The notes beneath the pieces are model-generated. The model searched no databases, was not told the DNA's origin, and saw only the letters and a program-made list of their open reading frames with translations. The translations under genes were made by a program, and so were the position numbers. From Mobula hypostoma (Eukaryota): a stretch of DNA of 64,000 nt. Positions 1 to 64,000 of this stretch are shown here, in pieces; the stretch's first letter is position 1, and each line of letters starts with the position of its first letter. The stretch lies in contig NC_086107.1 of the NCBI RefSeq assembly GCF_963921235.1, positions 106,952,001-107,016,000 on the forward strand. The letters are read 5' to 3'.

Positions 1-1589
1 GAGGGGTGTCACCAGATAGGTGGGGAGGATGAATCGTTCAAAAGGCACACAGGCTCTGTGAAAGTGTAATGGAGATCAGACCGGAACGTGGAAATGAGGC
101 CAAGGTCAGGTCCATACGACCTGACTGAAGGTGATCCACGCGTCCCCTTCCTGTTTGCATTTTTATGTCCTATGTACGGTATGTTATTGACTCCAATAAC
201 CTGGTGAAGATCTGGGTGGCTGCAATCACCCAGAAGGCCTGCTGGGCCTCGAACTCAGCAGGAAAGGGATGGGAAGGAATTTTCAGGGGTGTTTCCGCAT
301 GAGAGATACACAGGAGATTGCTGAAGCTGTAATCCGGGGCAACAGATGATCTGCTGGGGGAGATCAGCAGGGTGAGCTGTGGCTGCATGAGGGAAGGATC
401 CTGTTGACATCCCAGGCCGAAACGAGGACCTGCCGAAGGGCCTCGGCCTGAAACATCGACTGTACTGTTATCCTAGATGCAGCCTGGCCCGCTGGGTTCC
501 TCCAGCGTTTTGTGTGTGTTGCTCAGACTTGCAGCATCTGCAGATTTTCTCTTGTTTGTGATCAGGACAGGTTGCAGGGCTAACGCACTCCTGTTGTAGG
601 GTTTTGGCCTGAAACAACGACAGGTCCTTCCTTCTCACAGATACTGCTTGACCTACTGACTTTACTTGTTTATCTATTGATACCACATGGAGTGGGCCCT
701 TCCAGCCCTTCGAACTGCGCTGTCCCAGCAACCACCGACAACCTAATCACACGGGACAATTCACAACGACCAATTAACTTACCCGGTGCATCTTTGGACT
801 GTGGGAGGAAACTGGAGCACCCGGAGAAAACCCACGCATTCCACCGGGAGGACGTATGGAGTCTCCTTACAGAGGAGGCTGGAATTGAACTTCAAACTCT
901 GAAACGCACCCAGCTGCAACGGCGCGGCGCCAACCTCTGGCTGCTTGTTTGCTCCTAGCTTCCACCAGGTCTTTAAAGAAAGTCAAAGGTTGAAAATCTG
1001 AAAAAAAATACTGCAGATGCTGGAAATCTGAAATTAAACACCGATCTGAAAATCCCGGAAGATCTCCGCAGGATTGGGCAGCATCTGCGGAAGGAGAAGT
1101 AGTTGACACATCAGTCCAGTCTTGTCATGAGCCCCACAGGCCTCTACGGCTTGCCATAGGACGTTGGGCTTCTGGGTTTCTCAAGCACCTATATTTCCTA
1201 ATTGTTAGGGCCGTTGAGCCCAGGAGCTTTCAATTTAATCTTGTTAGGTTGATTGTGACTGGCTCAAGTTTCTCGCACTCTATGATTATTTGAAGGGACT
1301 CTTGTGCTCTGTAAGCGGAGTCCTCCTGTGTGTTTGCGGAGAATGATTTGCCCTGCGGTGTCGCTCGGTCGTGCCTCCGGTGCTCTGTTAGTACTCCTAC
1401 GTCGAACTTCTTGTCTCGGTCTCTGCTGTTCCTCTGCTCCTCGGGTCGAGTCGTTTCCAGCGCACTCCGTGACTTTATCAGTCCTGCTGGCGTGCAGGAA
1501 TCCTTCATCGAAACTTTAAGAAAAGCTGCAATGGGTTCTGATGCATTTACGGGAGATGGAATTACTTTTTAAAGTTTTTTCATGAAGTT

Positions 1590-2125
1590 ATATATAACCG
1601 TATAACAATTACAGCATGGAAACAGGCCATCTCAGCCCTTCTAGTCTGTGCCAAACTCTTACTCTCATCTAGTCCCACCGACCTGCACTCAGCCCATAAC
1701 CCTCCATTCCTTTCCTGTCCATATATCTATCCAATTTAACTTTAAGCGACAACATCGAACCTGCCTCAACCACTTCTGCTGGAAGCTCGTTCCACACAGC
1801 TACCACTCTCTGAGTAAAGAAGTTCCCCCTCATGTTACCCCTAAACTTTTGCCCTTTAACTCTCAACTCATGTCCTCTTGTTTGAATCTCCCCCACTCTC
1901 AATGGAAAAAGCCTATCCATGTCAACTCTATCTATCCCCCTCATAATTTTAAATACCCCTATCAAGTCCCACCTCAACCTGCTACGTTCCAAAGAATAAA
2001 GACCCAACCTGTTCAACCTTCCTCTGTAACTTAGGTGATGAAACCCTGGTGACATTCTAGTAAATCTTCTCTGTACTCTCTCTATTTTGTTGACATCTTT
2101 CCTATAATTCGGTGACCCAACTCTA
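1590..2125 (-). mobile_element. CR1-clade LINE 3' end
   Basis: Encodes SPNYRKDVNKIERVQRRFTRM...RLGLYSLERSRLRWDLIGVFKIM...TRGHEL...FFTQRVVAVWNELP. Confidence 0.9.
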
Positions 2126-2305
2126 ATCACTATAGCAACACCATCACCACTTTGATCACTTTGTATTAAAAAGGACTATTTTTCTTCTAATTTTTTTTTT
2201 TGTAAAAATTGCATATCATCTATTTGTTTTCTTGTAAATGCTGCTTAGAATTTGCTCCGTGGCTGTGATGCTACTGCAAGTAGGTTTCCCATTATAATTA
2301 TGTGG

Positions 2306-2928
2306 GACTCAGTGGCCGTTTTATTAGGTACAGGAGAGGAACCCAGTGTGATCTTCTGCTGCTGTAGCCCGTCCACTTCAACGTTCAACAGGTTGTGTGT
2401 TCAAAGAGTCTCTTCTGCACACTACTATTGTAATGTGTGGCTACTTGAGTTACTGTTGTTTTCCCATCAGCTTGAACCAGTCTGGCCATTCTCCTCCGAC
2501 GTCTCTCGGTAACAAGGCATTTCCACCCACAGAACTGCCTCTTGCTAGATTTTTTTTTTTTGTTTTTCACACCATCCTCTGCAAACTCTAGAGACTGTTG
2601 TGCGTGAAAATCCCAGGAGAACAGCAGTTTGTGAGATACTCAAAGCACCCTGTCTGGCACCAACAGTCATTCCATGGTCAAAGTCACTTGGGTCACTTTT
2701 CTTCCCCAATTCTGATGTTTGGTCTGAGCAACAACTGAACCTCTTGACCAAAGGTTACCAACCAGGGGTCCACAGACCTTGCATTAATGGTAGGGGGTCC
2801 ATAGCATAAAAAGGGTTGGGGAGCCCATCTAGACCATGTCTTCACGCTTTAATGGGCTGATTGGCTGATTAGATATTTGGATTGATGGGCAGGTGTACAG
2901 GTGTACCTAATAAAGTGGCCACTGAGTC
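2306..2928 (-). mobile_element. Tc1/mariner deletion derivative
   Basis: TIRs ACTCAGTGGCC..TTTATTAGGTACA / TGTACCTAATAAAGTGGCCACTGAGT. Transposase N-terminal remnant GKKSDPSDFDHGMTVGARQGALSISQTAVLLGFSRTTVSRV. Confidence 0.85.
2749..2826. mobile_element. Same hAT MITE nested in the Tc1 derivative
   Basis: Inverted-orientation homologue of 45192-45271, with TSD-like CTCTTGAC/ATCTAGAC. Confidence 0.55.
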
Positions 2929-3109
2929 TACGTGCTTAAGCAATGCCAGTCAACTCAACTTTGACTTTCACAATTTGCATCTTTAGTACAACACATAAAG
3001 TCGATTTTAATTTGTAAAATATTTCTTCAGAAGATTGTTCCCAAAATTAAATCAAGGAATAATGCTGGAGTTTAGAAGAATAAGTGGATGGGGGGGGGTG
3101 GTGGGGGCA

Positions 3110-3475
3110 GAATTTCATAGAAACCTACCGAATATTAAAAGGCCTAGATAAAGTGGACATGACAGAGGATGATTTTAATAGAGGGAGGGTTCAGGACAGG
3201 AGGGAACAGCCTCAGAATAGAAGGACATCTCTTTAGAACAGAAACGAGGAAGAATTTCTTTAGTCAGAGGCGGTGAATCTGTGGAATTCATTGCCATGTA
3301 TGGGTGTGGGGCCAAGTTCTTGGATATATTTAAAGCAGAGCTTGCCAAGTTCTTGATTAGTAAGAGAGAAGGCAGGAGAATGAGGTTGGGAGGGAAAATA
3401 AATCAACCATGAGTGAAGGGCGGAACAGATCCGATGGGCGGAATGGCCTACTTCTGCTCCTATGTTTTATGATCA
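3110..3475 (+). mobile_element. CR1-clade LINE 3' end (decayed)
   Basis: Contains the gaggaagaatttctttagtcagagg..gaatctgtggaattcattgcca motif and the CR1 3' terminus. Confidence 0.7.
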
Positions 3476-4489
3476 CATGGCCATACATGGCGATGCAGGT
3501 CTGCCCTCCACATTAATTTTTTTTGAGCTCCTGTCCACGCCTTGTGGCACATCGGGTGGCAACCTTGCTGTTTCTTTAGCACTTTTGTCTGTTCTTTACG
3601 AGGCTGAGTTGCTAGCTTGATGCTCAGCCCAGCACGGATGGAAAGCCTGCAAGGAGCCGGCTGGATTCGAACCCAGGACAACTCGCCTCGAAGTCTGGTG
3701 TGGATGCTACTCCACCGCCGGTCGGCTACTGCATTCATTGGTCCCTGGGCTTATGCAGCTGCAGTTTGCAGTTCTCCTTTACGGAGCCCACTCATTGCTC
3801 AGGGACCCAATGCAAGCAACACCAGGCCAAGTCCTGCAGACTGTCTTCAGCAACTCTTTAGAGGCTGACATCCTATATGTTCTGAAGACCTGGCTGACCG
3901 CTCGACATCTGGACGTGCCATTGAGCAGTGGAGGAGATGCCCTCTGAAGAGTAGGTCTGGATGTCTTTAGCACGTGGCTCCAGGGCTTGGTGGATAATGA
4001 ACAAGAATCCCATCCATTTGAAAACAGTGAGAGCAGATGAGTGCTTGAATTGTTGTACTATATTTCAATAAGCTTCCATTATTCAGTGGAGTTTTTAATG
4101 CATTTTAAATTTTTAAAAATTTTTAGAAGAAGTTTTATGTTATCCTTTAATTATTGAAATCCAGTTGAATAGTTTTTAAATGTCTTGATCTGAGACATTT
4201 AAAAGCTATTAATTTTATTCTTTCAGCAGCTGACTTGTTGCCAGGGTAACAGAAGGAGGACAGAACGCCAGGATGCACAGCCTGAGGCCTACTTGAAGTT
4301 CAGTGCCAGATCAGCCTCAGAGTGTGCCTCTGAGTGGGGAAGGGGGGATGCAGAGGAGGTTGAAGTAGGTGGTCAGTTCTCCTGGCCCTCTGCATTTAAT
4401 TGAAATTTAAGAGTGGACATGATTTCTCTATGAGTGGTGGTTCCGGGGCAGTCTGGCCCAACGAGGAGAGGTTCTCGCCGCTTACCAGT

Positions 4490-5020
4490 CACTGGCAAAT
4501 TTCTACAGATGTACTGTGGAGAGCATTCGAACTGGCTGCATCACCATCTGGTAATGGGTGGGGCCGTGTTACTGTACAGGATCAGCTTAAGCTGCAGTGA
4601 GTTTTAAAATTAGTCAGCTCCATCACGGACACTACTAGCCCCCGTAGTATCCAGGTCATCTTCAAGGAACACTGCCTCAGAAAGGCGGCGTCCATTATTA
4701 AGGACCCTCACCACCCAGGACGTGTTGCCTTCTCATTGCTTCCAGAGGTACCGGAGCCTGAAGGCACACACTCAGTGATTCAGGAACAGCTTCTTCCCCT
4801 CTGCCATCCGATTTCTGAATGGACATTGAACCCATGAACACTACCTCACTACTTTCTTATTTCTATTTTTGCACTATTTATTTAATTTAACGATTTAATA
4901 TATATACTTACTGTAATTCACATTTTACTTCTTCTCTCTAATATTACGTATTGCACTGAACTGCTGCTGCAAAGACAACAAATTTCACGATGTATGACAG
5001 TGATATTAAACCTGATTCTG
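4490..5020 (+). mobile_element. Rex1-like 3' end (representative of a recurrent family)
   Basis: Motif gtccattattaaggacc..cacccaggac..gagcctgaaggcacacactca..ttcaggaacagcttcttcccctctgccatc. Other copies at ~21680, 24360, 30245, 40335, 42680, 45660 and 46650. Confidence 0.7.
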
Positions 5021-7134
5021 AGTTACAACGCTCCACACAGATGCTGATTTCCCAGTCAGGCTCCATGTGGCTCCATCAGCTCCTTCAGGAGATTAACAAG
5101 CCCAATCCTTTCCAACTCCCTTGCATATTTCTTATTTTGCCAGTAGCATCGCGAATGATTGGCATTCGTGCTCATCCACTGGTGTGGCCCCCCGACAGCC
5201 CTTCAAAGGGTGGTGTCAGTATTGTGCACTTCTGCTCAGCTTTTTCAAGTCAAGTTGAGTTTATTGTCATTTATTCCGCCAGACGAGACAACCTTTCTCT
5301 GGACCAGGGTGTAGAGCACAGTAGTACACACAACCCACAATGACTTAGGAAAATAAGAATTAAATCTGCCAATGAGTTACACATAGAAAAGCAAAGTAAA
5401 GTGCATAAATTAAATATTGTAGGGCACAGTACAAATTATCCGGTGACATGTCGAACGCGATGCGGCAGGGAGTTCTAATGGTCTGGGGGAAGAAACTGTT
5501 CCCCATCTGACCGGTCTTGGATTTATGCATCGGAGTCTGCTGCCTGATGGTAGAAAGTCAACGAGGGTGCTGGGCGGATGGGTGGGATCCTAAGAGCCCT
5601 GCATACGCAGGGGAGGGAGGGGAGGGAACGTCGACTCAGAGAGGCCTGCGTCGGGCACTTTCATGCCTTACAAGGCGCAGATTGGAAGTCTGTGTGGGGC
5701 GCCACTCCTCACACAGACACTAGAGCAATGTGTGATTATGTGCCTTGCTCAAGGGCACAAACACGCTGCCACAGCTGAGGCTTGAACCAGCAACCTTCAG
5801 ATCACTAGACGAACGCCTTAACCACTTGGCCACATGCTGATAAGCAGATAAGGCCGTGATACCAATCCCGATGAGTTCTTTACCATGATCCATCCAAGTC
5901 ACCCATGTTGACTTCTGTCCATTGGCAATATGGCTTCAAGGTCTATAACCTTTATGTGGGTTAGAGCAATATATTGAAGTTCAAAGTTCAAGATACATTT
6001 ATTATCGAAGAATGTGTACCGTATACAATCTTGAGATTCATCTTCTTGCAGGTAGCCACAAAACAAAGAAACGCAACAGAATCCATGAAAAGTCGCACAT
6101 CACAAAGGCCGTCAAACACCCAATGTGTAAAAAAAGAACAAATTGTGTGAACAATTAAAAAAAGTAAACTAGTAATGCACAGAACATGAAGTGCAGAGTG
6201 AGTTTACAGCCTTGGAGTCCAGTTCAGCGCTGCCGTGAGAGCTGATGGCTGCAGGTTCATTTCAGTGCTGAGGTAAGGAAACCCCAGGAGTAGTGATTTG
6301 TCCTTCACCCTCAACCTCAAGGCCTAAATCTTTCCAATCTGGCTCGGCTCTTAAATCGGCTAAACATTGGTTCACTTTTTGTTCTTGGGCCTGGGCCCTG
6401 CTGCTTCAGTCCAGCCCAGAGTTTCAATCGGGCTTGAAGTCCACTCCAGTAATGGCCGCTGTGGCCGTACCCGCATTCTCAAAAGTCCAGTTTGTCAAAT
6501 CCTTCACCATACGGCAAAAACCCCAGGCCGTACAGATGGTTCAACTCCCAAAGGGAAATTGCAGGCTGCGGATCGCGGTGATCGCAGTCCAGGTAAAGTA
6601 TATTTTATTTAAAAGAGTTAAAAGCAAGTGAAAGCGTGCAAGCAAAATAAAATGTAGCAAGGAATCTGAGGATGCTCCAAGGGAAAGTTATTAAACTTGA
6701 CAATGAGGGCACTTAAAGTGAGATTAAGACAAGGTCAAAGAGGAACGTTTTAAAGATTAGCTTTATTTATCGCATGCACATTGAAACATGGACACGCAGT
6801 GAAATGTGCGGTCAACTAGAGGCAGCCATCAAGTGTCGCCATGCTTCCAGTGCCAACACAGCATGCCCAGGACTTACTAACTTAACCTGTACGTCTTTGG
6901 AACGTGGGAGGAGTGTGAAGCACCTTGAGGAAACCCACATGGTCATGGGGAGAGCACACAAACTCCTTATGACCGTACGGGAACTGAACCCCGGTCGCTG
7001 ATTACTGACACTGTATTAGCATTACGCTGGCCACCCTGCGACCACGCTGGTAGGAGCACCCTGAAATAAGAGAGCGGTGGAGAGGGACTTCCAGAGCTTG
7101 GGGCTTAGCTAAGTGAAGGGCTGACTGTAAATAA

Positions 7135-8170
7135 GACCATTTGACCATAAAGCAGAGAAGTAGAGCCATGCCATTCGGCCCATTGAGTCTGCTCCGCCAT
7201 TCCATCAGGGCTGACTTATTATCCCTCTCAACCCCATTCTCCTGTCTTCTCCTTGTAGCCTTTGACACCCTTACTAATCAAGAACATAGACTATATTCTT
7301 TATGCAACATTTTCATATGATGTAATTTGACCTTTCCGAATCCTTCTTATTAACTTAAAATATATGAATAGAGGAGCAGAGTTGACGACATTACTGAACG
7401 TGTTCGATTCAAGATATTGGTCTAGCTCTGTTTTGTTCCATTTGCTTTTTTTGGGTTTACTATTTAGTTCTTTTTTTTTCTTTTTTTTGGGGGGTTTTTC
7501 TTTGCATATATATTTTTTTCTTTTTATTTCTTTTTCTTTATGATTACTTTCATCATGAGTTTGAAGGTCTATTTGAAATCTGTTTTGTATATGTTTATTA
7601 ATAATAAGATATTTCAATCTCCCTGTATTAACATTGTTATTGTGTTTATAATTTTGAAAATTAATAAAAAGATTTAAAAAGAAAGAAAAAGACTATATTC
7701 TCTGCTTTAAATGACTTGGCCTCCGCAACCACCTGTGGGTATGAATTCCACAGATTCACCATCCTCTGGCTAAAGAAATTCCTCTTCATCTCTGTTTTCA
7801 AAGGATGTCCAATTCTGAGGCTGTGTCCACTGGTCCTAGACTCCCTCACTAAAGAGACATCCTCTCCATATCCACTCTAGCTAGACCTTTCAATATTCAA
7901 TAGGTTTCAACGAGATCCCACCTCATTCTTATAAACTCCAGTGAGTATGACCCCAGAGCCATCAAACACTCTTCATACATGAATCCTTTTATTCCTGGGA
8001 TTATTTTCATGAACCTCCTCTCCAATGCCAGCACATCCTTTCATAGATTGGGGCCTAAAACTGCTCACAATACTCCAAGTGCGGTCTGACCAATGCCTTG
8101 TAAACCCTCAGTATTACATCCTTGCTTCTATATTCTAGTCCTCTTGAAATGAATGCTAACATGATGCAGG
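7135..8170 (-). mobile_element. CR1-clade LINE 3' part, interrupted at ~7290-7690 by an AT-rich insert
   Basis: Encodes ESRTSGHSLRIGHPLKTEMKRNFFSQRMVNLWNS. ACTATATTCT is duplicated around the insert (~7290 and ~7692). Confidence 0.75.
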
Positions 8171-9550
8171 AATTAAGTTAAGGTTTGTCCAAGTGGCGAT
8201 AATTGCAAAAGTGTAGGGGTCTTGGATTTTGGAGAGGATCGCAGGGGTGGAGATGGGCAATTCATTGAAGTTATCAGTGAACCCATTGTACCTTGTGTTA
8301 CGGTTGTGGTACTGGGAGGCCAGGATGGCTGTGAATAACACACACAGGAGACAGTGGGGTGAGGAAAAAATGAGCTGCTGTTTATTTTGCTTGTAAGTCA
8401 CCAACCCAGAACGCCCTCTTGCATTGTGTTCAGTACGTAACGCACAGGGAAACTCAACTATAAGGGTCAGAATATACATGAACGCATAACACTTTTGGAC
8501 AGGTATATGGCTGGTAGGAATACGGAGGGCTATGGTCTCGGTTCAGGTTGATGGGAGTAGACTGTTTAAGTGTTTTGGCATGGACTAGATGGGCCGAAGG
8601 GCCTGATTCTGTGCTGTTGTTTGTTGTTCGTCCATTGTATGTCGATGAGGACCTATACACGTGTGATTTGGATTTAAGTGAGAGAGAGTTGCGCAGCGTC
8701 AGCCTCACTCTCTCTTCCCAATTCCCATCTGGATCCAGTGGCAAGACAAGAGTCGAGACAGCTGGAGATGGGACTGGGCGCAGTGGATGACCAGGACGTC
8801 TTCTGTGTCTTGCCCTGCTCTACACATTCCACGACGCTTGCAGAGACCGCCTTCTTGACCGTTGGACCTTCCGCTGGTCTCGTCCGCTCAATCCGCCGGA
8901 GTCTGTCTTCACATGCTGGGATGGACAACTCCCTATCTCACCTAGGGTTTGAGACCCGTTGGCTACCCTCACCTGGTTTAGCCGGCTTGTCGAAGCCGTT
9001 GCCCGGGGCGTGGCCGCTGTTGCATGCAAACAGCTATGGGGAGCCACAGGTGAGAGCTGAGTGCCAGGTGGGGACCAAAGGTGGAATAACCGCCCTGAAA
9101 AGGACGCGACATGTTACCCCACCAGAGGTGCTACCCCTCCCTGACACCCCATACACCCCTGTGCTGTACTTCTCTATGACTCTGTGGCTTTGGCACTCGC
9201 AGGATGGTAATAGATGGACCATGGACACCTCGTGCTCGTAATTATCTGTGCAACCATTTTGATGCCTCGAGAGGAGAGTGTTAGGGTGCACTCTGGAGTT
9301 GGGGGATATAGCAACTATTAATTTCAACAGCAGCCACTCTTCAGCTCTGGACGAGGACTGCAGGTTGAATTTAACACACGGCTCAGAACAATGGGGTTCC
9401 TGGAGCTGCAGGTTTCAGGTCAAGCGCAAACGAAAAAAAAAACGCTCTACTTAGACTTCCGATGCTTGCCAATGCATGAATGCGCCGGGGTCAGTGGAGA
9501 TTAATATTCATTTTGGGTGGGTGTGAAGAAGGAGGTGTTCGAAAACAATA

Positions 9551-9773
9551 TGTAATTCAAAGGAAGCATTGTAGATACGTTGTAACTATAGAATTGCCCT
9601 GCTCTTATCTTTGATCTTTAGCATATAAAAATGTCATGCGATATTGGTTCAAGCAGACCTCTTCTTCCAAGAGTGTCTCAATATGATGCCTGTTGCTTGT
9701 TTTTGCTGAATAAAACACTTCTATATCCAATAGCTCCAGTGTCTCTCCTGTGACTTTGTTCACAGTTACTACA
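9551..9773 (+). mobile_element. Probable solo or partial LTR
   Basis: TG...CTACA ends with internal TATAAAA (~9624) and AATAAA (~9709). No target-site duplication found. Confidence 0.4.
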
Positions 9774-10644
9774 GAGAGTAATGAGTAATCACCTCACCCT
9801 GCTTCCCACCTTCTCAGCTTACAATCACAATCTCTTCAGCAGAGTGAGTTCGAATCTCACAGGCATCTGCTTTATTCCAAAGAGGTTCAGTCCCACACCA
9901 GGTTTCTCACTGGCACAGGAAGTAGGCTCCCACATAGGTGAGATCCAATCACACAAGATAGCAAAGAGTACCAGAATTGAAGCTAAACTTCCTGGGCTCT
10001 TCCCACTCCCTCCCTCTCTCTGCCATCTGCATTTCATACCTACCCACTACACCCAGCGAGATCAGATGGGGAGGTTTTGCTTTCCTAATAGCTATGTTTT
10101 CCTATTTATTGTGCCTCAGTAAAATACGGCATGCTAGGGACTTTGGTGGTGTTGGATTAGTAGATTTTCTGTAATATTGGATTGTATCCCTATTGATAAC
10201 CGAACACATATTTAATTCACTCTTTTAAGATGTGGCACAAACTTCCTAGTGAACTCGGTGTGTATGAAGGAAGCACAGGAAATAGGACCCTGGTAAGTTT
10301 ACCAATAGCGCGAGAAATGCCCCAGGCGATGAGGTTAATGGGGGTACAAGAATAAAGGCTGGAAGAGTTTGAAGGGAGCATACGTATTGAGCCCACCCCC
10401 AGCCAGACGGAAGTGAACTGGATCCCTAGTGAGGGGAAGGGAGAGCAGGAAATCTTATCTAGTGAGTCAGGTGCCAAACCTTTGGATAGTGAACTATCAG
10501 AGTATGGAATGGACTACTTGGTACAATTCTATTTTGTTTTATTTGGAGTATGTGATAGGTCATTCTGGCCCTTTGAGCTGAACCTCTGATTTCATCCTAG
10601 CCTAATCACAGGACAACCTACAATAACCAATTAACCTATTAGCC

Positions 10645-11210
10645 AGAGCAACACACGCAGAATGCTGGAGGAACTCGGCATCTATGGAAATGAGTAAACA
10701 GTCGACCTTTTGGGCCGAGACCCTTCATCAGGACTGGGATGGCTGGGGGAAGATGCCACAATGAAAAAGTGGGGTGGGGAAGGAGGGTAGCCAGAAGGTG
10801 ATAGGTGAGGCCAGGTGGGTGGGAAAGGTCAAGGGCTGGAGGGAAAGGAATCTGATAGGAGAGGAGGGAGAACAATAGGAGAAAGGGAAAGAGGAGGGGA
10901 GTCAGGCAGGTGAGAAGAGGTAAGAGGACAGAGTGGGGAATAGAAGAAGAAAGGAGGGCGAGGGAATTTTTTTTAACCAGAAAGAGAAATCGATATTCAT
11001 TCCATCAGGTTGGAGGCTACTAGGATGGAATAAAAGGTGTTGCTCCTCCACCCTAGGGGTGGCCTCATTGTGGCAGAAGAGGAGGCTATGGACTGACATG
11101 ACAGACATGCCATCAGGTTGGAGGCTACCCAGACAGAATATAATGTGTTTCTCCTCCACCTTGAGTGGGCCACATCGTGGCAGAAGAGGAAGTCATGGAC
11201 TGACATGGTG
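10645..11210 (-). mobile_element. Penelope-like element 3' end (GIY-YIG C-terminus remnant, pyrimidine-rich tail, degenerate hammerhead)
   Basis: Encodes EATPRVEEQHLLFHPSSLQPDGMNIDFS and EEKHIIFCLGSLQPDGM, similar to the PLE endonuclease end LEEQHLIFRLGxLQPxGMN. Degenerate hammerhead CTGATGAagggtctcggcccAAAAggtc at ~10700-10735. Confidence 0.7.
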
Positions 11211-12053
11211 GTACGTCTTTGGAGTGTGGGAGGAAACCAGAGGACCTGGAGAATACCTACGCATTCCACGTGGAGGGCAAACCGACTCCTTACAGATGAC
11301 ACTGGAATTGAACTCCGAGCTCTAATGCCCTGAGCTGTGATAATGTCACGCTAACTGCTACACTACCGTGGCACCCAAAGTTCTAAAGGATGAACAGGAA
11401 CCTGGTTTTACCATGGAGAAGCAGGAGATGGCAGATACTGGAAAAGTTCAAAACTTACCCAAAACATTAAGTGTCTATTTATGATGTCTGACCCAATGTG
11501 TTTCTCCTGCAGTTTGTGTTTTGAACTTAGTTGTACGGACGCACAGGCTCTGTAAAGTGGCAGGGCACGTGGAGATAATTGTTCATAATGTGGGTTTTAT
11601 TCCTACAGAGTACAATGCATTGGTTAGGCCACAACTGTATCCATTTCTGGCCGCCGCTCTTTAGGAAGGATGTGAAGATCCTTCAGAGGACGCAGAAAGG
11701 GCTTGCTGGAATATTTCTGAGGATGACGGGTTTTCGTTCTCAGGTCAGACAGGAGGGACTGATGTTGTTCTACCTGTGGCAGAGAAGGTTGAGAGGAGAT
11801 GCAGAAAGAGTGGACCAAGATCAACATGGGTGTAGACAGGGAGAACAGAGGGAAACTTTTCCCAGCAGCAGATGGTTTAGAGACCTCAGGACACAGATTT
11901 AAAATTTGGGGACAGAGAGAGGATTTAGGGGTCAGGTTTAGAGCTTTAGGAACAGGGATCTGGAGGAATTCGAGGATGGGCTGGAGTCTTAAGTCTTGAG
12001 TTACCGTCCCGCGCTTGAAGCACAGTGATACAGACGTGGGACATCTGCAGACC

Positions 12054-12755
12054 ACAATAGACAATAGACAATAGGTGCAGGAGTAGGCCATTCGGCCCTT
12101 CGAGCCAGCACCGCTTTTCACTGTGATCATGGCTGATCACCCACAATCAGTACCCCGTTCCTGCCTTCCCCCCATATCCCTTGACTCCACTATCTTTAAG
12201 AGCTCTATCTAACTCTTTCTTGAAAGAATCCAGAGAATTGGCCTCCACTGCCCTCTGAGGCAGAGCATTCCACAGATCCACAACTCTCTGGGTGAAAAAG
12301 TTTTTCCTCAACTCCGTTCTAAATGGCCTACCCCTTAATCTCAAATTGTGGCCTCTGGTTCTAGACTCCCCCAACATCGGGAACATGTTTTCTGCCTCTA
12401 GCGTGTCCAATCCTTTAATAATCTTATATGTTTCAATTAAATCCCCTGTCATCCTTCTAAATTCCAGTGTATACAACCCCAGTTGCTCCAATCTTTCGAC
12501 ATATGACAGTCCCGCCATCCCAGGAATTAACCTCGTGAACCTACGCTGCACTCCCTCAACAGCAAGAATGTCCTTCCTCAAATTTGGAGACCAAAACTGT
12601 ACACAATATTCCAGGTGGGGTCTCACCAGGGCCCTGTACAACTGCAGAAGGACCTCTTTGCTCCTATACTCAACTCCCCTTGTTATGAAGGCCAGCATGC
12701 CATTAGCTTTCTTCACTGCCTGCTGTACCTGCATGCTTACTTTCAGTGACCGATG
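12054..12755 (-). mobile_element. CR1-clade LINE 3' end, well preserved
   Basis: Open frame QQAVKKANGMLAFITRGVEYRSKEVLLQLYRALVRPHLEYCVQFWSP...GYGGKAGTGY, with a (CAATAGA)n tail. Confidence 0.92.
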
Positions 12756-13795
12756 ACCGGGCCGGGACGTCCTGCTGACGAAGGATGGCGGATCCCCCAG
12801 ATTCAGCGAGCTGGAGGCGAGTTCTGGAGTTCGAGACGAGCGAGCAAGACGAGCGAGACCCAATGGCCCCCTGGGTTTGTGAAACGTGAGGTTGGAATTC
12901 GAGCCCGAGTGTGTAGTGATCAGCTGGTCGATCCTCGGTGGGTGGTGGAAGACTAGAGGTCGTGACCCGGGTCTGCAGATCTTTGCGAGCCCGCTGGGGT
13001 GGTCGAAGTCGTGTCTGTTTCTGAATTAAAGTCTGCTGGAGGCTGAAGAATACATCTGCCTTGGACTGGGTAGGCGTGGATGGGAGGGAGGAATGGGGCT
13101 TGTTTCGTTGCTTGTGTTCTGTGCTGTACACCGAGCATTGTGGGTACGTTACGTTGGCACCGGAATGTGTGGCGACATGTGCGGGCTGCCCCCAGCAGAT
13201 CGACTCTACGTTCCCGTGTACACGTGATAAATAAACATGAATTCTGAACTTGAGAGATCTGAGGAAATTTATTTTTATTCCAAGTGAATTTACTGCTGTA
13301 GAGGTGTTAAAACCTTCCAAGATGAATTGCAGAGGATCTTACGGAGTACAGAGTGCATGGGTCTGATGACATTGTTGTACTGGGAACAAGCATTATTCCA
13401 AAGAAGTTTATTCCCACACCAAGTTTCTTACTGGCACAGGGAGTAGGTTGTCACATAAGTGAGAACCAATTGCATGGAATAGGGACGAATCCTAGGACTA
13501 AAGCCAAATTTTCTGGGCTTATCTCACTCCCTCCCTCTGCCATCTGCATTTCATACCTACCTGTTTCACCCAGCGAGATCCAATGGGGAGGTGTGTGTGT
13601 GTGTGTGTCTAAGTGTAGGTAAATGGCTGAATTTGTGTGTGTGTGTGTGCACGCGTGAGTGTAAGTAAATGGCTGAATTTGTATGTCTGTGTTGTGTGAG
13701 AGAGTGTCTGAGTGTAGCTGATTTTGCAAAGGTTCAAAGTATTTTATTGTCAAAGTATCTATGTACAATACAACGCTGATATTCATCTTCTCCAG

Positions 13796-14155
13796 ATAGT
13801 CATAGTCATAGTCATAGTCATACTTTATTGTCCCGGGGGAAATTGGTTTTTGTTACAGTTGCACCATAAATAATAAATAGTAACAGAACCATAAATAGTT
13901 AAATAGTAATATGTAAATTATGCCAGTAAATTATGAAATAAGTCCAGGACCAGCCTATTGGCTCAGGGTGTCTGACCCTCCAAGGGAGGAGTTGTAAAGT
14001 TTGATGGCCACAGGCAGGAATGACTTCCTATGACGCTCTGTGTTGCATCTCGGTGGAATGAGTCTCTGGCTGAATGTACTCCTGTGCCCAACCAGTACAT
14101 TATGTAGTGGATGGGAGACATTGTCCAAGATGGCATGCAACTTGGACAGCATCCT
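13796..14155 (-). mobile_element. Rex1/Babar-clade LINE 3' end
   Basis: Encodes MLSKLHAILDNVSHPLHNVL...RCNTERHRKSFLPVAIKLYN, with a (GACTAT)n tail. Confidence 0.8.
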
Positions 14156-14314
14156 TGAAATACAGAAACACATGGGAGTTGTTGAAAGAAAAGACATCAA
14201 ATCTTCCCCCCCCATTCACAAAAAAGGAAAAGAAACAAAACTTGCAATCCACCAAACTCCCTCGCACAAAAAAACTAACAGATCACCCACGTGGAATAAG
14301 GCAGCTGGAGCATC

Positions 14315-14885
14315 AGCAATAACAAATCCCAAACCCCTCCCTCGTCAAAAAACAGTGACAATAACATCAAATCCCCAACCCCTCCCTCGCCAAAAAACAG
14401 TGACAATAACATCAAATCCTCAAACCCCTCCCTCGCCAAAAAAACAGTGACAATAACATCAAATCCTCAAACCCCTCCCTCGCCAAAAAAACAGTGACAA
14501 TAACATCAAATCCCCAACCCCTCCCTCGCCAAAAAAACAGTGACAATAACATCAAATTCCCAACCCCTCCCTCGCCAAAAAAACAGTGACAATAACATCA
14601 AATTCCCAACCCCTCCCTCACCAAAAAAACAATGACAATAACATCAAATTCCCAACCCCTCCCTTGCCAAAAAAACAATGACAATAACATCAAATCCCCA
14701 ACCCCCTCCCTCGCCAAAAAACAGTGACAATAATATCAAATCCTCAACCCTCTCCCTCGCCAAAAAAGGTGACAATAACATCAAATCCCCAACACCCTCC
14801 CTTGCAAAACAGTGACAAAAACCATCAAAACCTCAGCCCCCTCCCTCACTGAAAAGAATAGTGACAATAGCACCCCTCCCTCACA
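14315..14885. repeat. 45-47-bp minisatellite, ~12 units
   Basis: Unit AAAAAAACAGTGACAATAACATCAAATCCCCAACCCCTCCCTCGCC. CAGTGAC recurs at 14353, 14398, 14445, 14492 and onward. Confidence 0.95.
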
Positions 14886-15049
14886 CACAAAAAACTGACA
14901 GACCACCCATACAGGAAAGCAGCAATAAGAACATCAGACCCCCAATGGCCAACTCCTCCCTCACACAGAAACTAACACGGCACCCACCCGCCAATCAGCA
15001 ACAAGGAATAAAACTCCAAAAACTGAAGTAGACCAATATAAAGTACGAA

Positions 15050-15225
15050 TAACCTCTTCTCGGGCTTCCAGCCGGGTACAGATATTGATTATAACTGACG
15101 TTTCGATGACCAACTCTGCCACCTTCAAGAGGGATGTTGATCCCCATAGAAGACGGCAGAGCTAGTCATTAAAACATCAATTATAATCGATACCGGTACC
15201 CGGCTGGAAGCTCCAAAAGAGTTGA
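15050..15225. mobile_element. Palindromic element of a second hammerhead-bearing (PLE-like) family
   Basis: Imperfect inverted arms (ctcttctcgggcttccagccgggtac / gtacccggctggaagctccaaaagag) around gaNggcagagNtNgtcat-type stem II remnants. Confidence 0.5.
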
Positions 15226-15744
15226 TTCATCTTATACACTGGGAAAGCACGGGATCCTTTTTCAATATAAAGTACATTCCGGTCAAGATGGTGCCAGTGA
15301 ACAATGATTATCGGGCGACATCTTTCAGACAGCTAATCTCTTCAATTAGTTCACATTCTTTATGTCTTCTGCTTGTTCTTTTTGTCTTGATCGTGTTTTG
15401 GAAACTGTTGGATTCTGTGGCATGCAGATCAGATTTCGATCGAATGATCTAGCGCTCTGCTATCCTCCAGAGGACCGTGAGCATGAGCTGTCTCGTGGAG
15501 AAGACCAGAGACATGTTGGGTCATGTACGACCCCATTTTGAGGCATTGAGCAAGACTGAAGCATCAGGGCAAGTGCAGAGAAGGATCGGTGGTGACTCTC
15601 CGGGGAGGCCACGGGGTCAGTAGCTGGGTCGGCAGCGTTTGGACCAGGCTGGCAGCTGCTTTTACGGAAGGACTGAGTTCGTGCGGCCGCTCTCCTCGAT
15701 GCTGCTGGGTGGACTTTTTCAAAATTCTGAGATTTATGTGATTT

Positions 15745-16076
15745 AGTTTGTGTGTGAGTGTCTGGGTGTAGGTGTGTGTCTGAATTTGTGTGTGTGTGTG
15801 TGTAGATAAATGGCTGAATTTGTGTGTGTGTGTGAGTGTGCCTGAGTGTAGGTATGTGGCTGAATCTGTGTGTGTGTGTGTGTGTGTGTGTGTGACTGTC
15901 TGAGTGTAGATGTGTGACTGAATCTGTGTGTGTGTGTGTGACTGTCTGAGTGTAGATGTGTGACTGAATCTGTGTGTGTGTGTGTGTGTGTGTGTGACTG
16001 TCTGAGTGTAGATGTGTGACTGAATCTGTGTGTGTGTGTGTGTGTGTGACTGTCTGAGTGTAGATGTGTGACTGAA

Positions 16077-16116
<40 letters not shown>

Positions 16117-16265
16117 ACTGTCTGAGTGTAGATGTGTGACTGAAACTGTGTGTGTGTGTGACTGTCTGAGTGTAGATGTGTGACTGAATTTGTGTGTGTG
16201 TCTGAGTGTAGATGTGTGACTGAATTTGTGTGTGTGTGTGTGTGTGTGTGTCAGTGTCTATGTGT
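15745..16265. repeat. Compound satellite: ~30-bp core plus variable (TG)n
   Basis: ACTGTCTGAGTGTAGATGTGTGACTGAATC followed by (TG)n, repeated about 10 times. Confidence 0.95.
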
Positions 16266-17164
16266 ACAGGAGGAGTGCAAGTGTGATGCACAGAGCAGCC
16301 TCCTTTGCTGTAATGATTCTATGATTTCCTGAGCAGTCTGACATCTCCATTACCTAAGGTATGTGACTCTCGTACCTCCATTCCTTCTTGTGGAATTCTT
16401 CCCTCCCCACCTGCACCCTGCACTGCCGGAAGCTGGGCCTCAGTGTCTGTGCTGTGGATACTAAACACAAGAGTAATTAATTAAGCTGTGAGAACTTCCT
16501 TTACAGCTTTTTCCCCTAATACATTCAGGTGTGATCAGCAATCCCTTTCTCCCCACAGGTACCGTTCGACCCACGGAGTTCCTCTCTCAGTTTACTTCTT
16601 GCTGCAGATTCCAGCATCCGCAGTCCCTCGCGCCTCCATTCGGAGCATTTGCTGGTCTGTGGACACGGGATCTTCACAAAGAGCCAAGTGTAGAAAGACT
16701 GGTAACTGGGCTAAGGTGAACCGTTTCTTGAGATGCAGATTTGGGGAGTTGAATGTAGCACACACAAAATCAACTCTCACTATCCCATCCTGCTGATAAA
16801 ATAGATATATTTGTCAAAGATTGGAAGTTTTGGAGACAGAGCATTGAGCTTTGGGAACTTCCTGTTCCTTTGGCCACAGCCCTACCACCCTCAACCTGGG
16901 TCATTTACTTGGACCGTAACAGGCTGCATCGAATTGTCACTGTCCTTGTTTCGAAGTGTCTGCCTTTGGAGGGAGGCAATCTCTGGCTGTGTACAGACAC
17001 CTTGTAGTTGCAGTGGAGAGGGCAACGGCTGCAGCAATACGAATATAGACAGTTACATTCATCATAGTCACAGGGATCAGTGCTGCCAACAAGCTGGCAA
17101 TCCCTCCTGAACTAGAACTCTTACAGTGCTGCAGCAAGCAACGCAGGACTGAGACTCCGAGTAT

Positions 17165-17627
17165 TCTGTGTGTGTGTGTGTGTGTGTGCGTATGTGCACA
17201 CATGCATTTCTGTGTGTGTGTGTGCATGTTTCTGTGTGTATGTACGTGTTTGTGGGAGGGGTCATTGTGTAAGTATCTCTATGTGTAAGTGTGTGTGCTT
17301 TGGTAAATCTGTGTGTGTAAACATGTGAAATAGAAATGGACATGCGGACATGGTGCCTGGGTGTAGGAGTTTGTACAGCTGTGTGTGTGTCTTTCTGTAA
17401 GTGTGTAGCTGTAGACAGTTGTGCATACCTACAGGACCAGTTTGTCTGTGTTTGAGTGTACATGTGTGTCTGAAGGTGCACACACACACACACATACACA
17501 CACACACATACATATACACACACATGTACAAACACGCACACACACACACTTGTACACACATGCACACCCACACACACATACACACACACCCACCTACACA
17601 CACACAAACATACACACACACCCCCAC

Positions 17628-17673
<46 letters not shown>

Positions 17674-17702
17674 ACAAACATACACCCACACACACCCACA
17701 CA
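17165..17702. repeat. Degenerate (TG)n tract followed by a (CA)n tract
   Basis: TG-rich 17167-17470, then CA-rich 17478-17702. Confidence 0.9.
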
Positions 17703-19059
17703 TCTGTGCTATCGTGATAAATGCAATATAGTTAACCCCTTGATAACTGCAGCTGTCTTGTAGTGTGAGTCACAAACTTTACCTGTGTGGAATATTAGAC
17801 ACAGAGTTCCAGTTCCCTGCCACCCTCTGCATGTCGGAAACCCCTTCAGCGCAGTTCAGAAGAACTACCCTCCTCTTCCTTACACAGAGGTTTCACAAAC
17901 CATACCAGCTAGGTAAACAACTGGGCAGACTTTCCACACAGTTAATGTCTAAGGTGCCAAGGTTCCTGATCCACAATGCTTGCTAGGTAACGCAAGCGAA
18001 GTAACACAAATAGGCTGTACTCCTGTCTTCTCATGCTGTTCAGCAAGGGCTTGGTTGATATGATCTTTGGCATCTGCTCCACTCTCTTGCCTGATCTCCA
18101 CAACCTTTCATTCTCCTGTAGTCCAGAAATCGATCTGATTCGGCCTGGAATATGCTGAATGACTCAGCTTCCAGAGCTCTTGGCGGTAGAGAATTCCAAA
18201 ATTTCATAGTGTTCTGACTGAGAGAGAGAGGAACAGAATCCTCCCTTCATTTCTGTCTTCCTCCAAGAGGACCACAGCCTTTTTGTAGGGTTTGGAGGCT
18301 TGTGTGCCTCAATGACCCAGAGAGCTACGTTGGCTGGAGTCAGGGCATTGTGTTTTGGCTTTTGGTAGGGTCACCCATGCCACACAGGTCAAAGGTTAGA
18401 TGCCAGACTAAGAGTGGTCCACTGGTCCTCCAGGTTCAGTGGCTTCAGCTCAGGGCTATCAGTAAAAAATCTAGTAAAATAACATTTTACTGGACTGGTA
18501 AGATAAAATTTCTTACGGAAACAGCAATGAAGAATCCTTCCACATATGAGGGCAATGGTATTCTTGAGTTTCCACCCAGGACTTGCACGACTGAAAGTAA
18601 GCTACTAGCGTGATGGAGGAAGCCTGGACCAGCACCAGAGATGGAGGACCTTCATCGCTGCCCGAAGAGCCAGTGGCGAAATGGGCAGTAAGTAAGTCAG
18701 TCATTTCTGTCTTAAACAACTGACCCACAAACCTGAGTTTATGCCCCGTCCCTTCCATTTCTAGATTCCCTCATGATTACGAGAAAGGATACAGCAGATG
18801 AGATACCTACACAATGATCCAAGGGGCTTGATGTGGTAGAATCTATTTTGCCAGGGCGAGGAAGAGTAACATTAGGTTTGGGGAATTCATAAGGAAGTCA
18901 TCACACAAAAGATAGTAAAAATCTGGAACTCTCTCCTCAAAAGATGTTGAAGACATCATGGACTGAGATTTAGTCTTTGATGGGCTTGGGTGTTGAGGCT
19001 TCCAGAACAAAATAGGATCAATTCTGATCTCATTGATCAAGCCTCTTAGTCCTCCAAGC

Positions 19060-19890
19060 AGGAACATTAATTTTTCAGTAATTTCTTCCCACTCCCTCTT
19101 CTCTTTTCTTCCATTTCCCTTCTGACACCCGTCTTACCCTCTTATTCCTTCTCTTCTCCTCACCTGCCTATCACCTCCTTCTGGTGTGCCCCTCCTTCCC
19201 TTTTCCCCATGGTCTACTCTCCTCTCCTATCAGATTTCTTCCTTCTTCTACGAGATTTGTAGACCAAGACACCGGTATTTCATACATAGCTGAAGTGATA
19301 GGACGAGGAGGCAAAACCACTGGGAGAAACAAAAGTTGGTGTAACTTTTTATGACCTAGAACCGGCTACGGTTGCTGGCACTACAGGATCAGCTGACAGG
19401 CCACGTGCAGACAGACCTCATATTGAAACAAGTAAAGATCAGGTGGGACCATCTGAGAAATGTTAAGATGAAGACATCCTAGTAACTAAGGAGGTGTCAT
19501 TTGACTCTGCAAAGCAGGATGAAATCAGTAGTTGGGAAAAGAATGCAGCGTTTGAGGAAATCAGAGACATCGGCCAAAAGACTGTGTCTGCAAGATGGGT
19601 GTGCACCTTGAAAGAAACCCCAACAGGAATTCTACCAAAAGCACTTTACCTCTTCCACCTATCACCCCTCAGAACACTTCATCCACACCCCCTGCCACCC
19701 ACCAATCTTCCCCCTCACCTGGCTTCACCTGTCACCTTCTGACTTGTACCCCTTCAACTCCTCTGTCACCTTCTGATTCTTCCCTCTTTGTTTACAGTCT
19801 TGATGAAGGGTCTCGGCCCAAAACGTTGACTCTTTAATCCTCTCCATAGATGCTGCCTGACCTGCTCTGTGTGTGTGTGTGTGTGTTGCT
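19060..19890 (+). mobile_element. Penelope-like 3' fragment interrupted by a Copia fragment
   Basis: The pyrimidine-rich PLE tail runs 19060-19250 and resumes at ~19645. It ends in a degenerate hammerhead, TTGATGAagggtctcggcccAAAAcgttgac, at ~19800. Confidence 0.6.
19253..19643 (+). mobile_element. Ty1/Copia (GalEa-like) pol fragment, linker plus start of RT
   Basis: Encodes AEVIGRGGKTTGRNKSWCN and, after frameshifts, AKQDEISSWEKNAAFEEIRDIGQKTVSARWVCTLKETPTGILPKA. This matches the Copia RT start pattern (AKxxE..W....F......G...I/V..RWV..K......KA). Confidence 0.65.
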
Positions 19891-22160
19891 CATCTTTAAC
19901 TCACTTGAGAATACAAGGCTAAAAACTCTCCCGTTCCTTCCAGGTAATTATGATTCAAGGAACTTGATTTGGTAGAATCTACTTTGTCAGGATGAGGAAG
20001 TATGTAATATTTGTACTTAACAGTCAGTAGTCAGTCTCATCTCTTTGTACTGCCTGGAATAGCCTGAGATTCAAAGAATCAAAGATCCTAAGTACATTTA
20101 TTATCAGAATCAGAATCCTTTATTATCCCCAAGTACGTGGACACATACAGGGAATTTGATTATATCAAGGTATGTATAACTTATACAACTTTGAGATTCA
20201 TCTCCTTACAGGCAGCCACAAAGCAAGAAACCAGAAAGAACCCAATTAAAAAAAGGACCAACACCCAATGCTCAGAGAGAAAGAGAAAAAAAAAACAAAT
20301 CATGCAAACAATATTGAGTCCATAAACCCGAAGCCCGGAGCGGCCGGGGTAGGCCCTTAGCCTCAGTCTCAGATCATCACACAGAGAGACAAACTGCCGT
20401 GAAGCATGCAGACGCTAAGTTCGGGCAGCCAGGGCACAACTCAGCCTCAGTGCTGAGGAGGGCGGAGTAAAATGGCCCCGACCCTCGCCTCCAGTCCCAA
20501 ACCGTCCTGTGAATAGTCTGCTGGTAGAGCTTCCTTCTGGATTGGCATTCTGATAAGCTTTTCAGAAAGATTTTCAGTACGTAATATTTGTGGCATTTTG
20601 TACTTCGTTCATGCAACGTGGGTGTCGCTGGAATTGCTAACATATGTTATCCATTCCTGACTGGCCCAATGAAGAATAAACCACACAGGCCACATCCAGA
20701 CTGAGCAAAGTTGAAGGATTTCCTACTCTAAAGAATTATCACAAATCAGATGGATTTTGGGGACATAATTCCAAATTTTCTACGAGAGGTGTGCTAAGCA
20801 TCTACGGTCCAGAATTGTCTCAACTATCACAATTTTTGACATATTTTTCTCTCCAATAGCAGCAGACAGGAACAAATGAAGCCTCCTTGAAGTTAGGAGA
20901 GTTTACTGTGCAAACATGAAGTCATAAAAATAAGTTTGATAATTACATTTCAGAATCAGAATCAAGTTTAATATCACCGGATTATGTCGTGAAATTCGTC
21001 GTCTCTGCGGCAGCTGTACAATGCAATACATGATAAATATAGAAAAAAAATGAATCATGGTAAGTATATATAAAAAATAGTTGAATTAAGGTTCCTTAAG
21101 GTTGTTATAGCCGGGGGTGGTACTGGGACAAGCTCCCACTACGTGTTAAATGCTCCCAATGGCGTGCGCCTCAAATAGTCTCTAACAACCAAGTCCATCT
21201 CCTGGCCTTCACATGTGGCTTACATACTAAGCCCGATGGAACCATCTCAGGAGAACAGGAGAACGGGCAAAGGCGGGTTACTGGTGCCTTAAAATCGGTC
21301 GCTTCAAACAGATGGGGCTTGTCAGCCGTGGTTGGCAGCTCATCTAGATGAAGGAGAACTCTGATCTCAAACCTCTGCTGTCTTGTGGCTTTACCCACTC
21401 ATGGGGAAGGCTTCGGGAGTAAACCCCGAGGGAAGAGTCCCTAAAGTAGTCCTACGTTGAGTTCAACGCTGACTGGCAACTCCTGCAATGCTGCTGGGAC
21501 CAAACTGTATCGGTCTCTGCTGTTCCTTTGGGTTCATCAGATATGTGGAGAGGGGGGAGCTTGCTACATGGCAACAGCTTACTTGCCATATTGTACCGCC
21601 CAGGCTTGTGTATCTAGACCGCTAGGACGCAACATCCATAGTCAACCCTGACTGACGGAGGCCCTCATCTCACCTCAGCTGAATTAAATAAGTAGAGCAA
21701 AATTAGAAATAAAAAAAAAGTAGTGAGGTAGTGTTCATGGGTTCAATGTCCATTCAGAAATCGGATGGCAGAGGGGGAGAAGCTGTTCCTGAGTCGTTGA
21801 GTGCGTGCCTTCAGGCTCCTCTACCTCCTCCATGACGGTAGCAACGAGAACAGGGCGTGACCTGGGCACCACAGTAATGCAGCGGTATGCGCGTTACAGC
21901 TCGGGTAGCCAGAGTTCAGAGTTCAATTCAGGCGCCGTCTGTAAGGAGATTGTGCAGTCATCCCGTCACCTCACGGGCTTCCTCCGGGTGCTCTCGTTTC
22001 GTTCCACAGTCCAAAGACATTCCGGTCAGTAGGTTAACTGGTCATTGTAAATTATCCTGTGATTAGGCAACAGTTAAAATAAGTGGGTTGCTGGGCAGGG
22101 CGGCTTATCGGGACAGAAAAGTCTGTCCGTGCTGTACCTCTAAATAAAATAAGAATTAAT

Positions 22161-22540
22161 ATCATCATCATCATTATCAGGTGCCATGCCCAGTTTGAGT
22201 TTTGACTGCCATGGCCCACACACTCCTGTTTTGGGTCAAGTGGACCAATTCATTGGTATTCATTTCCATCTCTCTGGCTGCTGTCTCTATCATCATTTGT
22301 CTTTCCCTTCCTCTAGCTTTCTTCCCTTCAATCTTTCCCATAATTACCGTGCATTCTAACTCCTCTTTCCTAATCGCACGTCCAATGAAGTTACATTGCC
22401 TTTTCACGATCTCATACATTATTTCTCTTTTTGTGTTTGCTCTGTTCATGACATTCTCATTAGATATTCGTTTTGTCGATGATATTCTTTGCATCCTCCT
22501 CAAAATCCACATCTCTGCTGCTACAATTCGTTTCCTCATG
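22161..22540 (-). mobile_element. RTE-clade LINE 3' end
   Basis: Encodes RKRIVAAEMWILRRMQRIS...ISNENV...IMGKIEGKKARGRER, with a (TGA)n tail. Confidence 0.85.
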
Positions 22541-24819
22541 TTACTGTTATTGTTATTGTTACTGTCATGTTATTGTCCAACATTCTGAGCCATATAACAT
22601 AACTGGATAAACTTAACATTTCAGTACTCTGAGGCGGGTTGTCATGCCTGGTTTAGTGTTGGTCAGTATACTCTTCAATAGTGTACTGATGATATTGAAT
22701 AGAATTGGCTGATTATGAAGATGTTTGCTGTTACGAGAACTTAAAAGATGTTTGCCCCTAAAGAAACTGGGTTCTATAAATGAAATGCAACCACCAATGA
22801 ATCCATTGAGGGATTGTAGGGAAGCTTCTCCACCCAGAGGGGAGGCGAGAGTGGGGAACTCACTCCCACAGGCGAATAGTGGAGATGGAGCACATGAGGG
22901 GAAGGAACAGGGGAAGGTGGTGCAGAGGCCAATGAGGAGGTGAGCCTCACATGGTGCTTGAACCTGGGCTCATAAACACTGTTAGCCCACCTACCAGCTG
23001 ACGAATCCAGGGGGCGACACGATACCACGGTGGTTAGTGTAATGTTTCCCAGCGTCAGTGATCACTGTTCAATTCCTCCCACTGTCTCTAAGGAGTTCGC
23101 GCATTCTCCCCATGAACACGTGGGTTTCCTCTGGGTGCTCTGGTTTCCTCCCACATCCCAAAGACACACGGGTTAGGAAATTGCGGGCATGCTATGTTGG
23201 CGACACTTGTGGGCTGCCCCCCCAGCACTTCCTCGCACTGTGTTGGCTGCTGACGCAAATGGAGCATTCCTCTGTATGTTTCGATATTTCAATGTATACG
23301 TGACAAATGAAACTAATCCTTGGTCACCTCAACACTACAAAGGGATGTGTCTGACCACTGTCTGCAGATGCGGGCTCCCAGACATTCTCCCTGTGCCCAC
23401 ACATCAGCTGAGACACCCAGGAGCTTCTCATGACCACACAGAGAGGCAGCACTCCCTATTGTGACCATCAGGATGGTCCTACAATTCATTTTCATGTTTG
23501 ATTACCACCTTACATCAAAACATACAGTTTGACACATTGCTTCCTTCAACAGACCTAAAGGTGTGCTGGGGGCAGCCCGCAAGGGTCGCCACACATCCCG
23601 GTGACAACAGAGCATACCCACAATGCTTGGCAGATCCACACTGAACAGAACAAAACAGATCACACAAAGCAACAAAACAACAGCAGAACACCTCTCACCC
23701 ACGCAAATGCCCAGTCCTTTAAACCCAAATCAGCCCATCTTCTTCGGCCTGCAGTCTCAGCGGCTCAGACATGAAGACATTGGACCTTCGACTACCCCAG
23801 CAGACTCGCAGACCTGGGTCTCTGGCCAATGGGCCTCGATCTCTGGGCTTCTGATTTGACCCTTGGGCCTTGATCTTCAGCTTTGACTCCCAGGACCGCC
23901 GATCACCGAACAGCAGGCCGTGAACCTGGGCCAGGCCGACGATGGGACTCTGAATATTAGGCCTCAAACTCTGGCCTCACTGGTTTTCGGAGCCGAATCG
24001 GACTTCCGTAGGCCATTCAGCCGGTCGGGGACGGACACTGTCGAGTAAAGTTGTTGCAGTACCCAGGACATGTGACTGGAGTGAGAGACAGGCCCTCTCG
24101 TCTATCCACTGTTGGACAATGGGCCTCACAGAGCTTGGGATCTTGCTGAGGTCACCCTATGGGCTTTGCATTGGCTGAGATGGATAGAGGCAACAGCGAG
24201 AAGCAGAAGGAAGTATTAAAGTTACCCATCTGAATTAGCCCCTCTCTAAGCCTTCACTTGGGATGGGTGGGGGGTAGATGGTGTCCACTGAAGTTTTCCA
24301 ACAAGCGTGAGGACATTGAAGGATGGGGTTCATACCTTCAACCAACATCGTAAACTGATTAGACTAGAAAATTTCTATCGATGTACCGTAGAAAACATTT
24401 TAACTGATTACATCACCGTTTGGAGATGGAGGGGCCATTGCACTTCGGAAAGAGCCGCAGAGGCATGCAAACCCAGCCATCTCCATCATAGACTCTAGCT
24501 TCCTCAGCATGGAGGACATCTTCTAAAGGCTGTGCCTCAAGAAGGCGGCACCCATCTTTAAGGATGCCTGTCACCCACGACATGATCTCTTCTTTTTTCT
24601 ACATCGGAGAGGAGGTACGGGAGCCTGAGGACACACACTCAACATTTTAGGAAGAGTTTCTTCCCCTCTGCTATCAGATTTCTGAAGGGACAATGAATAC
24701 TACGTCACAAATGTTGCTCTCTTTTTGCACTATTTATTTATTTTATTTTTAAAAATATATATATTTCTTTTGCAATTTATGATTTTTTTTAATGAATTGC
24801 ACTGTACTGCTGTCGACAT

Positions 24820-25500
24820 ATATTTAGTAACCACTTTCTTACACCCTGTACATATGCTCGTTAATGCAAATATCTAATCAGCCACTCATGTAACCGCAAC
24901 TCAATGTGTAAAAGCATGCAGACATGGTCAAGAGGTTCAGTTGTTGTTCAGAATGGGGGAAGAAATGTGATCTAAGTGACTTTGAGCAAGGAGTGATTGT
25001 TGGCGCCAGACTGGGTGGTTTGAGTATCTCAGAAATGGCTGATCTCCTGGGATTTTCACACACTACAGTTTCTAGAGTTTACAGATGGTGCGAAAAACAA
25101 AACTAAAACATCCAGTGAGCGGCAGTTCTGTGGGAGAAAACGCCTTGTTAATGAGAGAGGTCAGAGGAGAATGACCAGCTGACACTCAAAGATTCAAGGT
25201 ACATTTATTATCAATGTATGTATGCAGTATACAACCCTGAGATTCGTTGTCCCACAGACAGCCGAGAAACAATGAAAACTGTGGAACCTGTTCAAAGAAA
25301 AGCATCAAACCCCCAATGCAAAAAATAAAAACGGCAAAAAAAACCAGGCAACAATAACTCAAATACCAAACGTTACAACGGGGGCATGCTGAAGAGCATC
25401 TCTGAGTGTACAACATGTGGAACTTTGAAGCCGATGGGCTACAGCAGCAGAAGATCACAGTGGGTTCATCTCCTGCATCTAATCCACTGAACACCGAGTG
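24820..25500 (+). mobile_element. Tc1/mariner derivative (same family), interrupted
   Basis: Encodes GKKCDLSDFEQGVIVGARLGGLSISEMADLLGFSHTTVSRVYR. An insertion lies at ~25185-25350. Confidence 0.75.
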
Positions 25501-27759
25501 TATGTCAGTCATACGAAACCTGATTCTGATTCTGATTGGTGCAGCAAGTTAAAAGGACTGAGTAGTCTTATTCTCTTTCCTGGGCTTCTCCTCCCATCGG
25601 CATCCTCCTGGTCCTTTTCTGTGACAGAGAGAAGCAAGTCAAGGGAAAATTTTTCATTTCTATAGCGCCAGTGATGCGGGGGTTCACCGCCGCTTCCCGG
25701 TTCGGCGACCCGGGCGTAACTGTGGAGTTTGCACGTTCTCTCTGTGACCACGTGGGTTTCCTCTGGGAGCTCTGGTTTACTCCCGCCTCCTGAAGACATG
25801 CAGGTTGCTAGGTTAGCTGGCCTCTTTTGGTTGCCCTGGCTTGTAGTTGGTTGGTCACACCTAAGGGCGTCAAGGGGGATGTGGGGAGATTGAAAACTGG
25901 GATCTGTGCAAATGGCTGCCAGGTGCCCATCAAGGATTTGTCGGGCCAAATGGCCTGATTCCAAGCTGCAAGACTTTATGGAAACATAGTGGTGGTGGTG
26001 CAATCACTCGAGTCGAGCATGATGTTCTGCTAAGGGGGTGGTCTACAGGCGGGTCTATTGGCAGATCTACCAGTCACCTGCGGGGGCTTCCAGGCTTCGT
26101 AATCTTGCCCCCTTCACCATTTGTTGATCGCCACGAGCTTAATCCAGGACATTAGAGTGCGTTCCCCAACTCTTGCGCGTGGCTTTGTTTAACATGGGGA
26201 GGCTGAGGCACGGGCAGCCACCACACAGTCTTGATAAAGCGGGGTCAGGGTCCAGTGGCGTGGGGCGCAAGGCAACTGGGGACCCCTCACTGCTGCGGCC
26301 TTTTTCCACCTTCCCTGCCGTTGTGATGTGCCAACGGCTTCTGCCAGCTCCGCTGTTGAGGTCTTGGCTGCCTCGCTCTTTGTCTGGGATCTCCCTCTTG
26401 ACCTTACCGCCATGGCTGACCCCAGCCAGGAGAGCTTCGCTCTCAGGATCTCCACCGCGACAGGGCAATGATCATCGGAGAAGGGTAGCGACATCATAGA
26501 TCTCTCGTCAAGAGGTTTCCCGTGACTGACGCCCAACAAAAAAAATTCTTGCCGAGCATTGTGAGATTTGGGCAAAGAGCCAGGGGAACAAAGGGGCATA
26601 AGGAACGGACTTGTGAACCCAAGGCCTGGTTAATAGAGGCGCAAGAAGAGAGATTTGATTTGCGAATGGTTAAGTGGTCCGAGCTTGAAGAGAACAGCGA
26701 TCAGGGAGTTAACCATGGAAGCTGGATAATAGGAATAGGTTCATCATTCAGGGGAGGGAGCAGACCATCTCCTCGCCTTCTGCCCGTATCCTTGACCCCT
26801 TTATCAGTGAGAAATCTGCCTACCTCGTTACTTAATGATTCACCCCCTGTCTTCAGTCTCTGCGTGGAAGGCAGAGACTTGGAGGATATGGCAGAGATAG
26901 GGGAGGGAGGGAGGGGCTTGAAACCATTGGCAAGGTTTAAACCCCCCCCCACCCCCCGCTGTTTTACAGCCATTGAAGTGCCTTTGAAGTACAGATACTG
27001 TTGTACTATGCACAGCAAGGTCTCGCAAACAGTCATATTTCTACGTTTAACCCTCCCATCCCTGCACTCCTCCAGTTCTGTTCTCTCCTGTCTCTCCAGA
27101 TTTAGCCCCTCTGGTGTTGTGGTCCGTGCCTTCAGTGGTCAGGGCACCAAGCCCTGAGGCCTAAGCCTCTCCACCGACAGCTATGGAGGGTGCTTTCCCC
27201 GGGACTCTCTCACCAATGTTCTCTGCTGCACTTCGACCCTTCGTTCTCCTGCTTCAGAACCGGCAGGTCACGGCACAGTTAAGAACGAACACTGTACAAG
27301 CTGCAACCAATACAACCCTTCAGGGACTCTGGTGTGCTGGAAACCTAGATACGGTCCACCTCGTGGTTTATTTTTACCCATAAGATTCTTAATAAAAGCT
27401 GTATGTTTAATTAATTAACCGCTATTTGTTATGAGTCTCCAGCTAAATGCCGTGATGGTTCTTTCAAGGGGCAGGCAGGGACAAGGGGGCAGAGGAGGGT
27501 GGAGGTGATTGAGGGAGAGTGGGCAAAGAGGTGGAAGGTAAATGCCAGCTGGTTGCTGTGCATAAGATTGTCACAGAGTGTGATCATCCCTTCAGGGGCT
27601 AAGGAGGACATCTCAGGATTTTTTAAATATATGGACAAGTAAAATATTAGGAACAGAGTAATATTTAGGGGTTTGACTTTAGGAATCGCTGTGCAAAAAT
27701 AATTTAAAGGGCCATTGGCAGCCATCTCAGGGAGGGTGAGAGGAAATGCTGAGTAACAC

Positions 27760-28590
27760 AGACAGAATACTGGAGGAACTCAGCAGGCCAGGCCCCATCT
27801 ATGGAAGAGAGTACAGTCGATGTTTCGGGCCGAGACCCTTCACCAGGACTGGAGAAAAAGATGAGGAGTCGGAGTAAGAAAATTGGGGTGGGGGGGGGGA
27901 GGAAGAACCACAAGGTGATAGGTGATAATGGGAGGGGTGGAATAAAGAGCTGGGAAGTTGATCAGTGAGATTCAGGGCTGGAGAAGGGGGAATGATACAG
28001 AGCCCTACTTAGACCATCGCTGGAGGAAGAGTATTCACTTCTGAGGCCCGCACCTCCTTAAGGAGTGGGCGCCGGCTGCCACGGGGGAGGACGCTCTGCC
28101 TGTCGTCTGGAAGAGCGCACACAAAATGCAGGAGGAACTCGGTAAGTTAGGCAGCACCGAGGGTGGGGAGTAAACAGTCGATGTTTTAGGCCGGGAGCCT
28201 TCACCACGACTGGAAAGGAAGCCAGAATAAGCAGGTGGGGTGGGGGAGGGGAAGAACACAAGTTAGAAGGTGACAGGTGAGACCAGGTTAGGGGGAAGGC
28301 GGGTGGATAGGGGAGGGGGGGAGATGTAGCAAGAAGCTGGGAGGTGATTGGTGGAAAAGGTGAAGGGCCGAGGAAGGAGGAATCTGATAGGAGGGAAGAG
28401 TGGACAAAGGATGGAAGGAAAGTGAAAGGGGCGCCAAAGGGAGGATGGTGAGGAGAAGGGGTGAGAGGGAAACCAGAATGTGTATGGAAAAGAGGGAAGG
28501 GAGAAGGAGATAAATTACCATAAATTAGAAAAATTGATGTTCACGCCTCAGGCAGAACATGAGGTTTTGCTGCTCTGACCCGAGTGTGGC
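27760..28590 (-). mobile_element. Two adjacent Penelope-like 3' fragments
   Basis: Same family as 10645-11210, with degenerate hammerhead motifs at ~27814-27852 and ~28173-28212. Confidence 0.6.
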
Positions 28591-29384
28591 CTGTACTGGC
28601 TTGGGATGGATGAATCAGGCCAAACGCCTTTCTCAATGCTCGATGACTAGATCCAGTTCATCCCATCCTTTCAACCTCTTCAGTAGCCTTCCTAATTATT
28701 GATAAGTTGTGTTCCATCCCCCTAGAATCATGCAGGGATACGGAACAGAAACCGGACCTGAGGCTCACTGGGGGCCATTCACCCACCAACCCTGCACCCC
28801 TTGGAGGTGAGGGAGGGATCCAGGGAAGATCCGTGGAGCTCCACACAGACAGCACCAGAGGTCAGGTTGAACCTGTGCCTCTGGAGTTCTGAGGTGGCAT
28901 CTCTACCAGTTGTGCCAGTGTGCCACCACAGCGTTACGGAATGCTGCAGGAGCCTAGGGTTAAATTGGGAAGGGTGGATTCTCTCAACCTGTAGAGACAC
29001 GGGAGGCCGCAGTGGCTGGAGTCTGGTGCGGGAGGAACTCAGCAGGCCGAGCAGCATCCATGGAGTGGGGAGGAACTGTCAGTGTTTTCGGGCCCTGATG
29101 CAGGGCTCGAGTCCGAAACGTTGATCTTCCTTGTCCGCTACAGATGCTGCTTGCTCTGCTGAATTCCCCTGGCAGATTGTTTGTTGCCCTCAAATTGTGC
29201 TTCTTTTCACGTAGAAGATTAGGATGGCCCGTTTAAGCGTGCAAAAGGTGGGGAGACACTGCTGAGTAGGTGGGGGGGGTGGAGTCTAGAACAAGAAGCT
29301 TTAAATATGAGCCAGCCCTCTGCAAAATTACCTTCTCAAACAAGATCTTCCCCAAGAAAGGATCTAGTGCTTTCCCAGCGTTTA

Positions 29385-29635
29385 TGACGAATAAACTCTT
29401 CTGGGGCTTCCAGCCAGGTATATTTCAACATTTCAATGACAAACTCTGCCACCTTCTTCAGGAAGGAGAGATTACAACCAACATTTCATTGACAGCCTCT
29501 GGGCCATCTTCTTCATGAAGAAGAAATTATAACCAACGTTTCGATGACATCTTCTTGAGGAAAATGGCAGAGTTTGTCATCGAAACGTCGGTTATAATCG
29601 ATAGCTGTAACCGACTGGAAGCCCGAGAAGGGTTT
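29385..29635. mobile_element. Palindromic element of the second hammerhead-bearing family
   Basis: Minus strand 29464-29424 reads ttcCTGAAGAaggtggcagagtttgtcattGAAAtgttgaa. Plus strand ~29555-29590 reads TTGAGGAaaatggcagagtttgtcatcGAAAcgtcgg. Confidence 0.55.
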
Positions 29636-32600
29636 AAAACCTTCCCCATTAAAATGTCAATCTTCCCCACTGGTACAAGACTAATTAACAGAATCAAAAC
29701 TGAAATTGTTGTCAGGCTGGAGGTTAAGCACTTTGAAACCAAGGTCAAGAAGTGGAGCTCAGATACAATCAACTCTGAAAAGTAGAACAAGCTGGATGGG
29801 CCAAATGGCCTCCTTCAGCTCCTTGTCCTCATTTGGTCATTGCCTCTGAAGTAAAGCAGTGCTACGATCTGACTGCAGTGCGCCAGGACTAGCTTTGTAC
29901 CTGCTTTTCAAGTCATTTCACAGTTTTCCCTGTTTCCACGTGACCTGCGGAATAAAGCACCATTTTTCAAAACCTTGGCAACTTTTCCCAGTCAAGTAGC
30001 TGTGAGCTTCACTCCTCTTGATGCCTCCGAAAGGGGTCCAGTCCCAAGCCAGACACAGGACCCTGGTGCTCGTTGCACATTACCCAGGGGGAGTTGATGG
30101 GGCCGCTATCATTGTGATAATGGTTTACATCCATGACCACGTCTCAGGTAAATATAAAGAAGTCCTTCGAGCAGAGCAGGAAATGTTCTTCCAATATTCT
30201 GGGGCCATTTAATAAACCAGATCATTTGGTAGTTTTGTACAGGGAGACACTGTACAGGATCGAAATAAGCTACAGAAAGTTGTAAGCTCAGCCAGCTCCA
30301 TCATGGGCACTAGCATCTTCATGTAGCGATGCCTCAAAAAGGCAGCGTCCATCATTAAGGACCCCCATCACCCAGGACATGCCCTCTTCTCATTGCTACC
30401 ATCAGAAAGGAGGTACAGGAGTCTGCAGGCACATACTCAACAACTCAATGGCTTCCTGCCCTCTGCCATCTGATTTCTGAACGGACATCGAACCCATGAA
30501 CATTACCTCACTGACAAAATGCTGGAGGAACTCAGCAGGCAAGACAGCATCTATGGAAAAAAGTACAGTCGACGTTCCAGGCCAAAACCCTTCAGCAGGA
30601 CATCTGCAGATTTTCTCTTGTTTGTAACATTACCTCATTACTTTTTTTTATTTCTGTATTTGCCCTGCTTATTTAATTTAACTTTAAAAAATATATATAC
30701 TTCTCACTGTAATTTACAGTTTTTAATTATTATGTATTGCAATGTACTGGTGCAGCATAACAACAAATTTCATGGCATATGCCGATGATATTAAACCTGA
30801 TTCTGACTCTGTTCACACTGCACTTTGGGGAGATTGATGCAATGCAAGTTGGCTGTTGTGCTTCCTACTTTACAACATGAGTGCTTGGGTTTCCTCCGGG
30901 TGCTCTGGTTTCCTCCCACAGTCCAAAGACGTAACGGCTAGTAGGGCAATTGGTCGTAAATTGTCCTGTGATTAGGTTATGAGGCTCGTTGGGCCGGGAG
31001 GGCCTGTTCTGTGGTGGATCTCTAAATAAATAAATCAATTCTGTAAATAAAATAAACAGTTCAAACCCATTTTCTTAAAGGGTTCCTGGGATATCTTCAG
31101 GTCCAAGTGAAAGGTGCTTCAGAAAGGCAAATTTCCATTCCTTCAAGTTCAGTCAGGTGGTGGGAGTATGTCGCTCCTGGCCGGCTTCTCACACGGGCAC
31201 CGTTCTTCCAGTTCCAGTCTACGTGCACGTCTCCCAGCTTCTCGCCCCTTTTCGCTGGGTAATCTCGTTCTTTTCCCTCTTCCTCGTTGCCACGGCCCTA
31301 CCCCGCTCCCTCTCCTGCCCTTCACCCAAGCGGTGAGGTGCGTCCTCAACCGGAGCCTGGGGTCGCACCTAGCTGAGGAAGGAGCAGCGGCAGTTCGTCA
31401 CTCTTCCTTCTCCCTCGACCTCTTCAGAGTCGGGATTACACTCCAAAGCTCACCGCAGTCAACAGCTCCAGTACCTCAGGCAGCTGACAGTCGGGAGGTC
31501 GAGGCTGACACTTGACTTTCCTGTGCGTGTGCTACAGACATGGACACGCACAGACTCTCAATCAACGCCACCCCTCATCTCCACCCTCCACAGAGTCTTT
31601 CATACAATGAATCTCTCTCTCACACCCAGTCTCACCTGTGCGTTCAACCTTGCTCCGCTCTCTCTCACACACACACACGAAATCTCTCCCGTTCCCACAC
31701 AAAGGTACACACTCACAGTCAACTCTGAGTCTCGCTACATACACACGTGCACTCACACACGCTGGGATCTCTCCCACGCACGCAGGCACAAAGATACACA
31801 ATCAGCACTATGTTTTACCCCCCACACACACTCTAATCTCTCCCATGCATATACAGCGGTACTCACCAGAACCTCTGCCTTTCTGTTCAAACACACACGT
31901 ACAGAACATTGTGCGCCGATGCTCTGCAACGCTCGTGTGGAAGTACGTGGGCGTAAAATGCAGAGCGCTGCCACGAGTCACACTGTGTCATAGTTTAAGG
32001 CAGAACACAGCCCAAGGCACTTGACGCAGGTGTAGGGAAATCGAGGAAGCGGAGTAGATACTGAGCAGAGAGTGAGGAGGAGGGAAGGATCTGAGGTCAC
32101 ATTGGTCAGTGTAGAGCAAACTGAGAGGGAGGGCGAGCAGGAGAGGAGGAAGAGAAGGTAATGTTGTGGGACAGATAAAAGAGTTGACAGAAAGGAATTA
32201 GAGCTAGGTAGACACGGATACACCTAAAATGTGACTTTTGCTGGCAATTCATTTCCCATCTTGACTTGCCCTGGTAAGGTCCTCAACATCTATGCAGTAG
32301 TTTGATAAACCGGTAGGCGGTTTGCCAATTACATCAGACATGTGTGCATCAGAGAAGCACAAGTGGTCACTCAGGGACAGATATCTGCCGTACTTACTCA
32401 CTCTGAATCTGAACTGGATTTAATTCCCATTTCTCAATGGGATCAGGCCTTATCTTGCTCTCAAGAGAGACACTGAGCCCAGTGAAAAATAGTAACAATG
32501 CCAGCGTCCTGTGAATGACTGAGATAAAAAGGACCAATGGGCTCACAGGGTACAGGAGGTAAGATGACTAGGAGATAACGCAAATCCATCCTGAGGTATG

Positions 32601-32749
32601 CAAGCCAATTCTACCTGACTCAACAGTGATTGGGTCAAACTAGTCACCATGAAACAACGCTGTCAATTAGTGCCAGAGGGTCAGGGCACTCTTTTCCTCT
32701 CAATAATCTGATTGTTCCTAGGCTCCTATAAATAAAAAAAAATCACAAA

Positions 32750-34299
32750 GCTTCTTATAAAAGATTTTATTTAAATGCATCAGGTTTTTAACAGTCCGCA
32801 AACAAAAAAAAAGAATTGCAACAATTGGGATAAATCAATGGATTAGATTTCTCCCGATGAAGTGAATCGATAATTACAAGATAAGCAGTTCTCTCTTTAT
32901 TTTTTTTAACTGTAAATCTTTTTTGGTCAAATGAAAGACTTTTCCATTAAAGATCTGGCATCAAATTTATTTATCTTACTGAGAATTGTATTATTTGTAT
33001 ACCCACAGTCGTCCTCCGATTATAGTTTTGTCTCAGTGCCACTTTGATCATCTTAAACTCTTTCACCGGAGACCACAGAGAATTGTGTCTTTATTTTACT
33101 TTGAATATTCTATCGCGGCCCTTTCTGATGTTAAATTTTAGGTTTCTTTTTTTGTCTTTGTCCAAACCATAGAAAATGTTTCTTTTTCTCCTTATTTTGA
33201 AAAAAAATATATGAAAGCTTTTTTTTAGGTAAATTTTATTTATTTTTTAAATTTTTTTTATTTTTTTTTAAATCTGGCGTGAAATGTATGGAATGGCACA
33301 GCACCACACTCGCACAATAGGTTTTCCTGATTTAAAGAGGTCACTGGGGTGCCAACTCTCCCTCGTCCCTCCCGTTGTCCCAAACTCACTTCAAGTAAAA
33401 ACTTTCTGAAATTGGAATTATTACCCAAACATTTTTTAAAAAAACATAATCCGTCTGGAGATAAAGCGTTGTTTCCTCATTGAACTATCTCCCATCGCTT
33501 CAACTGAAAATTCGTGCTCTCCCAATTCAAAATTTTATCAAATAATAGTAATTAAAAAAAACTTTGAAATTCTTGATTTGAGCTTTTGGTTGGAAGAGGG
33601 GAGTTGGTCCGTCCATTGCATGCAAATTTCTCAAATCCACAGCTTGTCACTCATTTATAGAATGTCTTTTAAAAGAATAAATATTTTGTTTTATTTTACT
33701 TTCTCCTTTGACACGTGGTCGTTTCAGTCAGCGGCTGAGCAAGTTAAAAAACTGATGTTTGTTGTTGCTGTCTTGGTTCCACATCTTCTGTTTAACTGGC
33801 CTGTGTCACAGCAAAGAATGAATTGCCATTCCTGGATATTGTAAAAATTCCTCCTTAAAACTTTTCACCTCAAACAAGGGAGACAGAGTCCCTTTTTTTT
33901 TTCATTGTCATCACTCCCGGTGAGGTATAAGGCAGGTGGGGTGAGGTGGGATGAAAGCATTTCGACAATAAAGAGCGCTTAAAACACTTAGTAAATGAAG
34001 ACAAATACTCCCTCTTCCTCACTATCTCCCTCTCGCTCTCGTCAATCCATTCTCTGGTTGGAATTTAGGCCGGAGATCTTTCTCTCCACTCGTTTCTCTC
34101 TTAGTTTTCGATTTTAAAATCTTTTTTTTGACAAACTTTTTGCATTGTTTTTTTGCAATGGAATTCGGGTTTCATGCAATAACTTTTAATATTTTCATTA
34201 ATCCATTTTTTTGTAAATTATTAATTTTCCTCTTAAATTCTTTTCACACTCTGTCTCTCTCTTTCTCTCTCTCTCTGTCTGTCCTTGCCATTCAGCTCT
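32750..34299 (-). other. CACNG2: Putative CACNG2 3' UTR (A/U-rich, repeat-free)
   Basis: Lies directly downstream of the stop, is A/T-rich and contains no recognisable transposon. The 3' end is inferred from a polyadenylation signal. Confidence 0.6.
32766..32771 (-). promoter_or_regulatory. Candidate polyadenylation signal AATAAA
   Basis: TTTATT on + at 32766-32771, followed on the minus strand by a GU/U-rich element (CTTTGTGATTTTTTTT, ~32750-32735). Other AATAAA copies occur at 32896 and 32966. Confidence 0.45.
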
Positions 34300-34832
34300 T
34301 TATACAGGTGTTGTTCTTCGGTTGACCGTGTTGGTATGCAAGGAATCCTTAATGTCTTTCTGGATGCAGTTATGGACCTGTAGGAAATTGTGGTCTCGCT
34401 CGGAGTTGTAAGTGGCAGTTGAGGTGGTGGTCTTCAGAGGGTCTCTCGTGAGGGTGTACATGGATATTTCTGTGGACGGCAGCGTGTTAAAGCCTTTGAG
34501 ACCGACGGGAGAGGGGTCTCTGGAGTGGGAGGGCTCTGTGGAGCGGGAGCTCGATCGACTGCGCCGTCTGTAGCGGTATCGGTAACTGGGGATCCGAGTG
34601 ATGGCAGAGGACTGGAGGTAATCCGTGGATCTTGTCCCTGCCCTGATCTGTTTGTGTCTGTCAATGAACATGTGAACCGCTAACACGCCCACCATCTCCG
34701 CGATGATGAAGGAGAGCGCTCCAAAGTAAAAAGACCACCCATAGGAGTAACTGTTCTTTTTTGAGTCGCTCTTTGCAGGATCTCCCGCGTTGGCTGATAT
34801 GTACACGATGATGCCGATGATGTTACTCAAAC
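34300..34832 (-). CDS. CACNG2: Terminal coding exon of voltage-dependent calcium channel gamma-2 / stargazin (TARP gamma-2); partial gene
   Basis: Translation is [62 protein letters not shown]...[27 protein letters not shown]...STEISMYTL...[10 protein letters not shown]...RRTTPV*. This covers TM3/TM4, the RS phospho-tail and the class I PDZ ligand TTPV. A pyrimidine tract and CAG acceptor lie at 34835-34833 (phase 1), with a TAA stop at 34302-34300. The first ~65 aa of the listed ORF (34833-35028) are intronic. Confidence 0.96.
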
Positions 34833-34987
34833 CTGCGGAAGAACATGGGGGATGGGGGGGTGGGGTTGGAAGAACAAAAGGACACCAGTTATTGATATTT
34901 GAGTGAAGGAAATGCAGTTTTCTGGGTTGGGGGGAGGGAAGGAAGAGAAGGTGGAGAGTGGAATTGTTGGGAAAGTCGCACCAATTG

Positions 34988-35573
34988 CAGACATCCCACC
35001 TCTCCCGGAAGTTCCGGGAGTCTCCCACATATTAATAGTGGCTCCCTGACGCCCGCAAATTACATACAACATCACGGAAATCAATTTTTTTGAGACTGAG
35101 CGAGAGAAAGCAAGAGAGAGTGACCACGAGAGAGAGAGAGTGAGAGCAAGCAAGCGAGAGCACGCGAGTGACGAGAGAGAGAGAGAGAGCGCCAGCAAGA
35201 GAGAGAGAGCGAGAGTGCGCCATGGCAAAGCGTTCCAAAAAAAGAAAATATAAAACGTACGTCACCCCAGACTACACTAAAGTGTATCCCTGCCTAATAG
35301 GGGTCAAAATAATGACAGTGTTGCTCGCTGCACTGTTTGCAACAGTGACTTTTCTATTGCCCATGGTGGGTTAAGACTGTAAAAGACATGTTGAGGTGAG
35401 TTTAACAGGTGTCATTTGTTTATTAGCATAGCTAACGTTATTTAAACTAGCTGGCTGGCTGCTAAGGAGCTACTGTATTGCAGACATCCCACCTCTCCCG
35501 GAAGTTCCAGAAGTCTCCGGCAAATTGATGGTGCTACCTCCCTGAAATGAGTTTTTGCAGGGTGGGGTGTCTG
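34988..35573 (+). mobile_element. Non-autonomous hAT-like DNA transposon with zinc-finger exon remnant
   Basis: TIRs CAGACATCCCACC / GGTGGGGTGTCTG, flanked by CAATTG on both sides. Frameshifted MAKRSKKRKYKTY...ARCTVCNSDFSIAHGGL.DCKRHVE followed by a GTGAGT donor. Internal second left-end copy at 35481. Confidence 0.75.
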
Positions 35574-36739
35574 CAATTGGCCTGCTAGTGCGAACCTTCC
35601 CATCTCTTCCCTTGGCTGAGGTCTCATTGTACACTGGAGGAGACAGGGAGTGCCACACTGGTTCAGAAGGTGCATCTCGCCAGTGCCTGTTCCCTGAATT
35701 CCATCCCCTCCATGGCGCAGTACTTTAACAGGCCCTTCAGCTCACGGTGACCGTACCAAACGTGATGCCCAACTAAACCAGTCTCTTCTGCCTATACAGG
35801 GTCCATTTCGCTCCACCCCCAGCAAGGTCCCACCCCCAACCCCGCTCCCTTATAAGACCATAAGATACAGCTGCAGAATTAGGCCATTTGGCCCATCGAG
35901 TCTGCTCCGCCATTTCATCATGGACGATCCAATTTCTCTCTCCGCCTTCTCCTTTATCCCTTCACACCCTGACCAGTCAAGAATCTATCCGCCTGTGCCT
36001 TAAATATACATAAAGACTTGGCCTCTGCAGCCGCCTTAGTGGCGAAGGATTCCAGTCCCTGGCTAAAGAAATGCCTTCTCATCTCCGTTCTAAATGGACG
36101 CCCTCTGTTATCTCAGTCACTGCGCTGTAAGTATTTTAATCCACATTTCGTCATGCCGTTTGCATTGTGAATACACGCTGGCACTTACTGTGTGTACTTA
36201 CGTACATTTTATTCCATATCCGTGCTTTAACCTCTAACTTTATTTTTGTATATAATTATTTATTCTTCATATCATTGAATGTTGTTATTTATTTATTTAT
36301 TTGGAGATACAGTGTGGAATATGCCCTTCAGGCCCTTTGGGCTGCGTCGACCCAGTTCAACCCTAGCCTAATTGCGGGACAACTGACAGTGACCAATTAA
36401 CTAACCAACCGGGATGTCTTTGGACCATGGGAGAGAACCGGAGCGTCCGGAGGGAACGCGCGCATTCCACGGGGAGGACGTACAGATGAGGTTGGAACTG
36501 AACTCCGACCTCCGACGCTCCAAGCTGGAATAGTCTTGCGCTAACCACTACGTTTCCATGGTGCCCCGCGGTCCATTTTTGCTGCTTGTCGCGCATTCCT
36601 AATACCTAATACATGTAAGTATATATGGTGAATAAAGTTGATCCTTGATCATTTAAAAAAGTCTTGTCATCTGATTAGGCTGTGGGATCTTGCTGTGCAC
36701 AGATAGGTGCCTGTGTTCCATTGGAGTATATTACTACAC

Positions 36740-37350
36740 GGTAGATTTGGAGAGGATGTTTCCCATGGTGGGAGAGTCTAAGACCAGAGGACAAAGCCTC
36801 AGAATAGAGGGACGTCCATTTTAGAAACATAGAAAACCTACAGCACAATACAGGCCCTTTGGCCCACAAAGCTATGCCGAACATGTCCTTACCCTAGAAA
36901 TCACCTAAGGTTACCCATAGCCCTGTATGTTTTTGAGCTGCATGTACCCGTCCAGGAGTCTGTTTAAAGACCCTATCGTATCCGCCTCCACCACCGTCGC
37001 CGGCAGCCCATTCCACGCACTCACCACTCTCTGCGTAAAAAGCTTACCCCTGACATCTCCTCTGTACCTACGTCCAAGCACCTTAAAACTGTGCCCTCTG
37101 CCAGCCCTGAACAGAGGTGAGGAGGAATTTCTTTAGCCAGAGAGTGGTGAATCTGTGGAATTCGTTGCCACAGGCGGCTGTGGAGGCCAAGTCACCGGGT
37201 GCATTTAAGGCAGGGGTTGATAGATTCTTGATTGGTCAGGAGGTGAAGGGATACGGGAGACGGCAGGAGATTGAGGCCGAGAGGGAAATGGATCAGCCGT
37301 GATGAAATGGCGGAGCAGACTTGATGGGCCAAATGGCCCAATTGTGCTCC
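36740..37350. mobile_element. Nested CR1 fragments (minus-strand copy at ~36825-37100 inside a plus-strand copy)
   Basis: RRNFFSQRVVNLWNSLPQAAVEA on +, with an opposite-strand CR1 3' end inside it. Confidence 0.7.
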
Positions 37351-39079
37351 TATAGTGAATGGTCTACACGCATTCTTTGTGAATATCCCTGCATCAAGCA
37401 CAGTTCTTTACACGGTTCGTGTTTGTTGTTTCTTCCCTTGAGTTCTGTCCTAGGAGGTGAATATTAACCCTAAATGAGGCTCTCCGTTGGTCGGGGTCGA
37501 CCATGGATATTGCATCATAGCTGGCAGTGTGACACCCAAATCAGTACGCAGGCCAGGGCAGCACGATATGAAGACCAAGCCGTTGCCCGTGCAGCAGGCT
37601 CCCTCTCTCCACGCAGCTGATGAACCCAAAGGAACGGCAGAGACCGATACAGTTTGGCACCAGCGGCGTCGCGGGAGTTGCCAGTCGGCGTTGAAATCAA
37701 CGTAGGACTGCCGTAGGGACTCCAGCATTGGATTGTTTCCTCGGGTTTTCGTCCCAAAGCCTCCCCCAGGAGTGGGTATAGTCGCAGGGCAGCAGAGGTT
37801 TGAGTTTTCCTTCTCCCAGATGTGTTGCCACCCGCGGCTGGCAAGTCACATCTGCTCGAAGCTAACGCACAGGTTTTAAGTACACACCCGTTAATGTAGA
37901 AGACAGTGCTCCCATAATGACACTATTCGCAGGTCCTCTTTCTAAAATGTGACATGTTGTCCTCCTCCCTCCATAGATGTTGCCTGACTTGCTGAGTTCC
38001 TCCAGCACTTTGTATGCGTTTCTCTTCCTCCCCCCGCCTCCCACCCCTTTGCAAACAGTAACACTTGTGTGTAAACTTTGTAATTACCAGTACAATACTG
38101 TACTGGTGTGTCCTGATAAATACTGACACCCACCTGAGTGCATTTTGCAAATGCGGACACACCCTACGTCCCTGCGCAAACACTGGCACACTTCAGGGAA
38201 ACCCTGTGGATATTGATACGCACCTTATACCTTACACCCTTCTCTAAACAATGACCATGAGGATTCCCTTCAGATTGTGACATGTCCCTGAGGACATCCC
38301 AAAAATACGTTTGCACACCGGTAAATCCCCGCAGAAGCTGACAATCTCCAAATTCCCCTGTAAACAATGAGAATGTTCCAACAATCCTTGTAATTACTGA
38401 CAAACCCATAGGGATCTGCTGTTAATACTGACACATCCTGGGTTCCCGATATAAATACTTGCACACACCCAGGTACTTTGCAAATACTGACACACAAAAT
38501 GCTGGGGGAGCTCAGCAGGTCAGGCATCATCTTTAGAAATGAATAAACAGTTGACGTTTAGGGCCGAGACCCTTCTTCAGGACTCCTGAAAGCATTAACA
38601 CATTAATCAAGATCCCTTGTAAGTATTGACATAGTTGCCAAACCTTTTATACACACAAGCATTTTATTTAGAGATGCAGTGTGAAACACCGCCCAGCAAC
38701 CCACCTATTTAACACTAGTCGAGTTACAGGACAATTTACAATGACCACTTGAACAACCAACTGGTAGGTCTTTAGACTGTGGGAGGAAACCGGAGCACCC
38801 GGAGGAAACCCACGCCGTCACGGGGAGAACGTACAAACTCCTTACGGGCAGTGGCGGGAATTGAACTCCGAACTCTGGTGCCCAGAGCTGCAATAGATTC
38901 ACTCTAGCCGCTACGCTACCGTGGCACCCCAGTACTCTCAGGGACCCCCTTTAAATACTGACACCCTTTTGGGGACCCACTATAAATACTGATATAATCC
39001 CAGGGATACCCTGTAAATACTGATTTGCCAACCACAACTGATGAGCCACATCTGCCTTAAGATAATGCACAGGTCTTAA

Positions 39080-39650
39080 ATGGTATCGTATTGTTAAATA
39101 GGGGTCATGCACAATTCTGATTAAATGGAGACAGCTGTGAGAGCAGGGAGGAACATCTGGAGTGACTTCTGAAATGCCCGGTTTGCTGCTGCTGCTACTG
39201 TGCGATCGAGAATCTCTGGAGGGAAGGCCCCAAAATCCTTGGCTTTGCCTGCTGCTGGCGGCCGGGGCTGGGGTCGAAGCGTTTGGCAGAGATGGTGCTC
39301 GGTGCTCGGTGTCGGAGGGCTGGTCGGAGCTCGAAGTTTTCAGACGACTCAGAGTCGGACTGTGGTCGGGCGTGGCAGGGAGAGTTTTCCTCCTTCTCCT
39401 GTCTGTGTGAGATGTGGGACTTTTGAGAGACTTTGAACTTTTTACCGTGCTAAATGGCCTGTTCTTCATCAAGTTACGGTACTGCTTGCACTGTTGTAAC
39501 TATATGTGGTCTTTGTCAGTTTTTCAGTCTTGGTCTGTCCTGTGTTTCTGTGATATCACACCGGAGGAATATTGTATCATTTCTTAATGCATACATTACT
39601 AAATGACAATAAAAGAGGACTGCGTGTCCTCATAATCTAATCTAATCTAA
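39080..39650 (+). mobile_element. Unclassified retroposon with (TCTAA)n tail, copy A
   Basis: Reverse-complement homologue of 40769-41395. Confidence 0.65.
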
Positions 39651-40768
39651 ATACACACCTGTTAACACAAAACAGTGCTCCCATGATGGTACAATTCATG
39701 GGGACCTCTTTTTAAAATGTTGGCTTCTGATGGTTTTAAAAGCCTCTACAAATACTGACATACTCCAATACTGACACTGTCCCTGAAACCTTTTATAAGC
39801 ACCAAAACACTCTTAGGAACCCCTTTTAAATACTGACACACTCCTAGGGGATCCCTTGTAAATACAAATACAATTCTGGGGAACCCCATAAATACTGACA
39901 CAGTCCCAGGAACTCTCTGTAAATACCAGCACACTAATGGGATCCCCTATACATACTTTCACTCCTGTAAATACTGACACACCGCCACGGGGATCTCCTG
40001 TATATATGCACAAACCGCAAACTTCTTGTAAATGGTAACAGATTCACTGAGACGTCTTGTAAATTCTGACACACTCCTGGGCTCTCACTTTAAATCCTGA
40101 AATACAACGTACAAATACTGATACACTCCTTGCAAACACTGATACGATTCTGGAGAGATCCTCTAAGTACTGCCTCATGAATACGTAAACCCACAGGACT
40201 GTGTTTTTATTCCCTGGAAGTTCCTGGAATTGTGCATGTATCTACAGTGGAATTAGGAATAGGTAGTTAAAGGTAAAAGGTAAAGATTAGCTTTCTCTGT
40301 CACATGTACATCAAAGCTTCGTATGTCACCAAAGACACTCCACTCGCAAATTTCTGCAGCTGTACCGTGGAAAGCATTCTGACGGGCTGCATCAGCTTCT
40401 GGTATGGGGGGTGGGGGGGAGAGGGAGCTAGTGCACAGGATCGAAAGAAGCCGCCGAGAGTTGTAGCCAGCTTCATCCTGGGAACTAGCCTCCGCAGTAT
40501 CCAGGACATCTTCAAGGAGCGATGCCTCGAAAAGGTGACATCCATCATCTCCCAGGACATGCCATCTTCTCATTACTACCATCAGGGAGGAGGTACAGGA
40601 GCCTGAAGACACACACTCAATGATTCAGGAACAGCTTCTTCCCCTCTGCCATCTGATTTCTGAATGAACATTGAATCCTTGAACACTACTTCAATACTTC
40701 TTTATTTCTATTTTTGCACTACTTACTTAATTTAATTATTAAGTATATATACATACACACAGACACAT

Positions 40769-41395
40769 ATTAGATTATGAAGACACGCAGTCCTCTTTTA
40801 TTGTCATTTAGTAATGCATGCATTAAGAAATGATACAATATTTCCTCTGGTGTGATATCACAAAACACAGGACAAACCAAGACTGAAAAAGCTAACAAAG
40901 CCACATAATTATAACACATAGTTACAACAGTGCAACAGTACCAGAACTTGATGAAGAACAGTTCCATGGCACAGTAAAAAAGTTCAGTCTCTCAAATGTC
41001 CCACATCTCACGCAGACGGGAGACGGAAGAAAAACTCTCCCTGCCATGCTCGACCACAGTCCGACTCTGAGTTGTCGGAAAACTTTGAGCCTCCGATCAG
41101 CTCTCCGACACCGAGTACCGAGCACCATCTCTATCCGAATGATTCGACCTCAATCTCGGTCGCCAACGGCAGGCACAGCCGGGGATTTTGAGGCCTTCCC
41201 TCCGGAAGATTCTCGATCACCCAGTAACAACAGCAGCGAACCTGCGTTTCAGAAATTTCTCCAGATGTTCCTCTGTGCTTTCATGTCTGTCTCCATCAAA
41301 TCAGAATTGTCCACAGCCCCTATTTAACGGATACGACATCATTTTCACCGGAGGGCTGCGCACGTGTGACGCGCTGCTATCTCTTCCTCCCGCCG
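40769..41395 (-). mobile_element. Unclassified retroposon, copy B (inserted in a Rex1-like tail)
   Basis: ttagattatgaagacacgcagtcctcttttattgtcatttagtaatg is the reverse complement of the copy A 3' end. Confidence 0.65.
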
Positions 41396-41977
41396 TATGT
41401 ATGTATATAGATACATACATGCAGACACATATATACTGTATGTATGTATGTATGTTGTGAAATTTGTTGTTTGGCGGTAGCAGTACAATGCAATACATAA
41501 TAATGAAATTGTGAATTACAATTTTCAATTGTGTAACTCACAGTTTTTATTATTATATATTGCATTGTACTGCTGCCGCCAAACAACAAATTTCACGACA
41601 TATGCCGGTGATATTAAACCAGATTCTGATTCAGACATATAGTGAAGTGCGTTGTTTGCATCAGTTTAAATTAGTGAAGATTGCGTAGTCTGCAAGTGTG
41701 GCTATGCTTCTGGCAGCGGTATAACGTGCCCACAACTCATTGCCCTCTGGAATGTGGGAGGAAACCGGGGCACCCGGAGGAAACCCACACAGTTACCGAG
41801 CGAACATGCGATCTCCTTACAGGCAGCGGCGGGAATTGAACCCGATCTTACAACTGGCGGCATAAAGCATTGCGCTAACCATGCTTCCTCACCGCGGCCC
41901 CCCCCCCCGCCACACACACATAGTTATTCTCAGGAACCCCTGGAAGTCTGCTGGTATACACAAGATGTACCGGTGTG

Positions 41978-42248
41978 CACCAGGATCTCTGAGAGTGTAT
42001 CACTATCTACAAGGAGACCAGGATCTCTGAGAGTTCATCACTAATTACAAGGAGACCAGGATCTCTGAGAGTTCATCACTATCTACAAGGAGACCAGGAT
42101 CCCTAATAGTTTATCACTATTTACAAGGAGACCAGGATCTCCGAGAGTTTATCACTATCTACAAGGAGACCAGGATCTCTGAGAGTTTATCACGATTTAC
42201 AAGGAGACCAGGATCTCTGAGGGTTTATCACTATTTACAAGGAGACCC
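41978..42248. repeat. 38-bp tandem repeat, 7 units
   Basis: Unit ACAAGGAGACCAGGATCTCTGAGAGTTTATCACTATTT. AAGGAG occurs at 42011, 42049, 42087, 42125, 42163, 42201 and 42239. Confidence 0.97.
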
Positions 42249-44149
42249 TGTTTGTGGATCATATTTTCAGGGACTCCTGGAGAACTTGTCAGCTTTTACA
42301 GTGGGCCCCTGGGAGAACGCCAGTAATATAAGGAGTTTCTAGTACTGTGTCAGTGTTTGTAATACTGACACACCCATGGGGGAATGTGAATATGTCAATA
42401 TTTATAGCCAGTTACTGGGAACATATCTGTATTACCTGAACCTTCTTTCTGATAAAGACACAGTCCCAAGTACCCCTATAAAGCCTGACACACTTCCAGC
42501 ACTTCCTGTTAAAACTAACAAACTCCGCAGTCCCCTTGGAAGATTCTGCAGATGTTGGAAATCCAGAGGAACACCCGCAAACTGCTGGAGGAACCCAGCA
42601 GTCAGGCAGCACCTATGGAGGGGAACAAAAGGCTGACGTTTCAGCCGAGACCCTTCACCAGGAGTTCCTGGAAGTCTGCTGGACATGCCCTGTTCTCACT
42701 GTTACCATCAGGAAGGAGGTACAGGAGCCTGAAGTCACACACTCAACGATTCAGGAACAGCTTCTTCCCCTCCGCCATCCGAATTCTGAATGGACATTGA
42801 ACCCATGAACACTACCTCACTACTTTTTTTTGAATTTTTATTTTTGCACTACTTCTTATAAAATAGTTTAATCTATTATTGTGAATTGCATTTCCATGTG
42901 TCACCAGCAGGGAGGCGCTACATGAGGCTTGCTGTCGGGCAGGCAATCTACTGGCAGGGAGAGATTTGCATGTTCAGCTCTCCTTTTTGCAAGGCTGCTA
43001 GTCAGCGGTGGAAACTGAAAGTGAGAGCGACAAACACTACCCACTACACTACCACACTAGACACATCACATCAACCATTTTGACAGTACAGAGGACGGGG
43101 AGGAGGTCTGACCCCTGCACACGTAGCACACAGGCCCACCGGTGTGTGGACACGCCCTGGTGCTCAGGAACCAGATCCCCAGCTAGGGGTAAATAGCCCC
43201 ACTGCCTTGTGGGCAGCCTCAGGAGAGACAAGTAAACCCAGACAGCAAATCCGGAGTGGAGCCCTTAAGGTGGCTGGATGTCATTGAACATCCTTCCAGC
43301 AGCTCCTGCAGCCAAGCTGGTGCCAAACATGTTGCTTCATAAGCTTTCCTTTGGACTACACCGGTGAGGCCGAGAGGGGGATCTTGATGACTGGGCATCT
43401 CAGGATCTCCATATCTTCTGCCCAGGCTTGTGATGATATCACTATCACCCATTGTCCTTCGAGAATGCATTGCATTGTACTGCTACTGCAAAGTTAACTA
43501 ATTTCATGACATTTGCCGGTGATCTTAAACCTGATTGTGATTCTGAAGGTATTCCTGTGTATACCAGGATCTCCAAGAGTACATATATCACTATTTGCAA
43601 GGAGACTCTATGGATCATAGTTTTGAGGGACCCCTTATCAAATTGATTTACTCATGAGGATATCATATGAACTTCAAGCAGAACAGAGCTTGTAACTGGA
43701 GTCATATATACCCGGGACAGAGTCACATTTAGAAGCAGACTCAGGCCCTTCAGCCCACTAAGTCTGCGGTAGTCATCAACCTACCCATTCACACCAATTC
43801 TAACATTAATCCTAATTGATTCTATTATTGCCCCAACTTTCTCATCAGCCCTCCTCAAACTCTCCTAGACATTAGGGGCAATTTACTAATTAGGCTGCCA
43901 AAACTGGAGTACCCCAGGAAAACTCACGCAGTCACGGGGCAAACAGACAGCGCCCGAGGCCGGGATCGAACCAGGGTCTCCAGTGCTCTGAGGGAGTGGC
44001 CCTACCAGCTACGCCACCGTGCATTCTGACAACAGACACCGAAGAAAATATGGCTGTTGCTTTAAATATTGACACTGCCAGCGCTCCTTGTAAATATTTC
44101 ACACGTCCGAGGCCCCACTGTAAATATTGACACAACTCTAAATACAGAC

Positions 44150-44555
44150 ACGAGCTGGGGCTTTTCTCTTCGGAGCAGAGGAGGATGAGAGGTGACTTAA
44201 TAGAAGTGTTCATGGTGATAAGGACTATAGATAGAGTGGACAGCCAGCACTTCTTTCCTGGTGTGGAAATGGCTAATAAGAGGGGGCATAATTTTAAGGT
44301 GATTGGAGGAAATCAGGTGGCGGAATGTCCAGTTTTTTCCCACAGAGAGCGGTGGATGCGTGGCATGAATTGTTGGTAGAGACAGTCACATTAGGGACAT
44401 TTAAGCAACTCTTAGGCACATGGATGAAATAAATATGGAGGGCTTTGTGGGAGGGAAGCGTTAGATTGATCTTGGAGTCTGTTAAAGGATAGCACGACAT
44501 TGCAGGCCGAAGGGCTTGTATTGTACTGTACTGTGCCGTACTGTTGTATGTTCTA
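44150..44555 (+). mobile_element. CR1-clade LINE 3' end
   Basis: Encodes MRGDLIEVFMVIRTIDRVDSQHFFP...RGHNFKVIG. Confidence 0.75.
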
Positions 44556-45191
44556 TCTTCCAATTCCTTGAGTCTGCCTGTAAATCATTCATTATCATCA
44601 TTAGGTGCCACTTCCTATGACGTGGGCAGGCACGGTCTCCGTGACCATGACGGTTCTTGGTAAATTTTTCTACCAAAGTGGTTTACCATTGCCTTCTTCT
44701 GGGCAGTGACTACAAGATGGGTGACCCCAGCCATTATCAATACTCTTCAGAGATTGTCTGCCTGGTGTCAGTGGTCGCATAACCAGGACTTGTGATAGGT
44801 CCCAGCTGCTCATGTGACCATCCACCACCGGCTCCCACGGGGTCACGTGACCCTGATCAGTGGGGGGGGGGTGCGGTTAAGCAGGTGCCACACCTTGTCC
44901 AAGGGTGACCTGCAGGCTAGCGGAGGGAGGGAGCGCCTTACACCTCCTTTGGTACTGCCTGTAGATACACTTTGTAAACACTGGGGACTCACTGTAACTA
45001 TTGACGGCTTCCAGGGATCCTTACAAACTAATACATACCAGCTTCTCGTGACACAAGTTAAATACAAACATACACTTGGGGTCACTCTGTATATCCTGAT
45101 ACACTTTCAGGGATCCCTTTATATTCTGACACATTTTCAGGAATCTCCTGTTAGTCTTCTAGCAAACACCCCAGGGATTCTCCGTATAGAC

Positions 45192-45271
45192 CAGGGGTTC
45201 CCAACCTTTTTAATGCCATGGACCCCTACCATTAATCGAGGGGTCCATGGACCCCAGTTTGGGAATGCTTG
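45192..45271. mobile_element. ~80-bp hAT (Charlie-like) MITE
   Basis: TIR CAGGGGTTCCCAAC with a degenerate right TIR, and an imperfect 8-bp TSD GTATAGAC/GTATATTC. Confidence 0.6.
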
Positions 45272-47221
45272 GTATATTCTGACTCGCTTAGAGCGACCCA
45301 AGTGTCCACTGAGGTTGGGTAGGGACTACAACTAGAGGGCATGGGTTAAGGGTAAAAGGTGAAAAGCTTACGGGGAACCAGAGGGGAAAATTCTTCACTC
45401 AGAGGGTTGTGAGAGTGTGGAATGAGCTGCCAGCACAAGTGGTGCTTGTGAGCTCAGTCTCAATGCTTAAGAGAAGTTAGGATAGGTTCATGGATGGGAG
45501 GGTATTGTGGGCTATGGTCCTTGTGCAGGTCAATGGGAGTAGGCAGTTTAGTCGGTTCAGTATGGACTAGATGGGCCGAAGGGCCTGTTTCTGTGCTTTA
45601 CTTTTCTATGACTCTGTGGCCCCTGTATGCATTTCTACAAACCCAGGTTACCTGTAAGGAAGCACTCCGGCGGCTCTACTTTGCCAGAAGTTTGAAGAGT
45701 TTTGATGTGATATCAAAGTCTTATAAACTTACAAAGTTGAGAGCTTGCATCGCAGCCTGGTACGAAGGATCCGATACACAGGATCGCAAGGGACAGCAGA
45801 CTGCTATAGACTCAGTCACCTTCATCACAGGCACAACCCTCCCAGCCATGGAGGGCACCTCCAGGAGGCGGTGCCTCAAAGCCGTGGCGTCCATCACCAA
45901 GAACTATCCAGGACATGCCCTCTAGTTGCTACGGTCATCAGGCAGGAAGTACAGGAGCCTGAAGACCCACGCGCAATGATAAAGGAACAGATTCTTCCCC
46001 TCAGCCCTCAGGTGTCTGAATGGTCCATGAGTCCGTACAGTCCGTACACTGCTCTTCTTGTTTTTGCAAATATTTATTTTTACAATTTATTGCCCACCCA
46101 GCCAACAGACTTTTCATCCCTCTTCCCTCTGAGAGAAGGTTCAGGAGCTTGAAGTCTCATACGGCCAGATTTGGGAACAGCTTCTTTCCAACTGTGATAA
46201 GACTGCTGAACGGATCCTGACCCGGATCTGGGCCATACCTTCCAAATATCCGGACCTGCCTCTCGGATTTTTTGCACTACCTTACTTCCCATTTTTCTAT
46301 TTTCTATTCATGATTTATAATTTAAATTTTTAATATTTACTAATTTAAACTATTTTAAATATTTATAATATTTAATATTTGTAATCCAGGGAGTGTGAAG
46401 CGCAGAATCAAATATCGCTGTGATGATTGTACGTTCTAGTAACAACTGTATGGTGACAATAAAGTATAAAGTATTAATTTTATGTGTTTGCTCTGTATTG
46501 CTACAGCAAAACCACAAATTCCATGTCATCTAACTCAGTGATAATAAATCAGATTCTGTAAGTACCTACAAACGCCCTGGGAGTCCATGTAAGTGCTGAT
46601 TCAGCCCAAAGGAATCTAAGAACATTGACCCCGGAATAGTTTTCTCAGAATCAGAATCAAGTTTAATATCACTGGCATATGTCATGAATTGTGTTGTTTT
46701 GCGGCAGCAGTACAGTGCAATACATAATAATAGAGAAAAACACACAAATTACAGTAAGTATATATTAAATTTAAGTAAGTAGTGTAAAATAAAAAGTGGT
46801 GAGTTCATGGGTTCAATGTCCATTCGGAAATCGGACAGCAGAGGGGAAGAAGCTCCTGAATTTCAGGCTTCTGGACCTCCTCTCTGATGGCAGGAATGAG
46901 ACGCCTCTTTGAGGCATCGTTCCTTGAAGATGTTCTGGATACTACGGAGGCTAGTGGCCATGATGAAGCTGACTGAGTTTACAACTTTCTGCAGCTTACT
47001 TCGATCCCGTGCAGTAGATTCCCCACCCCCCACCACCCATGCCAGACGGTGATGCAGCCATGGTACATCTGTAGGAAGCCGTGAGTGTCTTTAGTGACGT
47101 ACCAAATCTCCCAGTAGCCAAACAATGTAGACTAACAGTGACAAACGCTTGTGGGTACCATAAGCTCTGATGCAATCTCGTGAATCCCCTATAAATACCA
47201 AATCACCCCCAGTGTCTCTTT

Positions 47222-47727
47222 AGACAATAGATAATAGGTGCAGGACTAGGCCATTCAGCCCTTTGAGCTAGCACCACCATTCACTGTGATCATGGCAGAT
47301 CATCCACAATTAGTACCCTGTTCCTGCCTTATCCCCATATCCCTTCACTCCGCCATCTTTAAGAGCTCTATCTAACTCTTTCTTGAAAGAATCCAGAGAA
47401 TTGGCCTCCACTGCCTTCTGAGGCAGAGCATTCCACAGAACCACAACCTTCTGGGTGAAAAAGATTTTCCTCAACTCTGTTCTAAATTGTCTACCCCTTA
47501 TTCTTAAACTGTGGCCTCTGGTTCTGGACTCCCCCAACATCGGGAACATGTTTCCTGCCTCTAGCGTGTTCAATCCCTTAATAATCTTATATGTTTCAAT
47601 CAGATCCTCTCTCACCTTCTAAATTCCAGTGTATACAGGCCCAGTCGCTCCAGTCTTTCAACATATGACAGTCCCGCCATCCCAGGAATTAACCTCGTGA
47701 ACCTACACTGCACCCCCTCAATAGCTA
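47222..47727 (-). mobile_element. CR1-clade LINE 3' end, same subfamily as 12054-12755
   Basis: Encodes DLIETYKIIKGLNTLEAGNMFPMLGESRTRGHSLRIRGR, nearly identical to the 12 kb copy. Confidence 0.9.
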
Positions 47728-47744
47728 GACACCGTCCCTCCTAC

Positions 47745-49867
47745 CTTACAGTGGTCCCAGTAGCCAAGAAGAATGGATCTGTCCAGATCTCTGGTGATTT
47801 TAAGGTCACCATCAACCCAGTACTGAAAATAGATCAATGCTCTGTGCTCAAGACAGAGGACATCTTTGCAAATCCTTCAGGAGAGAAGCACTTCAGGAAA
47901 CTGGACTTAGCTAAGGCCTAACTACAGATGGAGGTGGAAGAAGAGTCCAAAGTGTTTCTCACCATAACCACTCACAAAGGACTTTATTGCTAAATAGGCT
48001 TATTTTTAGAGTAGCATCTTCACCTGTACTCTGGGAGAAAGCGATGGACCAGGTGTTGCAAAGCTGTCCAGGCACAGTGCTACCTGAATGACATCAAAGT
48101 TACCACTAAGGAAGACAAGAATCATTTCCAAAATCTCGTGACAGTGTTAAAAAAGATGAGAAGATTATGGGCTCAGAGCACAATGCAACAAGCGTGAATT
48201 CTTTAAACCAAGCATCACTTACTGCGGTCACACCATTGACGCACAAGAATTACACTAGTGTACTGAGAAAATTCAAGCCGTATTGGATGCCCCAAGCCCA
48301 AGGACATGTCACAATTGTGGTCCTTTTTAGGATTTGTCAATTACTACAACAGATTCCCGCCAAACCTTGCTACTGTGCTCCACCCGTTGAACTCACTACT
48401 ACAGATCGGGAAGAAATAGCATTGTACAAAGTAGTGTGAGGCAGCTTTCAAAAAGGTAAAGGAAATGGTGATGTCAGATACTGTACTCAAACATTATGAT
48501 CCACACAGTCCAGTGAAGCTGGCCTGTGATGTCTCACCTTATGGTATAGGTGCCGTCATATCGCATGTGATGAGTGATGGAAGTGAATGCCCCATAGACT
48601 TTGCATTACGTGGCCTTACCACTGCAGAGAAAAATTAGGCACAGGTTTGCAGAAGGTTCTTGAGTCTGGTTTGGGGTGTAAACCGTTTCAACCAGTACTT
48701 GTATGGGAGAGCGTTTACCCTCATTACTGATCATCAACCACTAGTGTCCATTTTCAATCCACAAATGGCCTTCCACTAACAGCAGCAGCACAAATGCAGG
48801 GATGGGCTCTGTTTTTTTGGAGAACACAATTACAAAGTCGAGTTCAAGAGGACAACTAATCAAGAAAAGCTGATGGATTGCCCTGTTTATCCTTGGAAAA
48901 GGACATACCTGAAAAACTTACAAAAGAGGACACTCGTCTGAAGGTATTCTCCCAAATACTGATCAGAAGTATTACAGCAGAGATGATACAAAAGGAAACC
49001 AGAAAAGACCCCACATTGTCTCAGATCTACATGGCCACCCAGAATAGCTGGAATGTGCAACAACAACTTCAGTTCCACCAATTTTACCAGGGCCGAGATG
49101 AATTTGCCCTTGATGGTGCCTGCCTTCCAAGCCGAGAGTTGAAGTGTTGGAGGAGCTACACGCTGGTCATCTAGGCGTGGTTAAAATGAAAGCCTTGGCT
49201 CAGAGCTTTGTCTGGTGGCCCGGCATAGATCAGCAGATTGCAATGCTCTGTACGGGGTGCCAACACATCCAGAAGATGCCAAGAGCATCTTGGAGAGGAA
49301 AGAAGAAAGGAAAAGACAGGTGTCCTGAGCTGTCAGAACCTCTTCCTGCAGTCCCAAGGGTCAACTCTTACAACCACCATGGAAAAGGCCCCAGAACTGG
49401 AGATTGTTTCATGGTCATAAGACTTTCCAGCCTAGCAGTGCGACCCTCCCCCTTGTTGGAAAAGATGTTATCCCACAACAGTAAGAAATCCTCCATAGAG
49501 ATTAAATATTAGGCCTGAATGTGACAATTTAAAACTTACAATGCTGTGGATGCTTATATAGTAGTTGTGTTATATAGTACAATAAGTAGAGATGTATTCT
49601 ATATTGAGTTGGAGTTTATAGCTAAGCAGGGAGGACTGTTGTGTATTTAGTATTTCAGTAATAATCTAAATAAATAATTTGATCATGCATTATTTTTTGA
49701 GTACATAATGCATTGCAAGTTATATGTAAAAGCACGTGAATGGCATACGTCATCACGTCACCACGTCATACGTGCATTTGTCACTTAAAGTAAAAACGAA
49801 GTTAGACATGTATTATGGACTGTGTGTTTTCCTTTCAGTCAGGTTTATATTTTGGAATTACAAAACA
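47745..49867 (+). mobile_element. Decayed Ty3/Gypsy LTR retrotransposon (RT, RNase H, integrase Zn domain, PPT, 3' LTR)
   Basis: Encodes VVPVAKKNGSVQISGDFKVTINPVLK...KLDLAKA, then YLNDI at 48081 (YLDD variant), RNase H remnants, and LEELHAGHLGVVKMKALAQSFVWWPGID. Many stops and frameshifts. PPT AAGCAGGGAGGA at ~49624. Confidence 0.9.
49637..49867 (+). repeat. 3' LTR of the Gypsy element
   Basis: Starts TGTTGTGT just after the PPT and ends ACAAAACA, giving TG...CA imperfect terminal inverted repeats. Confidence 0.7.
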
Positions 49868-50429
49868 TACCTGCCAGTATAAAGAGGTGCAGGAAAGGGC
49901 TGGAATAAGAGGTAGAAAGCTCTACCACTTCCCTTCATTTTTTTGATGCTGCCATCTCCAATTTATATTTCAGTTCAGGTGAAATGGATGTTTCTCTCCA
50001 CAGATGCCTGACCTACTGAGTCCCTCCAGAATTTTGTTTGATACTTATGGTAATAACTTTTATCTTTCACTAAAACGGTAGTGTGCTTGGTTGCAGCAGT
50101 CACTCTGGGACCAACAAGTAGCGCAAACGTGTGTCTTAAATATTTGTTTTGTGATTGCCAAGACCCTGGTGGATGTCGGGATTACAAAATACTGCAAGTC
50201 CGGTTCGTTGGTTCATTGGAGAGACTGATGGCGCGGGAGCTGCGTGGTCTTGGTTGTTGTACGGACCAGGCCCTCATAGTGTAGTGTTGCCTGTTACAGC
50301 CACCCAGTGGAGGAGGAACTGGAAGTGATGTGGGAGAGAACAGAGGGGTGGCATGCGTGCTTGTGTCTGTGCTGGGTTGGGGGCTGCCTCCTGCAGGCCA
50401 GCTCTCCCACCGGGCTACTCTCATTGGTA

Positions 50430-52050
50430 ACTTAGAATACCTTCCAATAACTTTCCCACTACTGATGTCAGGTTTACTGGCCTATAATTTCCCAGCTTAT
50501 TTTTAGAGCCTTTCTTAAACAACGGAGCAGAATGAGCTATCCTCTAATCCTACGACACTTCATCAGTTACTAAAACATTTGAAATATCTCTGCTAGAGTC
50601 CCTGCAATTTCTGCATTAGCCTCCTACAAGGTCTAAGGGAACACCTTTGCCTGCCATGGGGAGTTATCCATTCTAATTTGTCTTAAAACTGTGAACATTT
50701 CCTCCTCTGTAATCTATATACGGTCCCTGAACTCACAGCTGCTTTGCCTCACTTTTATAGGCACTGTGTCGATCTCCTGAGTAAGTTCAGAGGCAAAAAA
50801 ATCTGTCTAAGGTCTTCCCCATCTCTTTCAGTTCCACACATAGATTATCACTCTGACCTTCAAGAGGACCAGTCCTGTCCATTGCAATACTTTTGCTCTG
50901 TAGAAGCCTTTGGGATTCTCCTTCACCTTGCTTGCTAGAGCAATCTCATGCCTTCTTTTAGCCCTCCTGATTTCCTTCTTAAGTGTTCTCTTGCATTTCT
51001 TATACTCTTCAAGTACTTCATTTGTTCCTGCCTGACTATTCTTGCTACCTACCTCTTTCTTCTTTTTAACCGGGGCCTCAATATCTGTTGAAAACCAATG
51101 TTTGTTGTATATATTAAAAAAAAACATTTAAAGTGCCACACTGTTTTCAGGTTGTTTAAAACTTTCTTGCTCAGAAAGTTGCCTGGTCCGCACCTGCTGT
51201 TATAAAAAATTAGAGAGAATATTGACTTTTGGCTGCTCACCCTACCACTGAAGAATGCTGTAGACTTTGATCTGATGTCCCTAAAACCGTCACCTGTAAG
51301 GCAACGGACCAGCTGGGAATCTCATTCTCATTCACAGAACCTGCTGTCTGATCCCCTACATTCATAGAAATAGAAATTTACGGCACATTGTAGGCCGTTC
51401 GGCCCACAATGTTGTGCCAACCATATAACCTACTCTAGAAACTGCCTAGAATTTCCCTAGTGCATAGCCCTCTATTTTTCTAAGCTCCATGTACCTCTTA
51501 AAAGACCCTACTGTACCCGCTTCCACCACCGCAGCCGGCCGTGCATTCCACGTGCCCACCACTCTCTGTGTGAAAAACTTACCCCTGACATCGCCTCGGT
51601 ATCTATTTCCAAGCACATTAAAACTATGCCCCCTCGTAATAACCATTTCAGCCCTGGGACAAAGCCTGTGGCTACCCACAGGAACAATGCCTTTCATCAT
51701 CTTGTACACCTCGATGGCATCACCTCTCATCCTCCATCGCTCCGAGGAGAAAAGGCCAAGTACTCTCAACCTATTCTCATAAGGCATGCTCTCCAATCCA
51801 GGCAACATTCTTGTAAATCTCCTCTGCACTCTCTCTATATTTTCCACATCCTTTCCTATAGTGAGGTGACCAGAACTGAACATAGGACTGGAAGTGGGGT
51901 TTGACCAAGGTCTTACATTACCTCATGGTTCTTGAACTCAATCTCGTGGTTGACGAATGCCAACACACCATACACCTTCTTAACAACACAGCCAACCTGC
52001 ACAGCAGCTTTGAGTGTCCCATCGACATAGACCTCAAGATCTCACAGATC
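50430..52050 (-). mobile_element. CR1-clade LINE fragments (ORF2 middle at ~50430-51100; 3' end at ~51365-52050)
   Basis: Encodes EEYKKCKRTLKKEIRRAKRRHEIALASKVKENPKGFY and KDVENIERVQRRFTRMLPGLE...FFTQRVVGTWN. Confidence 0.8.
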
Positions 52051-52109
52051 CTCCACAATGTACTTTCACTACAGCTTGGCACTGTGAATCTTCTTCAAAT
52101 TCTGACCCC

Positions 52110-53335
52110 TTCTCAGAATCAGGTTCATTATCACTGATATACTTTCTGTTGTGAAATTTGCTGTTTTGCAAGAACAGTACAGTGCAATACATAAAATATA
52201 CTACAAGTTACAATAAGATATATATACACTCACACATAAGATAAGTAGTGTAAAAAGAGAGAGCAAAAATAGTGAGGTAGTGTTCATGGGTTCATTGTCT
52301 GTTTGGAAATCTGATGGTGGAGGGGAAGAAGCTGTTCAAAATGTTGAGTGTGTGTCTTCGGGCTCCTGTGCCTCCTCCCTGATAATGAGAGCAGAGCATG
52401 TCTTGGGTGATGAGGGTCCTTAATGATGGATAATGCCTTTCTGATGCATCGCCTTTTGAAGATCAAGTCGTCAAGTCAAGTCGCTTTTTATTGTCATTTC
52501 GACCATAAACTGCTGGTACAGTGCACAGTAAAAACGAAACAATGTTCCTCCAGGACCATGGTGCTACATGAAACAACACAAAACTACACTAGACGAAGTG
52601 AAACAACACAAGGCTACACTAGACTACGTAAGACAACACAAAAACTACACTAGTCTACAGACCTACACAGGACTACATAATGAGCACAAAACAGTGCAGG
52701 GCAGCACAATAAATAATAAACAAGACAATAGGCACAGTAGAGGACAAATTACAATATCAATAATAAATGATGTAGATGTCGGTCTTGTCTCTGGATATTA
52801 AGGAGTCTGATGGCTTGGGAGAAGAAACTGTTGCACAGTCTGGTCATGAGAGCCTGAATGCTTTGGTACCTTTTGCCAGATGGCAGGAGGGAGAAGAGTT
52901 TGTATGAGGGGTGTATGGGGTCTTTCACAATGCTGTTGGCTTTTCGGGTGCAGCATGTAGTGTAAATGTCTGTAATGGCGGGAAGAGATACCCTGATGAT
53001 CTTCTCAGCTGACCTCACTATCCGCTGCAGGGTCTTGCGATCCGAGACGGTGCAATTTCCAAACCAGGCAGTGATGCAGCTGCTCAGGATGCTCTCGATA
53101 CATCCTCTGGAGAATGTGGTGAGGATGGGAGGGTGGGATGTCCTCGGTGCTGGGGAGGTTAGTGCCCATGATGGAGCTGGCTGAGTTTACAACCCTTTGC
53201 AGCTTCTACCAACGCTGGGCAGTGCCTGACGGTGATGCATGCAGTTTGAGTGTCTCCACAGTACACCTGTAGAAGATTGCTACAGTCTTAGGTGACATAC
53301 CAAATCTCCTCAAACTCCTAATGAAAGATAGCCAC
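52110..53335 (-). mobile_element. Nested Rex1-like LINE 3' ends (younger copy at ~52465-53140 inside an older one)
   Basis: Encodes RSAEKIIRVSLPAITDIYTTCCTRKANSIVKDPIHPSYKLFSLLPSGKRY. The flanking copy encodes KALSIIKDPHHPRHALLS. Confidence 0.75.
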
Positions 53336-53774
53336 TGCATCAAAATATTGGGCTCAGGAACTCTTGACATAACTGGAAGTTCCATAATCACTCTTTTTAA
53401 ATATTAATACACTCCGGCATGCTGCAAACACCTGACAAAATTCATCACCCTCCCTAGATCAAATGACAAATCCTGGATCCCGATGTAAATATATTCTGTG
53501 CTTGGGCACTCTGTTTACAAAGAAATGCTCTTAAAGATCCTCTAAAATGAAGACAGACAACGGGGAACACCAGTGGACTCCTTCGGGACACCAAGTGGAT
53601 TCACAGGGATCTCTTAAAATATGCACATTTTCCCAGCAACCACTTGTAAATACTGACACCCCCCCCCCCGCCCCAGCAACTCTTGTAAATACCCTCAAGG
53701 TTCTCTGTAAATATTTACTCACAACCCAGGCCACTCTGAAATCACGCAAGGACACGTAAAGGCATCTTCACAGA

Positions 53775-54310
53775 GATCCCCTTGAAAATACTGATTCATA
53801 CCCAGGGAACCCTGAAAACACTGGCGTACCCACTGGGACCCCCTGTAAACACTGGCGTACCAACTGGGTCCCCCCCCCCACCCCCCGTAAACACTGGCGT
53901 ACTCACTGGGACCTCTTACAAATTCTGATACACTTACTGGGTCCCTGTAAATACTGATGCATTCCCAGGAACTCCTGTAAATACTGACACGCTCCCAGAA
54001 TCCCCTATAAATAGTGACACACTCACCGGGACCCCCTGTAAATACTGACAAATTCCCAGGGAACCCCTGTAAATACTGACACACTCCCAGAATCCCCTGT
54101 AAACAGTGATGCACTCCCAGAATCCCCTATAAACAGGGACACACTCGACAGGACCCCCTGTAAATACTGACGCACTCCCCGGGACCCCCTGTAAATACTG
54201 ACACACTCCCAGAATCCCCTATAAACACTGACATACTCCCAGGATCCCCTGTAAGTACTGACACACTTGCTGGGACCCCTGTAAATACTGACAACACTCC
54301 AAGGGACTCC
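53775..54310. repeat. 30-32-bp minisatellite
   Basis: Unit CCCCTGTAAATACTGACACACTCCCAGAAT, period ~30-32 bp, more than 14 units. Confidence 0.93.
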
Positions 54311-54354
54311 CTGTGTCTACTGTACCAACACGCTTGTCGGGACTCCTGGGGTAC

Positions 54355-54615
54355 AGGGTAGCATAGTGGTTAGCCCAACGCTTTACAGTACCAGCGACCC
54401 CGGTTCAATTCCCACCGCTGCCTGTAAGGAGTTTGTACGTTCTCCCTGTGACCGCGTGGGTTTCCTCCGGGTGCTCTGGTTTCCTCCCACAGTCCAAAGA
54501 CATACTGTGAATCATTGTAAATTGCCCCGTGATTAGGCTAGGATTAAATAGGGGGTTGCAGGCTGCCTCGGCTCAAAGGGTCCAAAGCGCAAACGGTATC
54601 TCAATAAATAAATAA
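54355..54615 (+). mobile_element. tRNA-derived V-domain SINE (HE1-like); representative copy
   Basis: A-box-like TAGCATAGTGG, B-box GGTTCAATTCC, V-core GGGTTTCCTCCGGGTGCTCTGGTTTCCTCCCACAGTCCAAAGAC and an (AATA)n tail. Further copies at ~700, 6850, 11210, 21870, 23020, 25680, 30880, 36300, 38670, 41750, 43900, 58900, 59510 and 61715. Confidence 0.8.
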
Positions 54616-55064
54616 TTAAACCTGTAAAAACCAGCCCACACTCCCCTTGAGTCATTTGGAAACTTAATACATCCCAGAGTAAAATCATTCAAGAGATGTT
54701 TAAAAATACTTTGCAATGAAAATGAAATGAGTATTGAAGTGTTTACTGGCAGGTATGGAGTGTGACTCGAGGCATCAATGGCTCCAGCATCACCTGCCTT
54801 CTGTTCACAAGTGAGTAACACCATCATCAATTACTGGGGAAGGATTAGGAGTCGTTGTTAAACACGCTCTTAATCACATACTTTCCTTGCACGAGCCAAG
54901 CGCTTTTATTGATGAATTAACTAACTTCAAGTGATTCATGATTCTAGTACAGTAAACCATCATTCATACGGAAAGCGGGATTCCTCCTGGCAAATACCGA
55001 TCGCCCAACTAGCAGCATTAAAAGCGATGATCACCTTCTTTAAAAACGGAGAAATATTCAAATG

Positions 55065-57025
55065 GCAAAATAGTTCAACCATGGCTGACAGGAGAAGTTA
55101 AAAAGAATGCAGAAGCTAAAGAAAGGGCATACAACAAAGGAAAAAGTTAGTGGAAAGATAGAGGATTGGAAAGCTTTTAAAAATCTACATAGAGCAACTA
55201 AAAGAATCCTTTGGAGGGAAAAGATGAAATATGAAAGCAAGCTAGCAAACAATATAGAGGAGGACAGAAAAAACTTTTTCAAGTATATAAAAAATAAGTG
55301 GATATAGGACTGCTAGAAAACGACGGCAGAGAAATCGTAGCAGGGGACAAGCAGATAGCAGACGAACTAAATAAGTATTTTGCATCAGTCGTCACTGTGG
55401 AAGACACTAGCAGTGTGCTTGGTGTTGAAGGGTGTGAGGGAAGGGAAATGAGTGCAGTTACAAGGGAGAAGGTGCTCAAAAAGCTGAAAGACCTAAAAGT
55501 TCATAAGCCTCCTGGATCAGATGACCTGCAATCTAGGGTTCTGAAAGAGGTAGCAGTAGAGACTGGGGAGACATTAGGAATAATCTCTCAAGAATCACTG
55601 GACTCTGACATGGTTCCGGAGGACTGGAAAATTGCAAATATCACTCCACTCTTCAAGGAAGGAGGGAGGCAGCAGAAAGGAAATTATAGAGCAGTTAGCC
55701 TGACCTCAGTGGTTGGAAAGATGTTGGAGTCAACTGTTGAGGATGAGGTTATGGAGTACTTGGTGACACAGGACAAGATAGGACAAAGTCAGCATGGTTT
55801 CCTTAAGATTACAAATAGGATGGATAAAGGGGATGCAGTGGATGTTGTATATTTGGATTTTGACAAGGTGCCACACATGAGGCTGCTTACTAAGTTAAGA
55901 GCCCTGGTATTACAGGAAAGTTCTTACAAGGTTAGAGCATTGGCTGATTGGTAGGAGGCAGCGAGTGGGAATAAAAGGATCATTTTCTGGTTGGTTGCCA
56001 GTGACTAATGGTGTTCTGCAGGGGTCGGTGTTGGGACCTCTTCTTTTTATGCAGTATATCAATGATTTAGATGATGATTTAATGGCTTTGTTGCCAAGTT
56101 TGCAGATGATTCGAAGCTTGCTGGAGGGGCAGGTCATGTTGAGGAAACAGGAAGGCTCCCGAAGGACTTAGACAGATTAGGAAGATGGGCAAGAAAGCGG
56201 CAGGTGAAATATAATGTTGGAAAATGCATGGTCATGCACTTTTGTAGAAGAAATAAATGTGCAGACTACTTTCTAAATGGGGATAAAATCAAAAAATCGG
56301 AGAGGGCAAGGGACTTGGGAGTCCTTGTGCAGAACAACCTAAAGGTTAACTTGCAGGTTGAGTCGGTGGTGAGGAAGGCAAATGAAATGTTAGCATTCAT
56401 TTCAAGAGGTTGAGAATACAAGAGCAAGGATGTGATGCTGAGGCTTTATAAGGCACTGGTGAGGCCTTCATCTTGAGTATTGTGAACAGTTTTGGGCTCC
56501 TTAACTAAGAAAAGATGTGCTGGCATTGGAGAGGGTCCAGAGGAGGTTCACAAGGATATTTTTTGGGAATGAAAGGGTTATCATATGAGGAAGTTTTGAT
56601 GGCTTTGGGCCTGTACTCGCTGGAATTTAGAAGGATGAAGGGGGACCTCATTGAAACCTTTCGAATGTTGAATTACCTAGACACAGTAGATGTGGAACAT
56701 ATGTTTCCCTTGGTGGAGGAGTCTAGGACAAGAGGGCACAGCCTTAGGATAGAGGGGCGTCCATTTAAAACAGAGATGTGGAAAAATTTCTATAACCAGA
56801 GGGTGATAAATTTGTGGAACTTGTTACCACAGGCAGCTGTGGAGGCCAGGTCGTTGGGTGTATTTAAGGCAGAGATTGATAGGTTCTTGATTGGCCACGA
56901 CATCAAAGCTTACAGGGAGAAGGTTGGGGAGTGGGGCTGAGGAGGGGGAAAAAAAAGGAAGAGCTGTGATTGAACGGTGGAGCAGATTCGATGGGCCAAA
57001 TGGCCTAATTCTGCTCCTGTGACTT
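55065..57025 (+). mobile_element. ~2-kb CR1-clade LINE ORF2 (RT) pseudogene through the 3' end
   Basis: Encodes PEDWKIANITPLFKEG..GNYRAVSLTSVVGKMLES..QHGF..VDVVYLDF..VPH, GVLQGSVLGPLLF..YINDLD, FADD (frameshifted), RDLGVLV and TRGHSLRIEG. Multiple frameshifts. Confidence 0.92.
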
Positions 57026-58217
57026 AAAGTCTTCTTCTGGGTCTTCAGACCAGCTATGTGGCGGGGCTCTTTGCTATCACCAGAAACAGCCTGGAAGACA
57101 AGCACCTTCAGGGAGAACGACCTGGATCCTCGCTGATTTCGCCAACTGAGGTGCTGTGGGAAACTGGAACATCAAGACAGAAAGCGGTGTGACTGTTGCC
57201 GGAAGTAGGCCTCTGCACTTCAGCGATTCCAACACCCCCCCCCCCCCACCTTTATGGTGAGGGAGAGCTCGCCAGTCCTCAAGTCGAGGGGCTTGGAGAA
57301 GCAACACGGAATGCTATAACATCGGAACAGCGAGCTGGTGGTCTCCTGCTCTCGTTATTGCGGGAGCGATATCTCTCCTCCCTCGCTGGAGAGAGGCAGA
57401 GCCTGTCTGAGATACCGATGGGCTGGGTTATGTACTGTAGCTTTTGATGGACCCGAATCAAGGACTCTCTGGGGGGCTTTCGCTATTGCTTGCATGGGGA
57501 AGGGGGTTGGGAGGATGGTCAGTGCTCCTGCTGGCGCAAGAGGAGAGAGGGGGACGGGGAGGGTCAATGATTCTGCTTTGGCTGTGCAATGGGAGGGGGA
57601 GGGATGTTTTGGGGTTCTGATGTTTCTATCGTTCATTCTATGGGGGGGGTTCTTGTTTCATGAATATCTGTGAAGAGTAAGAATTTCAGGTTGTACACGC
57701 TATACATTCTCGGATGTTAAATTGAATTGACTTTATTACTTACATCCTTCATACACATGAGGAGTAAAAATCTTTACGTTACGTCTCCATCTAAATGTGC
57801 CATGTGTAATTTATAATAAATAGTACGTACACCAATATAACATAGAAATACAGCATGAATTAATCAGTCTGATGGCCTGGTGGAAGAAGCTGGCCCGGAG
57901 CCTGTTGGTCCTGGCTTTTATGCTACAGTACCGTTTCCCGGATAGTAGCAACTGGAACAGTTTGTGGTTGGGGTGACTCAGGTCCCCAATGATCCTTCAG
58001 GCCCTTTTTACACACCGGTCTGTGTAAGTGTCCTGAATAGTGGGAAGTTCATATCTACAATGTGCTGGGCTGTCCGCACCACTCTCTGCAGAGTCCATTT
58101 GAACCACCTGAGTCATCATAAGTGGTTGAGCTCATGGGAGTTTCTGTGCTCTAATTGGTTGCGTCAATAGAATGCTTTAGATGTGACTTGGGAACAAGGT
58201 GTTCCAGGGATGTGTAA

Positions 58218-58458
58218 AAAGACACAAACACGAGGAATTCTGCAGATGCTGGAAGTTCAAGCAACACACATCGAAGTTGCTGGTGAACACAGCAGGCCAG
58301 GCAGCATCTCTAGGAAGAGGTACAGTCGACGTTTCGGGCCGAGACCCTTCTTTCAGTTAGTCCTGACGAAGGGTCTCGGCCCGAAACGTCGACTGTACCT
58401 CTTCCTAGAGATGCTGCCTGGCCTGCTGTGTTCACCAGCAACTTCGATGTGTGTTGTT
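58218..58458. mobile_element. Young Penelope-like (PLE) terminal fragment in inverted configuration
   Basis: Perfect 89-bp inverted repeat (58262-58350 / 58368-58456), flanked by the direct repeat ATGTGTAA (58210-58217, 58459-58466). Carries the hammerhead motif. Confidence 0.75.
58359..58394 (+). ncRNA. Minimal type I hammerhead ribozyme motif (Penelope-type)
   Basis: Sequence is AGTC-CTGACGA-a-GGG tctcgg CCC-GAAA-C-GTC-GACT. Stem I is AGTC/GACT, the CUGANGA and GAAA boxes are intact, stem II is GGG/CCC, stem III is the loopless palindrome ACGT, and the GUC cleavage triplet ends at 58390. Confidence 0.75.
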
Positions 58459-58494
58459 ATGTGTAACGAGACCCTCTTTTTCAAAAGGTTACCT

Positions 58495-58863
58495 CTAGTT
58501 TGGGTGTTGGGGTGGAGATACGTCTCTACCAAAGGAGGTGTGAGGTTCTCCTTCCCCCTGCTAGCCTACAGGTCACCCTGGGGCAAGGAGCGGCACCTGC
58601 TTAGTCCCTCGATCAGGGTCACATGAAGCCACGGAAGCAGGTGGTGGATGGTCATGTGGTGATGTGACCACTGATACCAGGCAGACAATCTCTGAAGAGT
58701 ATTGATATTGACTGTGGTCACCCATCTTGTAACGACACTGCCCAGAAGGAGGCAATGGCAAACCACTTGTGCAGAAAAATTTGCCTAGAACAATCATGGT
58801 CATGAGACCATGGTCGCCCACGTCATAGGACATGGCACATGATGCTGATGATGATGATGATGA
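58495..58863 (+). mobile_element. Short non-autonomous retroelement with (GAT)n tail, probably RTE-mobilised
   Basis: Homologous minus-strand copies at ~44610-44955 and ~62600-62950. The tail type matches the RTE copy at 22161. Confidence 0.55.
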
Positions 58864-60009
58864 CCTTCATTTGTCATTTGTACATCAAAATGTCAAAACT
58901 TGCTGAGTTCAGAGTTCAATCCCAGCATCCTCTGCAAAGAGTCCTCTGTACATCCTCCCCGTGGAATGTGTAGGTTTCCTACGGGTGCTCTGGTTTCCTC
59001 CCACAGTCCAAAGACGTACTGGGTAGGTTAATTGGTAATTGTAAATTGTCCCGTGACTGGGTTAGGGTTAATCAGGGTTGTTGGGGGTTGCTGGGTGGTA
59101 CAGCTTGAAGGGCCTTTCTGTGCTCTCTAAATAAATAAATAGACAAACTGGAAATACAAAAAGCAAACAAACAAATGTAACAATAAAAATAAAATAAAAT
59201 AAACAATTCTGAGTACATGAGTCATTGAGAATGAGTCCATGGGTTGTGTTCTGTGATCAGTTCAGGGGTGGGGGGAGCGAAGTTATCCAGGCTGGTCGTT
59301 GCGATTTATCTCGGGGCAGTCGGTGGGACTGCGTGAAGGACAAGATGGGTTAGGGTAGGATGAGTGGTTGAGGGGTGCCATGGACTCGATGGGCTGAAGG
59401 GTCTGTTTCTGTGCTGTTCTGTCTCTGTGGCCCAATGGCTCCTTCCCAGACAGACAGGAATAGAGAAGAAATGTCCTAGCTGTTAACATTTAAAATGTTT
59501 TTATTTATTATTATTGACATACAGCGTGGAACAAGTCCTTCCGGTCCTTTGAGCTGTGCTGTCCAGCAAATCCCAACTTAATCCTAGTCTAATCACGTGA
59601 CAATTTACAATGACTGATTAACCTACCAGTCCATCTTTGGACTGTGGGAGGAAACCAGAGCACCCGGAGGAAACCCTCGCGGTCACAAGGGGAATGTACA
59701 TTCTTCTCCTAGGCAGTGGCAGGAATTGAAGCCGGGTCGCCTGTACTATAACGCACTGTGCTAATTGCCATGCTACTGTACTGCCCCCGGTACATCTGAT
59801 AAATCGACATCAAAGAGAAATTTTGTTCAAAATCTCACGTCCAATATTAGTCAAGCATCACCCACCCAAGCTATAAAACTCCAGTAGCTCCCGGTAAAAT
59901 AACACCGCTGCTTTAAAACTCTCTTTCTCCTTTTAACTTCCAGGTTAAGTCAGAGGTGAGTTAAGCTGTTCTTTAAAACCACTGTGGCTGAACGTACATT
60001 CTAAGGTTG

Positions 60010-60520
60010 CTTTTTTAGGTACACCCGTACACCTGCTTGTTAATGCAAATGTTTAGTCAGCCAATCACACGGCCGTAGATCAGTGCGTAAAAGCATGCAG
60101 GCATGGTCTAGAGGTTCAGGTGTTTTTCAGACCAAACGCTGGAATGGTGAAGAACTGTGATCTGAGTGGTTCTGGCTGTAGAATGATTATTGGTGCTAGA
60201 TGGGGTGGTTTGAGTGTCTCAGAAACTGCTGATCTAGGATTTTCACGAGTAGCAGTCTTCAGTGTTAACAGAGAATGGTGTTGGAAAAAAATGCAGTTCT
60301 GAGGATGGAAAAGCCTTGTTAACGAGAGAGGTCAGAGGAGCAAGGCCAGGCTAGTTCAAGCTGACAGTGACACAAGTAACCACTTGTTACCACAGTGGTG
60401 TGCAGAAGAGGATCTCTGAATTCTCAACACGTTGAACAGCAGTCGAAGACCACGAACGTACACTCAGTGGCCATTTTATTAGGTATGGGAGGCACCTAAC
60501 AAGACGGCCACCGAGTGTAG
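60010..60520 (+). mobile_element. Tc1/mariner derivative (same family)
   Basis: Encodes MIIGARWGGLSVSETADLGFSRVAV. TIR-like CACTCAGTGGCCATTTTATTAGGTA at ~60461 and ACCTAACAAGACGGCCACCGAGTG at the end. Confidence 0.7.
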
Positions 60521-60539
60521 TTCTGTCCACCTGTCACAC

Positions 60540-60905
60540 TAGATAGATAGATAGTTCATTGATCCTAAAGGAAATTACAGTGTCACAGTAGCACAGATAT
60601 ACAAATATACAAATATTAGAAGAGAAGGAAAAAAGAATAAAAAATAAGTTATCTCAAACAGGAGGGGGTCATCACTTTCTCGGCTACAGGTTAACTCATC
60701 ATAGAGCCTAATAGCCGAGGGTAAGAATGACCTCATATAACGCTCTTTGGAGTGGCGCAGTTGTCTTAGTCTATTACTAAAAGTGCTCCTCTGTCCAGCC
60801 AAGGTGGCATGCAGAGGGTGAGAAACATTGTCCAGATCTACCAGTATTTTCCGTAGGGTCCTTTGTTCTAGCACAGCCTCCAGTGTGTCCAGTTTGACTC
60901 CTATA
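60540..60905 (-). mobile_element. Rex1/Babar-clade LINE 3' end
   Basis: Encodes LDNVSHPLHATLAGQRSTFSNRLRQLRHSKERYMRSFLPSAIRLY, with a (CTAT)n tail. Confidence 0.8.
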
Positions 60906-63199
60906 TCTCTGATAACTGTGTGCTTATGTGGGTCAGTATCAAATTTTGTTTGGTAATATTCAATGGAAGTTATTGTATTCATTTTGAGCCTGTTCTGATG
61001 TAGAGATGCATGTATCAACTCTCAAAGCTGGCAAGTCAGACTAGTTTTTAGATGTTAATTCATTTCAAATCCCCAAGGGTCGCGAAGGGACCTTGTAAAG
61101 GACATAGTTAACCTGATTAAAAGGAGGTTTGCCAAACGGTATCACATGCTCTCAGACTTCTCTCTCGTGCTCTCGGTCAAGATCTTTTAAATGTGTCATG
61201 CCTCCTTCCTGAAGCAAATACGTATCCAGTTCAAGCACGCTGCCCCTTATGAAGCGACAAGCTGCAGCTCCATAGCCAGATAACTCCAAATAGCATAAAT
61301 ACGGGAAGAAAGTTGAAATCAAAGAAATCAGAAGTGGTGCAGTACAAATAAAATTAAGAATGCACAGTTATAAGCAGGCAGGAGTGCTCCACATACCATT
61401 AAACTTACCCACAACATGCAACAACCAATCCAGCACAGTCACTAATATCCAAACCAATTACATCCAAGGTAAATCTTGGTGACGAGGAAAGTCTAGCAAG
61501 TGTAAATCTAACAACAAGCACCAGCAGACCGATTCATATGTACCATATCAGCAGACTCAAAAACAGTTACTTTCCCCAAACAGTAAGGGTGATCACCTAC
61601 TAGACCCTCCCCAACCACCACTACTTTACCAATTTCTGCCAGAGTCACCTTATGTACAGACACTCCTGTGCCTAGCGTCACTTTACGGACAGGCGATCAA
61701 TCTATATATGTAAGTGTAGTGGTTAGCCCAACGCTTTACAGCACCAGTGACCCGGGTTCAATTCCTGTCGCTGTCTGTGAGGAGTTTGTGAGTTCTCCCC
61801 ATGACCGCGTGGGTTTCCTCCGGGTGCTCCGGTTTCTTCCCACAGTTCCAAGGTGTACCGGCTGGTAGGTTAATTGCTCATTGTAAATTGTCCAGTGATT
61901 GGGCTGGTGTTAAATCGGGGATTGCTGGGTGGTGAGTCTCGAAGGGTTGGAAGGGCCCATTCTGTACTGTAACAATCAATCAAAAAAAGCTATCTTATGT
62001 ATTTATATTTATTGTATTTTTTAATTATTGTGTTCTTTACCTTATTGTGCTACTTTGCGCTGCATTGGATTGGGAGTAATAATAACTTTGTTCTCCGTTA
62101 CACTTGTGCAGCGGAGATGACATTAATCTACCAAACTTGAACCCCTGAGTATCTGTACCGTTCTATTTAATGTCCACGAGCAACGAACGCAAGTGTGGAC
62201 ATTGCAGGAAAGCAGGGGTTAAAACCGAGCATGGATACTTTATACAGCCTGTCTACTTGTGGAGCTTCATAAAGGCTGCAGTCAGGATGATAAGCTGACA
62301 GAGACAGCGTGCAGATATAGTATGGCCCTTGAAAACTTAACTTTTGTACAGCCTTTCCGATCAAGCTTGGGGACCAAGGTCACCAAGTTTACCAAAACAA
62401 GGTAAAATTGCAAATGAAGGATTCTTGAACAACACTTACTATTGGACGGTTATTTTACTGATTCTCAAGTGTTATTGGCCACGAACATGTAGATTTAATT
62501 GGTTATTAATACCTGAAGTATGCATTATGATTGGTGCTTAAATAATCAAATAATATTCAGCAGTAAAATGCACTAAGTTTCTATTGGATTAATACTTGGA
62601 TCATTATCATTGTTATGTGCCATGTTGTATGACTTGGGCGATCATGGTCTTTCCATGACCATGATTGTTCTCGGCAAATTTTTCTGCAGAAATGTCTTCT
62701 TCTGGGCAGTGTCTTTACAAGATGGGTATCAATATTCCTCAGAGATTGTCTGCCTGGTGTCAGCGGTCACATAACCAGGACTTGTGATACGCACCGGCCG
62801 CTCATACGACCGTCCACCACCTGCTCCCGTGGCTTTACGAGACCCTGAGCAGGTGCTACGCCTTGCCCAAGGGTGACCCGCAGTCTAGCGGAGGGAAGGA
62901 GCGCCTACACCTCCTTTGGTAGAGATGTATCTCCACCCCTGCCATCCCAGCATTTGTACACAGCTAGTCAATTTCTGTTTAAAAATGGCATTTATTCGTT
63001 CATCCACTGGGGCAACAGGGCCAATGAAGTGCATTTGAGGAGTGAGCCCAAGTTGTCGAAGTCCAGTTAATTGTCAACAGCACAAGATCACAAGCACGGA
63101 TGAAGAAACAGTTTGACAAAAACATCAGATCTCTAACCCAACCTAGAGGAAGGAAATCCATCCACCACGCCAGAAAAGCACAGCAAACAAATGGCTGAA

Positions 63200-63600
63200 G
63201 ATTCCTCCCCACTCCCCCTTCTCTCTTCCTTTCCATTCCCCATTCTGGCTCCTTTCTTACCCCTTCTCTTCCTCTCACCTGCCCATCATCTCTCTCTGGT
63301 GCCCTTCCTCCTTCCCTTTCTCCCATGGTTCACACCCCCCCTCCTATTAGATCCCTTCTTCTTCAGCCCTTTACCTCTTCCACCTATCACCTCCCAGCTT
63401 CTCACTTCACCCCCAACCTGGCTTCACCTATCACCTGCCAGGTTGACCTCCTTCCCCTCCCCCCCAACTTCTTATTCTGGCTTCTGCCCCCCTTCCTTTC
63501 TAGTGAAGTGTCTTGGCCCAAAATGTCAACTGCTTCTTCTCCTTCATAGATGCATCCTGGCCTGTTGAGTTCCTCCAGCAGTTTGTGCGTGTTGCTCTAA
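63200..63600 (+). mobile_element. Penelope-like 3' fragment
   Basis: Same pyrimidine-rich tail and terminal gatgc..cctggcctg..gagttcctccagca motif as the other copies. Confidence 0.55.
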
Positions 63601-64000
63601 ACACAGCTGGCAAATGTAAAGCAACAGCAACCAAAGATGAATGCAATTACTAAACAGGCTTCACTATCCTCCCCAAATTACTGCTGAAGTATTTAGGTGA
63701 AAGTGGAAAAATTCATGATTAACACATTTAAGGCATATTAGAAGATGTACTTAGGCCAGTGATATTGATGGGTTCTTGATTGGCAAGGGGGTAAGGGGGA
63801 AGGTAGGAAAACGGGGTTGAATGAAGAAAAACTTCAAACAGGGTTGAACGGTGAGGGAGACTTGATGGCCTAATTTTGCTCCTCTATCTTATGTTTTAGT
63901 TCCTGTTTTGTAGATGAGTGAAAACTAGTTTTCTATGAGTTTTTTTTTAACCTAGGGTACAAATCAATTTTATTTATTTATAGATATACAGCTCTTCCGG

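What the first reader, a model, noticed from the sequence alone, without database searches (positions are those of the whole stretch)
58210..58466. Intact minimal hammerhead ribozyme inside a perfect 89-bp inverted repeat with an 8-bp target duplication
Seen directly: arms 58262-58350 and 58368-58456 are exact reverse complements around a 17-nt spacer, and the insert is flanked by ATGTGTAA repeats. 58359-58394 has every catalytic-core base of a type I hammerhead, with a loopless palindromic stem III. Established: Penelope-like elements carry such minimal hammerheads, which are thought to cleave as dimers, and often insert with inverted termini. Inferred: this is a recent insertion from a possibly active ribozyme-bearing retroelement. 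The intact ribozyme is antisense to CACNG2, and the sense-strand copy is disrupted (CTGAAAGA, no stem I). The pre-mRNA would instead form an 89-bp perfect hairpin, a candidate Dicer/ADAR substrate and DNA cruciform.
Basis: partly seen in the sequence, partly recalled or inferred. Interest (0 to 1): 0.7.

Follow-up and report, generated by a model that had tools for sequence, protein, structure and literature searches.

The report
Young head-to-head Penelope retrotransposon fragment
This is a real but ordinary, fairly recent insertion of two back-to-back end fragments of a very common Penelope-like retrotransposon in a ray genome; its small ribozyme is a standard part of such elements and is probably locked inside the hairpin here.

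Summary
The 241-bp insert (58218-58458) is two 5'-truncated pLTR copies of a Neptune-type Penelope-like element (PLE) joined head to head at a 4-nt microhomology, with a 44-nt tail at one end only. An older window copy joins the same pLTR to a GIY-YIG C-terminus, 73% identical to a Mobula RT/GIY-YIG protein. Read-derived contigs reproduce the right junction, and one contig of a related species is best read as the empty site (inferred by arithmetic). This architecture and ribozyme are already described for PLEs; the window holds 11-12 other copies and two more such tailed, TSD-flanked insertions. In RNA spanning both arms the hammerhead is buried (about 55 kcal/mol), and both copies run through the cut site, so the templates were uncut. 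Cleavage, expression, editing and polymorphism remain untested. The anatomy favours two cDNAs primed from opposite target strands over simple self-priming. Verdict: new member of a known kind, low interest.

The parts
58210..58217 (.). Left copy of 8-bp target-site duplication
   Evidence: one related-species contig is best read as holding a single copy (inferred)
58218..58261 (-). PLE 'tail' (44 nt): 3' extension at this end only; outer (distal) reverse-transcription start
   Evidence: 3 of 12 aligned rows run into the tail, 9 of 12 stop at or just before the pLTR end; tail described in PMC3846280, PMC8557442, PMC11167929
58262..58350 (-). Left arm: pLTR 3' part, 5'-truncated inside the hammerhead core (lacks C3-N7 and the 5' strand of stem I)
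58347..58350 (.). 4-nt microhomology (CTTC) at the head-to-head junction, shared by both copies
   Evidence: table 7: in all 4 runs family contigs continue before 58347 with other, pyrimidine-rich native sequence
58351..58367 (+). Spacer = native element sequence of the + copy; with 58347-50 and 58368-71 it forms a small natural hairpin; its TTTCAG may be the PLE intron's 3' splice site (inference)
   Evidence: cDNA 3'-end hairpin -2.9 kcal/mol; intron end at helix I reported for D. virilis in PMC4209133
58359..58394 (+). Minimal type I hammerhead, loopless palindromic stem III, predicted cut after 58390
   Evidence: matches the min-HHR description in PMC4209133
58368..58456 (+). Right arm: pLTR 3' part ending at the inner (proximal) reverse-transcription start, no tail
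   Evidence: junction reproduced by a 101-nt read-derived contig, 58429-58529, 0 differences
58457..58458 (.). Two junction bases (TT) that differ from the left copy's continuation (CT)
58459..58466 (.). Right copy of 8-bp target-site duplication
10640..11225 (-). Older, longer copy of the same family: GIY-YIG C-terminal coding remnant (partly duplicated), pyrimidine-rich region, decayed hammerhead; ties the pLTR to a PLE protein
34303..34836 (-). Coding part of the last exon of CACNG2 (from residue 146); upstream exons not found in the window

Best explanation
A non-coding, fairly young insertion made by a Neptune-type endonuclease-containing Penelope-like element. Shown: two pLTR 3' ends face outwards; one ends at the pLTR end and the other 44 nt further, at the tail end; they join at a 4-nt microhomology and are flanked by an 8-bp duplication. 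Inferred mechanism: the RT/GIY-YIG protein made a staggered cut 8 bp apart and primed a cDNA on each target strand, one at each of the two internal start sites that define the tail, on uncleaved RNA from one source copy. Both cDNAs stopped early (about 110 and at most 133 nt). They were joined by CTTC/GAAG annealing, or the right-hand cDNA folded back on its small natural hairpin and the extension annealed to the tail-bearing cDNA. The hammerhead is a passenger: complete in sequence, but sequestered in the 89-bp hairpin in RNA of either strand. Probability about 0.92 for the identity, about 0.6 for the two-cDNA route.
For: Family link: the focal motif aligns to the 10640-11225 copy (81% over 58 nt). 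That copy's upstream frame matches residues 326-366 of P0001 (30 of 41 identical). P0001 has YIDD, a CX4CxxC linker and GIY-YIG, and 72 longer relatives were found, most with RVT_1. Two recurrent 3' ends. All 15 listed of 684 joints in four runs are head-to-head joins of family pieces at varied points; 3 of 15 have a tail-only left piece. The copy at 30511-30625 has a 12-bp TSD and two non-overlapping pieces, so no palindrome. A second family at 15047-15262 has inverted arms, a 34-nt tail at one end and a 13-bp TSD. Both arms share a base that 96-99% of family depth lacks (58273), as expected from one source. Literature: inverted pLTR, one-sided tail and 8-10-bp TSD are typical (PMC3846280, PMC8557442); PAc cleaves and extends both strands, starts at two sites, is predicted to be a dimer and uses unprocessed RNA (PMC11167929).
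Against: No full-length parent of this subfamily was obtained (no genome held; four pattern scans empty), so the link to the protein runs through a diverged older copy. The GIY-YIG Pfam score of P0001 (20.9) is just under the cut-off (22.6). The empty-site joint was not among the 15 joints printed; it is inferred from one contig. No listed contig spans the central junction or the left junction. Arm identity could partly reflect gene conversion or hairpin repair, which would hide age. The two-cDNA route is not shown in any paper I read; PMC3846280 proposes self-priming for such palindromes.
Confidence: 0.9

Rival explanations
1. Same element, but the palindrome arose purely by self-priming or fold-back of a single template (on antisense RNA, as proposed for rotifer Penelope, or on one cDNA), followed by insertion.
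For: The junction sits exactly on a natural hairpin (CTTC..GAAG with an inner 4-bp helix); the arms are identical, including a rare variant; 2 of 15 listed joints are mirror-symmetric; PMC3846280 argues for self-priming.
Against: The spacer's orientation shows it was copied with the right-hand piece, which has no tail, so its fold-back alone cannot supply the 44-nt tail at the left end unless the right end was trimmed exactly to the usual inner start site. The 30511-30625 copy and 3 of 15 listed joints have non-overlapping pieces that fold-back cannot make.
Confidence: 0.3
2. The insertion has acquired a function at CACNG2: an intronic dsRNA that is edited or diced, or an antisense self-cleaving RNA.
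For: The minus-strand RNA folds into an 89-bp duplex (-206 kcal/mol, z -29.5), and the insert probably lies in an intron of a neuronal gene. By recalled knowledge, intronic inverted repeats are ADAR substrates.
Against: Any perfect inverted repeat folds so. The insert appears absent from a related species, lies over 23 kb from the nearest exon found, and is one of many similar inserts. The ribozyme fold costs about 55 kcal/mol in context. Incidental editing is plausible but would not be a function.
Confidence: 0.04
3. Assembly or library fold-back artefact.
For: Perfect palindromes are a known artefact class (recalled); no listed contig spans the centre or the left junction; the best run may be the window's own source.
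Against: An artefact would mirror flanking DNA and would not give a one-sided tail, native spacer, microhomology or TSD. A read-derived contig reproduces the right junction with 0 differences at depth 15 (28 letters of arm, 31 or more on each side of 58459/60). Older diverged insertions of the same architecture exist in the window.
Confidence: 0.02
4. A MITE-like DNA transposon or an animal non-LTR retrozyme.
For: Short and non-coding, with inverted repeats and a TSD; retrozymes carry type I hammerheads and derive from pLTRs (bioRxiv 10.64898/2026.07.22.740005).
Against: The inverted repeats are not terminal (44-nt overhang); most window copies are single-armed and 5'-truncated; TSD lengths vary (8 and 12 in this family, 13 in the second); no adjacent tandem unit.
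Confidence: 0.03

Closest known systems
Endonuclease-containing PLE insertions with inverted pLTRs (Adineta vaga Pen2a/Pen3a, PMC3846280; general scheme in PMC8557442)
   Same: Head-to-head inverted pLTR, tail at one end only, 8-10-bp TSD, palindrome or microhomology at the inverted junction, solo-pLTR derivatives
   Different: No ORF between the pLTRs; tail 44 nt rather than 30-40; arms still 100% identical; host is a ray
Minimal type I hammerheads (min-HHR) of metazoan PLEs (PMC4209133)
   Same: Full core, 4-5-bp helix I, unpaired base between 9 and 10.1, G10.1-C11.1, palindromic 15.2-16.2 with no loop 3; that paper also reports pairs of motifs 100-700 bp apart on opposite strands
   Different: Helix II is short (4 bp; 7-8 in the Schistosoma families); C at position 7 lets the core mispair with stem III; the motif is buried in a perfect hairpin
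Poseidon element of Anolis (PAc, PMC11167929)
   Same: Two RT start sites bounding the tail, hammerhead just upstream of them, uncut RNA as template, AT-rich target
   Different: The ray family's protein relative has the Zn-linker of the Neptune/Nematis clades; no biochemistry exists for it; that paper does not explain inverted products
L1 twin-priming inversions (recalled, no call)
   Same: Two primers from a staggered cut, inversion joined at microhomology, TSD
   Different: L1 copies non-overlapping parts of one RNA, one primer at poly(A); here both ends are element-defined start sites and the copied parts can overlap, giving a palindrome

Membership tests
Minimal type I hammerhead (min-HHR) | Conserved core CUGANGA / GAAA / NUH | tested here: met
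   0 core mismatches; the only one of 6 relaxed-scan hits with full core, 4-bp stem I and C17
Minimal type I hammerhead (min-HHR) | Helix I 4-5 bp, unpaired base between 9 and 10.1, G10.1-C11.1, palindromic 15.2-16.2 | tested here: met
   against the description in PMC4209133
Minimal type I hammerhead (min-HHR) | Larger than usual helix II (6-8 bp in the families described) | tested here: not met
   4 bp with a 4-nt loop; a trait of the described families, not of the catalytic core
Minimal type I hammerhead (min-HHR) | Self-cleavage as a dimer or with the element protein | not testable with these tools
   needs an assay; the 4-bp self-duplex is only -1.7 kcal/mol
Rfam hammerhead families | Match to a covariance model | tested here: not met
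   no hammerhead hit; expected if the models need a looped stem III (inference)
EN+ Penelope-like elements | pLTR linked to an RT + C-terminal GIY-YIG ORF | tested here: met
   at family level only; the focal insert itself has no ORF
EN+ Penelope-like elements | Hammerhead in the pLTR | tested here: met
EN+ Penelope-like elements | Inverted 5'-truncated copy with a 30-40-bp tail at one end | tested here: met
   tail 44 nt, slightly longer than described
EN+ Penelope-like elements | Short TSD confirmed by an empty site | tested here: met
   one 213-nt contig of run X9; joint inferred from equal depth and length arithmetic, not printed
Neptune clade | CX2-5CxxC linker before GIY-YIG (shared with Nematis) | tested here: met
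   P0001, and 59 of 73 proteins held; definition in PMC8557442
Neptune clade | RT phylogeny with reference Neptune elements | not tested
   no named reference sequences at hand
Animal non-LTR retrozymes | Head-to-tail tandem units | tested here: not met
   no adjacent direct copy
MITE / TIR DNA transposon | Inverted repeats at both termini, fixed TSD length | tested here: not met
pre-miRNA | Rfam gathering score | tested here: not met
   best 52.6 bits against 88

The most novel reading that the evidence does not exclude
Head-to-head PLE insertions are products of symmetric twin target-primed reverse transcription: a dimeric RT/GIY-YIG protein primes one cDNA on each target strand, one at each tail-defining start site, on uncut RNA. 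Rays carry a very large natural library of such junctions, from tail-only to perfect palindromes, that would settle this against the published self-priming model and show where cDNAs stop relative to the ribozyme and the putative splice acceptor.
Probability: 0.55. Interest if true: 0.45.

Novelty: new member of a known kind. Interest (0 to 1): 0.2.

Why it matters
As a locus it matters little: it is one of many PLE fragments in an intron-sized repeat-rich region. Its value is as a clean, young record of PLE integration, a step still unresolved (PMC11167929 leaves the steps after initiation open; PMC3846280 proposes self-priming). It shows both start sites, an uncut ribozyme template, the microhomology and the TSD in 257 bp. 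A census of such junctions in ray genomes would test the mechanism without bench work. No paper on PLE hammerheads of rays turned up in two searches, and none proposing twin priming for PLEs among the titles and abstract openings listed in two more; the library lacks most subscription journals and Repbase was not searchable.

Tried and rejected
No whole genome is held, so no census or parent search was possible. Pattern scans for the family in viral contigs and metagenome contigs found 0 loci. Rfam: no hammerhead hit; pre-miRNA hits are hairpin artefacts. Sequencing runs: no RNA holder listed; this says nothing about expression. In one search the unique left flank 58117-58209 had no cover in X1, X3 or X10, so zygosity, polymorphism and presence in organisms B and D could not be read. 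Summed depths there are not copy numbers. CACNG2 upstream exons: ten short recalled motifs hit only the last exon and one chance site; 29 splice-bounded 141-nt candidates did not resemble the missing exon (exon size recalled); 174 of 174 open frames of at least 45 aa on minus above 34840 gave no claudin-family hit, while the last exon did. tblastn of three PLE proteins found only the 10.9-11.2 kb remnant. Earlier scan findings: none by sequence or words. Lunse et al. on dimer cleavage is not held. TSD searches gave nothing for the copies at 29.0 and 38.5 kb, only 6-mers at 42.5 kb and the 41.5-kb inverted repeat, and a doubtful 8-mer at 0.4 kb.

Full report
Observation. Arms 58262-58350 and 58368-58456 are exact reverse complements around 17 nt, and ATGTGTAA stands at 58210-58217 and 58459-58466. 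It is the longest of 164 inverted pairs within 700 bp in the window. The 8-mer occurs six times on the + strand, so the duplication needed independent support. The + strand holds a type I hammerhead: stem I 58359-62/58391-94, CUGACGA, one unpaired A, a 4-bp stem II, GAAA, a loopless C-G, and U-C with the predicted cut after 58390. These traits match the minimal hammerhead of PLEs in PMC4209133, which lists the extra base between positions 9 and 10.1, G10.1-C11.1 and palindromic 15.2-16.2; helix II is shorter here. Rfam has no matching model: 10 hits at E<=10, none a hammerhead, and 0 hits at gathering score in the window.

The insert is real. Contigs of four public runs were laid on 57900-58800. 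In X1 a 101-nt contig covers 58429-58529 with no difference at depth 15, which reproduces the right junction; it holds 28 letters of the arm, and X1 may be the window's own source. In X9, another organism, a 213-nt contig of depth 7.9 lies on 58068-58209 with 9 differences and has 70 letters left over. A contig of the same depth shows a difference at 58495, 34 letters from its end, which fits a second piece 58459-58528 of exactly 70 letters. That is an empty site with one copy of the 8-mer. The joint row itself was not among the 15 of 684 printed; a reading shifted by three bases fits the lengths too, but not the tool's leftmost placement of joints. No listed contig spans the centre or the left junction. 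The arms differ at 0 of 89 sites (95% bound 3.3%), against 6.3% for the flank versus X9. The insertion is therefore younger than that split, unless conversion has kept the arms alike.

It belongs to an abundant PLE family. The window holds 12 other loci of the same repeat, one of them a weak hit, about one per 5 kb. Between 38,000 and 112,000 contigs per run were laid on the stretch, all its repeats together. The copy at 10640-11225 continues upstream through a pyrimidine-rich region into a frame that matches residues 326-366 of a Mobula hypostoma protein at 30 of 41 positions (1 hit among 38 candidates). That protein has YIDD, a CX4CxxC linker and a GIY-YIG domain (Pfam E 0.0005, score just under the cut-off). 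It has 72 longer relatives, most with RVT_1; 59 of the 73 proteins carry the linker, which PMC8557442 gives for Neptune and Nematis. The host is thus probably a ray and the element Neptune-like; both are inferences, and no RT tree was built. The focal copy is linked to the protein only through this older copy (81% over 58 nt).

Anatomy. In all four runs, family contigs continue before 58347 with a different pyrimidine-rich sequence (table 7). So 58347-58456 is one contiguous sense copy, the spacer is native, and CTTC at 58347-50 is shared with the antisense copy 58218-58350. An alignment of 12 window pieces shows two recurrent 3' ends: 9 stop at or shortly before the end of the right arm and 3 run on into a further tail. 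The focal insert has one of each, both facing outwards. This is the structure that PMC3846280 calls typical: inverted pLTR, tail at one end, TSD of 8-10 bp, head-to-head palindromic junctions. PMC8557442 says the same. Two more examples lie in the window. At 30511-30625 the same family has a 12-bp TSD, with a tail piece joined to a non-overlapping pLTR piece. At 15047-15262 a second family has diverged arms, a 34-nt one-sided tail and a 13-bp TSD. All 15 listed joints in the runs are head-to-head joins; 3 have a tail-only left piece, 2 are mirror-symmetric, and 13 start the sense piece at 58359-58369 (partly a homology limit, since other subfamilies diverge there).

How it was made. PMC11167929 reports that an anole PLE protein cleaves and extends both target strands, starts at two internal sites that bound the tail, is predicted to be a dimer, and inserts mainly unprocessed RNA. 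The simplest reading here (inference) is one cDNA from each nick of an 8-bp staggered cut, each stopping early, joined at CTTC/GAAG. The right-hand cDNA ends in a small hairpin (-2.9 kcal/mol), so it may have folded back and extended before annealing to the tail-bearing cDNA; the final sequence is the same. Fold-back alone, close to the self-priming idea of PMC3846280, cannot supply the tail unless the right end was trimmed, and cannot make the 30.5-kb copy. Both arms carry a base that 96-99% of family depth lacks (58273) and a second minority base (58289), so they come from one source or one was copied from the other. Both copies run through position 58390, so the ribozyme had not cut their templates.

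What it does now. Probably nothing. CACNG2 is on the minus strand; only its last exon (from residue 146) is in the window, and no upstream exon was found. The insert is then probably in a long intron, more than 23 kb from that exon; this assumes the gene is contiguous in the assembly. RNA of the minus strand folds into the 89-bp duplex (-206 kcal/mol), and so does the plus strand. On +, the hammerhead stems have probability about 0 and forcing them costs about 55 kcal/mol; even the isolated motif prefers by 4 kcal/mol a fold in which the core pairs with stem III. PMC4209133 found no monomer activity and low dimer activity for such motifs; PMC11167929 found cleavage only with protein. Incidental ADAR editing of the pre-mRNA hairpin is plausible from recalled knowledge of inverted repeats, but was not testable.

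Papers seen: PMC4209133 and PMC11167929, parts 1-2 of 4 (abstract, results, discussion, start of methods); bioRxiv 10.64898/2026.07.22.740005, abstract and most of Results; PMC3846280, PMC8557442 and PMC6765202, search passages only; Lunse et al., not seen, known through PMC6765202. No supplements were read; those of PMC4209133 or the preprint (closed) may list chondrichthyan motifs. L1 twin priming, CACNG2 exon sizes, splice-signal consensus and editing of inverted repeats are recalled.

Verdict. The motif and the architecture are known, and the functional suggestions have no support. New member of a known kind; interest 0.2. The boldest reading left open is symmetric twin priming as the general route to inverted PLE insertions, testable by a junction census (probability 0.55, interest 0.45).

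Noticed in passing
window 30499-30637: Older head-to-head insertion of the same family with a 12-bp TSD; a 25-nt tail piece is joined to a non-overlapping pLTR piece, so there is no palindrome.
   Followed up: yes
window 15034-15275 and 29389-29636: A second repeat family with a hammerhead-like core (longer stem II). At 15 kb it forms diverged inverted arms with a 34-nt one-sided tail and a 13-bp TSD; at 29.4-29.6 kb a cluster of several pieces. Probably another PLE family.
   Followed up: partly
window 10998-11207 (minus): About 100 bp encoding the GIY-YIG C-terminus are duplicated head to tail (82% identical) at the 5' end of the 10.6-11.2 kb copy, a small partial tandem.
   Followed up: partly
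window 58351-58356 and loose ends: A pyrimidine tract ending in CAG lies just before hammerhead stem I in two subfamilies and looks like a 3' splice site, as reported for D. virilis Penelope; several short window copies (429, 29094, 30601, 38592, 42674) begin within about 12 nt of it.
   Followed up: partly
window 58447-58452 and 58459-58464: The first six bases of the target duplication equal six bases just inside the right end of the element, which may reflect primer-template pairing at target choice; chance not excluded.
   Followed up: no
window 29035-29187: Old head-to-head pair of two diverged pieces of the family, joined near the hammerhead; no TSD found.
   Followed up: partly
window 41451-41602: 58-nt inverted repeat, 93% complementary, 36-nt spacer, from a different repeat family.
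   Followed up: no
window 58973-59071 and 59578-59675: Two oppositely oriented copies of another short repeat (82-94% complementary, about 500-600 bp apart) that could also pair in the pre-mRNA.
   Followed up: no
window 34836-64000: No upstream CACNG2 exon in 29 kb; the last intron is either very long or the gene is broken in this assembly.
   Followed up: partly
window 12058-12567 and 47221-47729; 55298-56410: LINE-like reverse-transcriptase and 3' remnants, including a 510-bp pair at 91% identity.
   Followed up: no
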